Origin: Candidatus Levyibacteriota bacterium
Lineage (GTDB): Bacteria; Patescibacteriota; Microgenomatia; Levybacterales; UBA12049
Reading direction: 5' to 3'
Length of the DNA stretch: 64,000 nucleotides
Assembly: GCA_016204465.1 (NCBI GenBank)
Contig: JACQKQ010000012.1
Span: forward strand, 16,769 to 80,768
The notes below the pieces were generated by a model that made no database searches, was not told the origin of the DNA, and was given only the letters and a program-made list of their open reading frames with translations. Both the position numbers and the translations under genes were made by a program. This document shows, piece by piece, positions 1 to 64,000 of the stretch; position 1 is the stretch's first letter, and each line of letters starts with the position of its first letter.

Positions 1-2746
1 AGCTTCAATTGTGATGACGGTTCTACCGGTTATTCCACCGGATCTTCGTCCAATGGTACAGCTTGTAGGAGGCCGTTTTGCCACATCGGATCTTAATGAT
101 TTGTACCGCAGAATTATTAACAGAAACAATCGCTTGCGACACCTTATTTCCCTTGGCGCACCGGAAATTATCCTTCGCAACGAAAAGAGAATGCTCCAGG
201 AATCGGTAGATTCGCTTATTGATATTTCGCAGCGAAGCCAAGTTGTAGCTTCTCCGCTAAGATCGTTGTCTGACATGCTTCGTGGAAAGCAGGGACGCTT
301 CAGGCAGAATTTGCTTGGAAAACGTGTTGATTACTCCGGACGATCAGTTATTGTTGTTGGACCGCAGCTTAACCTTACGCAGTGCGGGTTGCCAAAAGAA
401 ATGGCTCTGGAGATGTTTAAGCCATTTGTCCTTCGCGAAGTTATTGTTCGTAATTTAGCGCCCAACATCAAAAGCGCAAAGCGATACATTGAGAAAAGGC
501 CGCCACAGGTATTTGATATTCTTGAAGAGATTACTAAAAATCATCCAGTGCTTTTAAACCGTGCCCCAACACTTCACAAACTTGGCATTCAAGCATTTTA
601 TCCGGTACTTATTGAGGGAGCAGCGATTCAATTACACCCTTGTGTCTGTGCCGGTTATAACGCAGACTTTGACGGCGACCAGATGGCGGTACATATTCCC
701 CTTTCAAAAGAAGCGCAGTCAGAAGCAATAAATCTTATGTTGCCAAGCCACAACTTGCTTAAACCAGCAGACGGAAGTCCAATCACACTTCCAAACCGAG
801 AAATGGCTGTTGGGGTGTTTTTCCTTACTACTATTGACGAGCGGTTGCGCAAAGATGAGGTTTCTACGTTTAAGGACACAGGAGAAGCAATGCTTGCCTA
901 CTTGCTTAATAAAGTTGCGCTTCGTTCCCCTATAAAGGTTCGCATTGACAACGGTGAGAAGAAAGAGATAGTAGAAACTACCATAGGCCGGATCATCTTC
1001 AACGAGCGCTTGCCAAAATCGCTTGGATTTGTTAACGAGGCGGTGAAAGCATCTGGAATTAACCGGCTCGTTACCCAAGCACTTGCAAAGTGTAGCGATT
1101 CGGAAGTTGCAACGTTAATTGACGATATCAAAAATCTTGGGTTTTATGCAGCAACTATTTCGGGCGTTTCTGTTTCAGTTTTTGACAATGAGATGGTAGC
1201 AGAGAAGGATCATCTTATTGAGGAAGCGGAGAAGAAGGTATCGGAAATCGAAGACGAATACCAGCAGGGGCTTATTACTACCGAAGAGCGAAAACGGTTG
1301 ACAAACGATGTGTGGCTTAAGACGACAGATACGATTGCAGATATGACATGGAATAATCTAAAAGTTGTTAATGTCATAAGGATGCTTATTGACTCCGAAG
1401 GAGTTAGGGCAGGAAAAGATCAGTTAAAGCAACTTTCTGCGATGCGAGGGCTTATACTTGACCCACTTGGTAAAATTGTTGAGCTACCGATTAAATCAAA
1501 TTTTAGAGAAGGATTATCTATTTTTGAATACGTTGCATCGGCTCGCGGTTCTCGAAAAGGGCTTACCGATTCGGCGTTAAAAACCGCAAACGCAGGCTAC
1601 CTGACAAGACGACTTGTTGATGTTTCGCACGACGTGATTATTGTCGAGCAAGATTGTGGAACAACAGAGGGTATTGTCATTAGCGCAGCAGATGAGAGAT
1701 TGACACCGTTTACTTCCCGACTTGTTGGTAGGACATCAGCACATAAAATTGTGTCCAAAAAGACGCGAAAGACGATTGTGAATGAGGGAGCGGAAATTAC
1801 CCCTGAAAAAGCCCTTGAGATTGGTAAAAGCGGGATAAGCGAGACGACAGTTCGTTCTCCTCTTTTTTGCAAACTCAAGTATGGGCTTTGCACAAAGTGC
1901 TACGGATGGGATTTTTCAACTAGACGCAAGGTGGACCTTGGCGTTCCAATTGGTGTTGTTGCAGCGCAATCTATTGGGGAGCCTGGCACACAACTGACAA
2001 TGCGTGTCAGGCACTTTGGAGGCGTTGTTATGTCCGATGTGACGCAAGGATTGCCTAGGGTCGAAGAGCTTTTTGAGATGCGAACACCCAAGAACTTCTC
2101 GCCAATCTCTGAAATTACCGGTAGAGTCGGTGTGGAACAAACAGATGATGGCTACGTTGTTAGCGTACGAAACGCCAGAATTAAGCCGGTTGAAGAGCGG
2201 GAGTACTTTGTGCCACTGGCGTCAGAGCTTTTGGTTGCCGATGGAGACGAAATTATTGCTGGTACAGCATTTGCCAGAGGGTATCTGGATCCAAAAGAGC
2301 TTCTTAAAGTTAGAGGACTTCCGTTTGCGCAAAGCTATATTATCTCCGAAGCGCAGCGCGTGTACGAATCGCAGGGTATCGCAATTAACGACAAACACTT
2401 CGAGGTGATTGTTCGGAAGATGTCTGACAAGGTCATTGTAGAAACAGTTGGTAACACTTCCTTTATCCCAGGAGACTTTATTACAAAGCCAAAATTTGAG
2501 GAGATTAACGCCGAAATGCTTGCTCAAGGCGCAGAGCCTGCAACAGGACGGCGAATTATATTGGGTATCACAAAAGCAGCCCTCTTTTCTGACTCGTGGC
2601 TTTCGGCAGCATCGTTCCAGGAAACGACAAAGGTGCTTACCGAAGCAGCGCTTGAAGGAAAAGAAGATAAGCTCATTGGGCTTAAGGAGAATGTTATTAT
2701 TGGCCGCCTCATTCCTGTTGAAGGAAAGCCCCAAAATGAGGTATAA
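1..2746 (+). CDS. rpoC: DNA-directed RNA polymerase subunit beta' (C-terminal ~910 aa; 5' end outside window)
   Basis: ORF 11..2746 is open to the window edge. It contains the catalytic [12 protein letters not shown] motif and is followed by rpsL-rpsG. Confidence 0.95.
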
Positions 2747-2754
2747 TACCAAAT

Positions 2755-2799
2755 GCAAAATTCAAAAATTAAAATTCAAAAATTATTTTTGCTTTTTGC
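2755..2799 (+). repeat. AT-rich leader repeats upstream of rpsL (14-nt unit AAAATTCAAAAATT x2, then TTTTTGC x2)
   Basis: Perfect tandem duplication at 2757-2770 and 2771-2784. TTTTTGC occurs at 2786-2792 and 2793-2799 and is complementary to GCAAAA at 2755-2760. Confidence 0.8.
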
Positions 2800-2823
2800 T
2801 GTTTAATATTTAATTTTTCTATT

Positions 2824-3294
2824 ATGCCGACTTTGTCACAACTTGCAAAAAGAGGAAGAAAGAAAAAAATCAAGAAAAGTAGGTCAACTGGTTTGCGTCG
2901 TATATATAATGCGCGTGAGAGAAGCTATAAAACACATCTCTCACCACAAAAGCGTGGAGTTGTTACTTTGGTTAAGACAATGACCCCAAGAAAACCAAAC
3001 TCAGCCCTTCGAAAAGTTGCTCGGGTTAAGCTTTCCAATCGGACTGAAGTCACCGCATACATCCAAGGTATTGGTCACTCGCTTGCAGAGCACGGTATTG
3101 TTTTGGTCCGCGGCGGTAGGGTGAAAGATCTTCCCGGTGTAAAATACCACATTGTACGGGGAAAGTTTGATTTAATGGGCGTAGAGTCCAGGCGTACTTC
3201 TCGAAGCAAATATGGCACGAAGAAAGGAGAAAAAGGCGCGCGGGTAATAACTGGTGCAACTCCCAAATCGGCAGAGGCTCAACCTAGCGTTTAG
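2824..3294 (+). CDS. rpsL: 30S ribosomal protein S12 (with C-terminal extension)
   Basis: MPTLSQL...PQKRGV...[17 protein letters not shown]...[17 protein letters not shown] is the canonical S12 core. About 18 extra C-terminal residues. Confidence 0.95.
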
Positions 3295-3302
3295 TTTCAA
3301 AT

Positions 3303-3776
3303 ATGAGACACAAGAAAGTATCGGCACGAATTGTTGCTTTAGATAAGGTTTACAATAACCGTTTGGTTACAAAGTTTATTAACCGACTCATGCGAGACGG
3401 GAAAAAATCAGCTGCGCAGAGCGTTTTTTACGGTGCCTTTGCTATTTTAGATCAAAAACAGCAAAAACCTTTGGAGGTTTTTGAAAAAGCTGTGCAAAAC
3501 GTTGGACCAAAAACAGAGGTGAAGGCGCGGCGTGTGGGCGGTGCGTCGTACCAGGTGCCACAAGAAGTCCGTGCAGACAGACGAGTATCTTTGGCAATTC
3601 GATGGATTATTCAAGCCGCACGGGATCGTTCAAGCAAAGAATATCACACGTTTGCCGAGAAATTATCTGCAGAGTTCTTGGATGCAAGTCAAAACCAGGG
3701 AGCAGCTATTAAAAAGCGCGACACCGTGCATCGAATGGCAGAAGCCAATAGGGCATTTTCTCACTTCCGTTGGTAA
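3303..3776 (+). CDS. rpsG: 30S ribosomal protein S7
   Basis: 157 aa with GGASYQVPQEVR and NRAFSHFRW, S7 hallmarks. Lies immediately after rpsL. Confidence 0.95.
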   Translation: MRHKKVSARIVALDKVYNNRLVTKFINRLMRDGKKSAAQSVFYGAFAILDQKQQKPLEVFEKAVQNVGPKTEVKARRVGGASYQVPQEVRADRRVSLAIRWIIQAARDRSSKEYHTFAEKLSAEFLDASQNQGAAIKKRDTVHRMAEANRAFSHFRW

Positions 3777-3792
3777 ACGATTTTTGAGAACT

Positions 3793-4392
3793 CTACTTAA
3801 CCGTAATCCCTAAGATTTTGTCGCTGATTTCGATTGTATCCACCACGTCTATGCCTTTCTTCACTATACCAAAATTAGTGTATTGACCATTGAGCCAGGA
3901 AGCTTCCTTTTTGGTAATAAAAAACTGCGCGTCATTGGAAATTTTTATATCTTGTCCTCGCGCGACGCCTAATGAACCGACAATAAACGGTTTGTTGTTC
4001 AGCTCCGTTGCCATATCGCCGCCTCCCGTGCCATTGCCTTTTGGATCGCCGCCTTGCACCACCCAATCTTCAACGCGATGGAATGTTAAATCATCATAAA
4101 ATCCACTCTCGGCTTTTTTAATAAAGTTTGCCACAGTTTTTGGCGCAACGTCGGGGTAGAGGGTGAGTGTAATATCGCCTTTGCTTGTTTTAATGGTTGC
4201 TTCTTGTGTTGCAATTGTTTCTTTCATAACGAGTTCTTCATCTGGTGAAAGCTGCGGAGTTACCACTGGCGTAATGATTACTGCCGGTGTTGGCGATACT
4301 GCCTTTTGCGGCGCTTGTTGGGTGTTTACGACAACGACTGCCCCTAAGACCCCAAACGCAACAAAAATTGTAAACAACGCTAATTTTATCAT
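3793..4392 (-). CDS. Cyclophilin-type peptidyl-prolyl cis-trans isomerase with N-terminal membrane anchor/signal
   Basis: FHRVEDWVVQGGDPKGNGTGGG and FFITKK are cyclophilin motifs. Hydrophobic N-terminus. Confidence 0.85.
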   Translation of the reverse strand: MIKLALFTIFVAFGVLGAVVVVNTQQAPQKAVSPTPAVIITPVVTPQLSPDEELVMKETIATQEATIKTSKGDITLTLYPDVAPKTVANFIKKAESGFYDDLTFHRVEDWVVQGGDPKGNGTGGGDMATELNNKPFIVGSLGVARGQDIKISNDAQFFITKKEASWLNGQYTNFGIVKKGIDVVDTIEISDKILGITVK

Positions 4393-4451
4393 AAAAGCTA
4401 TTTTGTCAAGTTTTGCTTGGTTTTGTCAAGCCTTTCTGCTAGGATTGCACC

Positions 4452-4871
4452 ATGGATAGGAAAAATCAGATTCTTAATTTTCTAAAGAAGCATAACATTA
4501 TGGTTCTCGCAACCGCAAATAAAGAAAATAATCCAGAAGCTGCCGTACTTGAGTATGGCATAACGGATGATCTTGAAATTATTTTTGATACATTCATAGA
4601 TTCACGAAAATACAGAAATATACAATATAACAATAACGTGTCACTTGTTATTGGTTGGGATGAGGATGTCACTGTGCAGTATGAAGGACAAGCATTTGAG
4701 TTAAAGGGTAGTGATCAGGGAAAATATAAACGAACCTACTTTCGCCAAAATCCAAGGGCAAAGAAGTGGGAGAAGAAAGAAGGTATTTCCTATTTCAAAG
4801 TGACGCCAAAATGGATTCGATACTCCGATCTCACAAAAAGCCCTTGGGAGGTATTCGAGATAACGTTATAA
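4452..4871 (+). CDS. Pyridoxamine 5'-phosphate oxidase-like FMN-binding (split-barrel) family protein
   Basis: 139 aa. The N-terminal pattern MVLATANKENNPEAAVLEY...IFDT is typical of the PNPOx-like family. Recalled by eye only. Confidence 0.5.
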   Translation: MDRKNQILNFLKKHNIMVLATANKENNPEAAVLEYGITDDLEIIFDTFIDSRKYRNIQYNNNVSLVIGWDEDVTVQYEGQAFELKGSDQGKYKRTYFRQNPRAKKWEKKEGISYFKVTPKWIRYSDLTKSPWEVFEITL

Positions 4872-4906
4872 AAAAACCCGAGGTGTCTACGATGTACACC
4901 CCTGGT
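4870..4906 (-). terminator. Intrinsic terminator for the minus-strand transcript of 5015..5278
   Basis: The minus-strand RNA reads CCAGGGGTGT-ACATCGTAG-ACACCTCGGG followed by a run of 7 U. The plus strand has no U tract. Confidence 0.6.
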
Positions 4907-5014
4907 GTGGAATAGCTAGACACGTAAGGATTACAGGGTTTTGGAAAACCAGTCGGCCATCAAATCCGTATATTCTTTATTCCACTTTTAGTTGCGAGGG
5001 CGTGATTAGCGCAT

Positions 5015-5278
5015 CTAAACGTCGCCGTTTTCTTTTATTTTTGTATCTTCGTACGGGCCGACAACTCTGCGATAGAGCTCGTGCGTAATTGCAGTCAGGA
5101 CGCCAAGCGCGCGGTTGTAATGGAAATATTTTTGCGGATACAGCTGCTTAATGATTTTTGTGACAATGTAGTTGAGCGAGCCGTCTTGCTCTTCGGTAGG
5201 CAATTTCTTTAGATGGCTAATAAGCGGCTCAAGTAAACTATCAATTTGCGGACGTTGTTCATTCTTAATATATGGCAT
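5015..5278 (-). CDS. Small conserved hypothetical protein (87 aa)
   Basis: Clean ORF ending ...YRRVVGPYEDTKIKENGDV. I have seen this C-terminal pattern in small phage/CPR proteins but cannot name the family. Confidence 0.5.
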   Translation of the reverse strand: MPYIKNEQRPQIDSLLEPLISHLKKLPTEEQDGSLNYIVTKIIKQLYPQKYFHYNRALGVLTAITHELYRRVVGPYEDTKIKENGDV

Positions 5279-5317
5279 AAAACGTATTATACACCTCTTT
5301 TATCTGTAAAGAAAATA

Positions 5318-5326
5318 TGGTATACT
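5318..5326 (+). promoter_or_regulatory. Putative extended -10 promoter (TGgTATACT) for fusA
   Basis: TG at 5318-5319 and TATACT at 5321-5326. Same architecture as the infA promoter. Confidence 0.4.
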
Positions 5327-5335
5327 TAACACGAT

Positions 5336-5441
5336 CTCAAAGCTCAAAGCGAAAAGCGCAAAGCTACAGAAATTTACCCACAAGTTTTTAGTTTTTAGCT
5401 GTAATTTTGAGTTTTACCTTTTGAGTTTTGATTTTTTGTAT
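5336..5441 (+). promoter_or_regulatory. Imperfect-palindrome leader of fusA (homologous to the infA leader)
   Basis: The left arm CTCAAAGCTCAAAGCGAAAAGCGCAAAGCTACAG is complementary to the right arm CTGTAATTTTGAGTTTTACCTTTTGAGTTTTG. The element ends in TTTTTTGTAT immediately before the ATG. Confidence 0.65.
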
Positions 5442-7592
5442 ATGGTAGTTGCAACAACACAAACCCGAAAAGTACCACTCGATCACATCAGAAACATTGG
5501 CATTATTGCCCATATTGATGCTGGGAAAACCACGACAACCGAGCGTATCCTCTTTTACACCGGCAGAACCTACAAGATTGGTGACATTGACGAAGGCACA
5601 ACGGTTATGGACTGGATGGAAGAAGAACGAAAGCGCGGCATTACGATTGTGTCTGCTGCAACCACCGCATTCTGGATCCACACAAAAGACAAAGATACTG
5701 GGAAAGACGACCCCTACAGAATTAACATTATTGATACCCCAGGCCACGTAGATTTTACCGCAGAGGTTGAGCGTTCGCTTCGAGTTTTGGACGGAGGCAT
5801 CACGGTTTTGGATGCCGAGGAGGGCGTACAGTCACAATCCGAGACAGTGTGGCGCCAGGCAGACAAGTACAAAGTGCCGCGTATTTGTTTTATTAACAAA
5901 ATGGATAAATTAGGCGCAGACTTTTTGGCAACGATTAAAAGCATCGAAGATCGCTTAGGCGCAAACACGGCAATTATGGTGTTGCCCATTGGGTTTGAAG
6001 CATCGTTTAAGGGTGTTGTTGATCTTCTCAATAGAAAAGCATACGTGTGGGGTTCAGACGAGCTTGGCGCAAAGTACGACGTATCAGACGAAATTCCAGC
6101 AGACATGAAAACGCAGGTTGAGGAGTATAGACACAAACTTGTCGAAAAGATTGCCGAAACTGATGACAAGCTCATCGAAAAGTATCTTAACAATCAAGAA
6201 ATTTCAGTTGAAGAATTAAAGGCAGCGCTTCGCCGGGCTGTCATTGCCTACAAACTCGTGCCAATTTACGCCGGATCATCACTTCGCAATAAGGGAGTGC
6301 AACCCCTCCTCGATGCAGTTGTTGACTACCTTCCATCCCCGCCCGATCTTAAGGAAACAAAAGGTATTCATCCAAAAACAGGGCAAGAGGAAGTTCGGCA
6401 GCTGACACCAGAAGAATCTTTGAGTGGCCTTGCATTTAAGATTCAAAACGACCCGCATGTTGGAAAGCTTACCTACTTTCGCGTGTACTCGGGGAAAATT
6501 TCAGCCGGATCTTATGTATACAACAGTACCAAAAATATACAGGAGCGTGTTGGTAGACTTCTTTTAATGCACTCCAATCAGCGTGAAGAAATAAAAGTTG
6601 CAGAAGCTGGAGAAATTGTCGCAATTGTTGGGCTTAAGGATACGGGCACAGGAGATACGCTTTGCGACCAGGCAAAGCCGATAGTTCTTGAGAAAATTTC
6701 CTTCCCAGAACCGGTTATTTCCTTGGCAATTGAGCCAAAGACAAAATCCGACCAAGAAAAACTTGGGTATGCATTAAAACGGCTTATGGAAGAAGATCCA
6801 ACCTTCCAGGTTAAGACAAACCACGAGACAGGGCAGACGATTATTTCCGGTGTTGGCGAATTGCAGCTTGAGGTAAAGGTGCACCAGATGAAAAGCGACT
6901 TTGGCGTTGATGCAAACGTTGGCGCGCCGCAGGTTGCGTACAAAGAAACAATTAACCAAAAAGCGCAAGCAGAGGGAAAATACATTCGCCAATCCGGAGG
7001 ACGAGGCCAGTACGGGCACTGTTTTTTGCGCGTTGAGCCAAAGCCACGGGGCGAGGGATATGAATTTGTTGATGCAATTAAAGGTGGTGCAATTCCGGCA
7101 GAATTTGTCAAGGCAGTTGAAAAGGGTGTAGTTGATACTATGGAAAATGGTATTCTGCTTGGCTACCCATTGGTTGACATGACGGTTACCTGTTACGATG
7201 GGTCCTACCACGATGTTGACTCCTCTGAAATTGCTTTCAAAATTGCAGCATCGCAAGCGCTCCAGGCTGCTACAAAAAAAGCAAATCTTACCCTTCTTGA
7301 ACCAATCATGAAGGTGGAGGTTACGACTCCTTCTGAATTTATGGGAGACGTCATTGGCGATTTGTCTGCAAAACGGGCGCAGATTTTGGGAACAGAAGAA
7401 CGACACAAAGCAACCATTATTTTGGCCATGGTGCCGCTCGCCGAACTTTCCGGCTACGCAACCACTTTGCGCAGCATGACGCAAGGGCGAGCCAGCTACT
7501 ACATGGAGCCGTCCCACTACGAAGAAGTGCCCAAAAACATCCAAGAACAATTGCTTGCAAAATCAACATTTACTGGTCGAGTTTCTGCCTAA
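5442..7592 (+). CDS. fusA: Translation elongation factor G
   Basis: [18 protein letters not shown] and DTPGHVDF G-domain motifs, with full-length EF-G architecture. ATG 5442 is preferred over the TTG at 5421. Confidence 0.95.
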
Positions 7593-7601
7593 ACATTTTA
7601 T

Positions 7602-8231
7602 ATGGGAGATATACGAGAGGCAGGGAGGAAAGCTCCTGTTAACCATGATGATGAAGGGGATGCTGGTATTATTCGTCCACGAGAGCCTCAATTAACTTCT
7701 ATTTATTGGGAAACAATTTTTGGTCCTAACTGGCAGCAAGATGTTCAGGATATATTTAGACAAGGAATACTATGGTCTGATGTACTGCAATTCCGTGCAG
7801 AACCAGCACGACACATATATCCAGGCGTAAAAGCACCTGATACGTATTATTTTGTGGAGCAATTTGGCGGGCCAACGGGGGAGGATAAAATACATGTCTC
7901 GGCGATGACTCCTGGTGGTCAAAGTTCAAGACACCGCCACGAGCATTATGAAGGAAGAGAGGCGTATTATTTGGTAAGAGGTAAGGCTGTTCTTCTGCTT
8001 GGAGACGATGATGGGCTTAAGGTTGAGCCGTTGTCTGAAGGGGTATTTACAATGGTATACCCAAACACATGGCATCAAGTTCGAACGATAAAAAATCATG
8101 CATTATTAATTGTTATTAATTACAATGCAAGGGACGTAGAGCTTCTTCATAGTCTTCACCTAAATCAGCTTCGTGACTGGATGCTTCTTGAAGAGAAACC
8201 ACTACATCAAAACCCGTCGAGTAATCAGTGA
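7602..8231 (+). CDS. Cupin-domain protein
   Basis: SSRHRHEHYEGREAYYLVRG ... TWHQV resembles the two-motif cupin signature. Confidence 0.55.
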   Translation: MGDIREAGRKAPVNHDDEGDAGIIRPREPQLTSIYWETIFGPNWQQDVQDIFRQGILWSDVLQFRAEPARHIYPGVKAPDTYYFVEQFGGPTGEDKIHVSAMTPGGQSSRHRHEHYEGREAYYLVRGKAVLLLGDDDGLKVEPLSEGVFTMVYPNTWHQVRTIKNHALLIVINYNARDVELLHSLHLNQLRDWMLLEEKPLHQNPSSNQ

Positions 8232-8861
8232 GCAGCTAATAACCGCAATATCAATTCCAATTGGCAATAAGAGAAATAGATTGAGATTTTTGATTTGCTC
8301 ACTAATATCGATATTGAGAGTAATTGCCGGCGGAGAGAAACTAATACCCATAAGAAAACCTATTAAAAGAATTATACCGATGGTTGCAAAAAGTTCGAGG
8401 GCTCCTTCCATATCTTTTCTGCTTGAATACATCGTATTACCGATGACAAAGAGGATATAGCCAAAGAGGATTTGCTTCCACAATGTGTTCACGATTTGCA
8501 TTTCCAAAACAAGAAACGATCCCGCAATCAGCATAATACCAGCAATAATTGGCGCAGCGCCAATGAAAAAGCGGCGGATAGGATCGGTTTTGGCAATCGC
8601 AACGCTGCCAAGTTTTACTTCGTTTCCGTTCATTACCGGTAAAAACTCAATCTCGCCAGTTTTCACCAACAATAAATTTGCGACAATAAGGTGCGCGAGT
8701 TCATGCACCACTACTCCTGGAAAAAAGAGAATGGCCAAAATGGTAATTGTCAGCTTTTTGTTTTTCGTAATGCGATAGAGCATTTTTGATAGTTCGCGCG
8801 TGAGAAGAATTGAGAGGAAAAAGAGGAGTATAAGTTCAACAAAGACTAAAACGTATGCCAT
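8202..8861 (-). CDS. Polytopic membrane protein with HExxH zinc-metalloprotease motif
   Basis: Several hydrophobic helices and VVHELAHLIV. Family (M50-like or DUF3267-like) not resolved. Its 3' end overlaps the cupin gene by 30 nt. Confidence 0.55.
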   Translation of the reverse strand: MAYVLVFVELILLFFLSILLTRELSKMLYRITKNKKLTITILAILFFPGVVVHELAHLIVANLLLVKTGEIEFLPVMNGNEVKLGSVAIAKTDPIRRFFIGAAPIIAGIMLIAGSFLVLEMQIVNTLWKQILFGYILFVIGNTMYSSRKDMEGALELFATIGIILLIGFLMGISFSPPAITLNIDISEQIKNLNLFLLLPIGIDIAVISCSLITRRVLM

Positions 8862-8923
8862 AGAACAATCATACCATGGAGCTACAAAACTCTAACAAAG
8901 AAATATGGTAAAATGCAAAAACC

Positions 8924-9610
8924 ATGAAAACGATTGTTTGTATTTTTGCCCATCCGGATGATGAGGCGTTTGGGCCGGCAGGAACGATTGCCAAGCTGGC
9001 TAAAGAAAATGATGTATACATCCTTTGTGCGACAAAAGGAGAAGCAGGATTACAAAATAAAAAATTAGAAATTAAAAATCAAAATGACAAAGCAAAAATA
9101 AAAAAATTAGGAGAGATACGGGCAGATGAACTCCGTCAATCAGCAAAAGTACTCGGTGTGAAGGGTGTTTACTTTTTGGGATTTGAAGACGGAACGCTTT
9201 GTAATAACCTCTACCATAAGCTTACGGCAAAGATCAAAAGAAAGTTACTGCAGCTCAAACCGGAAATCATTCTCACATTTGAACCAAAAGGCATCTCCGG
9301 ACACATAGACCATATTACGGTTTCGATGGTTGCCTCGTTTTTGTTTTACAAGCTCTTATTTATCAAAGAGATGTGGCAGCATTGTTTGCTTAAAGAGTAC
9401 CAATACATGGTAGGGCAAAATTACTTTATCTACTTTCCGCCAGGGTACGATAGATCAGACGTTGACAAAACAATTGATGTTTCGGATGTATGGGAAACAA
9501 AGGTTGCGGCAATGTATTGCCATAAAACCCAACTAAAAGATATAAAGCGCATCTTGCGCTCGTACGCAAAACGGCCAAAAGAGGAAAACTTTCTTGTTGT
9601 CACGAAATGA
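8924..9610 (+). CDS. PIG-L / LmbE family deacetylase
   Basis: IFAHPDDEAFGPAG and GHIDHI motifs. Carries a heptamer-repeat-encoded Lys/Asn-rich insert (9060-9108). Confidence 0.8.
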   Translation: MKTIVCIFAHPDDEAFGPAGTIAKLAKENDVYILCATKGEAGLQNKKLEIKNQNDKAKIKKLGEIRADELRQSAKVLGVKGVYFLGFEDGTLCNNLYHKLTAKIKRKLLQLKPEIILTFEPKGISGHIDHITVSMVASFLFYKLLFIKEMWQHCLLKEYQYMVGQNYFIYFPPGYDRSDVDKTIDVSDVWETKVAAMYCHKTQLKDIKRILRSYAKRPKEENFLVVTK

Positions 9611-10668
9611 AATATATTGCTCTTCTTGTGCTTGCTTTTGGAATAGTTTTCTATTTTGGATTAAAAGCAAATCAATCTCTTCCATTACAACCGAGCGCAA
9701 CAGATATTCCTACACCTTCGCAATCACCAGTTCAAAAAGCAACATCAGCAATTTTTGTGCCGTATTGGAGTTTTACAAGAACTACAAATGCTGATGAGTT
9801 TGATCAGGTTTTTTATTTTGGCATTGCGGTAGATGAAACGGGAGTTAATACGCAAGAAATTGGATACAAAAAACTTGCACAATTTGCAAGTACGATTCCA
9901 AAAGAAAAAGAAACGCTTCTTGTTGTGAGAATGATTGATCAGGAAAACAATTTTGCGGTTCTTAAAAATCCTAAAGTGCAGGAAGAGATTATTAACCAAA
10001 CAACCACATTAGCAAAACAGTATAGTTTTGAAGGAATTGCGCTTGATTTAGAAGTATCGAGCCTTCCATTCGAATCAATAACAAAACAGATTACTACCTT
10101 TACGAAACTTTTTTACGATAAAGCAAAAAAAGAAAATCTGCAATTTAATGTACTTTTGTATGGAGATACATTTTCCAAAATTCGACCCTACGATGTTGTT
10201 GAGCTTCGAAATTATACCGACCACATTCTTTTAATGGCATATGATTTTCATAAAGCAAATGGAAATCCTGGCCCAAACTTTCCGTTCAGTGGTAAGGAAA
10301 CGTATGGGTATGATTTCCAGACAATGGTAACAGACTTTTTAAATCTCGTGCCAAAAGAAAAACTGGGCGTTGTGTTTGGGATGTTTGGGTATGATTGGAT
10401 AGTTGATGACCAGAATGAATCGGTAGGTCTTGCAACAAGCCTTAGTCTTAATCAAATGCAGCGGCGTTTTGTAGATGGTTGTAACTTTAGTGATTGTTCA
10501 GCTGTTCGAGATAGTACGTCAGCAGAGATGAAAGTTGAGTACATTGATCAAAGCGGAAAAAAGCATGTGGTTTGGTTTGAGGACAAAGAATCGTATCTAA
10601 AAAAGAAAGAATTTCTAGAGCAAAAAGGAATTACCAACATCTCCTTCTGGGCGTATTCGTATTTTTAG
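9607..10668 (+). CDS. Glycoside hydrolase family 18-like protein with N-terminal membrane anchor
   Basis: FEGIALDLE (degenerate DxxDxDxE region), LLMAYDFH, and a C-terminal block of the FWAY type. Recalled similarity only. Confidence 0.45.
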   Translation: MKYIALLVLAFGIVFYFGLKANQSLPLQPSATDIPTPSQSPVQKATSAIFVPYWSFTRTTNADEFDQVFYFGIAVDETGVNTQEIGYKKLAQFASTIPKEKETLLVVRMIDQENNFAVLKNPKVQEEIINQTTTLAKQYSFEGIALDLEVSSLPFESITKQITTFTKLFYDKAKKENLQFNVLLYGDTFSKIRPYDVVELRNYTDHILLMAYDFHKANGNPGPNFPFSGKETYGYDFQTMVTDFLNLVPKEKLGVVFGMFGYDWIVDDQNESVGLATSLSLNQMQRRFVDGCNFSDCSAVRDSTSAEMKVEYIDQSGKKHVVWFEDKESYLKKKEFLEQKGITNISFWAYSYF

Positions 10669-10889
10669 GTCAGCTTAAAAAAGAAGCCAGAAAGAATAAC
10701 AAGGAAAATGCCAAGAGCAATTGAAGCAATTGGGTCATTGAGAAGCGGCGTTGCGTCGGTAAGCGTCCAGATGCCTCGCCAGACAAGCACAACGCCAATA
10801 ATGCCAACTAGAGAAAAAAGTATTTTGTGGTGTGCCCGTGCACGAATCAGTCTTCTAGGTAAACTCTTTTCCGCAGATTTCTTCCTCAT
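10665..10889 (-). CDS. Small two-helix membrane protein
   Basis: MRKKSAEK... is followed by two hydrophobic segments. An internal Met is chosen so that the gene does not overlap nadE. Confidence 0.35.
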   Translation of the reverse strand: MRKKSAEKSLPRRLIRARAHHKILFSLVGIIGVVLVWRGIWTLTDATPLLNDPIASIALGIFLVILSGFFFKLT

Positions 10890-10912
10890 AAATTCAGTAT
10901 ATATGATGAGCA

Positions 10913-11680
10913 TTATAATGTATATGGTACGTGGTGTTTGAAGGAGTTGCGTTTGACCCAATCAAGAATTATCTCTGCGTTTGCAAGGCCTCGCCTTGCA
11001 AGCTCATCAATACTCACTTTTTTTTCAAAATGCAAGTACAGCACCTGGTCTGCTTCTTGGTAAGTAAATCCAAATTCTCCCTCATCCGTTTGCCTCTGCC
11101 AAAGCCCTGCAGTTGGTTTTTGTTCAATAATTTTTTTGGGGACACCAAGATACTTTGCAAGTTTGTACACTTGGATTTTGTACAAGTGGCGAATCGGTTC
11201 AATGTCCGATGCCTCGTCGCCAAAACGGGTAAAGTAGGCTAAATAATGTTCGGATTTATTCTCTGTTCCAACCACAAGCGCATTTTCTTTTTTGGCAAAA
11301 TCGTACAAAAAAATCATCCTCATTCGAGCCATAATGTTACCCAGCCGAGTATTATTGTTTCCTAATTCGTTATTCCTAATTCCTAATTCATTTGAAACCG
11401 TATCGACAGCGCTTTTAATAGAGATCATTTTCAGATTTACGTCAGGTATACCTGTATATCTTACAAATTCTTTAATTTCTTTTTTGTCAGGTTTATAATA
11501 ATATAAATGTATAGGGAAAATATGTTCTTTTGGCAGTGCGCGGGATAAAAGAAAAAGTGAGGTTGTTGAGTCAATGCCTCCCGAAATACCAATAACTGCT
11601 TTTTGAACACCTTGTTCTGCGAACGTTTTTTTCAGGAAATAAATGATCTGCTCTATTTCTTTTTTCGCGTCTATTTTCAT
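10913..11680 (-). CDS. nadE: NH3-dependent NAD+ synthetase
   Basis: GISGGIDS PP-loop and a conserved NadE C-terminus. Contains a heptamer-repeat insert (ELGIRNNELGNNN). Confidence 0.85.
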   Translation of the reverse strand: MKIDAKKEIEQIIYFLKKTFAEQGVQKAVIGISGGIDSTTSLFLLSRALPKEHIFPIHLYYYKPDKKEIKEFVRYTGIPDVNLKMISIKSAVDTVSNELGIRNNELGNNNTRLGNIMARMRMIFLYDFAKKENALVVGTENKSEHYLAYFTRFGDEASDIEPIRHLYKIQVYKLAKYLGVPKKIIEQKPTAGLWQRQTDEGEFGFTYQEADQVLYLHFEKKVSIDELARRGLANAEIILDWVKRNSFKHHVPYTL

Positions 11681-12246
11681 CTGTACAAATTATGCTCCAT
11701 TATATACTGTTCAACCCCAATTGGTACGAGATGCGTTATCGACTTACCCTTCTTCACCCTCTCTCGAATTATCGTTGAAGAGATGTTCGTTGTGATCAGG
11801 TTTTTGTCTGCAACGACTTCAAACCCTTGTGGAATAGTTTCTGGCAAGCGGTGCGGATCCCTGGGGAAAACGAGAAACGTTGCAAGACTAAGCAGTTGTT
11901 CGGTTTTTTCCCACCGTTCCCATTCGGACAAAATATCAGACCCGACAATAAAATAAAATGTATCGTTTGGCTGAAGTCTTTTAAGTTCCAAAAGAGTATC
12001 TATTGTATATTTTCCACCTCTTCGCTGCATCTCCATATCCGAAATCGTAACTTTTTCACTTTCTAAATAATGCAGCATGTTGAACCGATGTTCTGCTGAC
12101 GCTTGAATCGGTTTCCACTGATGCTCGTACGCTGGCATAAGAAGAATCTGGTTAATATTTTTTCGAATCTCTCTGATTTGCTCAATAACAAAGTAATGGC
12201 CGATGTGCGGCGGATCAAAACTTCCGCCTAAAACAGCAATACTCAT
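11677..12246 (-). CDS. nadD: Nicotinate-nucleotide adenylyltransferase
   Basis: MSIAVLGGSFDPPHIGHY (HxGH motif) and ISSTIIRE. The ORF-track start at 12435 is an upstream extension. Confidence 0.85.
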   Translation of the reverse strand: MSIAVLGGSFDPPHIGHYFVIEQIREIRKNINQILLMPAYEHQWKPIQASAEHRFNMLHYLESEKVTISDMEMQRRGGKYTIDTLLELKRLQPNDTFYFIVGSDILSEWERWEKTEQLLSLATFLVFPRDPHRLPETIPQGFEVVADKNLITTNISSTIIRERVKKGKSITHLVPIGVEQYIMEHNLYR

Positions 12247-12306
12247 CTGCCCAATTATAACAAATTGCAAAAGGATTGCTTTGGGTGTATAATCCGCCCT
12301 ACTTTT

Positions 12307-12900
12307 ATGGTGCAGCGGTTTATTTTGGGTATCATAACGGTTATCTTGGCGATTGTCATCGGCGTTTCTGTGTACAATTCGTTTAAAGAGAGAAATCAAA
12401 CCAAGATTTCTGGTACAATGCCTTTGCCCACGCAAACAGCATCAAAGTTTCCTTCGGTGACGGCGACGCAGCCGTCTCAAGCAACAGTCAGCAAAGTAAA
12501 ACTTTTTTTTGTGAAGCTTAACGACAATGGCCAGTCGGGGAAGCGTATTGGCTGCGGAGACAGTATTATTGCAGTCAACAAAGATATTGCGCCTTCGACC
12601 ATGCCGCTTACCGCAGCATACCAAGTGCTTCTTACAATGCGCGAGCAGTACTATGGCGAGTCTCGTCTCTATAATCCGCTCTACCAATCAGATATCACAC
12701 TTGAGAGCGCAGAGGTAGGCAAAGGCGGTACTGCGATTGTTAAACTGAAAGGAACGCAAGCCATGTCTGGAGTTTGTGATGACCCACGGCTTATAGCGCA
12801 ACTTCAAGAAACTGCGTTACAGTTTCCATCTGTAACAGGTGTTCAGATTTCTATCAATGGTTACCCAATCGAACAATTACTGTCCGGAAAAGGTCAGTAG
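12307..12900 (+). CDS. GerMN-domain (sporulation/germination-like) secreted or anchored protein
   Basis: N-terminal TM helix followed by VKLFFVK...GCGDSIIAV...LTMRE...NPLY..., typical of GerMN domains. Confidence 0.5.
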   Translation: MVQRFILGIITVILAIVIGVSVYNSFKERNQTKISGTMPLPTQTASKFPSVTATQPSQATVSKVKLFFVKLNDNGQSGKRIGCGDSIIAVNKDIAPSTMPLTAAYQVLLTMREQYYGESRLYNPLYQSDITLESAEVGKGGTAIVKLKGTQAMSGVCDDPRLIAQLQETALQFPSVTGVQISINGYPIEQLLSGKGQ

Positions 12901-12937
12901 CTATGGAAGATGACGAGTTCTGTTTTTAATTTGACCC

Positions 12938-12966
12938 TTGACTGATTTTAGTAAATAGTGTATTAT
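12938..12966 (+). promoter_or_regulatory. Putative sigma70-type promoter for tuf
   Basis: TTGACT (12938-12943), a 17-nt spacer ending in TG, and TATTAT (12961-12966). Confidence 0.45.
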
Positions 12967-13007
12967 GGCGTTAACCTTACAAGTTGTAGGGTGATTTTTT
13001 TAATATC

Positions 13008-14195
13008 ATGGCAGACGTTAAGAAATTTGTACGAACAAAACCACATGTAAATATCGGCACCATTGGCCACGTAGACCATGGTAAGACAACTCTTACAGCA
13101 GCAATCGCGACCGTCCTTTCCAAAAAGGGTATGGCGCAAGCAAAAAAATACGAAGATATTGACAATGCTCCAGAAGAAAAAGCACGCGGTGTTACGATTA
13201 ATATCACCCACATTGAATACGAGACCGAAAAGCGCCACTACGCGCACATTGACGCTCCAGGACATGCAGATTACATTAAGAACATGATTACAGGTGCTGC
13301 ACAAATGGATGGTGCAATTTTGGTAGTTTCGGCGCCAGACGGCCCAATGCCACAGACACGGGAGCATATTCTCTTAGCGCACCAGGTAGGAGTTCCGGTA
13401 ATTGTTGTATTTCTTAATAAAGTTGACATGGTGCAGGACGCAGAGCTTTTGGATCTTGTCGAGATGGAAGTAAGGGAGCTTTTAACCAAGTACCAATATC
13501 CAGGTAATGAAGTGCCAATTATTCGAGGGTCCGCTCTGAAGGCACTGGAAGGCGATGCCGAAGCAGAAAAACAAGTTATGCAACTTATGGATACGGTTGA
13601 TAGCTACATTCCAACACCTGCACGTGACGTTGATAAGCCCTTTATGATGGCAGTTGAGGACGTTTTTTCAATCAAGGGCCGAGGAACAGTTGTCACAGGC
13701 CGGGTCGAGAGAGGAAAAGTTAAGGTTAACGAAACAGTTGAGATAGTTGGTATCCGAAATACCAAATCAACTGTTGTTACAGGCGTTGAGATGTTTCGAA
13801 AGCAGCTTGATGAAGCGCAGGCAGGCGACAACGTTGGTTTACTGCTTCGCGGCATTGAAAAAACAGATGTTGAGAGGGGACAAGTTGTCGCAAAACCCGG
13901 CTCAATTACCCCCCACACTGAATTTGAGGCAGAAGTGTATATCTTGACCAAAGAAGAAGGTGGACGCCATACGCCATTCTTCACTGGGTATCGACCACAG
14001 TTTTACATTCGAACAACTGACGTAACAGCCGAGGTTGCCCTTCCGCAGGGTGTTGAGATGGTTATGCCGGGAGACAACACAAAAATGACAGTAAAACTTA
14101 TTGTGCCTGTTGCTTTAGAAGAAGGACTCCGATTTGCTATCCGCGAAGGCGGCAAAACAGTCGGCGCTGGAGTGATCAGTAAGATTATAAAATAA
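13008..14195 (+). CDS. tuf: Translation elongation factor Tu
   Basis: [21 protein letters not shown] and NKVD motifs; 395 aa. Confidence 0.97.
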
Positions 14196-14245
14196 GTGAC
14201 TTAGTTTACCTAGGTTGCTTAAGTACCTCGATAACTAAAACCAGG

Positions 14246-14554
14246 ATGTCAAAAGGAAGAATTAGAGTACGTTTAAAAAGCTACGATAGCCGCGTTATTG
14301 ACGCTTGCTGTCAACAAATCTTAGATACGGCAATACGCACCGGTGCTAAGGTTGTAGGTCCGATCCCCCTTCCTACTCAGCGAAGCGTCTATGCGGTAAA
14401 CAAATCTCCATTCATAGACAAAGATGCCAGAGACCATTTTGAAATTCGTGTCCACAAACGGCTTATAGATATTGTTTCACCAACAGATAAGACAATTGAT
14501 AGTCTCACGCACTTGGAGTTGCCGGCAGGGGTTGACGTTGAAATCAAAATGTAG
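14246..14554 (+). CDS. rpsJ: 30S ribosomal protein S10
   Basis: 102 aa with RIRVRLKSYD...PLPT...HKRLIDI. Confidence 0.95.
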   Translation: MSKGRIRVRLKSYDSRVIDACCQQILDTAIRTGAKVVGPIPLPTQRSVYAVNKSPFIDKDARDHFEIRVHKRLIDIVSPTDKTIDSLTHLELPAGVDVEIKM

Positions 14555-14653
14555 TTGTTTCTGCTCTCAAAGTATAGTATAATAGTAAGTAACCTATGGA
14601 GGTGATAACGGCCTAATTCCTATTTCACGGAATTCACACGAATGGTAAGGTGG

Positions 14654-14678
14654 GTAGCCGAAATAGGCTACTTTTTTT
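14654..14678 (+). terminator. Terminator-like hairpin between rpsJ and rplC
   Basis: GTAGCC-GAAATA-GGCTAC followed by T7, ending 3 nt before the rplC ATG. Confidence 0.5.
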
Positions 14679-14681
14679 GTT

Positions 14682-15314
14682 ATGATTACAGGGTTTATTG
14701 GAACAAAGATTGGACAGACACAAGGTTTTACACAAACTGGGGTACGTATTCCTATTTCCAAAGTGAGTGTAGTCTCACTGCCTATTGTTTCGATCAAGAC
14801 CAAAGAAAAAGACGGTTACACAGCGCTGCAGGTTAGTGTAGGAGCAAAGAAACGAGAAATTCCTATTAAAGAAGATAGTGTAACCATGCCAAACGTCGGT
14901 GACATTCTTAAAATAACAGAAGTAGTAAAACCAGGAGATATTGTTGACGTTACGGGTATTTCGAAGGGGAAGGGGTTTGCAGGAGTTGTCAAGAGGCATC
15001 ACTTTAAAGGTGGGCCGCGAACGCACGGCCAATCAGACAGGGAACGAGCGCCCGGATCAATCGGTCAAACAACAACACCAGGAAGAGTTTATAAAGGAAA
15101 ACGGATGGCTGGTCGAATGGGTCACAATAAGGTAACAGTAAAAAACCTTACGGTTATGGATGCAACAGACAACGAAATTGTCATTAAAGGGCTTATTCCT
15201 GGAATTATCAATGGTATCGTTATGATCAAAAAAGTCGGAGAAAGCAAGAAGTTTTCTCCGCTTTATAAAGTTCAGATTGAAGAAATAAAGGAAGGGATAA
15301 AAGATGCCAGCTAA
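14682..15314 (+). CDS. rplC: 50S ribosomal protein L3
   Basis: GKGFAGVVKRHHFKGGPRTHGQSDRERAPGSIG is the L3 signature. Confidence 0.95.
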   Translation: MITGFIGTKIGQTQGFTQTGVRIPISKVSVVSLPIVSIKTKEKDGYTALQVSVGAKKREIPIKEDSVTMPNVGDILKITEVVKPGDIVDVTGISKGKGFAGVVKRHHFKGGPRTHGQSDRERAPGSIGQTTTPGRVYKGKRMAGRMGHNKVTVKNLTVMDATDNEIVIKGLIPGIINGIVMIKKVGESKKFSPLYKVQIEEIKEGIKDAS

Positions 15315-16053
15315 ACCAAAGTCAAAAATCAAAAGTCAAAAATCAAAGACTAACAAAAAGCCTGTAGCCACTATTGGTACTGTCAAAAAACCTGTTCGCG
15401 CTGCAAAAGGATTGACGGTTGATGTGTACGACATCAAAGGGAGTGTTGCTGGAACTATTTCCTTGCCAAAAGAAATTTTTGCTGCAAAAGTAAACTCGAG
15501 ACTTATGACCCAAGCGGTTCGCGTGTACCTTGCCAATCAGCGAAAGGGTACAGTATCGACAAAAACGCGTGGAGAAGTTATAGGCTCAACGCGTAAAATC
15601 TACCGGCAAAAAGGAACAGGAAGAGCGCGACATGGCGCTATCACAGCCCCAATCTTCGTTGGCGGCGGCGTTGTTTTTGGGCCAAAGCCTCGGGATTATG
15701 CGCTCAAGTTGCCGCAGAAAATGAAAAGAGCAGCACTTTTTTCTGCCATCAGTGCTAAAGTAAGCGATAATGCTGTAAGGGTTATTGCAGACCTTGAGAA
15801 AATTGCACCAAAAACAAAATCAATGGCAGCACTCGTTGATAAATTGCAGCTTGATTCTAACAAGAAGGTGCTTTTGGTTCTTCCTCAAAATGTTGATAAT
15901 GTGCTTCGCGCAGCGCGAAACATTCCAAATATTGAGATCATGCATGTTACCCAGCTTACTACTTACAAAGTACTTGAGAGCGTTTACATTCTTTTTATGC
16001 AGCAAGCACTAGATGCATTTTTAAAGCTGCGCAAAAAGGAGGAGAAGCAGTAA
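15304..16053 (+). CDS. rplD: 50S ribosomal protein L4 (Lys-rich N-terminal extension)
   Basis: [13 protein letters not shown]...[10 protein letters not shown] is the L4 core. The N-terminal [12 protein letters not shown] is encoded by a 14-nt tandem repeat at 15321-15348. Confidence 0.93.
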
Positions 16054-16349
16054 TGCAACAAGATGTTATTATTCGGCCGCTTATTACCGAACAGGCAACA
16101 AAAAAAGCAGAAAAGGGAAAGTTTACGTTCCACGTTGAAATTGGCGCCAATAAAACGGCAATCAAAAAAGCAATCGAAAAATCATTCTTGGTTCATGTGA
16201 CCGACGTTGCGACAATTATAGTCAAAGGACGCACTAAACGCACTGGTATGCGAAGGACAGAAAAGAAGCTTTCACCCTGGAAAAAAGCTGTGGTCACACT
16301 TAAAAAAGATGAAAAGATCGATCTTTTTCATGTTGGAGTAGATAAATAG
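16053..16349 (+). CDS. rplW: 50S ribosomal protein L23
   Basis: 98 aa in the conserved position, with [10 protein letters not shown]... as the L23 N-terminus. Confidence 0.9.
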
Positions 16350-16350
16350 T

Positions 16351-17091
16351 ATGGTTAAGTTAAAAGTGATTAAAAAGAAAAAATCAGGAAGAGACAGAAG
16401 CGGACAGGTTGTGGTGCGCCATCAGGGCGGAGAGCATAAACGGTTTTTGCGGACAGTAGACTTCAAGCGCGATAAAATTGGCATCTTGGGCAAAATTGTT
16501 TCAATAGAATACGATCCAAACCGCACCGTATCAATTGCGCTTGTGCAATATGCCGACGGCGAGAAGCGGTACATACTTTGTCCGCAGGGGCTTGCGCTTC
16601 GGGACAAGGTTATATCTGGAAAAGACGCAGACATTAAGGTTGGTAACGCACTTGCCTTGTCGGCGATACCCCTTGGCACGGTCGTACACAATATTGAGTT
16701 AACACCTGGCCGAGGAGGGCAAATGGCACGAAGTGCCGGCACAGCAGCGACGGTTGCTGCTCATGAAGGCGGATATATACATCTTAAATTGCCATCTGGC
16801 GAGATTCGGCGAGTCAGTTCAGGCGGGTTTGCAACTATTGGACAACTTGGGAATATTAATTGGAAAGACAGGGTTATTGGCAAAGCAGGCCGCAGCCGAC
16901 GTATGGGTATTAGGCCGAAGGTTCGCGGTGTTGCAATGAATCCGCGCTCTCACCCACACGGTGGAGGAGAAGCACGAAGCGGCATTGGCATGACAACGCC
17001 AAAAACCTATGCAGGCAGACCTGCTGTTGGGAACACACGAAAAGCCAACAAATATTCGGACAAATACATTTTGCAAAGGAGAAAAAAATAG
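16351..17091 (+). CDS. rplB: 50S ribosomal protein L2
   Basis: [18 protein letters not shown] and [12 protein letters not shown] motifs. Confidence 0.95.
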
Positions 17092-17375
17092 TGAGTAGGA
17101 GTGCAAAGAAGGGTCCTTATGTAGATCAAAAGCTTCTAAAGAAGGTGCTCGTACAAAAGCAGGTAGGCGACCGTGGGTCTATAAAAACATGGGCAAGGGC
17201 CAGTCAAATTCCGCCTGAATTTGTAGGCCATACGATTGCAGTCCATAACGGCCGGATTTTTATCAACGTATTTGTTGTTGAGGCAATGGTTGGGTATAGG
17301 CTTGGTGAATTTGCGCCAACAAGGACATTTCGATCACATGGTAAAGTTGTTGCTAGGGAAATCTCTAAAACGTAA
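17091..17375 (+). CDS. rpsS: 30S ribosomal protein S19 (GTG start)
   Basis: [11 protein letters not shown]...GHTIAVHNG. Confidence 0.93.
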
Positions 17376-17417
17376 TTCCTAAAACAATGAACAAATAATT
17401 AATAACTTTTTTAGAGT

Positions 17418-17804
17418 ATGGAAGTTACAGCATATACAAAATCAGTTCGCATCAGTCCACGAAAGGTTCGGCTTATCGCCGATGTAATTCGGGAAAAAAC
17501 AGCAGATGATGCATTGCGGCTTCTTGCAGCGGTGCAAAAGCGCGCTGCCAACCCGCTTGAGAAAACGATAAAAAGTGCAATTGCAAATGCAGTGCATAAT
17601 AAAAAAATTGCAAAAGAGAACCTTGTTATAAAACGGCTTGAAGTAACAGAAGGAACTGCGCTTAAGCGCTACCATCCATCAACAAGAGGAAGGATTCATC
17701 CGTATAAAAAACGAAGCAGCCACATTAAAATTGTCTTAACAGACAACAAAAATCAAAAATCAAAAATCTCGCCTCGCGGCAAAGCAGGCAAATTGCAAAT
17801 ATGA
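17418..17804 (+). CDS. rplV: 50S ribosomal protein L22 (repeat-encoded C-terminal tail)
   Basis: RISPRKVRLIADVIR is the L22 core. The tail NKNQKSKISPRGKAGKLQI is encoded by CAAAAAT x3 plus a GC-rich element. Confidence 0.92.
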   Translation: MEVTAYTKSVRISPRKVRLIADVIREKTADDALRLLAAVQKRAANPLEKTIKSAIANAVHNKKIAKENLVIKRLEVTEGTALKRYHPSTRGRIHPYKKRSSHIKIVLTDNKNQKSKISPRGKAGKLQI

Positions 17805-17843
17805 GATTACGTATTGGAAATTCAGCGACGAAAGGAGCGTTAT

Positions 17844-18494
17844 ATGGGACAGAAAGTTAATCCGCAGTTGCTGCGGCTTGGCCCGGTATACAACTGGGAC
17901 AGCCGTTGGTTTGCAAAGAAGCGGTACAAGGACATTTTGCTTGAGGACTACCATATTCGAAAAGCATTGCTTGCGCGGCTAAGATTGGCCGGAATTTCCC
18001 GTGTTGAGATTGAACGTTCAATCAACAGTATCAAAATTACGGCATATGTCTCAAGGCCAGGTATTGTTATTGGTAGAGCTGGCAGCGGACTTGAAGAGTT
18101 AAAAAAGTTTCTCATAATAGTAATGGATCAGTTTCAAAAAAACGTAAAACAAAAGCCAAAGGTTGACATTCGAGTTGAACCGGTGAAAGAGCCTAATCTC
18201 GACGCATACTTGGTTGCTAAAAATATTGCAGACCAGTTGGTACGGCGTTTACCCTACAAGCGAATCCTCGCACAAGCATCTGAAAAAGTTATGACCTCTG
18301 GTGCCAAGGGCGTAAGAATTCTGCTGTCTGGAAGAATTGCGGGCGCAGAGATCGGAAGACGGGAAAAAATCCAGAAAGGAACCGTACCGCTCTCAACAAT
18401 ACGGGAGCATATCCAGTTTGCATCGGTTGCGGCGCTTACAAAAAAAGGATACATCGGTATTAAAGTTTGGATACATAGGCCGGAGGAAAAATAA
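17844..18494 (+). CDS. rpsC: 30S ribosomal protein S3
   Basis: MGQKVNPQLLRLG with an AAAGGAG SD sequence upstream. KH and S3-C domains. Confidence 0.95.
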   Translation: MGQKVNPQLLRLGPVYNWDSRWFAKKRYKDILLEDYHIRKALLARLRLAGISRVEIERSINSIKITAYVSRPGIVIGRAGSGLEELKKFLIIVMDQFQKNVKQKPKVDIRVEPVKEPNLDAYLVAKNIADQLVRRLPYKRILAQASEKVMTSGAKGVRILLSGRIAGAEIGRREKIQKGTVPLSTIREHIQFASVAALTKKGYIGIKVWIHRPEEK

Positions 18495-18527
18495 ATATAT
18501 GAATAATTACCGACTATTGGGAGGTTT

Positions 18528-18932
18528 ATGTTAGTTCCAAAACGAGCAAAATACAGAAAGCAAATGCGTGGGACAATGAAAGGTATTGCATATAGAGGCA
18601 CTAAAATTACATTTGGTGAATATGGCCTTTCGTCAACGACGGGAGGTTGGGTAACCGCCCATCAAATTGAGGCAGCACGGCGGGCAATTACCCATTTTAC
18701 GCAGCGTGGTGGAAGACTTTGGATACGGATTTTTCCTGATAAGCCTATTACCAAAAAACCTCCGGAAACGCGCATGGGCAGCGGTAAGGGAGACGTGTAC
18801 GAATACGTTGCGGTGGTAAAGCCGGGAAGGGTGCTTTTTGAAATTGGAGGGGTTCCAAAGACGATAGCCGAAGCCGCCTTACTACTTGCAGCACACAAAT
18901 TACCGGTACGAACCCGCTTTATTATGAAGTAA
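18528..18932 (+). CDS. rplP: 50S ribosomal protein L16
   Basis: [15 protein letters not shown]... with a GGGAGG SD sequence upstream. Confidence 0.95.
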
Positions 18933-18936
18933 ACAA

Positions 18937-19143
18937 ATGAAAACAAAAGACAAAAAAGACCTACATACAAAGACAGTAGAAGAATTGAGAGCAATACTCA
19001 AGGAGGCAAAAGCAGCGCTTTCGCTTATAAAACTTGAGAAAACGCAGCTCATGTTGAAAAACACAAGTTCGTACGCGCGAAAGCGAAAAGAAGTTGCTCA
19101 AATTGGTACAATATTGCGAGAAAAAGAGCTGACAAAAAAATAA
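18937..19143 (+). CDS. rpmC: 50S ribosomal protein L29
   Basis: 68 aa, helical and Lys/Glu-rich, in the conserved slot between rplP and rpsQ. Confidence 0.85.
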
Positions 19144-19146
19144 CCT

Positions 19147-19557
19147 ATGAAAAAATTTGATGGCATTGTTGTTTCGGCAAAAACACAAAATACAGCGATA
19201 GTTTCGGTGTCTCGAAAGATTAGGCATCCACTTTACAAGAAACTTTTAACAAGAACGAAAAATTTTAAGGCTGATACAGACGGTATTGCAGTTACAATTG
19301 GGCAAACAGTGCAGATTATGGAAACACGACCAATTTCTAAAGACAAACACTTTAAAATACTTAAAGTTGTTGATAAGACACCACGCATCAAACTTATAGG
19401 CGAAGAGAAAGCAATGCACGATGTATTGGGCGAGGACAAAAAGATTGCAATCAGTAAAGACGCTGTTTTACATACTGTTGACGCTAAAAAGAAAAAACAA
19501 AGAAGAACAACCCGCCTTGCCGCGAGGCAGGTGGTTGTAAGGAAAAGAAAGGAGTAA
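19147..19557 (+). CDS. rpsQ: 30S ribosomal protein S17 (about 60-aa C-terminal extension)
   Basis: The S17 core is GIVVSAKTQNTAIVSV...HPLYKK...ETRPISKDKHF. The extension contains the GC-rich element at 19511-19532. Confidence 0.9.
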   Translation: MKKFDGIVVSAKTQNTAIVSVSRKIRHPLYKKLLTRTKNFKADTDGIAVTIGQTVQIMETRPISKDKHFKILKVVDKTPRIKLIGEEKAMHDVLGEDKKIAISKDAVLHTVDAKKKKQRRTTRLAARQVVVRKRKE

Positions 19558-19562
19558 ATTTA

Positions 19563-19937
19563 ATGATTCAAACACGTACAGCACTCACCGTTGCAGATAA
19601 TTCAGGGGCCAAAAAGCTTGTCGTTATTCATATTTTTGGCGGATCGAAACGAAAGTACGGATATCCGGGAGATATGCTCAATTGCGTTGTTAAGCAAGCT
19701 TTGCCAACAGGTCAAGTAAAAGAGGGAGAGATGGTTAAGGCGGTTCTTGTTAGAGCAAGAAAAGAGTTTCGACGTCCGGATGGTTCATCTATTCGTTTTT
19801 CCGATAATGCGGGCGTTTTAATTGACAATCCAAAAGATAAAAATCCGCGAGGAACACGTATTTTTGGCCCGATCGCGCGTGAGGTTAAAAACAAAGGATA
19901 TGCTAAAATTGCCAGTATGGCAATAGAGATAGTATGA
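19563..19937 (+). CDS. rplN: 50S ribosomal protein L14
   Basis: MIQTRTALTVADNSGAKK... is canonical L14. Confidence 0.96.
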   Translation: MIQTRTALTVADNSGAKKLVVIHIFGGSKRKYGYPGDMLNCVVKQALPTGQVKEGEMVKAVLVRARKEFRRPDGSSIRFSDNAGVLIDNPKDKNPRGTRIFGPIAREVKNKGYAKIASMAIEIV

Positions 19938-20272
19938 AAAAAAGTTCAAAGTTCAAAGTTAAAAGTTCAAAGTTACAAAAGGGGGATGAGGTGAAGATTG
20001 TTCGAGGCAGGGATAAAGGGAAAACGGGAAAAATTAATAAGGTATTTCCCAGGGTATCTAAAGTGCTTGTCCCTGGGGTTAATGAGTTTAAGCGGCATTC
20101 GAAAGCTAGGACGCAGTCACAAAAATCTGAAATTATTACAATTGTTAAGCCACTCCCTATTGCAAGCGTAGCGCTTATCTGTCCTAAGTGTCACGAGCCA
20201 ACACGCGTTGGTTTTTCGATGCTGGAAGGAAAGAAAACACGTATTTGTAAAAAGTGCCAACAAACATTATGA
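19934..20272 (+). CDS. rplX: 50S ribosomal protein L24 (heptamer-encoded N-terminus)
   Basis: KGDEVKIVRGRDKGKTGKI is the KOW core. The N-terminal KKSSKFKVKSSKLQ is encoded by AAAGTTC/AAAGTTA x5. Confidence 0.9.
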   Translation: MKKSSKFKVKSSKLQKGDEVKIVRGRDKGKTGKINKVFPRVSKVLVPGVNEFKRHSKARTQSQKSEIITIVKPLPIASVALICPKCHEPTRVGFSMLEGKKTRICKKCQQTL

Positions 20273-20820
20273 CTAACCTGCAAAAAAAATACCATTCAGA
20301 TATCATTCCCGGTTTACAGGCAAAACTTGCTATCGAAAATTCGATGTCAGTACCTAAACTTTCTAAAATTGTTGTGAACGCGGGTGTAAAGGATGCAATT
20401 TCTGATAAGAGAAATATGGAAAGGGCGGTTGCAGTACTAACGCAAATAGCAGGTCAGAAACCAAAAATAGCGAAAGCAAAAAAATCAATCGCTACATTTA
20501 AGCTGCGCAAAGGAGATGCAATCGGGGCTTTTGTGACACTTCGGGGTAAGCGTATGTATGATTTTTTTGAGAAGTTAGTTTCTATTGTGCTTCCTCGACT
20601 TCGTGATTTCCACGGAGTTTCCAAAGATCAATTTGACGGACGTGGTAATTATACCATTGGGTTTTCAGAGCACACTGTATTTCCAGAGATTGACCCAGGG
20701 AAGGCTGATAAAATTGTTGGTCTTGAGGTAACCGTTGTTACAACAGCAAGAAATAATCAAGAAGGCAGCGCGCTTTTGGAAGCACTTGGCATGCCGTTTC
20801 AAAAAGGAGCTAAGGACTAA
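20269..20820 (+). CDS. rplE: 50S ribosomal protein L5
   Basis: LQKKYHSDIIPGL... and FDGRGNYTIGF. ATGA start/stop overlap with rplX. Confidence 0.94.
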   Translation: MTNLQKKYHSDIIPGLQAKLAIENSMSVPKLSKIVVNAGVKDAISDKRNMERAVAVLTQIAGQKPKIAKAKKSIATFKLRKGDAIGAFVTLRGKRMYDFFEKLVSIVLPRLRDFHGVSKDQFDGRGNYTIGFSEHTVFPEIDPGKADKIVGLEVTVVTTARNNQEGSALLEALGMPFQKGAKD

Positions 20821-20885
20821 AAGATTACAGAGATAAATAAGTTCTTTATCGCTCAAATCTTGTAATCTTTAAGTCTTAAAAAGTT

Positions 20886-21071
20886 ATGGCGAAAGTATCG
20901 GATATCGTAAAATTTAAAAAGAAACAAAAGTTTTCGGTTCGCAAGCGTAACCGTTGCAATATTTGTGGAAGGTCTCGCGGGTACATGCGAAGATTCGGTT
21001 TGTGCCGGATGTGTTTTCGAGAAATGGCAACTCGCGGTGAGCTTCCGGGGGTAAGAAAGGCGAGTTGGTAA
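20886..21071 (+). CDS. rpsN: 30S ribosomal protein S14, short zinc-ribbon (type Z) form
   Basis: 61 aa with CNICGRSRG...CRMCFRE (two CxxC pairs). Confidence 0.92.
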
Positions 21072-21075
21072 ATAT

Positions 21076-21462
21076 ATGTACACTATTGCTGATTTTGTAA
21101 TAAAAATAAAAAATGCCGCAAGAGCTGGGCGACAGGTAGTTACTATGCCCTACTCTTCTGCGACAGCGGAAATAGGTGCAATCCTTGTCAAGGAAGGGTT
21201 TCTAAAAAGTCTCAAAGAGGAAACAGCTAATAACAAGAAAGTTATTGTGGCGACCCTACAGTACGAAAAGCGCATTCCTGCGGTTTCCGACGTTGCTATT
21301 TTATCAAAACCATCTCATCATGTGTACATGAAGGCAAATCGAATAGGTGCGCTAAGACGATCGCTTGGAGTTGAAGTGCTTTCGACAAATCAAGGATACA
21401 TGAACGCAAGAGAAGCAAAAAAGAAAGGAGTAGGAGGAGAATTGCTCTTTAGGATATGGTAG
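21076..21462 (+). CDS. rpsH: 30S ribosomal protein S8
   Basis: 128 aa with IADFVIKIKNA... and GGELLFRIW at the C-terminus. Confidence 0.93.
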   Translation: MYTIADFVIKIKNAARAGRQVVTMPYSSATAEIGAILVKEGFLKSLKEETANNKKVIVATLQYEKRIPAVSDVAILSKPSHHVYMKANRIGALRRSLGVEVLSTNQGYMNAREAKKKGVGGELLFRIW

Positions 21463-21464
21463 CT

Positions 21465-22019
21465 ATGTCAAAGATAGGGAGAATACCAGTTATGATTCCG
21501 ACAGGCGTCACTGTTACTATAACTGGAAACACTTTGGAGGCAGTTGGCCCGAAAGGTACAATTACATATGTTATACCTGCTGGCACGACAGTAAAGGTTG
21601 ATGGCGACAAGATACAAGTTACGAACACAAAAGAAGCAGGAGAAAATGCAAGTGTTTTGCAGGGTTTAGTACGTGCATCAATAGCAAATCTTGTCAAAGG
21701 AGTAGAAACGGGATTTGAGAAGAAACTTGAGCTTTCTGGAGTTGGGTACAGGGCAAGCATCTTAGGGAAGGACATTACGCTTTCTGTTGGGTTTTCTCAC
21801 CAGGTAAAGGTAACCGCGCCAGAGGGTATTACCTATAGCATACATGAAAATATTATTAGTGTTTCTGGAACAAATAAGCAACTTGTTGGTGATATAGCAG
21901 CAAAGATTCGTGCAATCCGTCCGCCAGAGCCATACAAAGGTAAGGGAATACGCTATGTTGGTGAAGTGGTAAGAAGAAAAGCAGGAAAAGCAGCAAAACT
22001 TATCGGAGGAGTAAAATAA
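21465..22019 (+). CDS. rplF: 50S ribosomal protein L6
   Basis: MSKIGRIPV...GVGYRA...PEPYKGKGIRY. Confidence 0.93.
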   Translation: MSKIGRIPVMIPTGVTVTITGNTLEAVGPKGTITYVIPAGTTVKVDGDKIQVTNTKEAGENASVLQGLVRASIANLVKGVETGFEKKLELSGVGYRASILGKDITLSVGFSHQVKVTAPEGITYSIHENIISVSGTNKQLVGDIAAKIRAIRPPEPYKGKGIRYVGEVVRRKAGKAAKLIGGVK

Positions 22020-22023
22020 ATAT

Positions 22024-22371
22024 ATGAATAATAATCAGCCAGTAAAGAGAAGAAAAAAAAGGATAAGATCGAAAATTATAGGTACGTCAAAGAGACCGCG
22101 GCTTTCGGTGTTTAGGTCAAATAAATATATGTATGCACAGATTATTGATGACGAGAGGCAAAAGACAATTGTTGGCGTATCGGAAAAAGAGCTCGCACAA
22201 AAAGAAAAGGTAACAAAAGTGACTCGGGCGCAAGCGCTTGGAGAACAGCTTGCAAAAAAAGTAAAAAAATATAAGATTACAAGAGTTGTTTTCGACCGAG
22301 GAAGCTATAAGTATCACGGGAGAGTTAAGGCTGTAGCTCTTGGTGCGCAAAAAGGAGGATTGCAATTTTAA
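22024..22371 (+). CDS. rplR: 50S ribosomal protein L18
   Basis: RPRLSVFRSNKYMYAQIIDD...FDRGSYKYHGRVKA. Confidence 0.94.
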   Translation: MNNNQPVKRRKKRIRSKIIGTSKRPRLSVFRSNKYMYAQIIDDERQKTIVGVSEKELAQKEKVTKVTRAQALGEQLAKKVKKYKITRVVFDRGSYKYHGRVKAVALGAQKGGLQF

Positions 22372-22859
22372 TGGATAACAGATACAGACAGATACAAAGT
22401 GAATTTGAAGAAAAAATTGTGCAGGTAAACCGAGTTTCCAAAAAAACAAAAGGAGGCAACAAAATTGGTTTTTCGGTACTAGTTGTCGTTGGCGACAAAA
22501 AAGGACAGGTGGGAGTAGGGCTTGGAAAAGCCCCAGACGTTGCTTCGGCAATTAAAAAGGGTGTTGCTATTGCAAAAAAACATTTCATTAAAGTGCCAAT
22601 TGTTAGGGGAAGCATTCCTTTGGAAATTCGTATTAAGATTGGCGCCGCAAGGCTTCTTCTTAAGCCTGCACCGCCGGGAAGCGGAGTTATTGCAGGAGGG
22701 GCTGTCCGTAGCGTTGTTGAAGCTGCAGGTATACACAACATATCATCCAAGGTTCTTGGGACAAAAAACCAGGCTTCAAATGTATACGCAACCATTGAAG
22801 CGCTAAAGAGAATTGCGCATCGGCATAAACCCAGCACCTTTTACCAAAAGGAAGATTAA
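22371..22859 (+). CDS. rpsE: 30S ribosomal protein S5
   Basis: VNRVSKKTKGGN...VVVGDKKGQVGVGLGKA...PAPPGSGVIAG. Confidence 0.95.
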   Translation: MDNRYRQIQSEFEEKIVQVNRVSKKTKGGNKIGFSVLVVVGDKKGQVGVGLGKAPDVASAIKKGVAIAKKHFIKVPIVRGSIPLEIRIKIGAARLLLKPAPPGSGVIAGGAVRSVVEAAGIHNISSKVLGTKNQASNVYATIEALKRIAHRHKPSTFYQKED

Positions 22860-22912
22860 GTCGTATAATTTAGTTTGAAATTCTCAAAGGTGCTTAGTAA
22901 AGGAGAGTAATT

Positions 22913-23356
22913 ATGATTTCACTACACAGACTTTCTTCAACAACAAAGATAGGTAAAAGAAGACTTGGCCAGGGTCACGGTTCTGGCCGTGGGAAAACTG
23001 CCGGAAGAGGAACAAAAGGACAGAAGGCCCGCGGCAATATTCCACTATCCTTTGAAGGGGGAGCAGTTGCACTTATTAAACGCTTGCCGTTTAGGCGGGG
23101 AAAAGGACGAAATAAGGTATTTAAAAATAAACCGGTTGTAGTGCCGCTTGCAGCGCTTAATATTTTTAGAAAACAACAAACTGTTGATACACAGTCTCTC
23201 ATTGCTGCGCATATTGTTGACGAAAAAGATGCAAAAACGTACGGTGTAAAAGTTTTAAGTAATGGAACACTCAACGTACCAGTTATAGTAAAAGTGCCTG
23301 TTTCAAAGTCGGCGGCGAAAAAAATTGAAAAGATCGGTGGACGCGTTGAGACGTAA
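22913..23356 (+). CDS. rplO: 50S ribosomal protein L15
   Basis: GHGSGRGKTAGRGTKGQKAR. It follows rpsE directly after a 53-nt gap, so there is no L30 gene. Confidence 0.93.
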   Translation: MISLHRLSSTTKIGKRRLGQGHGSGRGKTAGRGTKGQKARGNIPLSFEGGAVALIKRLPFRRGKGRNKVFKNKPVVVPLAALNIFRKQQTVDTQSLIAAHIVDEKDAKTYGVKVLSNGTLNVPVIVKVPVSKSAAKKIEKIGGRVET

Positions 23357-23362
23357 TCGTTT

Positions 23363-24649
23363 GTGAATCATTTTTTATCCATCTTCAGAAATAGCTTTAG
23401 GACGCCTGAAATTCGGCGAAAAATACTCTTTACATTAAGTGTTCTTGTTGTTTTTAGGATATTTGCACATATACCTGTTGCTGGTGTAAACGTTGCCAGT
23501 TTAAAAGCTCTATTTTCGCAAAACCAATTTTTAGGACTACTTGATATTTTTTCAGGCGGCACATTAGCAAATTTCTCTGTTATGGCTTTAGGACTCAATC
23601 CCTACATTAACGCGTCAATTATTCTGCAGCTTTCAACTCTGGTATTTCCCAAGCTTGAGGCACTCTCAAAAGAAGGCGAAGCAGGCAGACATAAAATTAA
23701 TCAGTACACAAGAATGCTTACGGTACCGCTTGCAGTTCTGCAGGCATTTGGTATGTATGCGTTGCTTCGAAGCCAAAGCATAATTTCGCTCCTACCGCCA
23801 TCTGAACTTGCGTCATTTGTTGTCACGATGACTGCTGGTACGATGTTTCTGGTTTGGCTTGGAGAGTTAGTGACAGAGCGAGGGATAGGCAACGGTATAT
23901 CCATGCTCATATTTGCCGGTATTGTTGGAAGAATTCCGGTAGTTTTTGGCCAGACCATCGCGACTGCAACAGGAGAGAATCTCACAAATCTCATTATTTT
24001 TCTTATTATGAGTATTGTTGTTATTGCTGCAATTGTTTTCATGAATGACGCAACCCGCAAGATCACAGTATACTACGCAAGACGGGCTCGAGGGAATAGG
24101 CTATATGGAGGACAGTCGACTCACTTACCCCTGCGGCTTAACCAGGCTGGTGTTATTCCAATTATTTTTGCCGTTTCGCTTGTACTGTTACCCTCTCTTA
24201 TCTCCAACTATCTTAGCGGGTCGCCAAATGAACAAATCCGTAATGTTGCATTTTCTATTGGCGCGCTTTTTAATCCGTCCAGTTTTACTTATAATGCGGT
24301 GTATTTTCTGCTTGTTGTCGGTTTCACGTACTTTTACACAGCAGTTATCTTTAATCCGAAAAAAATCGCGGAGGAAATTCAAAAATACGGCGGATTTATT
24401 CCGGGCGTTAGGCCGGGCAGCCCAACAGCAAAATTTCTTACATACGTTTTAACACGGATTACGCTTGTTGGAGCTTTTTTCTTAGGATTTATTGCTATCT
24501 TACCAACGATAGCGCAATCAATAACAGAAGTGCAAACGCTTCTGCTTGGCGGGACGGGAATTCTTATCGTTGTTTCTGTTGTATTGGAAACGATTAGAAG
24601 TCTTGAGGCGCAGCTGGTGATGCGCAGTTACGATGTGTATACTAAATAA
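23363..24649 (+). CDS. secY: Preprotein translocase subunit SecY (GTG start)
   Basis: 428 aa, 10-TM pattern, [23 protein letters not shown] motif. Confidence 0.95.
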
Positions 24650-24656
24650 GAAACTT

Positions 24657-25202
24657 ATGAAAATTGTGATTATTGGCATACAAGGTGCAGGAAAATCAAC
24701 ACAGGGAAATCTTCTTTCTGAAAAATTGAAAGTTCCATACCTTTCCACAGGACACATTTTCCGTCAGCTTGCAAAGGAGAAAACAAAGTTGGGGCGTTAC
24801 ATAAAGGAAGTGATGAATGCTGGATATTTAATTCCCGATAAAAAGACAATTGCTATTGTAAATGAATATCTTACACGTCCGGAGTATAAAAAAGGGTATA
24901 TACTCGATGGTTTTCCTCGAACAATAGCGCAAGCAAAGGCATTTACCCAGGTAATTGATAAAGTAGTGCATCTTAATGTCTCGGACAAGGAAGCGCTTTG
25001 GAGGCTTGCCTATAGAAATGGAGAGATTAGAGAAGACGACACCCTTGCGGCGATTAAAAAGCGCATAGACCTCTTTCACAGGTTCACAAAGCCTGTGCTT
25101 AACTACTACCGCAAGAAAGAAATTCTTATAGAAGTAAACGGCGAGCAGTCTATCCAAGACATTCACCACGAAATCATGCACAAGATTGGAAATCAGGCAT
25201 GA
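24657..25202 (+). CDS. adk: Adenylate kinase
   Basis: MKIVIIGIQGAGKSTQG P-loop, GYILDGFPRT, and the conserved position after secY. Confidence 0.9.
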   Translation: MKIVIIGIQGAGKSTQGNLLSEKLKVPYLSTGHIFRQLAKEKTKLGRYIKEVMNAGYLIPDKKTIAIVNEYLTRPEYKKGYILDGFPRTIAQAKAFTQVIDKVVHLNVSDKEALWRLAYRNGEIREDDTLAAIKKRIDLFHRFTKPVLNYYRKKEILIEVNGEQSIQDIHHEIMHKIGNQA

Positions 25203-25762
25203 AAGTACTTTTGGCGATTGTTGGCATGCCCGGTGCAGGGAAAAGCGGGGCAGTTTCGTATATTCAAAAGAAAGGAATACCATTTGTTAGATTTGGACAA
25301 GTTACCGATGAAGGTTTACGTGCACAAGGTTTGACATTAACGCCAGAAAATGAGAAGGCCTTCCGTGAGAACCTACGAGCACAGCTTGGTATGGCTGCTT
25401 ATGCAATTGCCTCAAAATCAAAAATAGAAGAATTATTAAAAGCCAACGCTGTCGTAGTAATAGATGGTCTTTACTCATGGGAGGAATACCTATTCTTAAA
25501 AAAAGAATTTCCTAACTTACTGCTCATTCATGTCTACGCAGAGCCACAAATCCGCTACAAGAGGCTTTCAGAACGGCTCGTTCGTCCTATTTCCTTTGAA
25601 AAGTCACGAGAACGAGACATGGCGGAGATTGAAAATCTCAATAAAGGAGGTCCAATCGCAATTGCAGATTATCTTATTGATAACAATAGTAGTAATATCC
25701 AAGATTTATACAAAAAGATTGATGAATTATTAGATCATTTAAAAATTGAAAAATATGATTAA
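25199..25762 (+). CDS. P-loop kinase of the archaeal UPF0200 / dephospho-CoA-kinase-like type
   Basis: IVGMPGAGKS...FVRFGQVTDEGL...VVIDGLYSWEEY...IAIADYLIDN closely parallels archaeal UPF0200 proteins as I recall them. Confidence 0.55.
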   Translation: MKVLLAIVGMPGAGKSGAVSYIQKKGIPFVRFGQVTDEGLRAQGLTLTPENEKAFRENLRAQLGMAAYAIASKSKIEELLKANAVVVIDGLYSWEEYLFLKKEFPNLLLIHVYAEPQIRYKRLSERLVRPISFEKSRERDMAEIENLNKGGPIAIADYLIDNNSSNIQDLYKKIDELLDHLKIEKYD

Positions 25763-26600
25763 TATTAAGACTAAAGAAGAAATCGAAGCTATGGCAGAGG
25801 GAGGAAAGATCTTGTCTGAAGTTCTCCATACGGTCTTAGCACATATAAAGCCGGGCGTTTCGGAATTAGAACTTGATGCGGTTGCAGAAAAACTCATTTA
25901 CGATAGGGGGGCAGAAGTTGGGTTTAAGAAGGTACCAGGGTATAAGTACACGGTTTGTGTTTCAACAAACGATGTTGTGGTGCATGGGGTGCCAACAGCG
26001 TATCGGTTTAAGGAAGGCGACATTATTGGTATTGATTGCGGTGTTTTCTATAAGGGATTCCATACGGATATGGCGGAAACAATTCAAGTTCAAAATTCAA
26101 AGTTCCCGCCAAAGGCGAGGCTCGCCACAGACGGCAAAATTCAAAATGACCCCCCCGTTAATGCTCTGCATAGGCAAGTGCAGGCGGGCAATGAAAATAT
26201 AAAAAAATTTTTGGAGATTGGTAAGCATGCATTGAACGAGGCGATAAAGCAGGCAAAGACGGGAAGTCGGATCGGAAATATCTCAAAAACAATTCAAGAG
26301 ATCGTAGAAGGTGCAGGATATTCAGTGGTACGTAGCTTAGTTGGTCATGGTGTTGGTAGACAATTACATGAAGAGCCAGAGGTTCCGGGATTCTTAGTAA
26401 AAGGGGATATTGATAAAACGCCTCTTCTGAGGGTAGGAACGACTATTGCAATCGAAGTTATTTATAACATGGGTAAACCAGATGTAAAATACTCAACAGA
26501 TGACGAATGGACGATTAAAAGCGCCGATGGGAGTTTATCGGGGCTATTTGAACGGACAGTCGCCATTACCAAAAATGGTCCGCTTATCCTGACAAGATAG
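25755..26600 (+). CDS. map: Methionine aminopeptidase type I with ~40-aa repeat-derived insertion
   Basis: MINIKTKEEIE..., DIIGIDCGV, HTDMAETI, GHGVGRQLHEEP and IAIEV metal-ligand blocks. The insert is QNSKFPPKARLATDGKIQNDPP... Confidence 0.92.
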   Translation: MINIKTKEEIEAMAEGGKILSEVLHTVLAHIKPGVSELELDAVAEKLIYDRGAEVGFKKVPGYKYTVCVSTNDVVVHGVPTAYRFKEGDIIGIDCGVFYKGFHTDMAETIQVQNSKFPPKARLATDGKIQNDPPVNALHRQVQAGNENIKKFLEIGKHALNEAIKQAKTGSRIGNISKTIQEIVEGAGYSVVRSLVGHGVGRQLHEEPEVPGFLVKGDIDKTPLLRVGTTIAIEVIYNMGKPDVKYSTDDEWTIKSADGSLSGLFERTVAITKNGPLILTR

Positions 26601-26606
26601 CACTTA

Positions 26607-26635
26607 TTGCTCTCTATGTGTAGATTTGCTATAAT
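26607..26635 (+). promoter_or_regulatory. Putative promoter for infA (TTGCTC, 17-nt spacer with TGc, then TATAAT)
   Basis: -35-like TTGCTC at 26607-26612 and extended -10 TGCTATAAT at 26627-26635. Confidence 0.5.
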
Positions 26636-26640
26636 ACTTT

Positions 26641-26748
26641 TAAGTTAAAAGTTCAAGGTTAAAAATGTAAAGTTACAATTGCGAGTTGACAGTTTTTAAT
26701 TTTGCATTGTAATTTTGCACTTTACATTTTGAATTTTTAACTTTTTTG
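26641..26748 (+). promoter_or_regulatory. Imperfect-palindrome leader of infA (homologous to the fusA leader)
   Basis: The heptamer-period left arm (26647-26681) is complementary to the T-rich right arm. TTACAAT(T)GC pairs with GCATTGTAA at the apex. The element ends in TTTTTTGTATG. Confidence 0.7.
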
Positions 26749-26749
26749 T

Positions 26750-26968
26750 ATGTCGCATCAGGGATCATTTGAAGTAGATGGCGTTGTAAAAGAATCGTTG
26801 CCAAATACGCTGTTTCGCGTACAGCTTCCTGATGGCAGTATCGTTTTGTGTCATTTGTCCGGCAAGATGAGAATGAATTTTATTAAAATCTTGCCGGGAG
26901 ATAAGGTTCGTATTGAGATGACACCGTACGATAGAACAAAAGGGAGAATCGTGTTTAGATTTAAGTAA
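26750..26968 (+). CDS. infA: Translation initiation factor IF-1
   Basis: 72 aa S1-fold with [16 protein letters not shown]...[16 protein letters not shown]...YD. Confidence 0.95.
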
Positions 26969-26989
26969 TCTAGGTTATTTAAATTAACT

Positions 26990-27103
26990 ATGAAAGTTCA
27001 GGCAAGCATTAAAAAAAGATGTGTAAAATGTAAGATTATTAGAAGGCGTGGAGTCGTTAGGATTGTCTGTGATAATCCGCGACATAAGCAGCGACAAGGG
27101 TAG
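26990..27103 (+). CDS. rpmJ: 50S ribosomal protein L36
   Basis: Hand-translated as [37 protein letters not shown]. Falls below the ORF-track length cutoff. Lies in the conserved slot between infA and rpsM. Confidence 0.93.
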
Positions 27104-27163
27104 CAGTCGTTGGTCGTTAGACCCTAGCTATTAGCTAACGATCAAAGACCAAAGACAAATATT

Positions 27164-27589
27164 ATGAGGATTGCAGGAATAACTATACCAGACGAAAAAC
27201 GAGTAGATATTGCACTCACGTATTTATATGGTATTGGGCGGAGTAATGTATCAGGTCTCTTGAAAAAGGCACAGATTGACGGTGCAAAGCGTGTTAAGGA
27301 GCTTACTGAAATGGAGCAGAAGAATATCCAAAAAGCGCTTGAGATATATAAGATTGAGGGAGACTTGCGAAGTGAAGTGATGGGAAATATTAAGCGACTC
27401 AAAGAGATTGGCGCGTATCGAGGCGTTAGGCATAGTAGAAATTTGCCAGTACGTGGTCAACGGACACGCTCAAATGCTCGTACCAAACGCGGAAAGCGCG
27501 TAACAATTGGTGCCATTAAGAAAGAAGTAGCGCAAAAAATGGGCTTGATTGAGAAAGAGCCCGCAAAGGGGGCTTCGGAAAAGAAGTAA
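27164..27589 (+). CDS. rpsM: 30S ribosomal protein S13
   Basis: [25 protein letters not shown]...YRGVRH. Confidence 0.95.
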
Positions 27590-27596
27590 TAATACT

Positions 27597-27998
27597 ATGG
27601 AGACAAAAGCAATAAAAATAGCGCCGGCAAAACAGAAAAAGCAGTTAGTGGTATCTCAGCAGGGAAAAGTGTACATCACGGCAACATTTAATAACACTTT
27701 GGTCACTATTACAAACGACAAGGGAGAGATAGTTGCGTGGAGCTCTGCGGGCGCGCGGGGCTTTAAGGGAACACGAAAATCAACTCCATACGCTGCTTCT
27801 TTGGCTGTAGAGAGCGCTGCTAAGAAAGCAGTAGAACGCGGTATGAAGTCAGTTGAGGTCTTTGTAAAGGGTCCGGGATCCGGGAGAGATTCAGCACTGC
27901 GTGCAATTAAGTCGGCAGGATTGTCTATCTCAATGATTGCGGATATAACACCCATGCCGCATAACGGCCCAAGAGCAAAGAAGAAACGGAGGGTGTAA
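27597..27998 (+). CDS. rpsK: 30S ribosomal protein S11
   Basis: G(K)[16 protein letters not shown]-type core and [12 protein letters not shown]. The internal ATG at 27597 avoids overlap with rpsM. Confidence 0.93.
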
Positions 27999-28003
27999 TG
28001 AAA

Positions 28004-28079
28004 ATATCAAATTTCAAATATCAAATTTCAAATATCAAACCATTAGAAATTAGAAATTGGAAATTAGAAATTAGAAATT
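28004..28079 (+). repeat. Two 5 x 7-nt heptamer arrays (ATATCAA/ATTTCAA, then AGAAATT/GGAAATT) in the rpsD leader
   Basis: Arrays at 28004-28038 and 28045-28079. AATTTC words of the first array are complementary to GAAATT words of the second. Confidence 0.85.
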
Positions 28080-28100
28080 CCATAGATTGGAGGGTAATCT

Positions 28101-28691
28101 ATGGGTAGGTATACAGGACCAAAACACAGAATAGCAAGACGCGAAGGGGTAAATTTGCTCGACAAGCAGTCGGGATCTCTTTTACGGCGGCTTAATATTC
28201 CACCGGGAGTCCATGGTAAAAAGCGAAAAAGGGCATTGTCAGAATTTGGTGTCCAGCTGCGAGAAAAACAAAAAGCAAAAGCAATATACGGTCTTCTGGA
28301 AAAGCAGTTTAAACGACTTGTAACCTCTGTTCAGAAGAAAAAAGGCGAAACAGGCGAAATGCTTATCGCGCTTTTAGAGACCCGGCTTGATAATCTTCTC
28401 TACCGTCTTGGACTTGCAAAGACGCGCTTTCAGGCAAGACAGTTTGTTACGCATGGACACGTCTTGGTAAATGGAAAAAAAGTTTCTATCCCTTCATACC
28501 AGGTGAATGTTGGTGATGAGATTGCTTTATCGCCTCATATGCAGGAAAAAGTTGTTCTAGAAAAAGAGCAGGCTTTTTTACCTTTTGTTGTCCAAGAAGG
28601 CGGTAAGGGAAAACTGCTTCATATGCCAAAACGCGAAGAAGTCCAGGTTCCGTTCGATACGCAGTTGATTATTGAATATTATTCAAGATAG
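28101..28691 (+). CDS. rpsD: 30S ribosomal protein S4
   Basis: MGRYTGPKHRIARREG... and an S4 RNA-binding domain (RLDNLLYRLGLA). GGAGGG SD sequence upstream. Confidence 0.95.
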   Translation: MGRYTGPKHRIARREGVNLLDKQSGSLLRRLNIPPGVHGKKRKRALSEFGVQLREKQKAKAIYGLLEKQFKRLVTSVQKKKGETGEMLIALLETRLDNLLYRLGLAKTRFQARQFVTHGHVLVNGKKVSIPSYQVNVGDEIALSPHMQEKVVLEKEQAFLPFVVQEGGKGKLLHMPKREEVQVPFDTQLIIEYYSR

Positions 28692-28733
28692 TGATATAAT
28701 ACTTTCTTCTGCTTTGTTAGGAGTAGATGTTTT

Positions 28734-29660
28734 ATGATCGAGCCGAATTTTAAGATAAAAGAAGAAAAAATTACCGATGGTTATGGTAAGTTTGGCATAG
28801 AACCACTTGAGCCGGGATATGGACATACTATCGGTAATGCGCTTCGTAGAGTTCTGCTTACATCTATTCAGGGATTTGCTGTGACATCTGTGAAAATTGC
28901 CGGAGTAAAACACCGCTTCTCTGCCATTGCGGGGGTTAAAGAAAATGTTGTTGATCTTCTTTTGAACATTAAAGGTTTGCATATTAATCTTGCCGATTCG
29001 AAAACAGAAGCAACAGCGCGAATTGATGCAAAAGGTCCGAAAGAAGTTACCGCAGCAGATATTGAAGTATCCGACGGGGTTGAAATTGTAAATCAAGATC
29101 ACTATCTTTGCGCTTTATCAGATAAAAAGGCAAGACTTGAGATGGAATTAACGATTGAAAGAGGTTTTGGATACGCGCTTGCTGAGGATCGAAAAGGAGG
29201 TTCTGTGGGTGTTATTCCAACAGATGCGATTTTTTCTCCAATCCATCGTGTCAACTACAATGTTGAGGCAACTCGTGTTGGACGACAGACAAACCTTGAT
29301 AAGCTTGTATTGGAGGTATGGACAAACGGAACTATTTCTCCAAGTGACGCAGTTACTCAAGCAGCAAAGATACTCTCATCGTACTTTTTGCAAATCTATG
29401 AACCAAAGATTTCGGTGTTACCAACGGAAAGCGTTGCAATTAACCCTTCAGTTTCAGAAGATCTTCTTAAAGTTACTATTGACGAACTAGATTTACCAAC
29501 CCGAATTTACAATAGCCTGCGAAATGGCGGCGTTGAAACCATAGGCCAGCTTCTAGGAACAACAAAGAGAGACCTTATGGCTATGCGTAACATGGGAGGA
29601 AAGTCAATTGCAATCATAGAAGAAAAGCTGCGGGAAAAGGGAATATCACTTACAGTGTAA
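28734..29660 (+). CDS. rpoA: DNA-directed RNA polymerase subunit alpha
   Basis: GYGHTIGNALRRVLL N-terminal domain and a C-terminal domain with LDLPTRIYNSL. Confidence 0.95.
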   Translation: MIEPNFKIKEEKITDGYGKFGIEPLEPGYGHTIGNALRRVLLTSIQGFAVTSVKIAGVKHRFSAIAGVKENVVDLLLNIKGLHINLADSKTEATARIDAKGPKEVTAADIEVSDGVEIVNQDHYLCALSDKKARLEMELTIERGFGYALAEDRKGGSVGVIPTDAIFSPIHRVNYNVEATRVGRQTNLDKLVLEVWTNGTISPSDAVTQAAKILSSYFLQIYEPKISVLPTESVAINPSVSEDLLKVTIDELDLPTRIYNSLRNGGVETIGQLLGTTKRDLMAMRNMGGKSIAIIEEKLREKGISLTV

Positions 29661-29733
29661 TACGAATGTATGCGAATGATCGATTATTCGAATTGATTCG
29701 AATACTTCAAATTCGTATGAATTCGTATTTTTT
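29661..29733 (+). repeat. CGAAT/ATTCG palindromic repeat cluster between rpoA and rplQ
   Basis: TACGAAT, GCGAAT, then ATTCG x4, ending ATTCGTATGAATTCGTATTTTTT. Confidence 0.8.
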
Positions 29734-29735
29734 AT

Positions 29736-30233
29736 ATGAGGAAGCGGGTTTTTGGAAGACAATTTAAACGAGATACAAATGAGCGTAAAGCCTTGTTTAA
29801 GGGTCTTATGAGTTCATTGGTGCTAAACGAGCGAATAACAACAACAATTGAGAAGGCAAAAGCAATCCGTCCTAAGCTTGAGAAACTCGTGACAAAAGCA
29901 AAAAAGGGAAACGGAGCTTCGTACCGCATAATCGTTCCATACCTTACCGCTTCAGCTATAAAAAAATTTATGGGCGAAGTTGCGCCTCGGTTTATAAATC
30001 GTCCGGGAGGCTACACGCGAATCATCCGTGTTGGAAACAGAATTAAAGATAATGCGCAAATGGCAATAATGGAATGGACGGAAAAGCCTGCAGCCATTGA
30101 ACACACTGTCAAAAAAACAGTTCGCACTACAAAAAACAGTGGTAAACAGCCCGTCTTGACGCGAGGCAGGCGGTCGCAAGACGGTGCAAAGACAGTGGTT
30201 GCAAGAAAACCGATAATTCGAAAAGCAAAGTAA
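29736..30233 (+). CDS. rplQ: 50S ribosomal protein L17 (basic C-terminal extension)
   Basis: GRQFKRDTNERKALFKGL...GGYTRI core plus about 50 extra residues. Confidence 0.9.
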   Translation: MRKRVFGRQFKRDTNERKALFKGLMSSLVLNERITTTIEKAKAIRPKLEKLVTKAKKGNGASYRIIVPYLTASAIKKFMGEVAPRFINRPGGYTRIIRVGNRIKDNAQMAIMEWTEKPAAIEHTVKKTVRTTKNSGKQPVLTRGRRSQDGAKTVVARKPIIRKAK

Positions 30234-30234
30234 C

Positions 30235-30660
30235 ATGCAAACACTCTCAACACGATCAACAAAAGCAAGTTCCATCAAACGAGTCTGGCACCTTATTGAT
30301 GTTAAAGACAAGGTGTTGGGTAGAGTAGCAACAGGAATTGCGAAACTGCTTATGGGGAAAGCAAAGCCGTATTTTGTACGGCATCTTGACTGCGGGGACT
30401 ATGTTATTATTATCAATGCCAAACACATTAAGGTTACGGGTAAGAAAGAATCAGATAAAAAATATTTTACCTATTCTGGTTTTCCAGGTGGACTTCATGT
30501 GCGCACGCTCGCAAACTTTCGTTTGCAAAAACCAGAAGAAATTATTGTGCATGCGGTAAAAGGTATGCTTCCACAAAATAAATTGCGAGACCGCATGCTT
30601 TCTAGACTTTTTGTATTTCCAGAAGCAGAACATCCATACCAAGATAAAATAAAAAATTAA
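30235..30660 (+). CDS. rplM: 50S ribosomal protein L13
   Basis: WHLIDVKDKVLGRVAT...YFTYSGFPGG. Confidence 0.94.
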   Translation: MQTLSTRSTKASSIKRVWHLIDVKDKVLGRVATGIAKLLMGKAKPYFVRHLDCGDYVIIINAKHIKVTGKKESDKKYFTYSGFPGGLHVRTLANFRLQKPEEIIVHAVKGMLPQNKLRDRMLSRLFVFPEAEHPYQDKIKN

Positions 30661-30669
30661 AGATCAAAA

Positions 30670-31074
30670 ATGAAAAAAGACTATATTTTTGCCGTTGGTC
30701 GAAAAAAAGAATCTTCCGCGAGAGTCAGACTGTATCCAAGCGGTGAAAAAGGGGTAATAACGGTTAACGGCCAGCCGATTGAGACCTATTTTCCGGGAAA
30801 TGTTGCAAAAGCACAATACATGGCGCCTTTTTTTCTTACAAAGACAAATGATGTATTCATGGTAACAGTTAAAGTTGCTGGGGGAGGCAAGAGTGGGCAG
30901 CTATCTGCAGTAACGCACGGTATCGCTCGGGCACTAGCATTGTATAGCAAAGATGCATTTCGGCCAATTTTGAAGCTCCATGGACTACTTACACGGGATG
31001 CTCGTGTTAGAGAACGTCGCAAGGTAGGAACAGGCGGAAAAGCACGGCGCCAAAAACAGTCGCCAAAGCGGTAA
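30670..31074 (+). CDS. rpsI: 30S ribosomal protein S9
   Basis: GRKKESSARVRL...GGGKSGQ...LTRDARVRERRKVG...KRQKQSPKR. Confidence 0.95.
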   Translation: MKKDYIFAVGRKKESSARVRLYPSGEKGVITVNGQPIETYFPGNVAKAQYMAPFFLTKTNDVFMVTVKVAGGGKSGQLSAVTHGIARALALYSKDAFRPILKLHGLLTRDARVRERRKVGTGGKARRQKQSPKR

Positions 31075-31081
31075 AAAACCT

Positions 31082-31753
31082 ATGGATAAAAGCGTTTTTA
31101 CGCTTGTCTTCGGTTTCCTTCTTGGCGTTAAGCACGCATTTGAAACAGATCACATTATAGCGGTTTCAAATATCCTTGCCGAACAGAAGAGTTCTCTGAA
31201 AGCTGCATTGGTAGGCACTTTTTGGGGTATCGGGCACACGACAACCATTTTTGTAATTGGCGTTTTTGTTCTTTTGTTAAGAATATCTATTACGGCAGAA
31301 ATTAGCAATCTATTGGAATTTGGCGTTGGGATTATGCTTGTGTTTATTGGAATACAAAACATTGTACAAGGAAGAGTTATGTTCCATACTCACCCTCATA
31401 CGCACGAGGGCAAATCACACACGCACGCGCACCCACATGTTAGAGAAAAAACGCTTCATGCACACCACAAGTCATTTATTATTGGCATAATACATGGGCT
31501 TGCAGGCAGCGGCGCGTTGATGCTGTTGGTGCTTTCAACGATTTCTTCTCCTTTGCAAGGAATGTACTATATTGCCGTTTTTGGCATCGGATCAATTTTG
31601 GGGATGACCATATCAAGTTTTATCCTTGGAACCCCTTTTGTTTACGGTGTTAACAAGTTTCCTAATATAGAAAAATATATCCGTATTACTGCCGGAACCG
31701 TAAGCCTGCTTTTTGGTATTTTTTTACTAATCAATAGGATTTATTTTTCCTAG
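31082..31753 (+). CDS. NiCoT-like (HoxN/NixA-type) nickel/cobalt transporter family membrane protein
   Basis: KHAFETDHI matches the HX4DH signature of NiCoT TM2. His-rich loop HTHPHTHEGKSHTHAHPH and multiple TM helices. Confidence 0.55.
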   Translation: MDKSVFTLVFGFLLGVKHAFETDHIIAVSNILAEQKSSLKAALVGTFWGIGHTTTIFVIGVFVLLLRISITAEISNLLEFGVGIMLVFIGIQNIVQGRVMFHTHPHTHEGKSHTHAHPHVREKTLHAHHKSFIIGIIHGLAGSGALMLLVLSTISSPLQGMYYIAVFGIGSILGMTISSFILGTPFVYGVNKFPNIEKYIRITAGTVSLLFGIFLLINRIYFS

Positions 31754-32212
31754 CGCTTCAATGTCCTTTTTGAGGATTTCGGTTGGCACTTTCGCCGGAT
31801 CAAGACCCTCTTTGAGCAAGAGCATTAAACCTAAGATGAGAGATCGTGCTTTCGTTGCCTCACTCTTTTTGAGAAACTTGATAACAATTGGTTCTCCCGG
31901 ATATCCATCTGGTACGAGCTTGAACGTGGCAAAAAGGGGCGAACATTCTATAGCAACGTCTTTAATCATTTTTATCATAATACTGTGCGTGTGAGCTGAA
32001 AAGAAAAACTGCCGAATAATCAAATTGACCTTATTTTCATCAATAATAATTTCATCCGGAAAAAAGTCAAAAGGGAACACAGCCGAAATTTTGAGTAAAA
32101 CCTTCTCGGTTCGCGCAACCAGTGCTTGCAGTTTTCGTTCCTCTCCATTCCTTTCTGGCGGGCCATTGTCTCGCACGTGCTCTTTTTGAAAAAATGTGTG
32201 TTTGTCTGCCAT
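31727..32212 (-). CDS. Hypothetical protein (161 aa)
   Basis: Clean ORF with no motif I can name. Its 3' end overlaps the convergent transporter gene by 27 nt. Confidence 0.45.
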   Translation of the reverse strand: MADKHTFFQKEHVRDNGPPERNGEERKLQALVARTEKVLLKISAVFPFDFFPDEIIIDENKVNLIIRQFFFSAHTHSIMIKMIKDVAIECSPLFATFKLVPDGYPGEPIVIKFLKKSEATKARSLILGLMLLLKEGLDPAKVPTEILKKDIEALGKINPID

Positions 32213-32546
32213 AGCCGTTAGACCTTACACAAGTAGTATGAAAATGGAGTAATGAATCAACAAAAAAGCGGTAAGAGGTATATAAAACCCCGCAAGAAGC
32301 CTTTTGGAGAAAAGATTCATTACTGTCTTACCCCCGTTCTGTTTTAAGATATCTCTATCGTACGGAGCGGGGCGTGTTTGTCAAGAAGCTGTTTAAGAAG
32401 TCGGTAAGAAATAGAAAGCTTGCGGGTCTAGTGAATTTAGCCGACCTTTTTAAAAAATCTGGATTCCGCAGACTTCCAAACGTTAGGGAGCCAATCGGCC
32501 AATTTCCACCCCTCCAGAGGCGGACATGCATTCTGGCCAATCCTAT

Positions 32547-33380
32547 CTATTTCTCGATCAGTTTTTTATTTTGTGGTTCGGTCAGGTAGTTTTTTCTTGT
32601 TGAGACTTTCTTACCGGATTCCTTTTCGAGCTTCTGTCTTGCTTCTCCGGCAATTCTGCCCCCTTTTTGCGCAGCAGTTTTATTTTCTGTAAATCCTTTT
32701 GTATTTCTATTTCTGGTAATTTCCGTAGTAGATGCTTCCCCAAGCATAGAGAAAATCAATTCCAAATCATTCATGTGATCTCGTAGATTTTCTCTTTTTA
32801 ATTTCTTGAACTTTTTATATTGGCTTGGGGTCATCCCAAAAGTAGCTTTGGAAATTTCAGCAGTTAAAATGGCATATTCTCTATCTCCACCAACATCTCT
32901 ATTTTTCCATTCGTTGGTTAGCTGTTCTCTAACTTGGATACCTCGCATTCTTTTTTCAATCCAATCATCAGAATATCCTTTGGCTTTGTACAAAGCTCTT
33001 GTCCTTTTGGTGGCTAGTTCCGGGTCTTCTATTTCCTGTATCCTTTCATAACCAACTCTTGCTAACCATCGTTTAAATGGTTCTGCTTTAGGAGATGGAA
33101 TAGTTTGGATAATTCGAAATATAGTTTCAGTATTAGCACAATCTGTTTCTCTTAACTTTCCGTCAGGAGCTTCTAATTTCAACTGTCCGATTTTTTCGGA
33201 CACTTCAGCGTAACCTTCTTTGACAAGCTTTTTCTTTAAGTCATTCCAGTACTTTCGGGGTCTATCGGTTTCGGTTAATACCTCAACAACATCAATAACT
33301 GAAAACCACCATTCGCTTTTGTATATGATTTTTCTGATTCCCTTGCCTTTGAAGACTGCAATTTTGGTAGTTTCTTCCAT
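32547..33380 (-). CDS. Bro-N domain protein (DinD-like / phage antirepressor-like)
   Basis: The N-terminal IRKIIYKSEWWFSVIDVVEVL pattern is typical of Bro-N. The helical Lys/Arg-rich C-terminal half resembles proteins annotated as DNA-damage-inducible protein D. Confidence 0.7.
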   Translation of the reverse strand: MEETTKIAVFKGKGIRKIIYKSEWWFSVIDVVEVLTETDRPRKYWNDLKKKLVKEGYAEVSEKIGQLKLEAPDGKLRETDCANTETIFRIIQTIPSPKAEPFKRWLARVGYERIQEIEDPELATKRTRALYKAKGYSDDWIEKRMRGIQVREQLTNEWKNRDVGGDREYAILTAEISKATFGMTPSQYKKFKKLKRENLRDHMNDLELIFSMLGEASTTEITRNRNTKGFTENKTAAQKGGRIAGEARQKLEKESGKKVSTRKNYLTEPQNKKLIEK

Positions 33381-33477
33381 GCCTTAATTTGTATCAGGTT
33401 TTGTCATTCTTTGCAATTAAAATTTTCGTATTAGCGTTGTAGCATAGTACAACGATAGAAGGGTACAATGATAAAAT

Positions 33478-33661
33478 TTAGAATGGTAATAAGTCAGAGG
33501 CTGAAACTTTTAGTGCTTTTGCAATTTTATAAAGGTTCTGATAGTTGGATTTCTTTTTCCTCTTTCAATAAACCTAACCTTCCATCCGCTTCGCGGATTC
33601 ACTTTCTGTCGAGTTATATCGAAAAATTCGAACTCGTTTTCTCTCTAATTAATCGACGCAT
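33478..33661 (-). pseudogene. Frameshifted XRE-family helix-turn-helix regulator remnant
   Basis: Minus-strand hand translation gives MRRLIREK in one frame, FIERGKRNPTIRTFIKL in a second, and AKALKVSASDLLPF-stop in a third. Together these form an XRE HTH signature broken by two frameshifts. Confidence 0.6.
33584..33598. repeat. GC hairpin ATCCGC-TTC-GCGGAT (inside the HTH pseudogene)
   Basis: Perfect 6-bp inverted repeat. Related hairpins: GGCCGC-TTT-GCGGCC near 33679-33693 and TTCTGC-GAA-GCAGAA at 35937-35951. Confidence 0.7.
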
Positions 33662-33752
33662 CGTATCGTTCTCCGCTCGGCCGCTTTGCGGCCTCGCTCT
33701 ATGCATTTTTTGCAAAGACAGAAGACAAGTGCGCGAGATTTTTATTATTATA

Positions 33753-33769
33753 GTCCGCCTTTGGCGGAC
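33753..33769. repeat. GC hairpin GTCCGCC-TTT-GGCGGAC
   Basis: Perfect 7-bp inverted repeat. The same arms recur at 63929-63944, and a degenerate copy lies at 26105-26120. Confidence 0.75.
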
Positions 33770-33822
33770 AGAAATACAAAAACAATTTAATGTTTTCTTT
33801 GCCCACCCCCTTCCCAGGAGTT

Positions 33823-33845
33823 TACCCTGAGTTTACCGAAGGGCG
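33823..33845 (+). repeat. CTGAG-N5-CGAAG hairpin repeat, copy a
   Basis: TACCCTGAGTTTACCGAAGGGCG. Shares its loop and flank consensus with copies at 35793 and 35845. Confidence 0.65.
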
Positions 33846-33982
33846 AAAACTTATTACTCCCTTATTATACAGAAAATTTAGAAAGGGTCAAAGCAATCGG
33901 CCAAAATGGTGGAAACTGGCTAATTTTACTAAAACTTCTTTATTGAGAATATGGTAAACCATATTGATGTATACTAAAATTA

Positions 33983-35449
33983 ATGACTAAATGGCCTTTA
34001 ATATTGGCAGTGCTTTTTGCTTGTTTACAAATTGCACCCGTAATGCTTATCTTCTCGTTCCTAATTGGAGTGGCACATTTTGGATTTGTAAGCGGATCAG
34101 TTGCGACTCCTCTAAGTTGGATTAGTTATTTCATATTTACAGTTCCGGCAATGGTGGCTTTTGCCGCATATCGAATTAGAGCTGTTGTTCAAAAAAGAAC
34201 AGATCGTAATCTCACTATAGAACAATCCCTGGTAGTAGTTTTACCAGCAATAGTTAGCATTCATATAGCAGAAGCGATCATTACTTTATACCAATTTGGA
34301 GATGATACTACTACATTTATTACAGCTTTATTATTTGCAATATTATCTACCATAATTCTCACTTATTTATTAAGCAACCCCTCCACCAGAGAAGTATTCT
34401 GGCCTACTCCTATTGCCCAGAATATAAAGAAGATTAGAATTTGGATTACAGTAATTACTCTTTTTCTTCTATGTGCTTCTTTTCCTGCTCAAATCTGGCT
34501 TACTGAGTATTCCTACTATATTGGTATTACTAGTCTTCCTCCTAGTAAGTTATTTCCAATATTTCCAATATTACTACTACCATTTTTTGTATTTTTTGCA
34601 AAATATTTAGCTACTAAATTGGCTGAACGAAACCTCAAAGCTTTGTTGTTGACAACGGTAATCGTAGTTATTTTAAGTTTAATAACTGCTGGCTCTTTGG
34701 CTATTCTTTTACCAAAGGATATACCTCAAGAGCTTTCTGAAATTGCAGATAAACATTTTATAAGTGGTAATTACGATAAAGCAATCGCAAGATATGAGCG
34801 AATACTAAAAGAATATCCTGACTTTGCTAAAAAGAACCCTAATATTCAATCTCGTCTTGGTCTAAGCTATTTAGCTGAAGCCCAGCCATATATAGATGCG
34901 TATAACAATGGTAAGGGAGATATCTATTTTGACTTATCAACAGAATTTCTCAATAAGGCAATTAGTATCTATCCTCAGAATTTAAAAGCTTACATTGAAT
35001 TGGGAGTTGTGTACAGTGAACACGGCGATAAATCTCTAGCGATAGAGACTTATAGAAAAGGGTTGGAGTTGGATCTTTCTTCAAAAGATCCTAAAGATGT
35101 AGGCATGATCTATGAAAACTTTGGGTTGGCTTATTACGATACTAACCAGTTAGATAATGCTATTGATTCTTTTAGAAAAGCAATACAATATGATCCAAAA
35201 CAGCAAACAATCTATATCAATTTGGGAGCCACTTATGACAAGAAAAAAATGTTTGATGAATCAATAAAACAATACACGATAGCATTACAGATAAATCCGA
35301 ATGATGCTTTGGCTCACAATAACTTGGGCTATGCGCTTGCCCAAAAAGGAAATATAAATGATTCAATTGCAGAATTTAATAAAGCATTGGAAATTGATCC
35401 TAACTTAAAAATTGCCAAAGAAAATCTGGGGCGTTATAAGAACAAGTAG
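33983..35449 (+). CDS. Polytopic membrane protein with C-terminal TPR repeats
   Basis: About 230 aa of TM helices, then at least 5 TPR-like repeats (GNYDKAIARYERILK..., AYIELGVVY..., LAHNNLGYALAQKGN...). Confidence 0.75.
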   Translation: MTKWPLILAVLFACLQIAPVMLIFSFLIGVAHFGFVSGSVATPLSWISYFIFTVPAMVAFAAYRIRAVVQKRTDRNLTIEQSLVVVLPAIVSIHIAEAIITLYQFGDDTTTFITALLFAILSTIILTYLLSNPSTREVFWPTPIAQNIKKIRIWITVITLFLLCASFPAQIWLTEYSYYIGITSLPPSKLFPIFPILLLPFFVFFAKYLATKLAERNLKALLLTTVIVVILSLITAGSLAILLPKDIPQELSEIADKHFISGNYDKAIARYERILKEYPDFAKKNPNIQSRLGLSYLAEAQPYIDAYNNGKGDIYFDLSTEFLNKAISIYPQNLKAYIELGVVYSEHGDKSLAIETYRKGLELDLSSKDPKDVGMIYENFGLAYYDTNQLDNAIDSFRKAIQYDPKQQTIYINLGATYDKKKMFDESIKQYTIALQINPNDALAHNNLGYALAQKGNINDSIAEFNKALEIDPNLKIAKENLGRYKNK

Positions 35450-35493
35450 TTATTAATTAAAGTTCTTTAAAATTTTTGCGTTTGGGGTATATT

Positions 35494-35748
35494 CTATAAA
35501 ATTGGCTTGCCGAATTTGATAAGGTTTTCTTTCTTTTCTCTGCGCCAGCCCTTAATTTGTTTCTCGCGTCTTCTAGCTTCCAAAAGGGTAGAAAAATGTT
35601 CTGAGTAAACAAGGACGAACGTTTTGTTTCGTTTTGTAAACTCTGCCCCGTCTCCTCTTTGATGTCTTGAAATGCGTTTATTAAAATTGTTCGTTACTCC
35701 AACATAAAGATGGTTTTTGGGGCCACGAAAGAAATAAACAGTAAACAT
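35494..35748 (-). CDS. GIY-YIG nuclease superfamily protein (small UPF0213/YhbQ-like)
   Basis: FTVYFFRGPKNHLYVGVTNNFNKRISRH...EARRREKQIKGWRREKK is a GIY-YIG core. Confidence 0.85.
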   Translation of the reverse strand: MFTVYFFRGPKNHLYVGVTNNFNKRISRHQRGDGAEFTKRNKTFVLVYSEHFSTLLEARRREKQIKGWRREKKENLIKFGKPIL

Positions 35749-35792
35749 TTTTTTGCCCTTCAGTAGACTCACCTTTCGATTTTACTCAAGGT

Positions 35793-35815
35793 GATCCTGA
35801 GTCCATCGAAGGATC
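35793..35815 (+). repeat. CTGAG-N5-CGAAG hairpin repeat, copy b
   Basis: GATCCT-GAGTCCATCGA-AGGATC with a 6-bp stem. Confidence 0.75.
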
Positions 35816-35844
35816 AGGGCTCTTCGTCTGCGCATATCGTCGGA

Positions 35845-35867
35845 GACTCTGAGCTTGTCGAAGAGTC
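35845..35867 (+). repeat. CTGAG-N5-CGAAG hairpin repeat, copy c (abuts the tRNA-Pro 3' end)
   Basis: GACTCT-GAGCTTGTCGA-AGAGTC. The stem differs from copy b by two compensatory base-pair changes. Confidence 0.75.
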
Positions 35868-35936
35868 GGGATGCCGTGAATCGAACACGGACTACCGCAC
35901 CCCCAGCGCGGCGTACTACCACTATACTACATCCCG
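35866..35936 (-). tRNA. tRNA-Pro (anticodon GGG)
   Basis: Hand-folded minus strand: CGGGATG TA GTAT AGTGGTA GTAC G CCGCG CTGGGGG TGCGG TAGT CCGTG TTCGATT CACGG CATCCCG A. The acceptor stem pairs perfectly (7 bp), the T-loop is TTCGATT, and no CCA is encoded. Confidence 0.9.
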
Positions 35937-35967
35937 TTCTGCGAAGCAGAATAATTAAAACTGACCC

Positions 35968-35995
35968 TTGCATTATAGCAGAAAGGTGTTACAAT
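35968..35995 (+). promoter_or_regulatory. Putative promoter for recA
   Basis: TTGCAT (35968-35973), a 16-nt spacer ending TGt, and TACAAT (35990-35995). AAAGGAG SD sequence before the ATG at 36016. Confidence 0.45.
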
Positions 35996-36015
35996 TTGAG
36001 CGAAAGGAGCGCGAT

Positions 36016-37107
36016 ATGGCAAGAGGAAAAGGGAATGGTGAAGTTAAAACCGCACATGGGCCCCAAGCAGATTCCGCAGCAAAACTGCAAGCAATACGCA
36101 TGGCCATGGATCAAATCGAAAAACAGTATGGTAAAGGTTCAATAATGCGATTTGGTGAAGCAGCAGATAAACTTGATATTTCGGTTATCTCAACCGGCTG
36201 TTTGCCGCTGGATATTGCTTTGGGTGTTGGGGGACTTCCTCGGGGAAGAATTGTTGAGGTGTTTGGTCCTGAAGCATCTGGGAAAACTACCATTTGTTTG
36301 TCTGTTATTGCCCAGGCGCAAAAACACGGCGGTGTGGCAGCTTTTATTGACGCAGAGCATGCCCTTGATCCTATTTGGGCAGAAAGAGTTGGTGTTAAGC
36401 TTGAGGATCTTCTCATTTCACAACCTGATACCGGCGAGCAGGCACTGGAGATTGCAGAAAGCCTTATAAGGAGTGGAGGTATAGATGTTTTAGTCATAGA
36501 CTCTGTTGCAGCCCTTGTTCCGAGAGCCGAAATTGAAGGAGAAATGGGAGACGCAATGATTGGCTTGCAAGCCCGTCTCATGTCGCAGGCCTTAAGAAAG
36601 CTTACCGGCGTTATTTCAAAATCCAAAACCATTGCCATTTTCACCAACCAGTTGCGCCAAAAAATCGGCATCATGTTTGGCAATCCAGAGACAACAACCG
36701 GCGGATTGGCTCTTAAATTTTACGCGTCGGTTCGTCTGGATGTTAGGAAAATAGAAACGCTTAAAGACGGCGACAAGGCAATAGGTTCGCGGCACAGAGT
36801 AAAAATTGTTAAAAATAAAGTGTCTTCGCCGTTTCGCATCGCGGAGTTTGATGTGACAGGGCAAGAAGGTATTTCTCGAGAAGGCGGTATTATTGATGTT
36901 GGTTTGGAAATGGGAATTCTACAAAAGTCCGGCGCGTTCTACCGGTACGGAGAGACAATGATTGGCCAGGGTAAAGAAGCATCAAAAATATTTCTTAAGG
37001 AAAAACCGGATATTGCCAAAAAAATCGTTGACGATATCCTCAAGCACAACAAAACAGGTGGCACGCCTGTTGCGGTTGGCATTGAAGAACAAGAATTAGC
37101 TTCGTAA
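36016..37107 (+). CDS. recA: Recombinase RecA
   Basis: [16 protein letters not shown] Walker [13 protein letters not shown], and the L2 region GNPETTTGG. Confidence 0.97.
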
Positions 37108-37307
37108 GTCTTAAAATTTCGTATATTTCCTCTTGATCTATTCGATTTCATTCAGGTCATAGACTCTGAGGTCTGACGACCTCGTCGCTCAGACTCGCAG
37201 AGATCAATACTGAATGAAATTGAAGTATTGACACCCAACTATATAGTCAGTTAAGATAATTTCAATTAACAAGAGAGGGCAATGGATGCCTGTTTCCTAA
37301 ATTGTAT

Positions 37308-38903
37308 ATGCCAACAATTATGCAACAGACAAAACAACTCTTAACAATCAAAGAAGCCAGTCGTTGGGCGAGCGGCTTTCTCAAGAAGGATGTTAGCGAC
37401 TCCAATATCTCCTATTTGGTGCAATACGGAAAAATTAAAAAGCACAACTGGAATAATTCAGTTTTTATTGATGTAAATGATCTCAAGAATTATTATGACT
37501 CATATCGAGGCCAGCGAGAGGTGAACTGGAAAAAGCGGCTTGGTAATGATTTGAACTGGCTATTGTCTTTTGATCATTTGCGCGAGAAGGACACAACTAA
37601 GCATGTCCACAGGCTTCACCCATACAAAGGAAAATTTATTCCGCAACTTGTCGAGTATTTTATTGATAGCCACACTGACGATTTCAAAACAAGTGCGTAT
37701 TTCAAAACAGGCGATATTATTCTTGATCCTTTTTCCGGCTCCGGCACAACACTTGTGCAAGCTCATGAAATAGGAATACATTCCATCGGGATTGATGTCT
37801 CTCGCTTCAATTGCATGATTACGGAAATAAAGTTGTTGAATTATGACATGGGCGCGCTTGAGGAAGAAATCAAAAGAATAAAAAATGCAATTATAAACCA
37901 CGAAGCAGATAGCAAAACTACTGTGTTTGAGCGCGAGCTATTAGAGTGCTTGGCTGATTTTAATAATCAATATTTTCCAAGCCCGTCATTCAAATACAAC
38001 GTGCTACAAGGACACAGCAACGAAAGTAAATATGTCGAAGAAAAGGAAAAAGAATTTCTCAAAATCTACAATAATCTTGTCAAAAAATACGAAATTGAAC
38101 TAAACCATTCTACCGGCAAAACCTTTTTGGAAAAATGGTTTATCAGAAATGTTCGAAAAGAGATTGATTTTGCCTTTGAACAAGTCAAGACAATAAAGGA
38201 TGTAAAAAATAAGAAAATCATTGCAGTAATTTTGAGCCGCACTATTAGATCGTGTCGTGCAACTACTCATTCGGATTTAGCGACGCTAAAAGAGCCACAA
38301 TTGACTACTTATTATTGCTGGAAACACAAAAAAATCTGTAAGCCGCTTTTTTCTATCAAGACATGGTTTGATCGCTATGCGAGTGATACAGTTTATCGGC
38401 TCAAAACTTTTGCGCGACTTAAAACGAGTACTCACTATTCAGTTATTCCTGCTGACTCCCGAACAGTTAATATTTTCAAAGAAGTTGAGAGGCGAAATAA
38501 ACGGTTTCACGAAATACTGCAAAAACAAAAGATACGGGGAATTTTCACTTCGCCACCGTATGTCGGGCAAATTGATTATCACGAGCAACATGCTTACGCA
38601 TACGACCTCTTTGGTTTTGAACGTCGAGATGAGTTTGAAATTGGGCCGTTATATAAAGGGCAGGGTGCAGAAGCACGCGCGTCTTATGTTGATGGCATTT
38701 CAAAAGTTTTACTCAATTGTAAAAAGTTTTTGGCGGATAATTTTGATATATTTCTTGTGGCAAACGACAAGTATAACCTTTATCCCGCAATTGCCGAACA
38801 ATCTGGAATGAAAATAATCAATCAGTTTAAGCGGCCAGTACTAAACAGAACCGAAAGGGACAAATCTCCTTATTCGGAAATAATTTTTCATTTGAAGGGA
38901 TAA
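37308..38903 (+). CDS. Type II DNA methyltransferase (N6-adenine or N4-cytosine; SAM motif precedes SPPY)
   Basis: HPYKGKFIPQLV...ILDPFSGSGTT (motif I region, residues ~105-150) and FTSPPY (motif IV, residue ~417). Possible N-terminal HTH. An alternative TTG start lies at 37302. Confidence 0.85.
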   Translation: MPTIMQQTKQLLTIKEASRWASGFLKKDVSDSNISYLVQYGKIKKHNWNNSVFIDVNDLKNYYDSYRGQREVNWKKRLGNDLNWLLSFDHLREKDTTKHVHRLHPYKGKFIPQLVEYFIDSHTDDFKTSAYFKTGDIILDPFSGSGTTLVQAHEIGIHSIGIDVSRFNCMITEIKLLNYDMGALEEEIKRIKNAIINHEADSKTTVFERELLECLADFNNQYFPSPSFKYNVLQGHSNESKYVEEKEKEFLKIYNNLVKKYEIELNHSTGKTFLEKWFIRNVRKEIDFAFEQVKTIKDVKNKKIIAVILSRTIRSCRATTHSDLATLKEPQLTTYYCWKHKKICKPLFSIKTWFDRYASDTVYRLKTFARLKTSTHYSVIPADSRTVNIFKEVERRNKRFHEILQKQKIRGIFTSPPYVGQIDYHEQHAYAYDLFGFERRDEFEIGPLYKGQGAEARASYVDGISKVLLNCKKFLADNFDIFLVANDKYNLYPAIAEQSGMKIINQFKRPVLNRTERDKSPYSEIIFHLKG

Positions 38904-38908
38904 GAATC

Positions 38909-39724
38909 ATGAGTTTACCCCAAGAAAAAAAAGAAAGGATATCAGAGGTTATTAAAACCATCCTTGTTTCAAGGATAGATAACTTTCCGGAACTAAATCA
39001 TCAAAATAGAAATGCGCCATTTCATGATTTAATTCTAGAGGCGTTCGAGAAGCAGCTGAAACCAATAAATGTACCTACGCCCTACTTAGTCGCAATAGCA
39101 AGTTGGATGCATGGTTTAAACACCTCGCTAGGTAGTGGATTTGAATCTTTAGCACATATTTTATCTGGAGGATATAAAAGAAATTTTACCCAAAAATTCA
39201 CGTTAAAAGTTAAAAAATCTCAAGCTGAAAATATAGGGAACATAATTGTGGAGTTAAAAAGCGGAATAAAACCTGCAACACAACGAGAAAATGAAGCCAT
39301 ATTTAAATTTAACAAGGGAGAAACGGAAGTAAATGCACTGGAGTTTACAGTAGACAATTATATTGAGACAGCAAATCTAATCGAGGGGATAGAATTGAAG
39401 TCGGTTAGACCAAACTCTGGCGAAGGGAGAGGAGAGAAGCAAAAAATATTATATGCAAAAGCTGCTTTTAAATTATTACACCCTGAAAAAGAAATCAAAT
39501 ATTATATTGGGTTTCCATTTGATCCAACTTCAAAAACAGCAATTGGATATGATAAAGAAAGATTCTTTAATTATTTAGTAGAATTTAAAAAATTCTTCAC
39601 CTTTAATGAAGTTTTATTATCATCAGAATTATGGGATCATCTATCAGAGCAGAAAAATACAATGGAAGAAATTTTTGAGATTATAAGCAAAACTATCGAG
39701 GTAGTAAAAGCCTCTAATTCATAA
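38909..39724 (+). CDS. Putative type II restriction endonuclease (PD-(D/E)xK-like; possibly TdeIII-like)
   Basis: Starts 5 nt after the methyltransferase stop. VDNYIETANLIEGIELKS gives a D-x12-E-x-K arrangement. The family assignment is from memory only. Confidence 0.5.
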   Translation: MSLPQEKKERISEVIKTILVSRIDNFPELNHQNRNAPFHDLILEAFEKQLKPINVPTPYLVAIASWMHGLNTSLGSGFESLAHILSGGYKRNFTQKFTLKVKKSQAENIGNIIVELKSGIKPATQRENEAIFKFNKGETEVNALEFTVDNYIETANLIEGIELKSVRPNSGEGRGEKQKILYAKAAFKLLHPEKEIKYYIGFPFDPTSKTAIGYDKERFFNYLVEFKKFFTFNEVLLSSELWDHLSEQKNTMEEIFEIISKTIEVVKASNS

Positions 39725-39769
39725 ACCTACATTTAAAGTCGGCAGAAATAGCAACTGTAGAGGAAAAAA

Positions 39770-40015
39770 ATGAAAGCAATTAATTTACAGCAAGAGTTGA
39801 ACTTTATTCACTCTGAAAAAATGAATATTTCTAACAAAGATAGTTTATATTTTGAAATGTTAAATATTGCCCATGTTTTAATTTCAAATTACGCTAACGC
39901 AGAAACGAGGAAATTAAAATCTTTCTACGCAATAGTTTATTGGAAGACAAAAAATTTTATGTTGAGCATTGTAAATAACCCAAATACTAACGGGCACATA
40001 AAAAGGACAAGATAA
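39770..40015 (+). CDS. Hypothetical small protein (81 aa)
   Basis: GAGG SD sequence 7-8 nt upstream. AT-rich, with no recognisable motif. Confidence 0.4.
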   Translation: MKAINLQQELNFIHSEKMNISNKDSLYFEMLNIAHVLISNYANAETRKLKSFYAIVYWKTKNFMLSIVNNPNTNGHIKRTR

Positions 40016-40041
40016 GGATTTAGTTTTTGGAGGTAAGATGT

Positions 40042-40581
40042 ATGAATGAGCAGGAAAAAGAATTTTGGGAAAAATTTAAAAGGTGGAATCTTGATGATAT
40101 TGAAAGAACTATCAAGACTGAAGCCTATGTTGGTGCCGCAAAATTAATTTGTTGTGTGATTGACGCACTCGCAGGTTTTAGATTTGGAGCTGTTAGTAAT
40201 CAAGGATCAAAGTTTAGATTTATTAGTTTCGTGAAAGAGTTCATGCCAAAATTTAAGTATAGACTGCTTGCGAAAAGAAACGGGATAGTTATTTATAAAC
40301 GAAGCATTTTAGAGATGCTTTATAACAATTTTAGATCTGGATTAATTCATGAGGGGTTGCCAGGAATAGGAACGGGTATATTTAGAGACGAAAATATACA
40401 CTCACTTTTTAGAATACCAAAACCAGACAAATTAGAAATTAATGTTTTGGGTTTATTTGAATACTTAAAATTTGCATTATCTGAATATGAAGGGAAGCTC
40501 AATAAAGGAATATTTTTGAACGAATTTCGTGAAAGACTAAATTTTATTGGTGACAAAAGAAGAATACCAAAAATATCATGA
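40042..40581 (+). CDS. Hypothetical protein with HEPN-like Rx4H motif
   Basis: GGAGG SD sequence before the ATG at 40042. Appears alpha-helical by composition. FRSGLIHEG fits R-x4-H, the minimal HEPN RNase motif. This is weak evidence. Confidence 0.4.
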   Translation: MNEQEKEFWEKFKRWNLDDIERTIKTEAYVGAAKLICCVIDALAGFRFGAVSNQGSKFRFISFVKEFMPKFKYRLLAKRNGIVIYKRSILEMLYNNFRSGLIHEGLPGIGTGIFRDENIHSLFRIPKPDKLEINVLGLFEYLKFALSEYEGKLNKGIFLNEFRERLNFIGDKRRIPKIS

Positions 40582-40691
40582 ATTATTCAATAATCCAAAA
40601 ATCTAGACTTCGAGAAAGAAATCAAAGGAGCTTTTGGGGCAAGCAAAAAGGAAAGTTGAAGCGATGATTGAGCAAAACTCTTAAGGCAATT

Positions 40692-41201
40692 ATGGATCAG
40701 CTCGACGTACTGTACAACAAGGCACTCCGTTTTCTCTCCTTTCGTCCTCGTTCAGAAAAAGAAGTTCGCGACAATCTCCTCAAGAGTAGGAAAAGTATAA
40801 AGAAGGTAGAAATAGATCAAAAAGTTATTGATCAAGTAATTACAAAACTTAAAGAGCAACACTTTGTTAACGATGAAGAATTCACAAAGTGGTGGATTGA
40901 ACAGCGGACAAAGTTTCGACCGAAAGGAAAACGGCTTATTCAGATTGAACTGAAGCAAAAAGGAATAGCGCAAGAGACAATAGAAAGAATAGTTGAAAGT
41001 TCAGAGTTGAAAGTTGAAAATGAATTAGAACGAGCCAAGGTGTTAGTTCAAAAAAAGTTACGAAAATATAAAAATCTTCCTCGATTTGAGCAGTATCAGA
41101 AATTAGGCGCAATGCTGGGGCGGTTTGGATTCGATTATGACATAATCAAGCAGAGTATTGACGAGGTTTTAAGAGGGGAGTATAATACATCTAAAGACTG
41201 A
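40692..41201 (+). CDS. recX: Recombination regulator RecX
   Basis: ALRFLSFRPRSEKEVRDNLLK and repeated three-helix modules. An alternative TTG start lies at 40668. Confidence 0.8.
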   Translation: MDQLDVLYNKALRFLSFRPRSEKEVRDNLLKSRKSIKKVEIDQKVIDQVITKLKEQHFVNDEEFTKWWIEQRTKFRPKGKRLIQIELKQKGIAQETIERIVESSELKVENELERAKVLVQKKLRKYKNLPRFEQYQKLGAMLGRFGFDYDIIKQSIDEVLRGEYNTSKD

Positions 41202-41303
41202 AGAAGTCAGATGTTTATTGTATGGAACGCGTTATAACGTCAGCCTCACATACACCATCTGTAAAGCGGTAAAATCGCTTTCTTCTCGTGTCTTCATATT
41301 ATT

Positions 41304-42569
41304 ATGACAGTAACGGATCAAGATCTCATTACGCTTGAGAAGAAGCTTCTTGAAAGAGAGGAGAAAATTGACCGCGAGAGAGATCAGCTTGAAAAAGAAA
41401 GAGAACATCTACAAGACTTAAAAGAAGACTACCGCAATAAACTGCAGGATGTATCGGGTTTAACAACTGACGAAGCAAAGCAAGAGCTTCTTGCCGAAGT
41501 AGAAGCGCAGGAGGCAAAAGTGATTGCGCGCATTATTAAAGAGCGAGAGGAAGAAGCAAAACGCACAGCAGACAAAAAAGCACAAGAGATTCTGTTGGAT
41601 AGCCTCAAGCACGGCGCGCTTAATTATATTGCGGAATATACTGTTTCAACCGTAAAAGTTGCCGATGAAGACATGAAGGGCCGTATTATTGGCAAAGAAG
41701 GTCGCAACATCCGGGCATTCGAGCAGGCAACAGGTGTTGACGTTGATTTAGACGAAGAGGGTATTATTCGGATTTCATCGTTTGACCAAGTTCGCCGCGA
41801 AATTGCAAGGCGTGCGCTTGAGACGCTGCTTAAAGATAACCGTATCCAGCCGTTTCGGATAGAAGAAGTTGTCGAACAGACCAAAAAAGAAGTTGAAAAA
41901 ATTATGCTGGAGGAAGGTGAAAAGTTGGCACACGAAGCAGGAGCTTACAACATACCAGCAGAGCTTTTATCAATACTTGGTCGTTTTAAGTTTCGTACAT
42001 CTTATGGTCAGAATTTGATCGTTCACACCCTTGAAGAAACAAAAATTGGTGTGCATATTGCTAAGGAGATTGGTGCGGATGCAAATATAGTGCGTCTAGG
42101 TTGCTTGTTCCACGACATTGGCAAAGTTATCGAGGGTGAGGGAAGCCATGTAAAACTTGGCGTTGATCTTTTGAAGCGATTTAATATTCCAGAGCCAATT
42201 GTCAACTGTGTTGCAGAGCATCACGAAGATAAGCCTTTCTCATCTGTTGAGTCAGTTATTGTTGCGATTGCCGATGCAATTTCTGGCGCCCGGCCGGGTG
42301 CTCGATACGAGGATTTTGAAGAGTACGCAAAACGCTTAACCGAAATGGAAAAAATTGCAAAAAAGCACGAAGGCGTTGAAGATGCATACGCGTTTGAGGC
42401 CGGACGCGAGCTTCGGGTAATTATTAACCCGGGCAAACTCGACGATGCGCAGACAACGCTTGTTGCACACAAAATTCGAGAAGAGGTAAGCAGAAGTTTA
42501 GCTGTCCCCGGCGAGGTAAAAGTAACTGCAATTCGCGAATTCCGCGCCGTATCTACAGAATCTAACTAG
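41304..42569 (+). CDS. rny: Ribonuclease Y (no N-terminal membrane helix)
   Basis: Coiled-coil N-terminus, KH domain (GRIIGKEGRNIRAFE), and HD domain (HDIGK...HH). Confidence 0.9.
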   Translation: MTVTDQDLITLEKKLLEREEKIDRERDQLEKEREHLQDLKEDYRNKLQDVSGLTTDEAKQELLAEVEAQEAKVIARIIKEREEEAKRTADKKAQEILLDSLKHGALNYIAEYTVSTVKVADEDMKGRIIGKEGRNIRAFEQATGVDVDLDEEGIIRISSFDQVRREIARRALETLLKDNRIQPFRIEEVVEQTKKEVEKIMLEEGEKLAHEAGAYNIPAELLSILGRFKFRTSYGQNLIVHTLEETKIGVHIAKEIGADANIVRLGCLFHDIGKVIEGEGSHVKLGVDLLKRFNIPEPIVNCVAEHHEDKPFSSVESVIVAIADAISGARPGARYEDFEEYAKRLTEMEKIAKKHEGVEDAYAFEAGRELRVIINPGKLDDAQTTLVAHKIREEVSRSLAVPGEVKVTAIREFRAVSTESN

Positions 42570-42656
42570 TCCTTTTTGATTTTGCTATCTTGACAACCTA
42601 TTTAATTCTCTGTATTTTTATTGTGAATCTTCTGCCCAGAAGGTGGTGAAAAAATC

Positions 42657-42929
42657 TTGACAAAAAGAGACCTCATTCAACTCGTCGCAAAGAAAGCAAA
42701 CCTTACGAATAAAGCAGCAAGCGACTCGGTCACCGCCTTTTTGAATGCAGTCCGTGATTCACTCAAAAGAGGAGAAAAGGTTGTAATCACCGGATTTGGC
42801 ACATTTAGCGTTCGACAACGGGCGACACGGCCAGGACGCAATCCAAAAACAGGGGAGCGGATTACGATTGCTGCTCGCAAAGCACCTGGATTTACGCCAG
42901 GGAAAACACTTAAGAAAATCGTTCGGTAA
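42657..42929 (+). CDS. hup: Nucleoid protein HU (TTG start)
   Basis: GFGTFSVRQRATRPGRNPKTGERITIAARKAPGFTPGKTLK. Confidence 0.92.
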   Translation: MTKRDLIQLVAKKANLTNKAASDSVTAFLNAVRDSLKRGEKVVITGFGTFSVRQRATRPGRNPKTGERITIAARKAPGFTPGKTLKKIVR

Positions 42930-42934
42930 GACGC

Positions 42935-43072
42935 GAATACACACGAATTTTGCTTACTGTTTTCTTATTCGTGATAATTCGCATTGTGAGTACAGCTTAT
43001 AAAATCAATTCCAGCATGCGAATTTATGCGAATATTATATAATAGCATTGCTGATTCGTGTGAATTCGTATT
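42935..43072 (+). repeat. Two CGAAT/ATTCG palindromes between hup and the ABC ATPase gene
   Basis: GCGAATACACACGAAT...ATTCGTGATAATTCGC and GCGAATTTATGCGAAT...ATTCGTGTGAATTCGTATT, with the latter abutting the ATG at 43073. Confidence 0.8.
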
Positions 43073-44047
43073 ATGGCAGTCATTTCTGTTTCACATTTAC
43101 AAAAATACTACCAATTACACCAAAAAGAACCAGGATTTTCCGGTTCAGTAAAGTCTTTGTTTTACCGCAAGTATTACGATGCAAAAGCGGTTAATGATAT
43201 CTCATTTGCAATTGAGGAGGGCGAACTTGTTGGATTTATTGGGCCAAACGGTGCCGGGAAAACAACAACGCTTAAGTGTCTCTCCGGGCTTCTCTATCCA
43301 ACAAGCGGCAACGTTTTCGTTCTGGGATACACGCCATTTGATAGAAATAATGCATTCCTTAAGCAAATATCCCTTGTCATGGGGCAGAAAAACCAACTCT
43401 GGTGGGACTTGCCTGCGATGGAATCATTTTTGCTCAATAAGGAAATCTACGAAATTTCAGATGCTCAATTTAAAAAAACACTTAAGGAACTCACCGAGCT
43501 TTTAGATATTTCAGACGTTCTCAATGTGCAAGTTCGAAAACTCTCTTTGGGACAGCGGATGAAATGCGAGCTTATAGCTGCGCTTATTCATAGTCCAAAA
43601 GTATTATTTTTAGATGAGCCAACCATTGGTCTTGATGTCGTTATGCAAAAAAACCTTCGCGATTTTATCCGCTCGTACAATCAAAAATACAAGGCTACTA
43701 TTTTACTCACAAGCCATTACATGCAGGATGTACGCGAGCTTTGTAAACGAGTCATTATCATAGACCATGGAAAAATTCTTTACGACGGATTATTATCTGA
43801 TATTGTCAAACGGTATACAAAAAATAAGTTTCTGACAATTGAGCTTGAGGAAGATATTGGAAGAGAAAAACTTGAGAAACTTGGAAAAGTAACAAATTAC
43901 CAATTTCCCAAAGTTTCTCTTGCAGTGCCCAAAGCATTGTCAAATAAAATCGCAGCGACATTGCTTGACTCATTTCCAGTCACAGACCTTAACATAGAAG
44001 AGCCGCAGATTGAAGCAATCATTCGCGACGTCTTTTCGAAACAATGA
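43073..44047 (+). CDS. ABC transporter ATP-binding protein
   Basis: GPNGAGKTT Walker A, LSLGQRMK signature, LFLDEPT Walker B. Confidence 0.92.
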   Translation: MAVISVSHLQKYYQLHQKEPGFSGSVKSLFYRKYYDAKAVNDISFAIEEGELVGFIGPNGAGKTTTLKCLSGLLYPTSGNVFVLGYTPFDRNNAFLKQISLVMGQKNQLWWDLPAMESFLLNKEIYEISDAQFKKTLKELTELLDISDVLNVQVRKLSLGQRMKCELIAALIHSPKVLFLDEPTIGLDVVMQKNLRDFIRSYNQKYKATILLTSHYMQDVRELCKRVIIIDHGKILYDGLLSDIVKRYTKNKFLTIELEEDIGREKLEKLGKVTNYQFPKVSLAVPKALSNKIAATLLDSFPVTDLNIEEPQIEAIIRDVFSKQ

Positions 44048-44838
44048 AAAAATATCTTCGGGTTTTAAGCAACACATGGGAAGAAATGGTAACCTACAGG
44101 CTTAATTTTGTAATGTGGCGAGTGCGTACCGTTTTGCAGTTTCTAACAATGTACTTTTTGTGGTTGGCGCTTATCCCCAAAGGCACAATACTTTTTGGCT
44201 ATTCCCAAACACTTATGCTTACGTACATTTTAGGAACATCAATTTTAAGCGCAGTGGTTTTGTCAACCCGAACCCATGAGATTGGCGAGCATATTTACAG
44301 GGGAGATTTGTCAATTTTCTTGATTCGACCTATAAATTATTTTTTGTATTGGTTCTCACGAGACGTCGGCGATAAACTGTTTAATATCTCCTTTTCTGTT
44401 GTTGAAATAATGATTCTGCTTTTTCTGTTAAAACCACCGATATTTTTACAAACAGAGATTATATTTATTGCTCTTGCTATTTTAGCCACAGCATTGGCAG
44501 TGGTACTCTATTTTTTGTTCGGAGCAATACTTGGGATGCTTGGCTTTTGGAGCCCGGATGTGTGGGCGCCGAGGTTTATCCTTTTTATTTTGCTGCAATT
44601 TTTCGCCGGTTCGTTATTTCCACTAGACATCTTGCCAAAATCACTCTACGAAGCATTTCAGCTTACACCCTTCCCGTATTTGCTCTATTTCCCGCTAAAA
44701 ATCTACCTGGGACAGCTTCCTTTTTCTACTATCTCCACCGGCTTTTTAATCGATGTGATTTGGATTTTGATCATTGCACTTTTTTTGCAATTTATATGGC
44801 ATAAGGGACTTCGGTTATACACTGCTGTTGGAAGATAG
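44044..44838 (+). CDS. ABC-2 family transporter permease
   Basis: Six-helix hydrophobic profile. Translationally coupled to the ATPase gene. Confidence 0.75.
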   Translation: MKKYLRVLSNTWEEMVTYRLNFVMWRVRTVLQFLTMYFLWLALIPKGTILFGYSQTLMLTYILGTSILSAVVLSTRTHEIGEHIYRGDLSIFLIRPINYFLYWFSRDVGDKLFNISFSVVEIMILLFLLKPPIFLQTEIIFIALAILATALAVVLYFLFGAILGMLGFWSPDVWAPRFILFILLQFFAGSLFPLDILPKSLYEAFQLTPFPYLLYFPLKIYLGQLPFSTISTGFLIDVIWILIIALFLQFIWHKGLRLYTAVGR

Positions 44839-44839
44839 C

Positions 44840-45622
44840 ATGAAACGGTATTTTGTTATTTGGCTTAAGCTTACCGGCATTACAACACAAATTGCGTTTC
44901 AGTCGCGGTTTGGCGCAATTGTGTTTTTGCTTGGGAAAATCCTGCGTTTTGCGTTTTTTCTCTTCTTTTTGGTTCTTGTTACGCAAAAAACACAGCTTAT
45001 TGCTGGCTACACCACATGGCAAATACTTTTTTTCTACGCAACGTTTAACCTTATTGATACGCTGCCACAGTTTTTCCTGCGTGAAGTGTACCGGTTTCGC
45101 TGGCAGGTAGTTTCGGGGCATTTTGACACAATTCTTACACGGCCAATCTCTCCACTTTTTAGAAGTCTTTTTGGTGGAAGTGATGTGCTTGATATTTCGA
45201 TACTCTTTCTCTCGATCATTTTTATCTTTATCGCCGGATCGCACATTGGTCAAATCACCGGCATACAAATCCTGTTGTATATAATGCTTATCATCAATGC
45301 GTTCATCATCGCGCTTGCGTTCCATATTACTGTGTTGGGCATGGGTATTCTCACCACCGAAGTTGATAATACAATCATGCTATATAGGGATTTAACGCAG
45401 ATGGGGAGAGTGCCGATTGATGTCTACTTGGAGCCGCTTCGGGGGCTTATTACCTTTATTATTCCAGTTGGCATCATGATGACATTTCCGGTAAAAGCGA
45501 TGATGGGGTTGCTCTCGCCCGAGACTATTGTGATCTCTTTTGCTATTGCGGCAGTGTTTTTGCTCTTAAGCCTTCAGTTTTGGAACTATTCCCTCAAACA
45601 CTACGCCAGCGCGAGTAGCTAA
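44840..45622 (+). CDS. ABC-2 family transporter permease (second subunit)
   Basis: MKRYFVIWLK... with multiple TM helices. The ATG at 44840 lies immediately after the upstream stop. Confidence 0.75.
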   Translation: MKRYFVIWLKLTGITTQIAFQSRFGAIVFLLGKILRFAFFLFFLVLVTQKTQLIAGYTTWQILFFYATFNLIDTLPQFFLREVYRFRWQVVSGHFDTILTRPISPLFRSLFGGSDVLDISILFLSIIFIFIAGSHIGQITGIQILLYIMLIINAFIIALAFHITVLGMGILTTEVDNTIMLYRDLTQMGRVPIDVYLEPLRGLITFIIPVGIMMTFPVKAMMGLLSPETIVISFAIAAVFLLLSLQFWNYSLKHYASASS

Positions 45623-45633
45623 TAAACAAAAAG

Positions 45634-46036
45634 TGTCCTAGGAAGCGAGTAAGCCAGATTCTGTTTTGCAACCGCAATCTCTCTCAATGTGATGTTTTTC
45701 GCTCACACCGCCCGCCTTTTACGGCGAGGTGCCCTCATGCCTTGACACTCTCGTAAAGTAGATGTTCGTCCGCCTTGACTTGCGCTTCGGCGAGACGAGC
45801 GTGTCGCTCGGAGGTTGCAGCGGGTAGGATTGCCCGTTTCACTCCCACTCGTCTCTGTTGCTCTCAGGTCCTGTTATTTCAGAACTTGTTCGCAGCTTCA
45901 CATGTGGGTAAAAAGCTGCGACACTAGGGCTTTCGCTTCGGAGCTTATGCTCCGTCCCCGACTTTACACCTGTCTGGACTTTCCTCCCTCCTTCGCACAA
46001 AGCTACGGAAGGGAAGCGGTCCTGCTTCCCAGGACA
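45634..46036 (-). ncRNA. rnpB: RNase P RNA, bacterial type
   Basis: The minus strand contains GAGGAAAGTCCAGAC (CR-I/P4) and ACAGAATCTGGCTTA (CR-V/P4). P1 pairs TCCTGGGAAGC with GCTTCCTAGGA. Length is about 400 nt and the ends are approximate. Confidence 0.9.
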
Positions 46037-46094
46037 TTAGCATTCTATCAAAACAACTGCTAGCTGTCAACCTTAGTATGATATACTAAACGTT

Positions 46095-46682
46095 ATGCCA
46101 GAGGCTAAAAAACAGCATCCTCCTCATATACCAGGACTCCGGTGTTTTGAATGTGGGCAGATTGAACCAATTCGTGTTTCCGAAACTCCAGAAGAGCTTA
46201 AAAATATCTCTTCAAGCAACTGCGAAAAGATTCCTACTGAAAAACTTCGTGATGTATCAGCAGTGACGCTAAAAAATGGAGAAACTATCCTCCCGCGACT
46301 TCAGGATGGTAAGGATAACTGTGGGCAAACTGCATTGTCTATGTTAGGGTACGATAAGCAAGAAATTGAAACAATCATTCAAGGAGAAGAAAGACTTAGC
46401 ACGCATCATGTGTATCTCGGACTTCCCAAAGCAAAATGGATTAAGGAAGCACAGCCGGAATCAACGGCAGATGTTATGCTTTCGTTAGTGAAAATGAAGA
46501 CAGGGAGCAATCATTGGATACTTGACGTGCTTGGTCGGGATGATAAAAGACAGGTAATATGTCCAGCAAATGGCGTTTTGAGCGCAGAAGAGTATTTTAC
46601 GCAAAGAGCAGATGCAGTTCTCTTTGAATTTGCAGTTCCTTTGCGGTCGCAGGTTGGTTTGCAAATGCAACGCGACGCGTAG
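46095..46682 (+). CDS. Papain-fold cysteine peptidase-like protein (C39-like)
   Basis: GKDNCGQTALSMLGY (catalytic Cys context) and SNHWILDV (His). N-terminal CFECG may be half of a zinc ribbon. Confidence 0.5.
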   Translation: MPEAKKQHPPHIPGLRCFECGQIEPIRVSETPEELKNISSSNCEKIPTEKLRDVSAVTLKNGETILPRLQDGKDNCGQTALSMLGYDKQEIETIIQGEERLSTHHVYLGLPKAKWIKEAQPESTADVMLSLVKMKTGSNHWILDVLGRDDKRQVICPANGVLSAEEYFTQRADAVLFEFAVPLRSQVGLQMQRDA

Positions 46683-46708
46683 TTAATTTGTTGTTTGACA
46701 GAGCCGCG

Positions 46709-49660
46709 TCAAACGCGGCAAAGCATTTTGTATTCACAATCGCGGCAGAAGATGCCGCTAGAACATGCAAAATCACTTTTTTCAATTTCTTCAACCTTCT
46801 TAAAGATTACTTCTTTTGCCGCTTCAAGCTGCTCACGTGTTCGTGTGGTGCTTATTTTCTTATCTTCTTCAATGTAATACAACGAGAGTGTGACATCATC
46901 AGGATTTCTGTTAAAAAGCGTGTCGTTTACGTTTGCTGCTGCAAGTGCGTACATGGTTAACTGTAAATTGTCAACAAGATCACCTTCATCTGGGATATTG
47001 CTGCCGGTTTTATAGTCAATAATTTCAATTGTGTTTTCGCCGACTTTATCAACCCTGTCAATCCGTCCTGCAAGTTTGAGACTTCGTTTGCGCAAGGCTC
47101 GATCAGTAACGTAAAATTGGAATGGCACTTCAACGCCAATTGGGTACCTGCCATGTTCCAAATGGCTGTGTTTGTCAAAATACTGGGCAAGGATTTCTTG
47201 TGCGCGCTGTCTTGCCTGGCTTTGGTGCGCTTTACTTGTGTATCCTTCATCAACCCAGCGATTTTCAAGAAATTTTAGTAGATCATTCTTTGTCGGTTTC
47301 CTGCCCGCGATTACCTCTTGATAAAAATCTTTGAGCGTCAAGTGGATACTTGAGCCAAAGCTTAACGCCGCTATCGGCTGGGGAGGAATTTTAAGAATGT
47401 ATCGAAGTTTATAGTGTAAGGGACAAAGGTCAAAACATTGTATCTGCGAAAATGAGAGGTAAGTGATGGGAACAGAGGTTTGAGGCTTGAGGTTAGAGGT
47501 TAGCTTTGATTGTCGTTCTGCCCAGTCCAAAAGCGATGGTTGGACAACGGCGCTTTGGGCTTTTTGTCTCAAGATTGCATCGTTTACTGCTTTCTCACCA
47601 AGCGCCTCGTAGACAAACGGCGAGATTTTTCGCTCCCGTTTTCCCTCTCCGTAAAAATTTGCAGCGGTAAAAAAGAGATAGTCGCAAGACCTTGTCATGC
47701 CAACGTAGAAAAGCCGTCGTTCCTCTTGCATATGGAAGTCGCCTTCGGGCAAAATCTCTTTAATAAGCTCTTGTGGAATAGGAATTTGCTCTTTGCGCTC
47801 GCGTGTTGGAAAGCGCTGTGAAACCAAATTGACTAAAAACACGATAGGAAACTCAAGGCCTTTGCTTGCATGGATTGTCAGAATATTCACCGCATTGTTT
47901 TCGTTCCAGTCCATGTCTGTTGCAAGTGGGCTTTCTCCCATTTGCATAGAAAGGTCAATCCAATCAACAACTGCAAATACACTCGCATCTTCGTGTTCTG
48001 CCTCATACGATTTGAGTTTTTCAAAAAACTTTGCGATGTTTTGGTAGCGCTTCATTTCGTATTCGCTTTTAGGCTCAAGAAACTTTTTAAGAAGACCAGA
48101 GTCCTGCAGAAAGTAGTACAAAATTTGTCCGGCTGTCTCTTTTGGAACAAGGTTAAGATGGCGCTTGAGCATACTGTAGATTTTTTGCAGTTCTTCAATA
48201 GTTTTCTCGTGGATTGGGAGAGAATCTGCGACCCTTTTTTGCACAACTTTTTCCAGCGCTTCAAAAAGCGTAAGGTTTTTACGCCTGGCAAGATTAAGTA
48301 GTGCCGCGATGTCGCGCATCTCAAGCAAAAACACTGGCATGGTAAGCACTCGATAAAGCGACGTTGTATCCTCGAAACTATAAAGGACCTTTAAGTAAGC
48401 AATTAGGTCTTTTATTTCGTCTTGATGAAACAGTTTTCCTGGTCCTAAAAATTGGAATGGAATATTATGCCTTAATAGCGCTCGTACAAACGCTTGCGCA
48501 TGGTCGTTTGCACGAATAAGAATTGCAATATCTTTATATTCATACTGTTTTTTTGCCAAAAGTAATTGAATTTTTTTGGCAACGCAATCAGCCTCATCCT
48601 CAACTCGCGTTCCCCACAAGAGTTCAATTTCTTTTCCTTTCACTTTTCGCATCGCTCTAAGCTTTTTTACAACCTTCTCTTTTACTTCGAGCCTATCAGG
48701 ATTATTGTGTTGTATTAAAGTATATGCGCTGTCTAATATTTCTTGCGTTGAGCGGTAATTTCCTGTAAGCGCTATGATTTTAGTATCTGGAAATTGTTTA
48801 CGAAATTGGATAATGTTGGAAATTGCGGCACCTCGCCAGCGGTAGATTGCCTGGTCGTCATCGCCAACAACAGTAATGTTTTTTCGCTTACCGGTAAGGA
48901 GTACAGCTAACTGATTTTGTGCAAAGTTAGTATCTTGGAATTCGTCAACAAGTATATAGTGAAATTGCTCTTGGTACTGGCGCAAGATATTTTTTCGCTC
49001 TCGGAAAAGCTTTAATGTGTTCGTTATTAGATCGGAAAAATCCATAACACCCTCTCGCGCTTTCAGCTCCTCATATTTTAGGTACATATTCGCTAATTCC
49101 AGCGTCTTTTTTGCTTCAATCTTATCAGCGTCTAGCGATAAGCGTTTAGCGTTTAGTTTTGCAGCATATTTTAGATAATCAGTAGGGCTCACATCTTCAT
49201 CTGCAAGCCGGCTAAAGTGCTGGAGGAGGCCTTCTAAAAATTTATTCGGGTTACCAAGCGGCCGAAAGTAGTCAAGCTTGAAAGCAAAAATATTTTTGCG
49301 CAAAAACATAACTGTTTCTGCTTCGGTCATAAGCTTATACGAGGGGTTAAGGCCAATATGAATTGCCTCTGTGCGCAAGATTCGATCGCAAAATGCATGG
49401 AACGTTGCAATCCACATCTGCGTGTAGCCATACGGCATTGCAATATCAACGCGCTCTTCCATTTCACGGGCTGCTTTATCAGTAAAAGTGAGGGCTAAAA
49501 TTTGCGAATGGTGAATATTCTTTTTAAGAATAAGGTGCTTTATGCGTTCTGTAACAACTGTTGTTTTGCCTGTACCAGCGCCGGCAATGATAATAAGCGG
49601 ACCTTCACCGTGGGTTACCGCATCGTGTTGCGCATCATTAAGAATTATAGCCTGCGGCAT
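46709..49660 (-). CDS. UvrD/PcrA-type helicase fused to a C-terminal PD-(D/E)xK nuclease with Fe-S cysteines (AddA/AddB-like)
   Basis: AGAGTGKTT Walker A, DEFQDT, further UvrD motifs, and a C-terminal domain with CPLHYKLRY ... IDYKTG ... CSSGIFCRDCEYKMLC. Confidence 0.88.
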   Translation of the reverse strand: MPQAIILNDAQHDAVTHGEGPLIIIAGAGTGKTTVVTERIKHLILKKNIHHSQILALTFTDKAAREMEERVDIAMPYGYTQMWIATFHAFCDRILRTEAIHIGLNPSYKLMTEAETVMFLRKNIFAFKLDYFRPLGNPNKFLEGLLQHFSRLADEDVSPTDYLKYAAKLNAKRLSLDADKIEAKKTLELANMYLKYEELKAREGVMDFSDLITNTLKLFRERKNILRQYQEQFHYILVDEFQDTNFAQNQLAVLLTGKRKNITVVGDDDQAIYRWRGAAISNIIQFRKQFPDTKIIALTGNYRSTQEILDSAYTLIQHNNPDRLEVKEKVVKKLRAMRKVKGKEIELLWGTRVEDEADCVAKKIQLLLAKKQYEYKDIAILIRANDHAQAFVRALLRHNIPFQFLGPGKLFHQDEIKDLIAYLKVLYSFEDTTSLYRVLTMPVFLLEMRDIAALLNLARRKNLTLFEALEKVVQKRVADSLPIHEKTIEELQKIYSMLKRHLNLVPKETAGQILYYFLQDSGLLKKFLEPKSEYEMKRYQNIAKFFEKLKSYEAEHEDASVFAVVDWIDLSMQMGESPLATDMDWNENNAVNILTIHASKGLEFPIVFLVNLVSQRFPTRERKEQIPIPQELIKEILPEGDFHMQEERRLFYVGMTRSCDYLFFTAANFYGEGKRERKISPFVYEALGEKAVNDAILRQKAQSAVVQPSLLDWAERQSKLTSNLKPQTSVPITYLSFSQIQCFDLCPLHYKLRYILKIPPQPIAALSFGSSIHLTLKDFYQEVIAGRKPTKNDLLKFLENRWVDEGYTSKAHQSQARQRAQEILAQYFDKHSHLEHGRYPIGVEVPFQFYVTDRALRKRSLKLAGRIDRVDKVGENTIEIIDYKTGSNIPDEGDLVDNLQLTMYALAAANVNDTLFNRNPDDVTLSLYYIEEDKKISTTRTREQLEAAKEVIFKKVEEIEKSDFACSSGIFCRDCEYKMLCRV

Positions 49661-49683
49661 GCAGCTATTTTAGCACACTTCTT

Positions 49684-50103
49684 TCACTCTACCACTACCG
49701 TTCCGGTTCTCTCTGGACCTAGATGGTTGTGGTATAGGTACTTACCAGGCTTATCAAACACCAGTTCTAAAGATTCATTGTTTGCAAACTGTCCTAGATT
49801 GAGTGGAAGATAGACACGGTGGGCTGGATGGTCGGCAGAATCAACGGTTGCAAGCTCACCGCTTTTATTTGTCCACTTCACTTTTGTTCCCGTTTTGACA
49901 GTAACTGTTTTTGGTAAGAAACTAGCGTTTGTTAGGGTTATGGTAGTGACGTTTTGTGTGTCTTTAGCGTTTGTCGGTGCAGTTTGAACGGGAATTGGCG
50001 TGTTTTGTTTTGGCGCCGATGAATTACCAAGAATCAATACTGCTCCGATAATAAGGATAAGAGCTAAAAAACCTAGTGCTAATTTATTCCCCATGTGTTT
50101 CAC
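49684..50103 (-). CDS. Cupredoxin-like domain protein with N-terminal membrane anchor
   Basis: VTVKTGTKVKWTNKS...DSADHPAHR...YHNH... resembles plastocyanin/EfeO-type cupredoxin folds. Confidence 0.5.
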   Translation of the reverse strand: MKHMGNKLALGFLALILIIGAVLILGNSSAPKQNTPIPVQTAPTNAKDTQNVTTITLTNASFLPKTVTVKTGTKVKWTNKSGELATVDSADHPAHRVYLPLNLGQFANNESLELVFDKPGKYLYHNHLGPERTGTVVVE

Positions 50104-51112
50104 CTCCTTTCTTTACTTCTAAATGGCGAGTCGTTTGCAGCTTATGCCCCATTTGCAGGAAAACGGTTGATACATTGCTAAATTGAGAGGTTGCATTTGT
50201 GAGGTGTTTTCCAAGTGTTGCTAAATTTTCCTGGACCTTTTCGTAGTCAATCGTAAGCGATCTAAGCACGCGAAACACTTCACGGGACTGCGTTTCTATT
50301 TTTCTTCCTTCAAACGACAAGAGAATGGTTTGCAAATGGGCGTAAAGCGTGCTTGGACAAACAACATAGACGCGGTTTCTCTTGGCATAGTCCATGAGTT
50401 CTGGAATATTTACCACTTCGTAATAAACTGATTCGCTTGGCACATACATAAGGGCAAAATCCATAGTTCCTTCATCGGGAAGCACGTATTTTTTGGCGAT
50501 TGCGTCAATGTGTTTTTTAATATCCCGCACAAATTCTTTCTGCAAAGCAGCATAATCTTGATTATGTTCGCCTATTTTCATCATTCGCTGAAAATTTTCC
50601 ATAGGGAATTTTGCATCAATTGGTAAAATGCCGGCATCGGTTTTTATTGCCGCGTCAACCCGATCACCGGACTTGAATTGGTATTGAAGGTTGAAGCTAT
50701 TTTTTGGAAACATTTGCGAAATGAGGTCTTTTAAAACATGCTCGCCAATGTTGCCGCGAATCTTTGGGCTTTTTAAAAACTCCTGCAAATCTTTCATGCT
50801 GCGGCCAATTTCGCTCATTTGGCCAACTTCTTTTCCAACTTCCCGAATCACCATTGCCGCGCGGTCCAACCGTTCATTTAGATGTTTCGTATTCTCTTGC
50901 AATACTTTTGTCATGTCGGTTGAGGAGCTGCGCATTGCTTCGTTGAGTGTTCTATTTGTTATTTCAAGTGACGATTGCATGCTCTTGAGCCACTCCAAAA
51001 GCGTGCCGTTGTCTTTTTGGTTATTCATCTGTGCTATTTTTCGATTAAGGAGAAAAAAGAGGAGCAAAAATCCGGCGATAATGAGCAAAATAAGGGGCAG
51101 CTGACTTTCCAT
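50084..51112 (-). CDS. rmuC: DNA recombination protein RmuC
   Basis: N-terminal TM helix and coiled coil. The C-terminal block DFALMYVPSESVYYE...VVCPSTLYAHL is typical of RmuC. Confidence 0.8.
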   Translation of the reverse strand: MESQLPLILLIIAGFLLLFFLLNRKIAQMNNQKDNGTLLEWLKSMQSSLEITNRTLNEAMRSSSTDMTKVLQENTKHLNERLDRAAMVIREVGKEVGQMSEIGRSMKDLQEFLKSPKIRGNIGEHVLKDLISQMFPKNSFNLQYQFKSGDRVDAAIKTDAGILPIDAKFPMENFQRMMKIGEHNQDYAALQKEFVRDIKKHIDAIAKKYVLPDEGTMDFALMYVPSESVYYEVVNIPELMDYAKRNRVYVVCPSTLYAHLQTILLSFEGRKIETQSREVFRVLRSLTIDYEKVQENLATLGKHLTNATSQFSNVSTVFLQMGHKLQTTRHLEVKKGGETHGE

Positions 51113-51130
51113 GGGGATTATTATAACACG

Positions 51131-51673
51131 TTATGGCAATGCAAGGATGCGGTCGCGAAGGCGTGGGTAGGCAAAGATTGCATGCATATCGTTAATGTGG
51201 CCGGCGTTGTGTTCGACAATTAGTTTGGTGTCGAGGTGTTTTGCGAAATCTTTGCCGATTGAAAGGGGAATATACGGATCATTATCGGAATTAATCACAA
51301 CAAAATGTTTGCAAACTGATTTTATCTTTTCCCAATCAAACGGTTTATTGACAAAGTTTTCAATTTCGACAATAGTAAGTGACCGCTCAAAACCGGAAAC
51401 CAAAAACGCTGCCTTTATTTTCTCTTTAGATTGTTCAAGTAAGCGGAGAATAAACGGCACGCCAAGACTATGGCCAATAAGGATTGAATCTTGATCAATA
51501 GTTACATTCTTTTGAAAATACTCCAGCCATTCTGTAAGAATTGGATTCTCGCTATTTGGAAAATCAGGAACTGTTGCTCGCCAGCCTTTTTGCTCCAACT
51601 CATTTGCAAGCCAAGGAAACCAATTACTTTCTGAATTCGCCCCCCATCCATGAATGATAACCGCATTTTTCAT
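51131..51673 (-). CDS. Alpha/beta serine hydrolase (YdeN/RBBP9-like)
   Basis: IIHGWGANSESNWFPWL and the GHSLG nucleophile elbow. Confidence 0.7.
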   Translation of the reverse strand: MKNAVIIHGWGANSESNWFPWLANELEQKGWRATVPDFPNSENPILTEWLEYFQKNVTIDQDSILIGHSLGVPFILRLLEQSKEKIKAAFLVSGFERSLTIVEIENFVNKPFDWEKIKSVCKHFVVINSDNDPYIPLSIGKDFAKHLDTKLIVEHNAGHINDMHAIFAYPRLRDRILALP

Positions 51674-52407
51674 AGTGAGGTTTTTTGTTCTAATGTGGAA
51701 TGGATTTGTTCTTTTGTGTAGGCTGGACGTTCAGGCTTATATCCTAATATCTGTTTGGCTTTTGAAGTATCAATGTGATTTACATCATCAACAATGCTAA
51801 ATGCTTCGTACCAAAGTTCCCCTTTATAGTTTAGGGCAAGCTGTATTGCCTGCGCTGCGTTGTTACTGCTGACACTCGTTCCCAAAAAAACCTTATCAAT
51901 TGGGCCAAAGCGCAAGGCAATGGTTTGTATTTTCTTTCGAAGCCCGTACCATGCCAATACCTGTTCTGCCATGACTTTACTCATGTGATACGAAAGGTCT
52001 GCATCGCGGCAAGAAAGATTTTCAGCTTTTAAATATTGAGAAACAAATGGTTGGTCTTCTTTTATTGGCGTTTTGAACGGTATGCCTTTTTCGATGCCAT
52101 AAATTGTTGTCGAGCTTGCGTAAATAACTCTTTTCACTTTGTTTTCGTATGCAGCTTTTACTGTGTTGAGCGTTCCTTGCACATTAATTGCAACATATTC
52201 CTCAAAAGGGATATTTTCAACCGGTTTTGGAATTGCGGCAAGGTGGACAACCTGCTCGCATCTGCTCATTTTGTCCTTGAGGTGTTTGTAATCTAAGATA
52301 TTGTCGCCTTCTGCCTTGTCGTAGCCAACAATTTCATAATCATTCCCAAACCGATTTATAAACGCATTCCCCAAATATCCTCTGTGTCCAGTAATAAATA
52401 TTTTCAT
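51670..52407 (-). CDS. NAD-dependent epimerase/dehydratase family protein
   Basis: MKIFITGHRGYLGNAF Rossmann motif and YHMSK (YxxxK). The upstream extension in the ORF track overlaps tsaD. Confidence 0.8.
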   Translation of the reverse strand: MKIFITGHRGYLGNAFINRFGNDYEIVGYDKAEGDNILDYKHLKDKMSRCEQVVHLAAIPKPVENIPFEEYVAINVQGTLNTVKAAYENKVKRVIYASSTTIYGIEKGIPFKTPIKEDQPFVSQYLKAENLSCRDADLSYHMSKVMAEQVLAWYGLRKKIQTIALRFGPIDKVFLGTSVSSNNAAQAIQLALNYKGELWYEAFSIVDDVNHIDTSKAKQILGYKPERPAYTKEQIHSTLEQKTSL

Positions 52408-52408
52408 A

Positions 52409-53443
52409 TTAATCAAAATACAATTCTGGATTGGCGGTGATATTTTGCCAGTTAACTGGATTGTAGTTGAAAAAGGCGGCTGTGGCAATCATGGCGCCAT
52501 TGTCGGTGCAGAGAAATTTTTGTGGAACAAAAATTTCAGCGTTTATCGTATAGCGTTTAGCAGTTAGTTCAAATTGATTACGAAGTGCTTCATTCGCCGC
52601 AACGCCGCCCCCGAGGAGAATTGATTTTGCGTTGTACTTTTGCGCAGCGTTTAATGTTTTCTTTACGAGCACGTCAATGATTGCTTGTTGGACGGAGGCG
52701 GATATGTCCGCAATTGTTACATTGTTACATTGTTCTATTGTTTTTGTTAAACGAAGGGCTGCGGTTTTTAGTCCTGAAAACGAGAAGTCATAATCATCTG
52801 AATCTATCATTGGACGAGGAAAACGAAATGCCTTTGGATTTCCTTGCTTTGCCAGTTTTTCTATTGTCGGGCCCGCTGGGTATGGCAAGTTAAAGAGTCG
52901 TCCAATTTTGTCAAAGGCCTCACCAGCTGCATCATCACGAGTCCCCCCAAGCCAGACTATATCACCATGTTTCTTCATCAGAACAAGGTCGGTGTGGCCG
53001 CCGGACACAACCAGCGCAAGCGCTGGAAATTTCGAATTTCGAATTTCGAATTTCGAATTTGCGCGAACGAAGTTCGCGTAGATGTGGCCGATCAAATGAT
53101 TCACTGGGACAATTGGCTTTTTCCAAATATACGAAAGCGTTTTGGCTGTTTCAACGCCAACGAGAAGCGATCCAATGAGTCCGGGGCCATTTGTTACTGC
53201 AATTGCATCTATTTCCTTCTCATTGAAATTTGCATCTTTTAGGGCTTTTTTAATAACCGGAAGAATATATTCTATTTGCGCTCGAGCAGCAACTTCGGGA
53301 ATAATACCGCCGGTTTTTGCGTGCAAGGGCAATGACGAGCTCATAAAATTGGAAAGAAGAGCAACACGCGATGCGTTCTGTGTTCCTTTGACAACTGCTG
53401 CCGCTGTTTCGTCGCAAGAGGTTTCTATGCCAAGAATTACCAT
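52409..53443 (-). CDS. tsaD: tRNA N6-adenosine threonylcarbamoyltransferase TsaD with heptamer-encoded insert
   Basis: ILGIETSCDETAAAVV, HLIGHIYA, VVSGGHT and GGGVAAN motifs. The insert is NSKFEIRNSKF. Confidence 0.93.
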   Translation of the reverse strand: MVILGIETSCDETAAAVVKGTQNASRVALLSNFMSSSLPLHAKTGGIIPEVAARAQIEYILPVIKKALKDANFNEKEIDAIAVTNGPGLIGSLLVGVETAKTLSYIWKKPIVPVNHLIGHIYANFVRANSKFEIRNSKFPALALVVSGGHTDLVLMKKHGDIVWLGGTRDDAAGEAFDKIGRLFNLPYPAGPTIEKLAKQGNPKAFRFPRPMIDSDDYDFSFSGLKTAALRLTKTIEQCNNVTIADISASVQQAIIDVLVKKTLNAAQKYNAKSILLGGGVAANEALRNQFELTAKRYTINAEIFVPQKFLCTDNGAMIATAAFFNYNPVNWQNITANPELYFD

Positions 53444-53448
53444 GAGTC

Positions 53449-53919
53449 TTAAAGATTTTCAAAACGCACTTCGTCTCCAATTTTTATGTCGTATTCTTTT
53501 GACAATCCAGCATTAATTTCCAGTACCCTATTTGCCTCTTTCTGTGGGCGATAAATCGGAGGATTGTTATCACCTTCTACTGCAGGTTGTACGTTGTCAT
53601 AGATAGTGACAATTTTATTTTCTTTAATAAAGAGCATATCTATTGGGATTTTCATATTTTTCATCCAGAATGGATGGTAGTCTGCCGACGCAAAAATAAA
53701 GAGCATCCCTTGATCCTTTGGAAATGATTTATGTTCTGATAGGCCGATTTGTTGCTGTTCCGGCGTTTTTGCAAGAAGCAGTTGGAAAGTGCGGTCTTTG
53801 ATTGTCGCGGTTGATTTTTTCGCAAAAGGGTTGGGGTTGTTTTTGAGATAGTTTTGGGAAAATGGAATCGCCGCAACAACAGCGACAAGCAATGCAAAGA
53901 GCGCAAGTATTATTTTCAT
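53449..53919 (-). CDS. DUF192-domain protein with signal/anchor
   Basis: GMLFIF...FWMKNMKIPIDMLFI...LEINAG pattern. Confidence 0.65.
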   Translation of the reverse strand: MKIILALFALLVAVVAAIPFSQNYLKNNPNPFAKKSTATIKDRTFQLLLAKTPEQQQIGLSEHKSFPKDQGMLFIFASADYHPFWMKNMKIPIDMLFIKENKIVTIYDNVQPAVEGDNNPPIYRPQKEANRVLEINAGLSKEYDIKIGDEVRFENL

Positions 53920-53921
53920 TT

Positions 53922-54410
53922 CTAATACAACCTTTCTGCTAGTAGTTGGGCAAGCTTGCTTGTTGACGTGTCAGCTAAAGGCGCAATAACTTCAATTACT
54001 TTTGCTCCAGTTTTTTCAGCCTGCCTTTGTTTTTGTTTTTTAAATGGATCGTGTTTTGTGATTGCTATTATAGCAGGTTTTATTTGCTGCGTCAGGCGAT
54101 CATAGCTTATATCATCCAGTTTTTTGGGTAGTGGTATAACAGTATCAACAGTTCGTAATGCCGAAAGGACATGCGCCCGGTTATCTTGTGTATTAATTGG
54201 CCGATCACTGCCCTTGAGTGCCCGTACCGATTCATCGTGCTCCAAAAGAACAAAAAGGAAATCGCCCTGCTTTTTTGCGTTTTCCAAAAAAGCAATATGG
54301 CCAATATGGAGGATATCAAAACAACCACCAACTAGGACGATGCGCTTGTGTTGACCTCGTAACTTTTCGGCTAGTTTAACGGCTTCTTCGGTTGTTAAAA
54401 TTTTCTTCAT
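53922..54410 (-). CDS. Cytidylyltransferase-like nucleotidyltransferase (RfaE-II/RibL/TagD type)
   Basis: VLVGGCFDILHIGHIAFL (HxGH). Confidence 0.7.
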   Translation of the reverse strand: MKKILTTEEAVKLAEKLRGQHKRIVLVGGCFDILHIGHIAFLENAKKQGDFLFVLLEHDESVRALKGSDRPINTQDNRAHVLSALRTVDTVIPLPKKLDDISYDRLTQQIKPAIIAITKHDPFKKQKQRQAEKTGAKVIEVIAPLADTSTSKLAQLLAERLY

Positions 54411-54496
54411 AAATTTCTAATTATTCTAATCAAATCCCAATTTCGAAATTTGGAAATTCATTAGAAATTAGGTCAATTAGACCAATTAGGTCAATT
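54411..54496. repeat. AT-rich word repeats and palindrome (CCCAATTTCGAAATTTGG; CAATTAG units)
   Basis: Shares the words GGAAATT and TTAGAAATTAG with the rpsD leader arrays at 28045-28079. Confidence 0.75.
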
Positions 54497-55942
54497 TTCT
54501 TTTGTTCCTCTTAAGTAAACTGCTTGCCAGGGTCGGTAGTTTGAAACAAATTTATCAGAGAGCATAGTCTTTCCGTTTTTTTTTACCTCTCGAGTAAAAA
54601 CTACTATTGCTCCTGCTGCAGCAAAATCCACCTGCTTTACCTCTCCTTTTGGCAAGGTGGGATCGTCTTGGTACAGCGGCTCCGGAGCAGGTATTTGATT
54701 TGTTATAGCAGGTTTTGAGAGAGTAACTTCACGTCCATCCGAAGTTCCATATAAATTGAATGTAAGCTCTGCATTGGTCTGGTCTACGACACTTTGGATA
54801 AGAATATATTTTCCCGTGTCGTTTTTAAACCGAAAATCAACAGAGGGAACGTAAATCGTCGCATCAAATCCCGGTGGAGAATCTTGTTCATAATAAGCAA
54901 CTCGATACGCATGAGCATTGCGTTCGACGATTGGGAGGCCTGCGTTAAGGACGGCGCGGAAAAATGTTGTTGAAACTTGGCAAACTCCACCACCGTCTCC
55001 TAAGACTGTCCGGCCATTTTGGATAATGTAGGCTTGTTTATAGCCGGTGAATTCAGATATATCGCCAAGCACTTTGTTAAACGAGAATATTTCGTCTGGT
55101 GCAACCAGCACGCCGTTAATGCGAGATGCAGCAAGGCTAATGTTGTAGGTTCTAGTTGCAATGGATCCGCGATACAAAGATGTACCGCTTCCGATAAGCT
55201 CCTCAATGCCAAGGTTATTCACCTTGTCCGTCGTAATTTTTGGTTTGAGAATTTTGACTGGAATAGGAATAGTAATTGCTTGTGGCTCTTTTGCTGTCAA
55301 AATAAGCACACGCTTTGTACTAATATCCTTTTTTAACTTTTCCATGTCAAGTTCCTGTCCTTCCTGCGAAGGTCTAAACGTAATAACACGGCCGTTTTCA
55401 AAAGAAAAAAGCGCCTCCACAGGTTCGGCATAAATCTCTTTTGCAATCGGGTCAAGCAGCTCCTTTAGAGTATTTTCTGAAAATGTATATGATGCCGGAA
55501 AATAGATACCATTAAGGTATGCTTGGAAAATAAGGCTTCCATTCGAGAGCGGATCGTTCGATCTCCCTACGCTGTATGCTTGCAATGCCAGAAGCTTGCC
55601 GTCAAAACCAATGCCAAGCGTTTCCGCTGTTGTTGCGACTGTTTTATCCTTATGGGTAAAAATAAGCTTTTTTTCTCCAAGCCTAGCGTTTTTTTCAGCA
55701 AAGATTTTTTCTATTTCCTCCTGCGTTTTTCCTCCTACCTCAATTCCGGCTACAAGGATTCCAGGATATACAGCATGCGCAAAGAGTTTCTGAAAGAGAA
55801 TAAATGCAAAACTAATAAACAGAAAAAATCCCAGGCTTACACCGACAGTAAACCAAAAAAAAATCCTTAATATTGCTTTTACCTTACTTCGTTTAGTATC
55901 TTTGTTTGGATTATGGTGGCCTACCTGTTTACGTTTGATCAT
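54491..55942 (-). CDS. VanW-family protein with N-terminal membrane anchor
   Basis: INGVLVAPDEIFSFNKVLG...GYKQAYII...GGGVCQVSTTFF is a VanW core. Confidence 0.8.
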   Translation of the reverse strand: MIKRKQVGHHNPNKDTKRSKVKAILRIFFWFTVGVSLGFFLFISFAFILFQKLFAHAVYPGILVAGIEVGGKTQEEIEKIFAEKNARLGEKKLIFTHKDKTVATTAETLGIGFDGKLLALQAYSVGRSNDPLSNGSLIFQAYLNGIYFPASYTFSENTLKELLDPIAKEIYAEPVEALFSFENGRVITFRPSQEGQELDMEKLKKDISTKRVLILTAKEPQAITIPIPVKILKPKITTDKVNNLGIEELIGSGTSLYRGSIATRTYNISLAASRINGVLVAPDEIFSFNKVLGDISEFTGYKQAYIIQNGRTVLGDGGGVCQVSTTFFRAVLNAGLPIVERNAHAYRVAYYEQDSPPGFDATIYVPSVDFRFKNDTGKYILIQSVVDQTNAELTFNLYGTSDGREVTLSKPAITNQIPAPEPLYQDDPTLPKGEVKQVDFAAAGAIVVFTREVKKNGKTMLSDKFVSNYRPWQAVYLRGTKEN

Positions 55943-55995
55943 TTGCCTTAAGTCTTTGTGGTATTATACTATAAAAGCATATCGTAATATACGAG

Positions 55996-57441
55996 ATGAG
56001 CGAAGAAACAGTATTCCAAAGCAACCAAGAGCAAAAACCCTCACCCACTCCGCCTGTGGCGCCCCGCGTGCTCGTGCCACAAGCGCCAAGCCAAGGTGGG
56101 TCGTATAAGGAGTATACGCGATCCGGTCCGCCCCTTGTTCTTGGCGCAAATTTCTTAACAATGATAAAACTTATTGTTTTTGGATTACTGCTAATTATTG
56201 TTGCATTTGTGGCGTACCGGTTTATTACCCCGCTTTTTATGAAAAAAGACGAAGCAGTAACCATCTCGTACTGGGGTTTATGGGAAGACAATAAGACAAT
56301 GCAGGGGATTATCGAAGAATTCCAAAAGGAGCATCCAACGATTCAAGTCGTCTACACAAAATCAGATATCAAACAATATCGTGAACGTCTTCTTGCAAGA
56401 ACCGAATCAGGCAAAGGCCCCGACGTATTTCGTTTCCATAATACTTGGCTACTACAGCTTAAATCTTTACTCTTGCCGCTGCCTAAAGAGGTGATAACAA
56501 AAGAAGAGTTGCAGTCTATGTACTACCCTGTTGTGCAGCAGGACGTTATTCTAAATGGCGCAATCTACGGCATACCGCTTGAAGTAGATACGCTTGCCCT
56601 TTTTACCAATAAAGATATATTTGATGCAGCAGGTGTGTCGGTACCAACAAATTGGAATGATTTCGACAGCGTTGCGCGAACACTCACAGTAAAAGACGGT
56701 GAAGGTAATATAAAAACAGCAGGAGCTGCAATGGGAACTTTTGATAATATTTCCCACGCTTCCGATATTATTTCGTTGCTTTTTGCACAAAACGGAGCGG
56801 AAACACGAAATTTATCCGGTACATTACAAGATGCCTCCGATGCGCTGGATTTCTACACATCATTTGCGAAGGGAGATGGAAAGGTGTGGGATGAAACTCA
56901 AGATATGTCACTGTTTTCATTTGCCAAGGGAAACCTTGCGATGTACTTTGGGTATTCCTGGGATATCTTTTTGCTACAAGCAGTTAACCCTAATTTATCA
57001 TTTGCCGTTTATCCTGTACCTTATTTGCCAGACAGGAAGATGACTATTGCAAGTTACTGGGTGGAAGGTGTTTCAACTGCAAGCAGAAATCAGAAAGAAG
57101 CACTCCTTTTTTTACAATTCCTAACAAGTAGGGAAACAGTGCAAAAATTATTTACAGAACAAGCAAAAACACGTTCCTTTGGCGAGCCATACGCACGGGT
57201 TGACCTTGCCGAAACCGCAAAGGATAATTCTCTTCTTTATCCGTTTGTCTCCCAAGCACCAAATGCAGTGTCAACATTTTTTGCAAGCGATACATTCGAT
57301 AACGGATTTAACGCACAGATGAACGGTTATTTGGGAAATGCAGCTCGTTCTGTATTGGGGAATACATCCTCACAGACTGCGGTAGAAATACTTTCCCAAG
57401 GCATCTCAAAAGTACTGGAACAATACGAAGCAAACAAGTAA
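55996..57441 (+). CDS. Extracellular solute-binding protein (ABC sugar-binding family) with N-terminal anchor
   Basis: ISYWGLWED..., GKGPDVFRFHNTW, YGIPLEVDTLALFTNKD. Confidence 0.8.
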   Translation: MSEETVFQSNQEQKPSPTPPVAPRVLVPQAPSQGGSYKEYTRSGPPLVLGANFLTMIKLIVFGLLLIIVAFVAYRFITPLFMKKDEAVTISYWGLWEDNKTMQGIIEEFQKEHPTIQVVYTKSDIKQYRERLLARTESGKGPDVFRFHNTWLLQLKSLLLPLPKEVITKEELQSMYYPVVQQDVILNGAIYGIPLEVDTLALFTNKDIFDAAGVSVPTNWNDFDSVARTLTVKDGEGNIKTAGAAMGTFDNISHASDIISLLFAQNGAETRNLSGTLQDASDALDFYTSFAKGDGKVWDETQDMSLFSFAKGNLAMYFGYSWDIFLLQAVNPNLSFAVYPVPYLPDRKMTIASYWVEGVSTASRNQKEALLFLQFLTSRETVQKLFTEQAKTRSFGEPYARVDLAETAKDNSLLYPFVSQAPNAVSTFFASDTFDNGFNAQMNGYLGNAARSVLGNTSSQTAVEILSQGISKVLEQYEANK

Positions 57442-57462
57442 CCTCCGTAGTATAATTGCTCC

Positions 57463-58344
57463 ATGTCCGACGCGATCCAACGTGCAATTCTTCGTACCCT
57501 TATATACGCAGATATTTTTAGCTATCCGCTCACTCTTGCCCAGCTGCATAAGTTTCTTATTTTTAACCGGCCGGTTTCTAAAAAAAATATTAAAAACATA
57601 TGTCAACAAATGTCTTCTGTACGAAAGGAGGATGATTTCTATATGTTAAAAAAAAGCAGGATAAATATTGCCATTCGTAAGATAAAAGAAGCGTCAAGCA
57701 ACGAAAAAATTGCATTTGCAAGGCAGTTGACGCGTATTTTTCGAATTATCCCTTGGGTGCTTTTTGTTGGAATAAGCGGTGCAGTTGCTGCAGGGAATGC
57801 TAGAAAAAAAGACGATATTGATTTCTTTGTAATTGCCAAGCGAAAAAGACTTTGGCTTACGAGGTTTTTTCTTGTTATACTTTTACAGATCTTTGGACTT
57901 AGGAGAAAACGATTAGAGAAAAAAGTTATGAATACGATTTGCCTCAATATGCTTCTTGATGAACGTTGCCTTTTGCTTGGCAGCAAAAGGCAAGACGTAT
58001 ATACCGCTCATGAGATTGTTCAGATGCTGCCGATTTTTGATCGTGGAGATACATATAGCCGGTTCCTTATGGCAAATAAATGGGTAAGAGGATATTTACC
58101 CAATAGCATAGATACTAAAATATTAAGATATTACGATATTAAGAAAAAATCACCTAATATCCCAATATTTCAATATTTTAGTATCATAGAATTAATTGCA
58201 AAACAATTACAGCTGTGGTACATGAGAAAACATAGAACGCATGAAATAATAACCGATAACATGCTTGCTTTTCACCCAGTTGATTATAGAAAAAAGGTAC
58301 TTTTTTTATACACAAAAAGACTTAAGCAGTATGGCATTGTATAA
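57463..58344 (+). CDS. Hypothetical protein, possible pol-beta-like nucleotidyltransferase fold
   Basis: GISGAVAAGNARKKDDIDFFV resembles the GS...DxD NTase motif. Weak evidence. Confidence 0.35.
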   Translation: MSDAIQRAILRTLIYADIFSYPLTLAQLHKFLIFNRPVSKKNIKNICQQMSSVRKEDDFYMLKKSRINIAIRKIKEASSNEKIAFARQLTRIFRIIPWVLFVGISGAVAAGNARKKDDIDFFVIAKRKRLWLTRFFLVILLQIFGLRRKRLEKKVMNTICLNMLLDERCLLLGSKRQDVYTAHEIVQMLPIFDRGDTYSRFLMANKWVRGYLPNSIDTKILRYYDIKKKSPNIPIFQYFSIIELIAKQLQLWYMRKHRTHEIITDNMLAFHPVDYRKKVLFLYTKRLKQYGIV

Positions 58345-59344
58345 GTTTTCAGTCTGCGGTGGAACATTCGACCTTTTGCATAAAGGGCATAAAGATTTCC
58401 TTAAGGCAATTTGCGCCAGGAGCGAAAAAGTGCTTGTCGGTATTACTTCAGACGTTTATGTTCGCAAAAAAAGCAAGTTAACAGTACAGTCATACAAGAA
58501 GCGAGAGAAAGCTTTAATTTCGTTTGCCAAAAAAGAAAAGCTGTTAAAAAAGATTGTGCATAGAGCAATTGATACATTGTATATACCATTACAGTGGGAA
58601 TCCTTACCAATAGAGGCCATTTTTGTTTCACAAGAAACGAAATTTGGTGCAGATGCGATTAACGGAAAAAGAAAAAAAGAAAAAAAACAGCCTATTGAAG
58701 TAGTTATAGTTCCATTTAGCCTTGCTGAAGATGGAAAACCAATATCGGCGTCTCGGATTCGTGAGGGGACTATTGACAGTAATGGCTTGCTGTACATTCG
58801 ACCTGATTGGCTCTCGGAAAAAAGAAAGCTTCCCGAAAGTCTTCGTCATATATTTCAAAAACCGTTTGATACGCTCATTACCAATTTTTCCTCTTGGTTT
58901 TTTACAGCAAACATTAATCCGAAAATGCTAATATCTGTTGGCGACGTCGCCACAAAGTCGCTTAATGCGGAAAACCTAAAACATGCAATTTCGATTATTG
59001 ATTTTTTGGTAAGACGCAAGGAGCAATTTTACAGTATCCGCGATCATGGGTTTTTGGGAGACGAAAAAGTTTTAACCGTAGAAAATCCAGCTGGTTTTGT
59101 TACACCTTCGCTGCTTAAAGCTGTTATGCAGGCGTTTAGTCTTGTAAAAGAACATGGGCGTGTAGTTATTAGAATCGTTGGAGAAGAAGATCTGGCCGTT
59201 TTGCCAGTTCTCGTGTCAGCTCCGCTTGATTGGACGATTATCTACGGCCAACCAAATCAGGGAATTGTTGTAGTTAGGGTTACCGAAGAAAACAAAGCAC
59301 GTGCAAGATCCCTTTTTGCTCAATTTCTACCCTCATCTGTGTAA
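58331..59344 (+). CDS. Fusion of phosphopantetheine adenylyltransferase-like cytidylyltransferase domain and DUF359 (archaeal GTP-dependent dephospho-CoA kinase) domain
   Basis: The N-terminal half has CGGTFDLLHKGHKDFL (HxGH). The C-terminal half has SVGDVATKS...IDFLVRRKE...GEEDLAVLPVL...IYGQPNQGIVVV, as in DUF359 proteins. Confidence 0.7.
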   Translation: MALYKFSVCGGTFDLLHKGHKDFLKAICARSEKVLVGITSDVYVRKKSKLTVQSYKKREKALISFAKKEKLLKKIVHRAIDTLYIPLQWESLPIEAIFVSQETKFGADAINGKRKKEKKQPIEVVIVPFSLAEDGKPISASRIREGTIDSNGLLYIRPDWLSEKRKLPESLRHIFQKPFDTLITNFSSWFFTANINPKMLISVGDVATKSLNAENLKHAISIIDFLVRRKEQFYSIRDHGFLGDEKVLTVENPAGFVTPSLLKAVMQAFSLVKEHGRVVIRIVGEEDLAVLPVLVSAPLDWTIIYGQPNQGIVVVRVTEENKARARSLFAQFLPSSV

Positions 59345-59360
59345 GATATACTAGAGGTCA

Positions 59361-59389
59361 TTGACAAAGAGGAAAGGATGGTTTAATAT
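59361..59389 (+). promoter_or_regulatory. Putative promoter upstream of greA
   Basis: TTGACA (59361-59366), a 17-nt spacer, and TAATAT (59384-59389). Confidence 0.5.
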
Positions 59390-59412
59390 GCTTTTTGCTT
59401 TAATAAAACACC

Positions 59413-59447
59413 CCCTCAAACCGTAAAAAGATGAGGGTTTTTATTTT
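59413..59447 (+). terminator. Intrinsic terminator-like hairpin in the greA leader
   Basis: CCCTCA-13 nt-TGAGGG followed by TTTTTATTTT, ending 7 nt before the greA ATG. Confidence 0.55.
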
Positions 59448-59453
59448 GAAAAC

Positions 59454-59930
59454 ATGAAAAACGGAAAAAAGATCTATTTAACAAAGGAAGGCTTAACAGA
59501 GCTAAAACATGAGCACGAAGAGCTGATAAAAGTAAAACGGCCTGATGTTCTTGAGCGAGTTTCACAAGCGCGGAATTTAGGCGACCTTTCCGAGAATGCC
59601 GAGTATGTTGCAGCGCGCGATGAACTATCGTTTATTGACGGAAGAATTAGTGAGCTTGAAGAACTTATCGGCCAAGCAAGCCTTATTCACGCAGGAGGAA
59701 AAAACAGCAATAACAAAACAATTAAGCTTGGTTCAAAAGTTACCTTACACCACAAAGGTAAAAAAGACGATTATATGGTTGTTGGCGAGTGGGAGGCAGA
59801 TCCGAAGGAAAAGAAAATCTCACACGAATCCCCTCTTGGCAAAGCACTAATTGGGAAAAAAGTCGGCGATAGTATTGAAGTCGAAGCCCCCGCTGGAAAA
59901 CTCCTCTATACGATTATCTCCTTAGGATAA
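59454..59930 (+). CDS. greA: Transcription elongation factor GreA
   Basis: LTKEGL..L..E...L...RP.....V..AR..GDLSENAEY.AAR.E coiled coil plus a C-terminal FKBP-like domain. Confidence 0.92.
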   Translation: MKNGKKIYLTKEGLTELKHEHEELIKVKRPDVLERVSQARNLGDLSENAEYVAARDELSFIDGRISELEELIGQASLIHAGGKNSNNKTIKLGSKVTLHHKGKKDDYMVVGEWEADPKEKKISHESPLGKALIGKKVGDSIEVEAPAGKLLYTIISLG

Positions 59931-59936
59931 GCCTTA

Positions 59937-60902
59937 ATGAAAATCTACCAAGATTTTCCTCTATCAAAGATTCTCTACTATCGAATTGGTGGCACTGCGC
60001 GGTACGTTATTAATGTCCAGTCAATAGACGATGTAAAGGAGGCTCTTGTCTTCATTAAACAAGAAAATATTCCGCGCGTAATGCCGATTGGGCTTGGCGC
60101 AAATATTCTTGTAAACGACACACCGTTTGACGGCGCTATACTTTGGTTTAAAAAATCTAATTCTCGAAAGATTAGATTAACAAAAGAGGGTTTAATTGAG
60201 GCGTTTGCTTCAGAAATGCTTGACGAGCTTATTCAGTTTTCTTTTGCAAATAGCTCTGTCGGACTTGAATGGGCAGGAGGCTTGCCCAGCACTATTGGCG
60301 GAGCAATTAGGGGCAATGTAGGAGCGTATGGGGGAGAAATTAAAGACAACGTTGTGAAGGTCGAGGTGTTAGAGGTTGCACAAAACGGAGTAAATCAAAG
60401 AATAATGGCTCTTCAAGATTGTGATTTTTCTTACAGGAGCAGTTTCTTTAAAAAGAATAAAAATGTCTTTATCGTAGCCGGGTACTTTTCTCTTAAAAAG
60501 GGAAACAAGAAGGACGTAAAGGAAGCCAGAAGTATCTACGCTTCCCACATTGTTGAGAGAAAGGTAAATCATCCTCTTGAGTATCCAAATTGCGGATCGG
60601 TGTTTAAAAATATTGTTGAGACCAAAAAAGTTGCGAAAATTATTTCTGTCTGGCCTGAAGTTACAGAGTTTTCAGAGAATAAATGGCATGGTAAGATTGC
60701 CATGGGATACGTTATTAAACGACTTGGGTTTAGTGGATATCAAGTAGGCGGCGCGCAAGTTTCTGAAAAACATGCAAATTATATTATCAATATAAAAAAA
60801 GCTCGTTTTTCCGATGTAGTCGCAATCATAGAAACAATAAAAAGGACTTTTTATCAAACATTTGGTTTTTACCCAGATACTGAAGTAGAAATTATCTACT
60901 AA
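59937..60902 (+). CDS. murB: UDP-N-acetylenolpyruvoylglucosamine reductase
   Basis: YRIGGTARY, GLGANILV, GGAIRGNVGAYGGE, GSVFKN motifs. Confidence 0.9.
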   Translation: MKIYQDFPLSKILYYRIGGTARYVINVQSIDDVKEALVFIKQENIPRVMPIGLGANILVNDTPFDGAILWFKKSNSRKIRLTKEGLIEAFASEMLDELIQFSFANSSVGLEWAGGLPSTIGGAIRGNVGAYGGEIKDNVVKVEVLEVAQNGVNQRIMALQDCDFSYRSSFFKKNKNVFIVAGYFSLKKGNKKDVKEARSIYASHIVERKVNHPLEYPNCGSVFKNIVETKKVAKIISVWPEVTEFSENKWHGKIAMGYVIKRLGFSGYQVGGAQVSEKHANYIINIKKARFSDVVAIIETIKRTFYQTFGFYPDTEVEIIY

Positions 60903-60918
60903 GTGCTATAATGCAAAT

Positions 60919-62412
60919 ATGTTTTGGGCAGATGCACTGTTAGAAAAGCTTTCTGGCAAACAACGTATCAATGATTCTTTCACACCTTCGGGGCCTGTGC
61001 ATATGGGATCCCTTAAGGGGCCAATTCTTCATGACACTTTGTATAGGATATTAAAATCACAAAATAAAGAAGTTGAATTTTGGTACGGGTTTGATGATGC
61101 AGATCCAATCGATGGCTTACCAAAAGAACTACAGGAGTCGCATGAAAAATATTTAGGAGTGCCTCTTTTCCTTGCTCCTTCTCCAGAGAAAAAAGGATCA
61201 TTTGCGGATTATTTTATTAATAGGATGAAAAAGCTATTAGACCAGCTTGACATTCATCCAAAATATTACCGGACGAGTGAATTATATAAGGAAGGAATGT
61301 TTAATAATGCAATACAATTTATCTTAGATCATAGGCAAGAAGTAAGAGGTGTATATAGTAAAGTGTATAAAAAGGAGATAGCAAAAGATTGGTATCCCCT
61401 TCAGGTAATTTGTCCAAAGTGTGGAAAATTAGGAACAACAAAAGTGGTTAAGTGGGATGGAAAAGAAATTTCTTTTTTATGTGAAGAAAATCTGGTGAAA
61501 TGGGCAAAAGGTTGCGGATTTTCAGGAAAAGTATCGCCGTTTAATGGCACAAGCAAAATGCCCTGGAAGGTTGAATGGGCTGCAAAGTGGTGGACATTTG
61601 GCGTAACAATAGAGGGTGCAGGGAAGGATCATGCTTCGGCTGGAGGTTCTTACGATATTGCTATGAAGCTTACTAGCGAAGTATTTCGCACAAAACCGCC
61701 ATTAAAATTTGCATATGAATTTTTTCTTTCAGGAGGCAAAAAAATGTCATCTTCAAAAGGCCTTGGTCTTTGGGGAAATCAGTTATTGGAGGTTCTTCCA
61801 CCAGAAATAGTACATTTTCTTATGATTTATCTAAATCCTAATATCGCGGTTGAATTTAGTCCTACTGAAACAATACCAAAAATTTATGACTTGTACTCAC
61901 TTGCGGGACAAGATTATTTTTTTGATAAAAAAGATAAGAGATTGCCAATAATAAGAGCATATGAACTTTCGCAGTTAAAGAGTTTAAAAAAACCGCCAGC
62001 AGTTAGGTTTACAACGCTTGCACAATGGGCACAAATGCCGAATATGGAACAAAAAATAAAAGAAGAACATTTGGAGAGATGGGTAAAGTACGCACGAACT
62101 TGGGTTGACCGTTTTGCGCCGGAATCGGACAAATTTACTGTGCAAAAAAATGTTCCCGATGCTGTAAAAGAATTAACTGATGATCAAAAAAGATATCTCA
62201 AAAACGTTGTGCAACAACTAGAAAAAAAATGGGAGCCAGAAGATTTTCAAAAAAATCTCTATAATCTTGCAAAAAAAATTGGCATTTCTTCAAAAGACGC
62301 GTTCGCTGCGATATACCTTTCGCTGCTTGGAAAAAATCACGGCCCAAAAGCCGGCTGGCTTATTCTTTCATTGGATAATGAATTTGTTAAAAAGAGGTTT
62401 AATGAAATTTAG
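60919..62412 (+). CDS. lysS: Lysyl-tRNA synthetase, class I (archaeal type)
   Basis: TPSGPVHMGSLKG (HIGH-like) and KMSSSKG (KMSKS). The overall layout matches class I LysRS. Confidence 0.85.
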   Translation: MFWADALLEKLSGKQRINDSFTPSGPVHMGSLKGPILHDTLYRILKSQNKEVEFWYGFDDADPIDGLPKELQESHEKYLGVPLFLAPSPEKKGSFADYFINRMKKLLDQLDIHPKYYRTSELYKEGMFNNAIQFILDHRQEVRGVYSKVYKKEIAKDWYPLQVICPKCGKLGTTKVVKWDGKEISFLCEENLVKWAKGCGFSGKVSPFNGTSKMPWKVEWAAKWWTFGVTIEGAGKDHASAGGSYDIAMKLTSEVFRTKPPLKFAYEFFLSGGKKMSSSKGLGLWGNQLLEVLPPEIVHFLMIYLNPNIAVEFSPTETIPKIYDLYSLAGQDYFFDKKDKRLPIIRAYELSQLKSLKKPPAVRFTTLAQWAQMPNMEQKIKEEHLERWVKYARTWVDRFAPESDKFTVQKNVPDAVKELTDDQKRYLKNVVQQLEKKWEPEDFQKNLYNLAKKIGISSKDAFAAIYLSLLGKNHGPKAGWLILSLDNEFVKKRFNEI

Positions 62413-63871
62413 AACAATCCCCATTCTACTCCTACTTCTTTTCCTATTTTCGCGATTATACAATCTCACTTTACTTCCAATTTTTACCGATGAGTCAATT
62501 TATATTTACTGGGCAAAGTATATTGCGGTACACAATTCAAATTTTTTCATTTCACTTACCGATGGAAAGCCGCCGCTTTTCATTTGGATAATCACCCTGT
62601 TTGTCAAAATTTTTCCATCAACGTGGTATCTTGTTGCAGGCAGATTTGTTTCGGTGCTTGCCGGTGCCATCACCTTATTTGGCATGTATAAACTCTCACT
62701 GCTTCTTTTTAAATCACAGAGAATTGCATTGACAGCCGCATTTTTGGGGATCATCAATTCATTCATGCTCTTCTATGATCGCTTGGCACTTTACGATTCG
62801 TTTCTTTCTGCGATGCTAATTTGGGGTGTATATTTTGCGCTTAGAACTTCACAAACATTAAGAAAACGTGATGCTTTTTTGTGGGGACTGTTTTTAGGAT
62901 TAGCGCTTTTAACAAAACCGCCGGCAATTATTTTTTTATTCCTTACTCCAATTTGTTTTCTACTTGTTTCTAAGAAAAAGAATTTCATACTTCCTGCGAG
63001 TGCAGTAATCATTGGAGTATTTATGCAGAGTATTCAAAAACTTTCAGAGAACTTTCAAAAAATTCAGACAAAGAACGAGCAGTTTCAGCTTCCTTTCGCT
63101 ATATTACTCACAAGTCCGTTTCTTATGTTTGGAAAAAATATTGCTGAAATTGCACAATGGATGATTGCTTACTATACTCTGCCGTTTTTCGTTTTTGGTG
63201 TTATTGCTATTCTTTTTCTGTTCTACAAAAACAAAACAAACGGTGCTATCTTATTGCTACTTTGGTTGGTACCAATTTTTATTTTTGCATTTGTCGGAAA
63301 AATTATTTTTCCCCGATACATTTTATTCACAACGCCGTATTTTCTTATTGCTTGCGCATTTGCAGTCGAGCTTTTGTTCTTTAGCAAATATCTCAATGTA
63401 TTGTTGAAAGTTATTGTGGCTGTTGTTCTGTTTTTTTTAATGCTTCGTTTTGATTATTATATCCTCACGAATCCTTCATTCGCGCCGTTTCCTAAGGCCG
63501 AATATAATCAATACATTTCCGGTAAACCTTCGGGTTACGGACTTGATGAGGTGTTTGCTTTTTTAGAGAAAGAGCTTGATCAAGGCCCTCGCATTACACT
63601 TGTAACGCAGGGAAAATTTGGCCTTTTTCCTTATGCGTTTATGCTCAAATACTGGGGTGACAAACGAATCGAAGTTATGCCAAGCTGGATTCCAGAAAAG
63701 CACGACTTTGATTTGTATGCGCTTTCGAAATCAAGTAAGGTGTATGTTGTTTTTTGGGAAGAAAAGATAATACCGAAAGACTTGCCGCTTCGTCTTGTTC
63801 TAGAGGCGAAAAAACCCAGTAGTGAACACTCAATATTACTCACGGCATTGGAGGATTGGAAAAGTGAATAA
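62402..63871 (+). CDS. GT39/ArnT-like membrane glycosyltransferase
   Basis: About 12 TM helices and an early FTDESIYIYWA loop (DE motif) typical of the PMT/ArnT family. The ATG at 62402 overlaps the lysS stop region. Confidence 0.7.
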   Translation: MKFRTIPILLLLLFLFSRLYNLTLLPIFTDESIYIYWAKYIAVHNSNFFISLTDGKPPLFIWIITLFVKIFPSTWYLVAGRFVSVLAGAITLFGMYKLSLLLFKSQRIALTAAFLGIINSFMLFYDRLALYDSFLSAMLIWGVYFALRTSQTLRKRDAFLWGLFLGLALLTKPPAIIFLFLTPICFLLVSKKKNFILPASAVIIGVFMQSIQKLSENFQKIQTKNEQFQLPFAILLTSPFLMFGKNIAEIAQWMIAYYTLPFFVFGVIAILFLFYKNKTNGAILLLLWLVPIFIFAFVGKIIFPRYILFTTPYFLIACAFAVELLFFSKYLNVLLKVIVAVVLFFLMLRFDYYILTNPSFAPFPKAEYNQYISGKPSGYGLDEVFAFLEKELDQGPRITLVTQGKFGLFPYAFMLKYWGDKRIEVMPSWIPEKHDFDLYALSKSSKVYVVFWEEKIIPKDLPLRLVLEAKKPSSEHSILLTALEDWKSE

Positions 63872-64000
63872 GATTCTCATTGGGTCTTACAACAAAGGAA
63901 AGCAACAGGAGATAAAAATTTTTTTATCTCCGCCAGCTGGCGGACTGCCTTTGCATTTTATTTTTCCGCAGGATTTAGGTATTACAGAAGATGTTGAAGA
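63864..64000 (+). CDS. rdgB: Non-canonical purine NTP pyrophosphatase RdgB/HAM1 (5' part; runs off window; GTG start)
   Basis: Hand translation gives VNKILIGSYNKGKQQEIKIFLSPPAGGLPLHFIFPQDLGITEDVE. SYNKGKQQE matches the T/S-x-N-x-GK-x-x-E N-terminal motif. Confidence 0.6.
   Translation, partial: MNKILIGSYNKGKQQEIKIFLSPPAGGLPLHFIFPQDLGITEDVE
63929..63944. repeat. Perfect 16-nt GC palindrome TCCGCCAGCTGGCGGA inside rdgB
   Basis: Shares its arms (TCCGCC/GGCGGA) with the hairpin at 33753-33769. Encodes SPPAGG in frame. Confidence 0.8.

What the first reader, a model, noticed from the sequence alone, without database searches (positions are those of the whole stretch)
39770..40581. Two unknown genes riding with the R-M pair: an 81-aa protein and a 180-aa protein with a HEPN-like Rx4H motif
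Both ORFs have good SD sequences (GAGG before 39770; GGAGG before 40042). Both are co-directional with the R-M genes and share their AT-rich composition, so they belong to the inserted island. The larger protein looks alpha-helical by composition and contains FRSGLIHEG (R-x4-H), the minimal catalytic signature of HEPN RNases. HEPN domains are frequent in abortive-infection and toxin-antitoxin modules attached to R-M systems. The small upstream protein could be a partner or antitoxin. A single short motif is weak evidence, so this is a hypothesis only. If correct, the island is a composite R-M plus Abi-like system with an uncharacterised effector family.
Basis: inference. Interest (0 to 1): 0.55.

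Follow-up and report, generated by a model that had tools for sequence, protein, structure and literature searches.

The report
Orphaned HEPN-like restriction-cassette cargo gene
Both genes are real: the larger belongs to a widespread, unnamed protein family whose only near-invariant residues form an Arg-x4-His signature like that of HEPN RNases, and here it is the lone intact survivor of a second, decayed restriction-modification operon, while the small gene is not its dedicated partner.

Summary
Both ORFs exist as described (81 aa, 39770-40015; 179 aa, 40042-40581) and evolve under purifying selection (dN/dS about 0.05-0.16). The 179-aa protein matches no Pfam, NCBIfam, PADLOC or PHROG model. 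It belongs to a family of about 176 clusters in which R98 and H103 are the only positions conserved in at least 90% of sequences. D/E41 and N/D134 are also strongly conserved. Two confident AlphaFold models place the motif at the end of a helix, after a helical hairpin carrying the acidic residue. This is the layout described for HEPN domains. However, no profile or Foldseek search links the family significantly to any HEPN or other fold. All five independent close-homologue contexts place the gene between a lexA-linked methylase/nuclease gene and its specificity (S) gene. In the window the gene is flanked by relics of that operon: the last codons of the methylase gene and an S gene with an internal 1.2-kb deletion. 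It therefore did not arrive with the TdeIII pair. The 81-aa gene never co-occurs with 179-aa homologues elsewhere, so a toxin-antitoxin pairing is unsupported. Verdict: a probable new HEPN-like effector family in a known kind of R-M-linked context, of moderate interest.

The parts
37302..38903 (+). Type II N6/N4 DNA methyltransferase, the present-day neighbour and not the original partner of orf179
   Evidence: Pfam N6_N4_Mtase 4e-17; PADLOC MTase_II 4.9e-228
38909..39724 (+). TdeIII-family Type II restriction endonuclease
   Evidence: Pfam RE_TdeIII 1.2e-44; PADLOC REase_II 2.8e-59
39770..40015 (+). orf81: small basic protein (pI 9.85), a real gene of unknown function. Its last 18 codons are unique to this copy.
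   Evidence: Four homologues of 68-69 aa at 74-79% identity, plus one identical sequence; dN/dS 0.13-0.15; nucleotide similarity to L022 ends at 39960; no family hit
40016..40036 (+). Relic of the 3' end of a deleted methylase/nuclease (RM) gene, codons G-F-S-F-W-R-stop. It supplies the GGAGG ribosome-binding site of orf179.
   Evidence: The 18-mer TTTAGTTTTTGGAGGTAA is identical to the last codons of the RM genes in L018 and L019, with 1 mismatch in L001; 96% over 25 nt to L010
40042..40581 (+). orf179: intact member of an unnamed family with invariant R-x4-H; predicted HEPN-like effector
   Evidence: AlphaFold pLDDT 88.8, pTM 0.84; dN/dS 0.05-0.16
40162..40164 (+). Codon of D41, the conserved acidic residue in predicted helix 2
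   Evidence: D or E in 141 of 147 family members; helix 29-48
40330..40356 (+). FRSGLIHEG, containing R98 (40333-40335) and H103 (40348-40350), at the end of predicted helix 89-98 and the following loop
   Evidence: R 145/145 and H 142/144; secondary structure
40441..40443 (+). Codon of N134, a conserved polar residue just before the next long helix
   Evidence: N 104 plus D 17 of 140
40578..40610 (+). Relic of the 5' end of a specificity (S) gene (MNYSIIQKSRL). Its ATG overlaps the orf179 stop codon (ATGA), as in intact operons.
   Evidence: The nucleotide alignment to L001 runs through the orf179 stop into the S start (80% over 571 nt); sequences; 26/30 match to the S-start consensus
40611..40684 (+). 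Relic of the 3' end of the same S gene, in another frame (RKKSKELLGQAKRKVEAMIEQNS-stop). About 1.24 kb of S is deleted between 40610 and 40611.
   Evidence: 80% over 65 nt to L001 7813-7877 (E 2e-9) and 83% over 59 nt to L018; translation
35968..37107 (+). recA, left flank of the AT-rich block
   Evidence: ORF list; identified as recA by eye from its translation, no family search run
40668..41201 (+). recX, right flank. Its listed TTG start overlaps the S relic, so ATG 40692 is the more likely start.
   Evidence: Pfam RecX_HTH1/2/3; sequence

Best explanation
orf179 is an intact member of an unnamed, horizontally spread protein family. [quoted passage not shown] This matches the catalytic layout of HEPN metal-independent endoribonucleases.

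In relatives from the Candidate Phyla Radiation the gene is cargo inside a lexA-linked R-M operon. It lies between a methylase that carries an N-terminal PD-(D/E)xK nuclease domain and its specificity subunit. Its stop codon overlaps the S start.

The likely mode of action, inferred by analogy with PrrC/EcoprrI and other R-M-embedded HEPN genes, is a latent RNase. It would be held in check or co-expressed with the R-M complex and would cut host or phage RNA when restriction fails.

In this window the RM gene and most of the S gene have been deleted. orf179 is left as an orphan beside an unrelated TdeIII-type Type II R-M pair, between recA and recX.

orf81 is a separate small basic protein that travels with the same cassette type in Levybacteria-like genomes. 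It is not a dedicated antitoxin of orf179.

Shown here: both genes are real and under constraint, the family and its invariants exist, the homologue contexts are as stated, and the operon relics are present. Inferred: the HEPN fold, RNase activity, and the guard-type mechanism.
For: Family and invariants. The close family has 17 proteins. A full HMMER scan finds 176 cluster representatives at E<=1e-3. In 149 aligned members only R98 and H103 are at least 90% conserved. D/E41 is present in 141/147, N/D134 in 121/140 and Y94 in 121. The motif reads R-[C/N/S]-G-L-[V/I]-H in nearly every member.

Structure. Two confident models were obtained (pLDDT 88.8 and 93.6). Both show helix 1 and helix 2, then an insert, then helix 3 ending in R-x4-H, a small beta unit, and helix 4. 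[quoted passage not shown] Weak Foldseek hits for model 1 include three unrelated HEPN proteins among the top 15: AF_0298 (2hsb, TM 0.53 on the target), AbiV (9bj7) and Csx1-Crn2. The top hit for model 2 is Csm6.

Context. All five independent close-homologue contexts are RM, optional other cargo, orf179, then S, with lexA upstream. In other cassettes of the same type, the equivalent slot, or positions adjacent to an orf179 homologue, hold RNase-type genes. These are a NYN protein, a 185-aa protein with RNNLFH that hits a CARF_HEPN model, a 164-aa protein with RNAACH, and a PF05168 HEPN protein. Distant members lie among Mrr, HNH, HEPN_AbiV, SIR2, ToxN, AIPR and HEPN/Toprim-associated genes.

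Relics and selection. The operon relics flanking orf179 are documented. Purifying selection and a basic pI of 9.6 are. R-M-linked HEPN genes are an established theme, with at least 16 clades (PMC3710099).
Against: No sequence profile connects the family to HEPN. No HEPN-clan model was hit by any of the 149 members, even at E<=10. There is no PADLOC hit and no PDB sequence hit. hhalign against an AbiV-like and two HEPN-motif neighbours is at chance level.

The residue after R is Cys in about half the family, rather than the usual N/D/H. The Ex3[KR] context of the acidic residue is absent. I could not inspect coordinates, so clustering of D41, R98, H103 and N134 in space is unverified.

Some distant members sit in contexts without obvious defence genes. 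The orphan copy has lost its presumed R-M partner, so the guard model cannot apply to it as it stands.
Confidence: 0.5

Rival explanations
1. orf179 is a non-catalytic accessory of the M-S complex, for example an assembly, regulatory or nucleic-acid-binding subunit. In this reading the conserved Arg and His bind phosphate or a nucleotide rather than cleaving RNA.
For: The gene overlaps the S start in every intact operon, which suggests stoichiometric co-expression. The protein is basic. HEPN-type domains without RNase activity exist as binding domains (PMC3710099). No antitoxin-like partner is conserved.
Against: Most distant family members are solitary genes with no M or S nearby. This argues for an autonomous function. 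The orphan copy here stays intact and constrained without RM or S. Four invariant polar residues look more like an active site than a binding surface.
Confidence: 0.2
2. The family has a new fold unrelated to HEPN. It would use His103 and Asn134 (a strand-borne His followed by a helix-capping Asn, loosely like His-Me finger nucleases) or another chemistry, acting as a DNase or other effector. The R-x4-H would then be convergent.
For: There is no significant structural or profile match to anything, despite two high-confidence models. In model 1, I102-H103 form a beta bridge and N134 ends the strand before a long helix. The His-Me finger comparison is from memory and was not tested.
Against: In the more confident model 2, both R and H lie at the end of a helix, which is not a His-Me geometry. 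The few weak structural neighbours that recur are HEPN RNases. No metal-ligand pattern such as Cys4 or a second His is conserved.
Confidence: 0.12
3. orf81 and orf179 form a two-gene toxin-antitoxin or effector-partner module.
For: The two genes are adjacent, co-directional and 26 nt apart. In L022 the orf81 homologue also sits directly upstream of a predicted RNase (NYN) gene. It could therefore be a generic partner of RNase cargo.
Against: None of the other loci carrying orf179 homologues (six independent contexts, one of them a 38%-identity relative) contains an orf81 homologue. The orf81 homologue loci contain no orf179 homologue. In L010 the orf81 homologue lies after S, separated from any cargo. 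The junction between the two genes here is a rearrangement scar: a unique orf81 tail followed by the RM 3' relic. Only five orf81-family sequences exist, against 176 clusters for orf179.
Confidence: 0.07

Closest known systems
PrrC anticodon nuclease embedded in the EcoprrI Type Ic R-M operon (HEPN superfamily)
   Same: A predicted R-x4-H effector gene sits inside an R-M operon next to the specificity gene. The proposed logic is a latent RNase acting as a second line behind restriction (PMC3710099).
   Different: PrrC has an N-terminal ABC-type NTPase domain that regulates it, whereas orf179 is a single 179-aa domain. The host operon here has a methylase with an N-terminal PD-(D/E)xK domain plus S, with no HsdR helicase nearby. 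There is no detectable sequence similarity. The window copy has lost its operon.
Single-domain Abi-type HEPN proteins (AbiV, ApeA and other R-M-linked HEPN clades)
   Same: They are small stand-alone proteins in defence islands. An AbiV-family gene lies directly beside a family member in Flavobacterium. The AbiV structure 9bj7 appears among the weak Foldseek hits.
   Different: No family member hits any HEPN-clan Pfam model, including AbiV and ApeA. hhalign against the neighbouring AbiV-like protein is at chance. AbiV usually lacks the motif His, while this family keeps it invariant.
Csx1/Csm6 HEPN domains
   Same: A beta element follows the R-x4-H motif directly, as described for Csx1. Csx1-Crn2 and Csm6 are among the top Foldseek hits for the two models.
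   Different: Those hits are not significant (E>2, TM 0.19-0.34). There is no CARF domain and no CRISPR context.
BcgI-like Type IIB and Type I-related M+S systems (source of the flanking relics)
   Same: The intact relatives encode a 651-aa protein with HSDR_N_2, N6_Mtase and Eco57I domains, plus a Methylase_S protein. The window keeps the last 7 codons of the first gene and both ends of the second.
   Different: The subtype is inferred from domain order only. PADLOC calls the large protein MTase_I, with a weaker hit to mad2. Cleavage behaviour is unknown, and nothing functional remains in the window.

Membership tests
HEPN superfamily | Conserved R-x4-6-H motif | tested here: met
   R98 145/145 and H103 142/144 across 149 aligned members; these are the only columns at least 90% conserved
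HEPN superfamily | Motif located at the end of core helix 3 and the start of the loop to helix 4 | tested here: met
   In model 1 helix 89-98 ends at R98 and H103 lies in the loop. In model 2 helix 110-127 contains R121 and H126 at its end. Definition from PMC3710099.
HEPN superfamily | Polar residue (N, D or H) immediately after the Arg | tested here: inconclusive
   Position 99 is C in 77 members, N in 49 and S in 7 of 144. About one third fit the rule.
HEPN superfamily | Second conserved acidic residue in helix 2, typically within Ex3[KR] | tested here: inconclusive
   D/E41 is present in 141/147 within predicted helix 29-48. No K/R lies four residues later, and spatial proximity to the motif could not be checked.
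HEPN superfamily | Four-helix up-down bundle core with the insert between helices 2 and 3 | tested here: inconclusive
HEPN superfamily | Significant profile similarity to an established HEPN family | tested here: not met
   No HEPN-clan model was hit by any of the 149 members, even at E<=10. No PDB profile hit. hhalign probabilities are below 1%.
HEPN superfamily | Metal-independent endoRNase activity dependent on R and H | not testable with these tools
   Requires biochemistry
Type II toxin-antitoxin pair (orf81 with orf179) | Conserved adjacency of the two genes across genomes | tested here: not met
   tblastn of both proteins against the 21 loci fetched by then found no locus carrying both. 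Contexts.
PrrC/RloC-type anticodon nucleases | N-terminal ABC/Rad50-like NTPase domain fused to the HEPN domain | tested here: not met
   orf179 is a single 179-aa domain with no ATPase hit
PrrC/RloC-type anticodon nucleases | Gene embedded in an R-M operon beside hsdS | tested here: met
   Five independent homologue contexts. In the window only relics remain.
Relic of an M(+nuclease domain)/S R-M operon | Nucleotide similarity of the flanks to the ends of intact RM and S genes, in the same order and orientation | tested here: met
   The 18-mer match to RM gene ends is identical. The S 5' stub is contiguous with the orf179 alignment, and the S 3' end is 80-83% identical with E 2e-9 to 1.5e-10. 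Translations.

The most novel reading that the evidence does not exclude
The orf179 family could be a structurally new effector domain that current fold and profile libraries cannot place, with a convergent or extremely diverged R-x4-H site. The CPR operon it comes from could be a previously undescribed SOS-wired defence hotspot. That operon consists of a LexA-family repressor gene co-operonic with a methylase/nuclease gene, a slot for exchangeable RNase-type cargo, and an S gene. In this reading, cargo is exchanged by recombination in the conserved RM-3' and S-5' ends.
Probability: 0.2. Interest if true: 0.6.

Novelty: new member of a known kind. Interest (0 to 1): 0.4.

Why it matters
If the family is an RNase, it adds an unannotated effector family to the catalogue of second-line defences attached to R-M systems. 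The family comprises about 176 clusters spanning CPR bacteria, Bacteroidota, Bacillota and Pseudomonadota, and occurs on plasmids. It would give defence-annotation tools a new model to include. The relics show how such cargo genes outlive the R-M operon that carried them. This is a caution against reading present-day adjacency (here, the TdeIII pair) as functional linkage. The lexA-RM-cargo-S operon of CPR bacteria is a compact natural system for testing whether R-M-embedded RNases are guarded by their R-M complex.

Tried and rejected
- Pfam, NCBIfam, PADLOC and PHROG scans of both proteins gave nothing meaningful.
- Pfam scans at E<=0.01 and E<=10, and a PADLOC scan, of 149 family members gave no HEPN or defence model.
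- PDB sequence searches with the protein and with the family profile gave nothing.
- Foldseek of two models against the PDB gave no significant hit. BFVD gave one unnamed viral protein at E 3e-5 and nothing informative.
- hhalign of the family profile against an AbiV-like neighbour and two neighbours with RNxxxH motifs was at chance. In one case the best local alignment did pair motif with motif.
- The 181-aa protein that occupies the slot in L010 is not a homologue of orf179.
- The 57-aa gene after S in L028 is not an orf81 homologue.
- Genome and metagenome pattern scans added only six loci. A scan with the deep alignment failed for lack of a conserved stretch.
- No family member was found in the phage collection.
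- No LexA, RM or S gene lies elsewhere in the window.
- No meaningful repeats flank the AT-rich block.
- No plus-strand terminator-like site lies between recA and recX.
- P0155, a hit of the deep search, is a eukaryote-type RhoGAP repeat protein and a false positive. It was left out of alignment A3.

Full report
**Observation.** orf81 runs from ATG 39770 to stop 40015 and has GAGG seven bases upstream. orf179 runs from ATG 40042 to stop 40581 (179 aa) and has GGAGG at 40029-40033. FRSGLIHEG is residues 97-105. GC drops to 0.31-0.34 over this stretch. Both are genuine genes. Against their closest homologues, orf81 has dN/dS of 0.13-0.15 and orf179 has 0.05-0.16. An R-x4-H occurs in 15% of shuffles of orf179, and a second, unconserved copy is present. 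The window comes from a Candidatus Levybacteria genome (100% identical protein). The genes lie between recA and recX, after a TdeIII-type Type II R-M pair.

**The family.** orf179 hits nothing in Pfam, NCBIfam, PADLOC, PHROGs or PDB sequences.
- It has 16 close relatives, mostly in CPR metagenomes.
- A full HMMER scan of 1.84 billion cluster representatives finds 176 at E<=1e-3.
- In an alignment of 149 of these, the only columns at least 90% conserved are R98 and H103.
- Next come D/E41 (141/147), Y94, and N/D134 (121/140).
- The motif reads R-[C/N/S]-G-L-[V/I]-H almost everywhere.
- Members occur in Flavobacterium and Lachnospiraceae, and on Agrobacterium, Rhizobium, Bacillus cereus-group and Arcobacter plasmids. 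The members that carry a name or annotation are all labelled hypothetical protein. None is found in the phage collection.

**Fold.** Two AlphaFold models were made, one of orf179 and one of a 20%-identical member, P0198. Both are confident (pLDDT 88.8 and 93.6) and agree on the layout:
- a long helical hairpin, whose second helix carries the acidic residue;
- an insert;
- a helix ending in R-x4-H;
- a small beta unit;
- a long helix preceded by the conserved Asn;
- a final helix.

This is the order given for HEPN domains in the superfamily review. [quoted passage not shown]

The formal tests do not confirm membership.
- No family member hits any HEPN Pfam model, even at E<=10.
- The family profile finds no PDB sequence.
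- hhalign against HEPN-like neighbours is at chance.
- Foldseek gives no hit below E 0.45.
- Weak hits for model 1 include three unrelated HEPN proteins in the top 15 (AF_0298 with TM 0.53 on the target, AbiV, Csx1-Crn2). The top hit for model 2 is Csm6, but at meaningless TM.

I therefore rate "works like a HEPN RNase" at about one half, and "is a HEPN family member" as unproven.

**Context of homologues.** All five independent contexts of close homologues share one layout:
- a LexA-family gene, abutting or overlapping the next gene;
- a roughly 650-aa protein with an HSDR_N_2 nuclease-type domain plus an N6 methylase (RM);
- zero or one other cargo gene;
- the orf179 homologue;
- an S gene whose start overlaps the orf179 stop.

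In other cassettes of the same type, RNase-type genes occupy the slot or lie beside an orf179 homologue:
- a NYN gene and a 181-aa gene in L010;
- a 185-aa protein with RNNLFH that weakly hits a CARF_HEPN model;
- a 164-aa protein with RNAACH;
- a PF05168 HEPN protein directly downstream of the orf179 homologue in L009.

RhuM and a PD-(D/E)xK gene follow in one case. Distant members lie beside an Eco57I-type methylase, HNH, HEPN_AbiV and Mrr. Others lie beside SIR2 and ToxN, beside AIPR and Mrr, or beside HEPN/Toprim-associated and SMEK genes. Some contexts are uninformative. R-M-linked HEPN genes are a well-described theme.

**What is actually in the window.** Nucleotide comparison with the intact operons changes the picture.
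- The alignment with L001 runs at 80% identity from the orf179 start, through its stop, into the first 11 codons of the S gene (40578-40610).
- It then jumps about 1.24 kb to the last ~24 codons of S, which lie in another frame (40611-40684).
- Directly upstream of orf179, 40016-40036 is the end of the RM gene (GFSFWR-stop). Its 18-mer TTTAGTTTTTGGAGGTAA is identical to the RM gene ends in L018 and L019.
- No LexA, RM or S gene lies elsewhere in the 64 kb.

orf179 is thus the only intact survivor of a decayed RM-cargo-S operon. Its adjacency to the TdeIII pair is secondary. A related locus, L022, shows the same kind of S deletion after a different cargo set.

**orf81.** It has four homologues (68-69 aa, 74-79% identical) plus one identical sequence, and no family hit.
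- In L010 its homologue lies just after the intact S gene.
- In L022 it lies between a PD-(D/E)xK/wHTH-like gene and NYN.
- It is never found with an orf179 homologue, and no orf179 homologue locus contains it.
- Similarity to homologues stops at 39960, so the last 18 codons are unique and abut the RM relic.

It is a small basic protein (pI 9.85) of the same cassette environment. A dedicated antitoxin role for orf179 is not supported. Its function remains open, and I could not fold it.

**Mechanism and verdict.** The most likely reading is a stand-alone HEPN-like endoRNase effector. In its native operon it would be co-expressed with, and possibly restrained by, the M/S complex, analogous to PrrC-EcoprrI but without the ATPase module. 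Here it persists as an orphan.

The rivals are a non-catalytic accessory subunit, a new-fold nuclease with a convergent motif, and an orf81/orf179 pair. The kind of system is known, while the family is unnamed and absent from the libraries searched. That places it as a new member of a known kind, of moderate interest. There is a smaller chance that the fold and the lexA-wired cargo slot are new.

Noticed in passing
L001 2867-3508, L005 3394-4053, L006 3246-3887, L010 690-1328; tblastn match at L019 1163-1756: A LexA-family gene (LexA_DNA_bind plus Peptidase_S24) sits directly upstream of the RM gene in every intact cassette, with a gap of 2-4 nt or a 4-nt overlap where genes were called. The outer flanks differ between genomes. 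LexA therefore looks like part of the cassette, which suggests SOS-type control of an R-M operon. In the window, the relic lies between recA and recX instead.
   Followed up: partly
L010 4552-4606 and 3945-3988; L019 4452-4481; L022 2518-2576; window 40578-40610: Copies of the first ~35 nt of the S gene (ATGAWTTATTCAATAATCCAAAAATCTCAACTTGA) recur after cargo genes, in addition to or in place of the functional S start. In L010 and L022 they are followed by a shared 24-nt element (GGTTCGGCAAGCTCACCACAAGAG). The RM 3'-end 18-mer recurs in front of four different cargo genes. These look like scars of cargo exchange by recombination in the conserved operon ends.
   Followed up: partly
L010 3289-3825; L022 1301-1825 and 1963-2520; L001 5486-5980; L019 3695-4450; L009 415-1554 and 2158-2547: The slot between RM and S, and positions next to orf179 homologues, hold varied unannotated or RNase-type genes. 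These are NYN, a 185-aa protein with RNNLFH, a 164-aa protein with RNAACH, a 379-aa protein with RHNIIH, a PF05168 HEPN fragment, and a 251-aa protein with no hit.
   Followed up: partly
Proteins P0166, P0192, P0194, P0216: At least four clusters fuse the orf179-family domain to a C-terminal AIG2/GGACT (gamma-glutamyl cyclotransferase-like) domain. No explanation so far accounts for this fusion.
   Followed up: no
window 40668-40692: The listed TTG start of recX (40668) lies inside the S-gene relic. ATG 40692 (MDQLDVLYNKALRF...) is the more plausible recX start.
   Followed up: no
window 35865-35936 (-) and 35494-35772 (-): A tRNA-Pro(GGG) gene lies just upstream of recA. Next to it is a 92-aa ORF that was not examined further.
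   Followed up: no
window 37228-37257: A promoter-like site (TTGACA, 18 nt, TAAGAT) lies upstream of the methylase gene. No plus-strand terminator-like site occurs before recX. The four genes and recX may therefore be co-transcribed.
   Followed up: no
L016 6337-7717 (Flavobacterium sp. CYK-4): A distant family member lies 10 nt downstream of a HEPN_AbiV-family gene. The same co-directional run contains an Eco57I-type methylase and an HNH_5 gene, and a convergent Mrr_cat gene follows.
   Followed up: no
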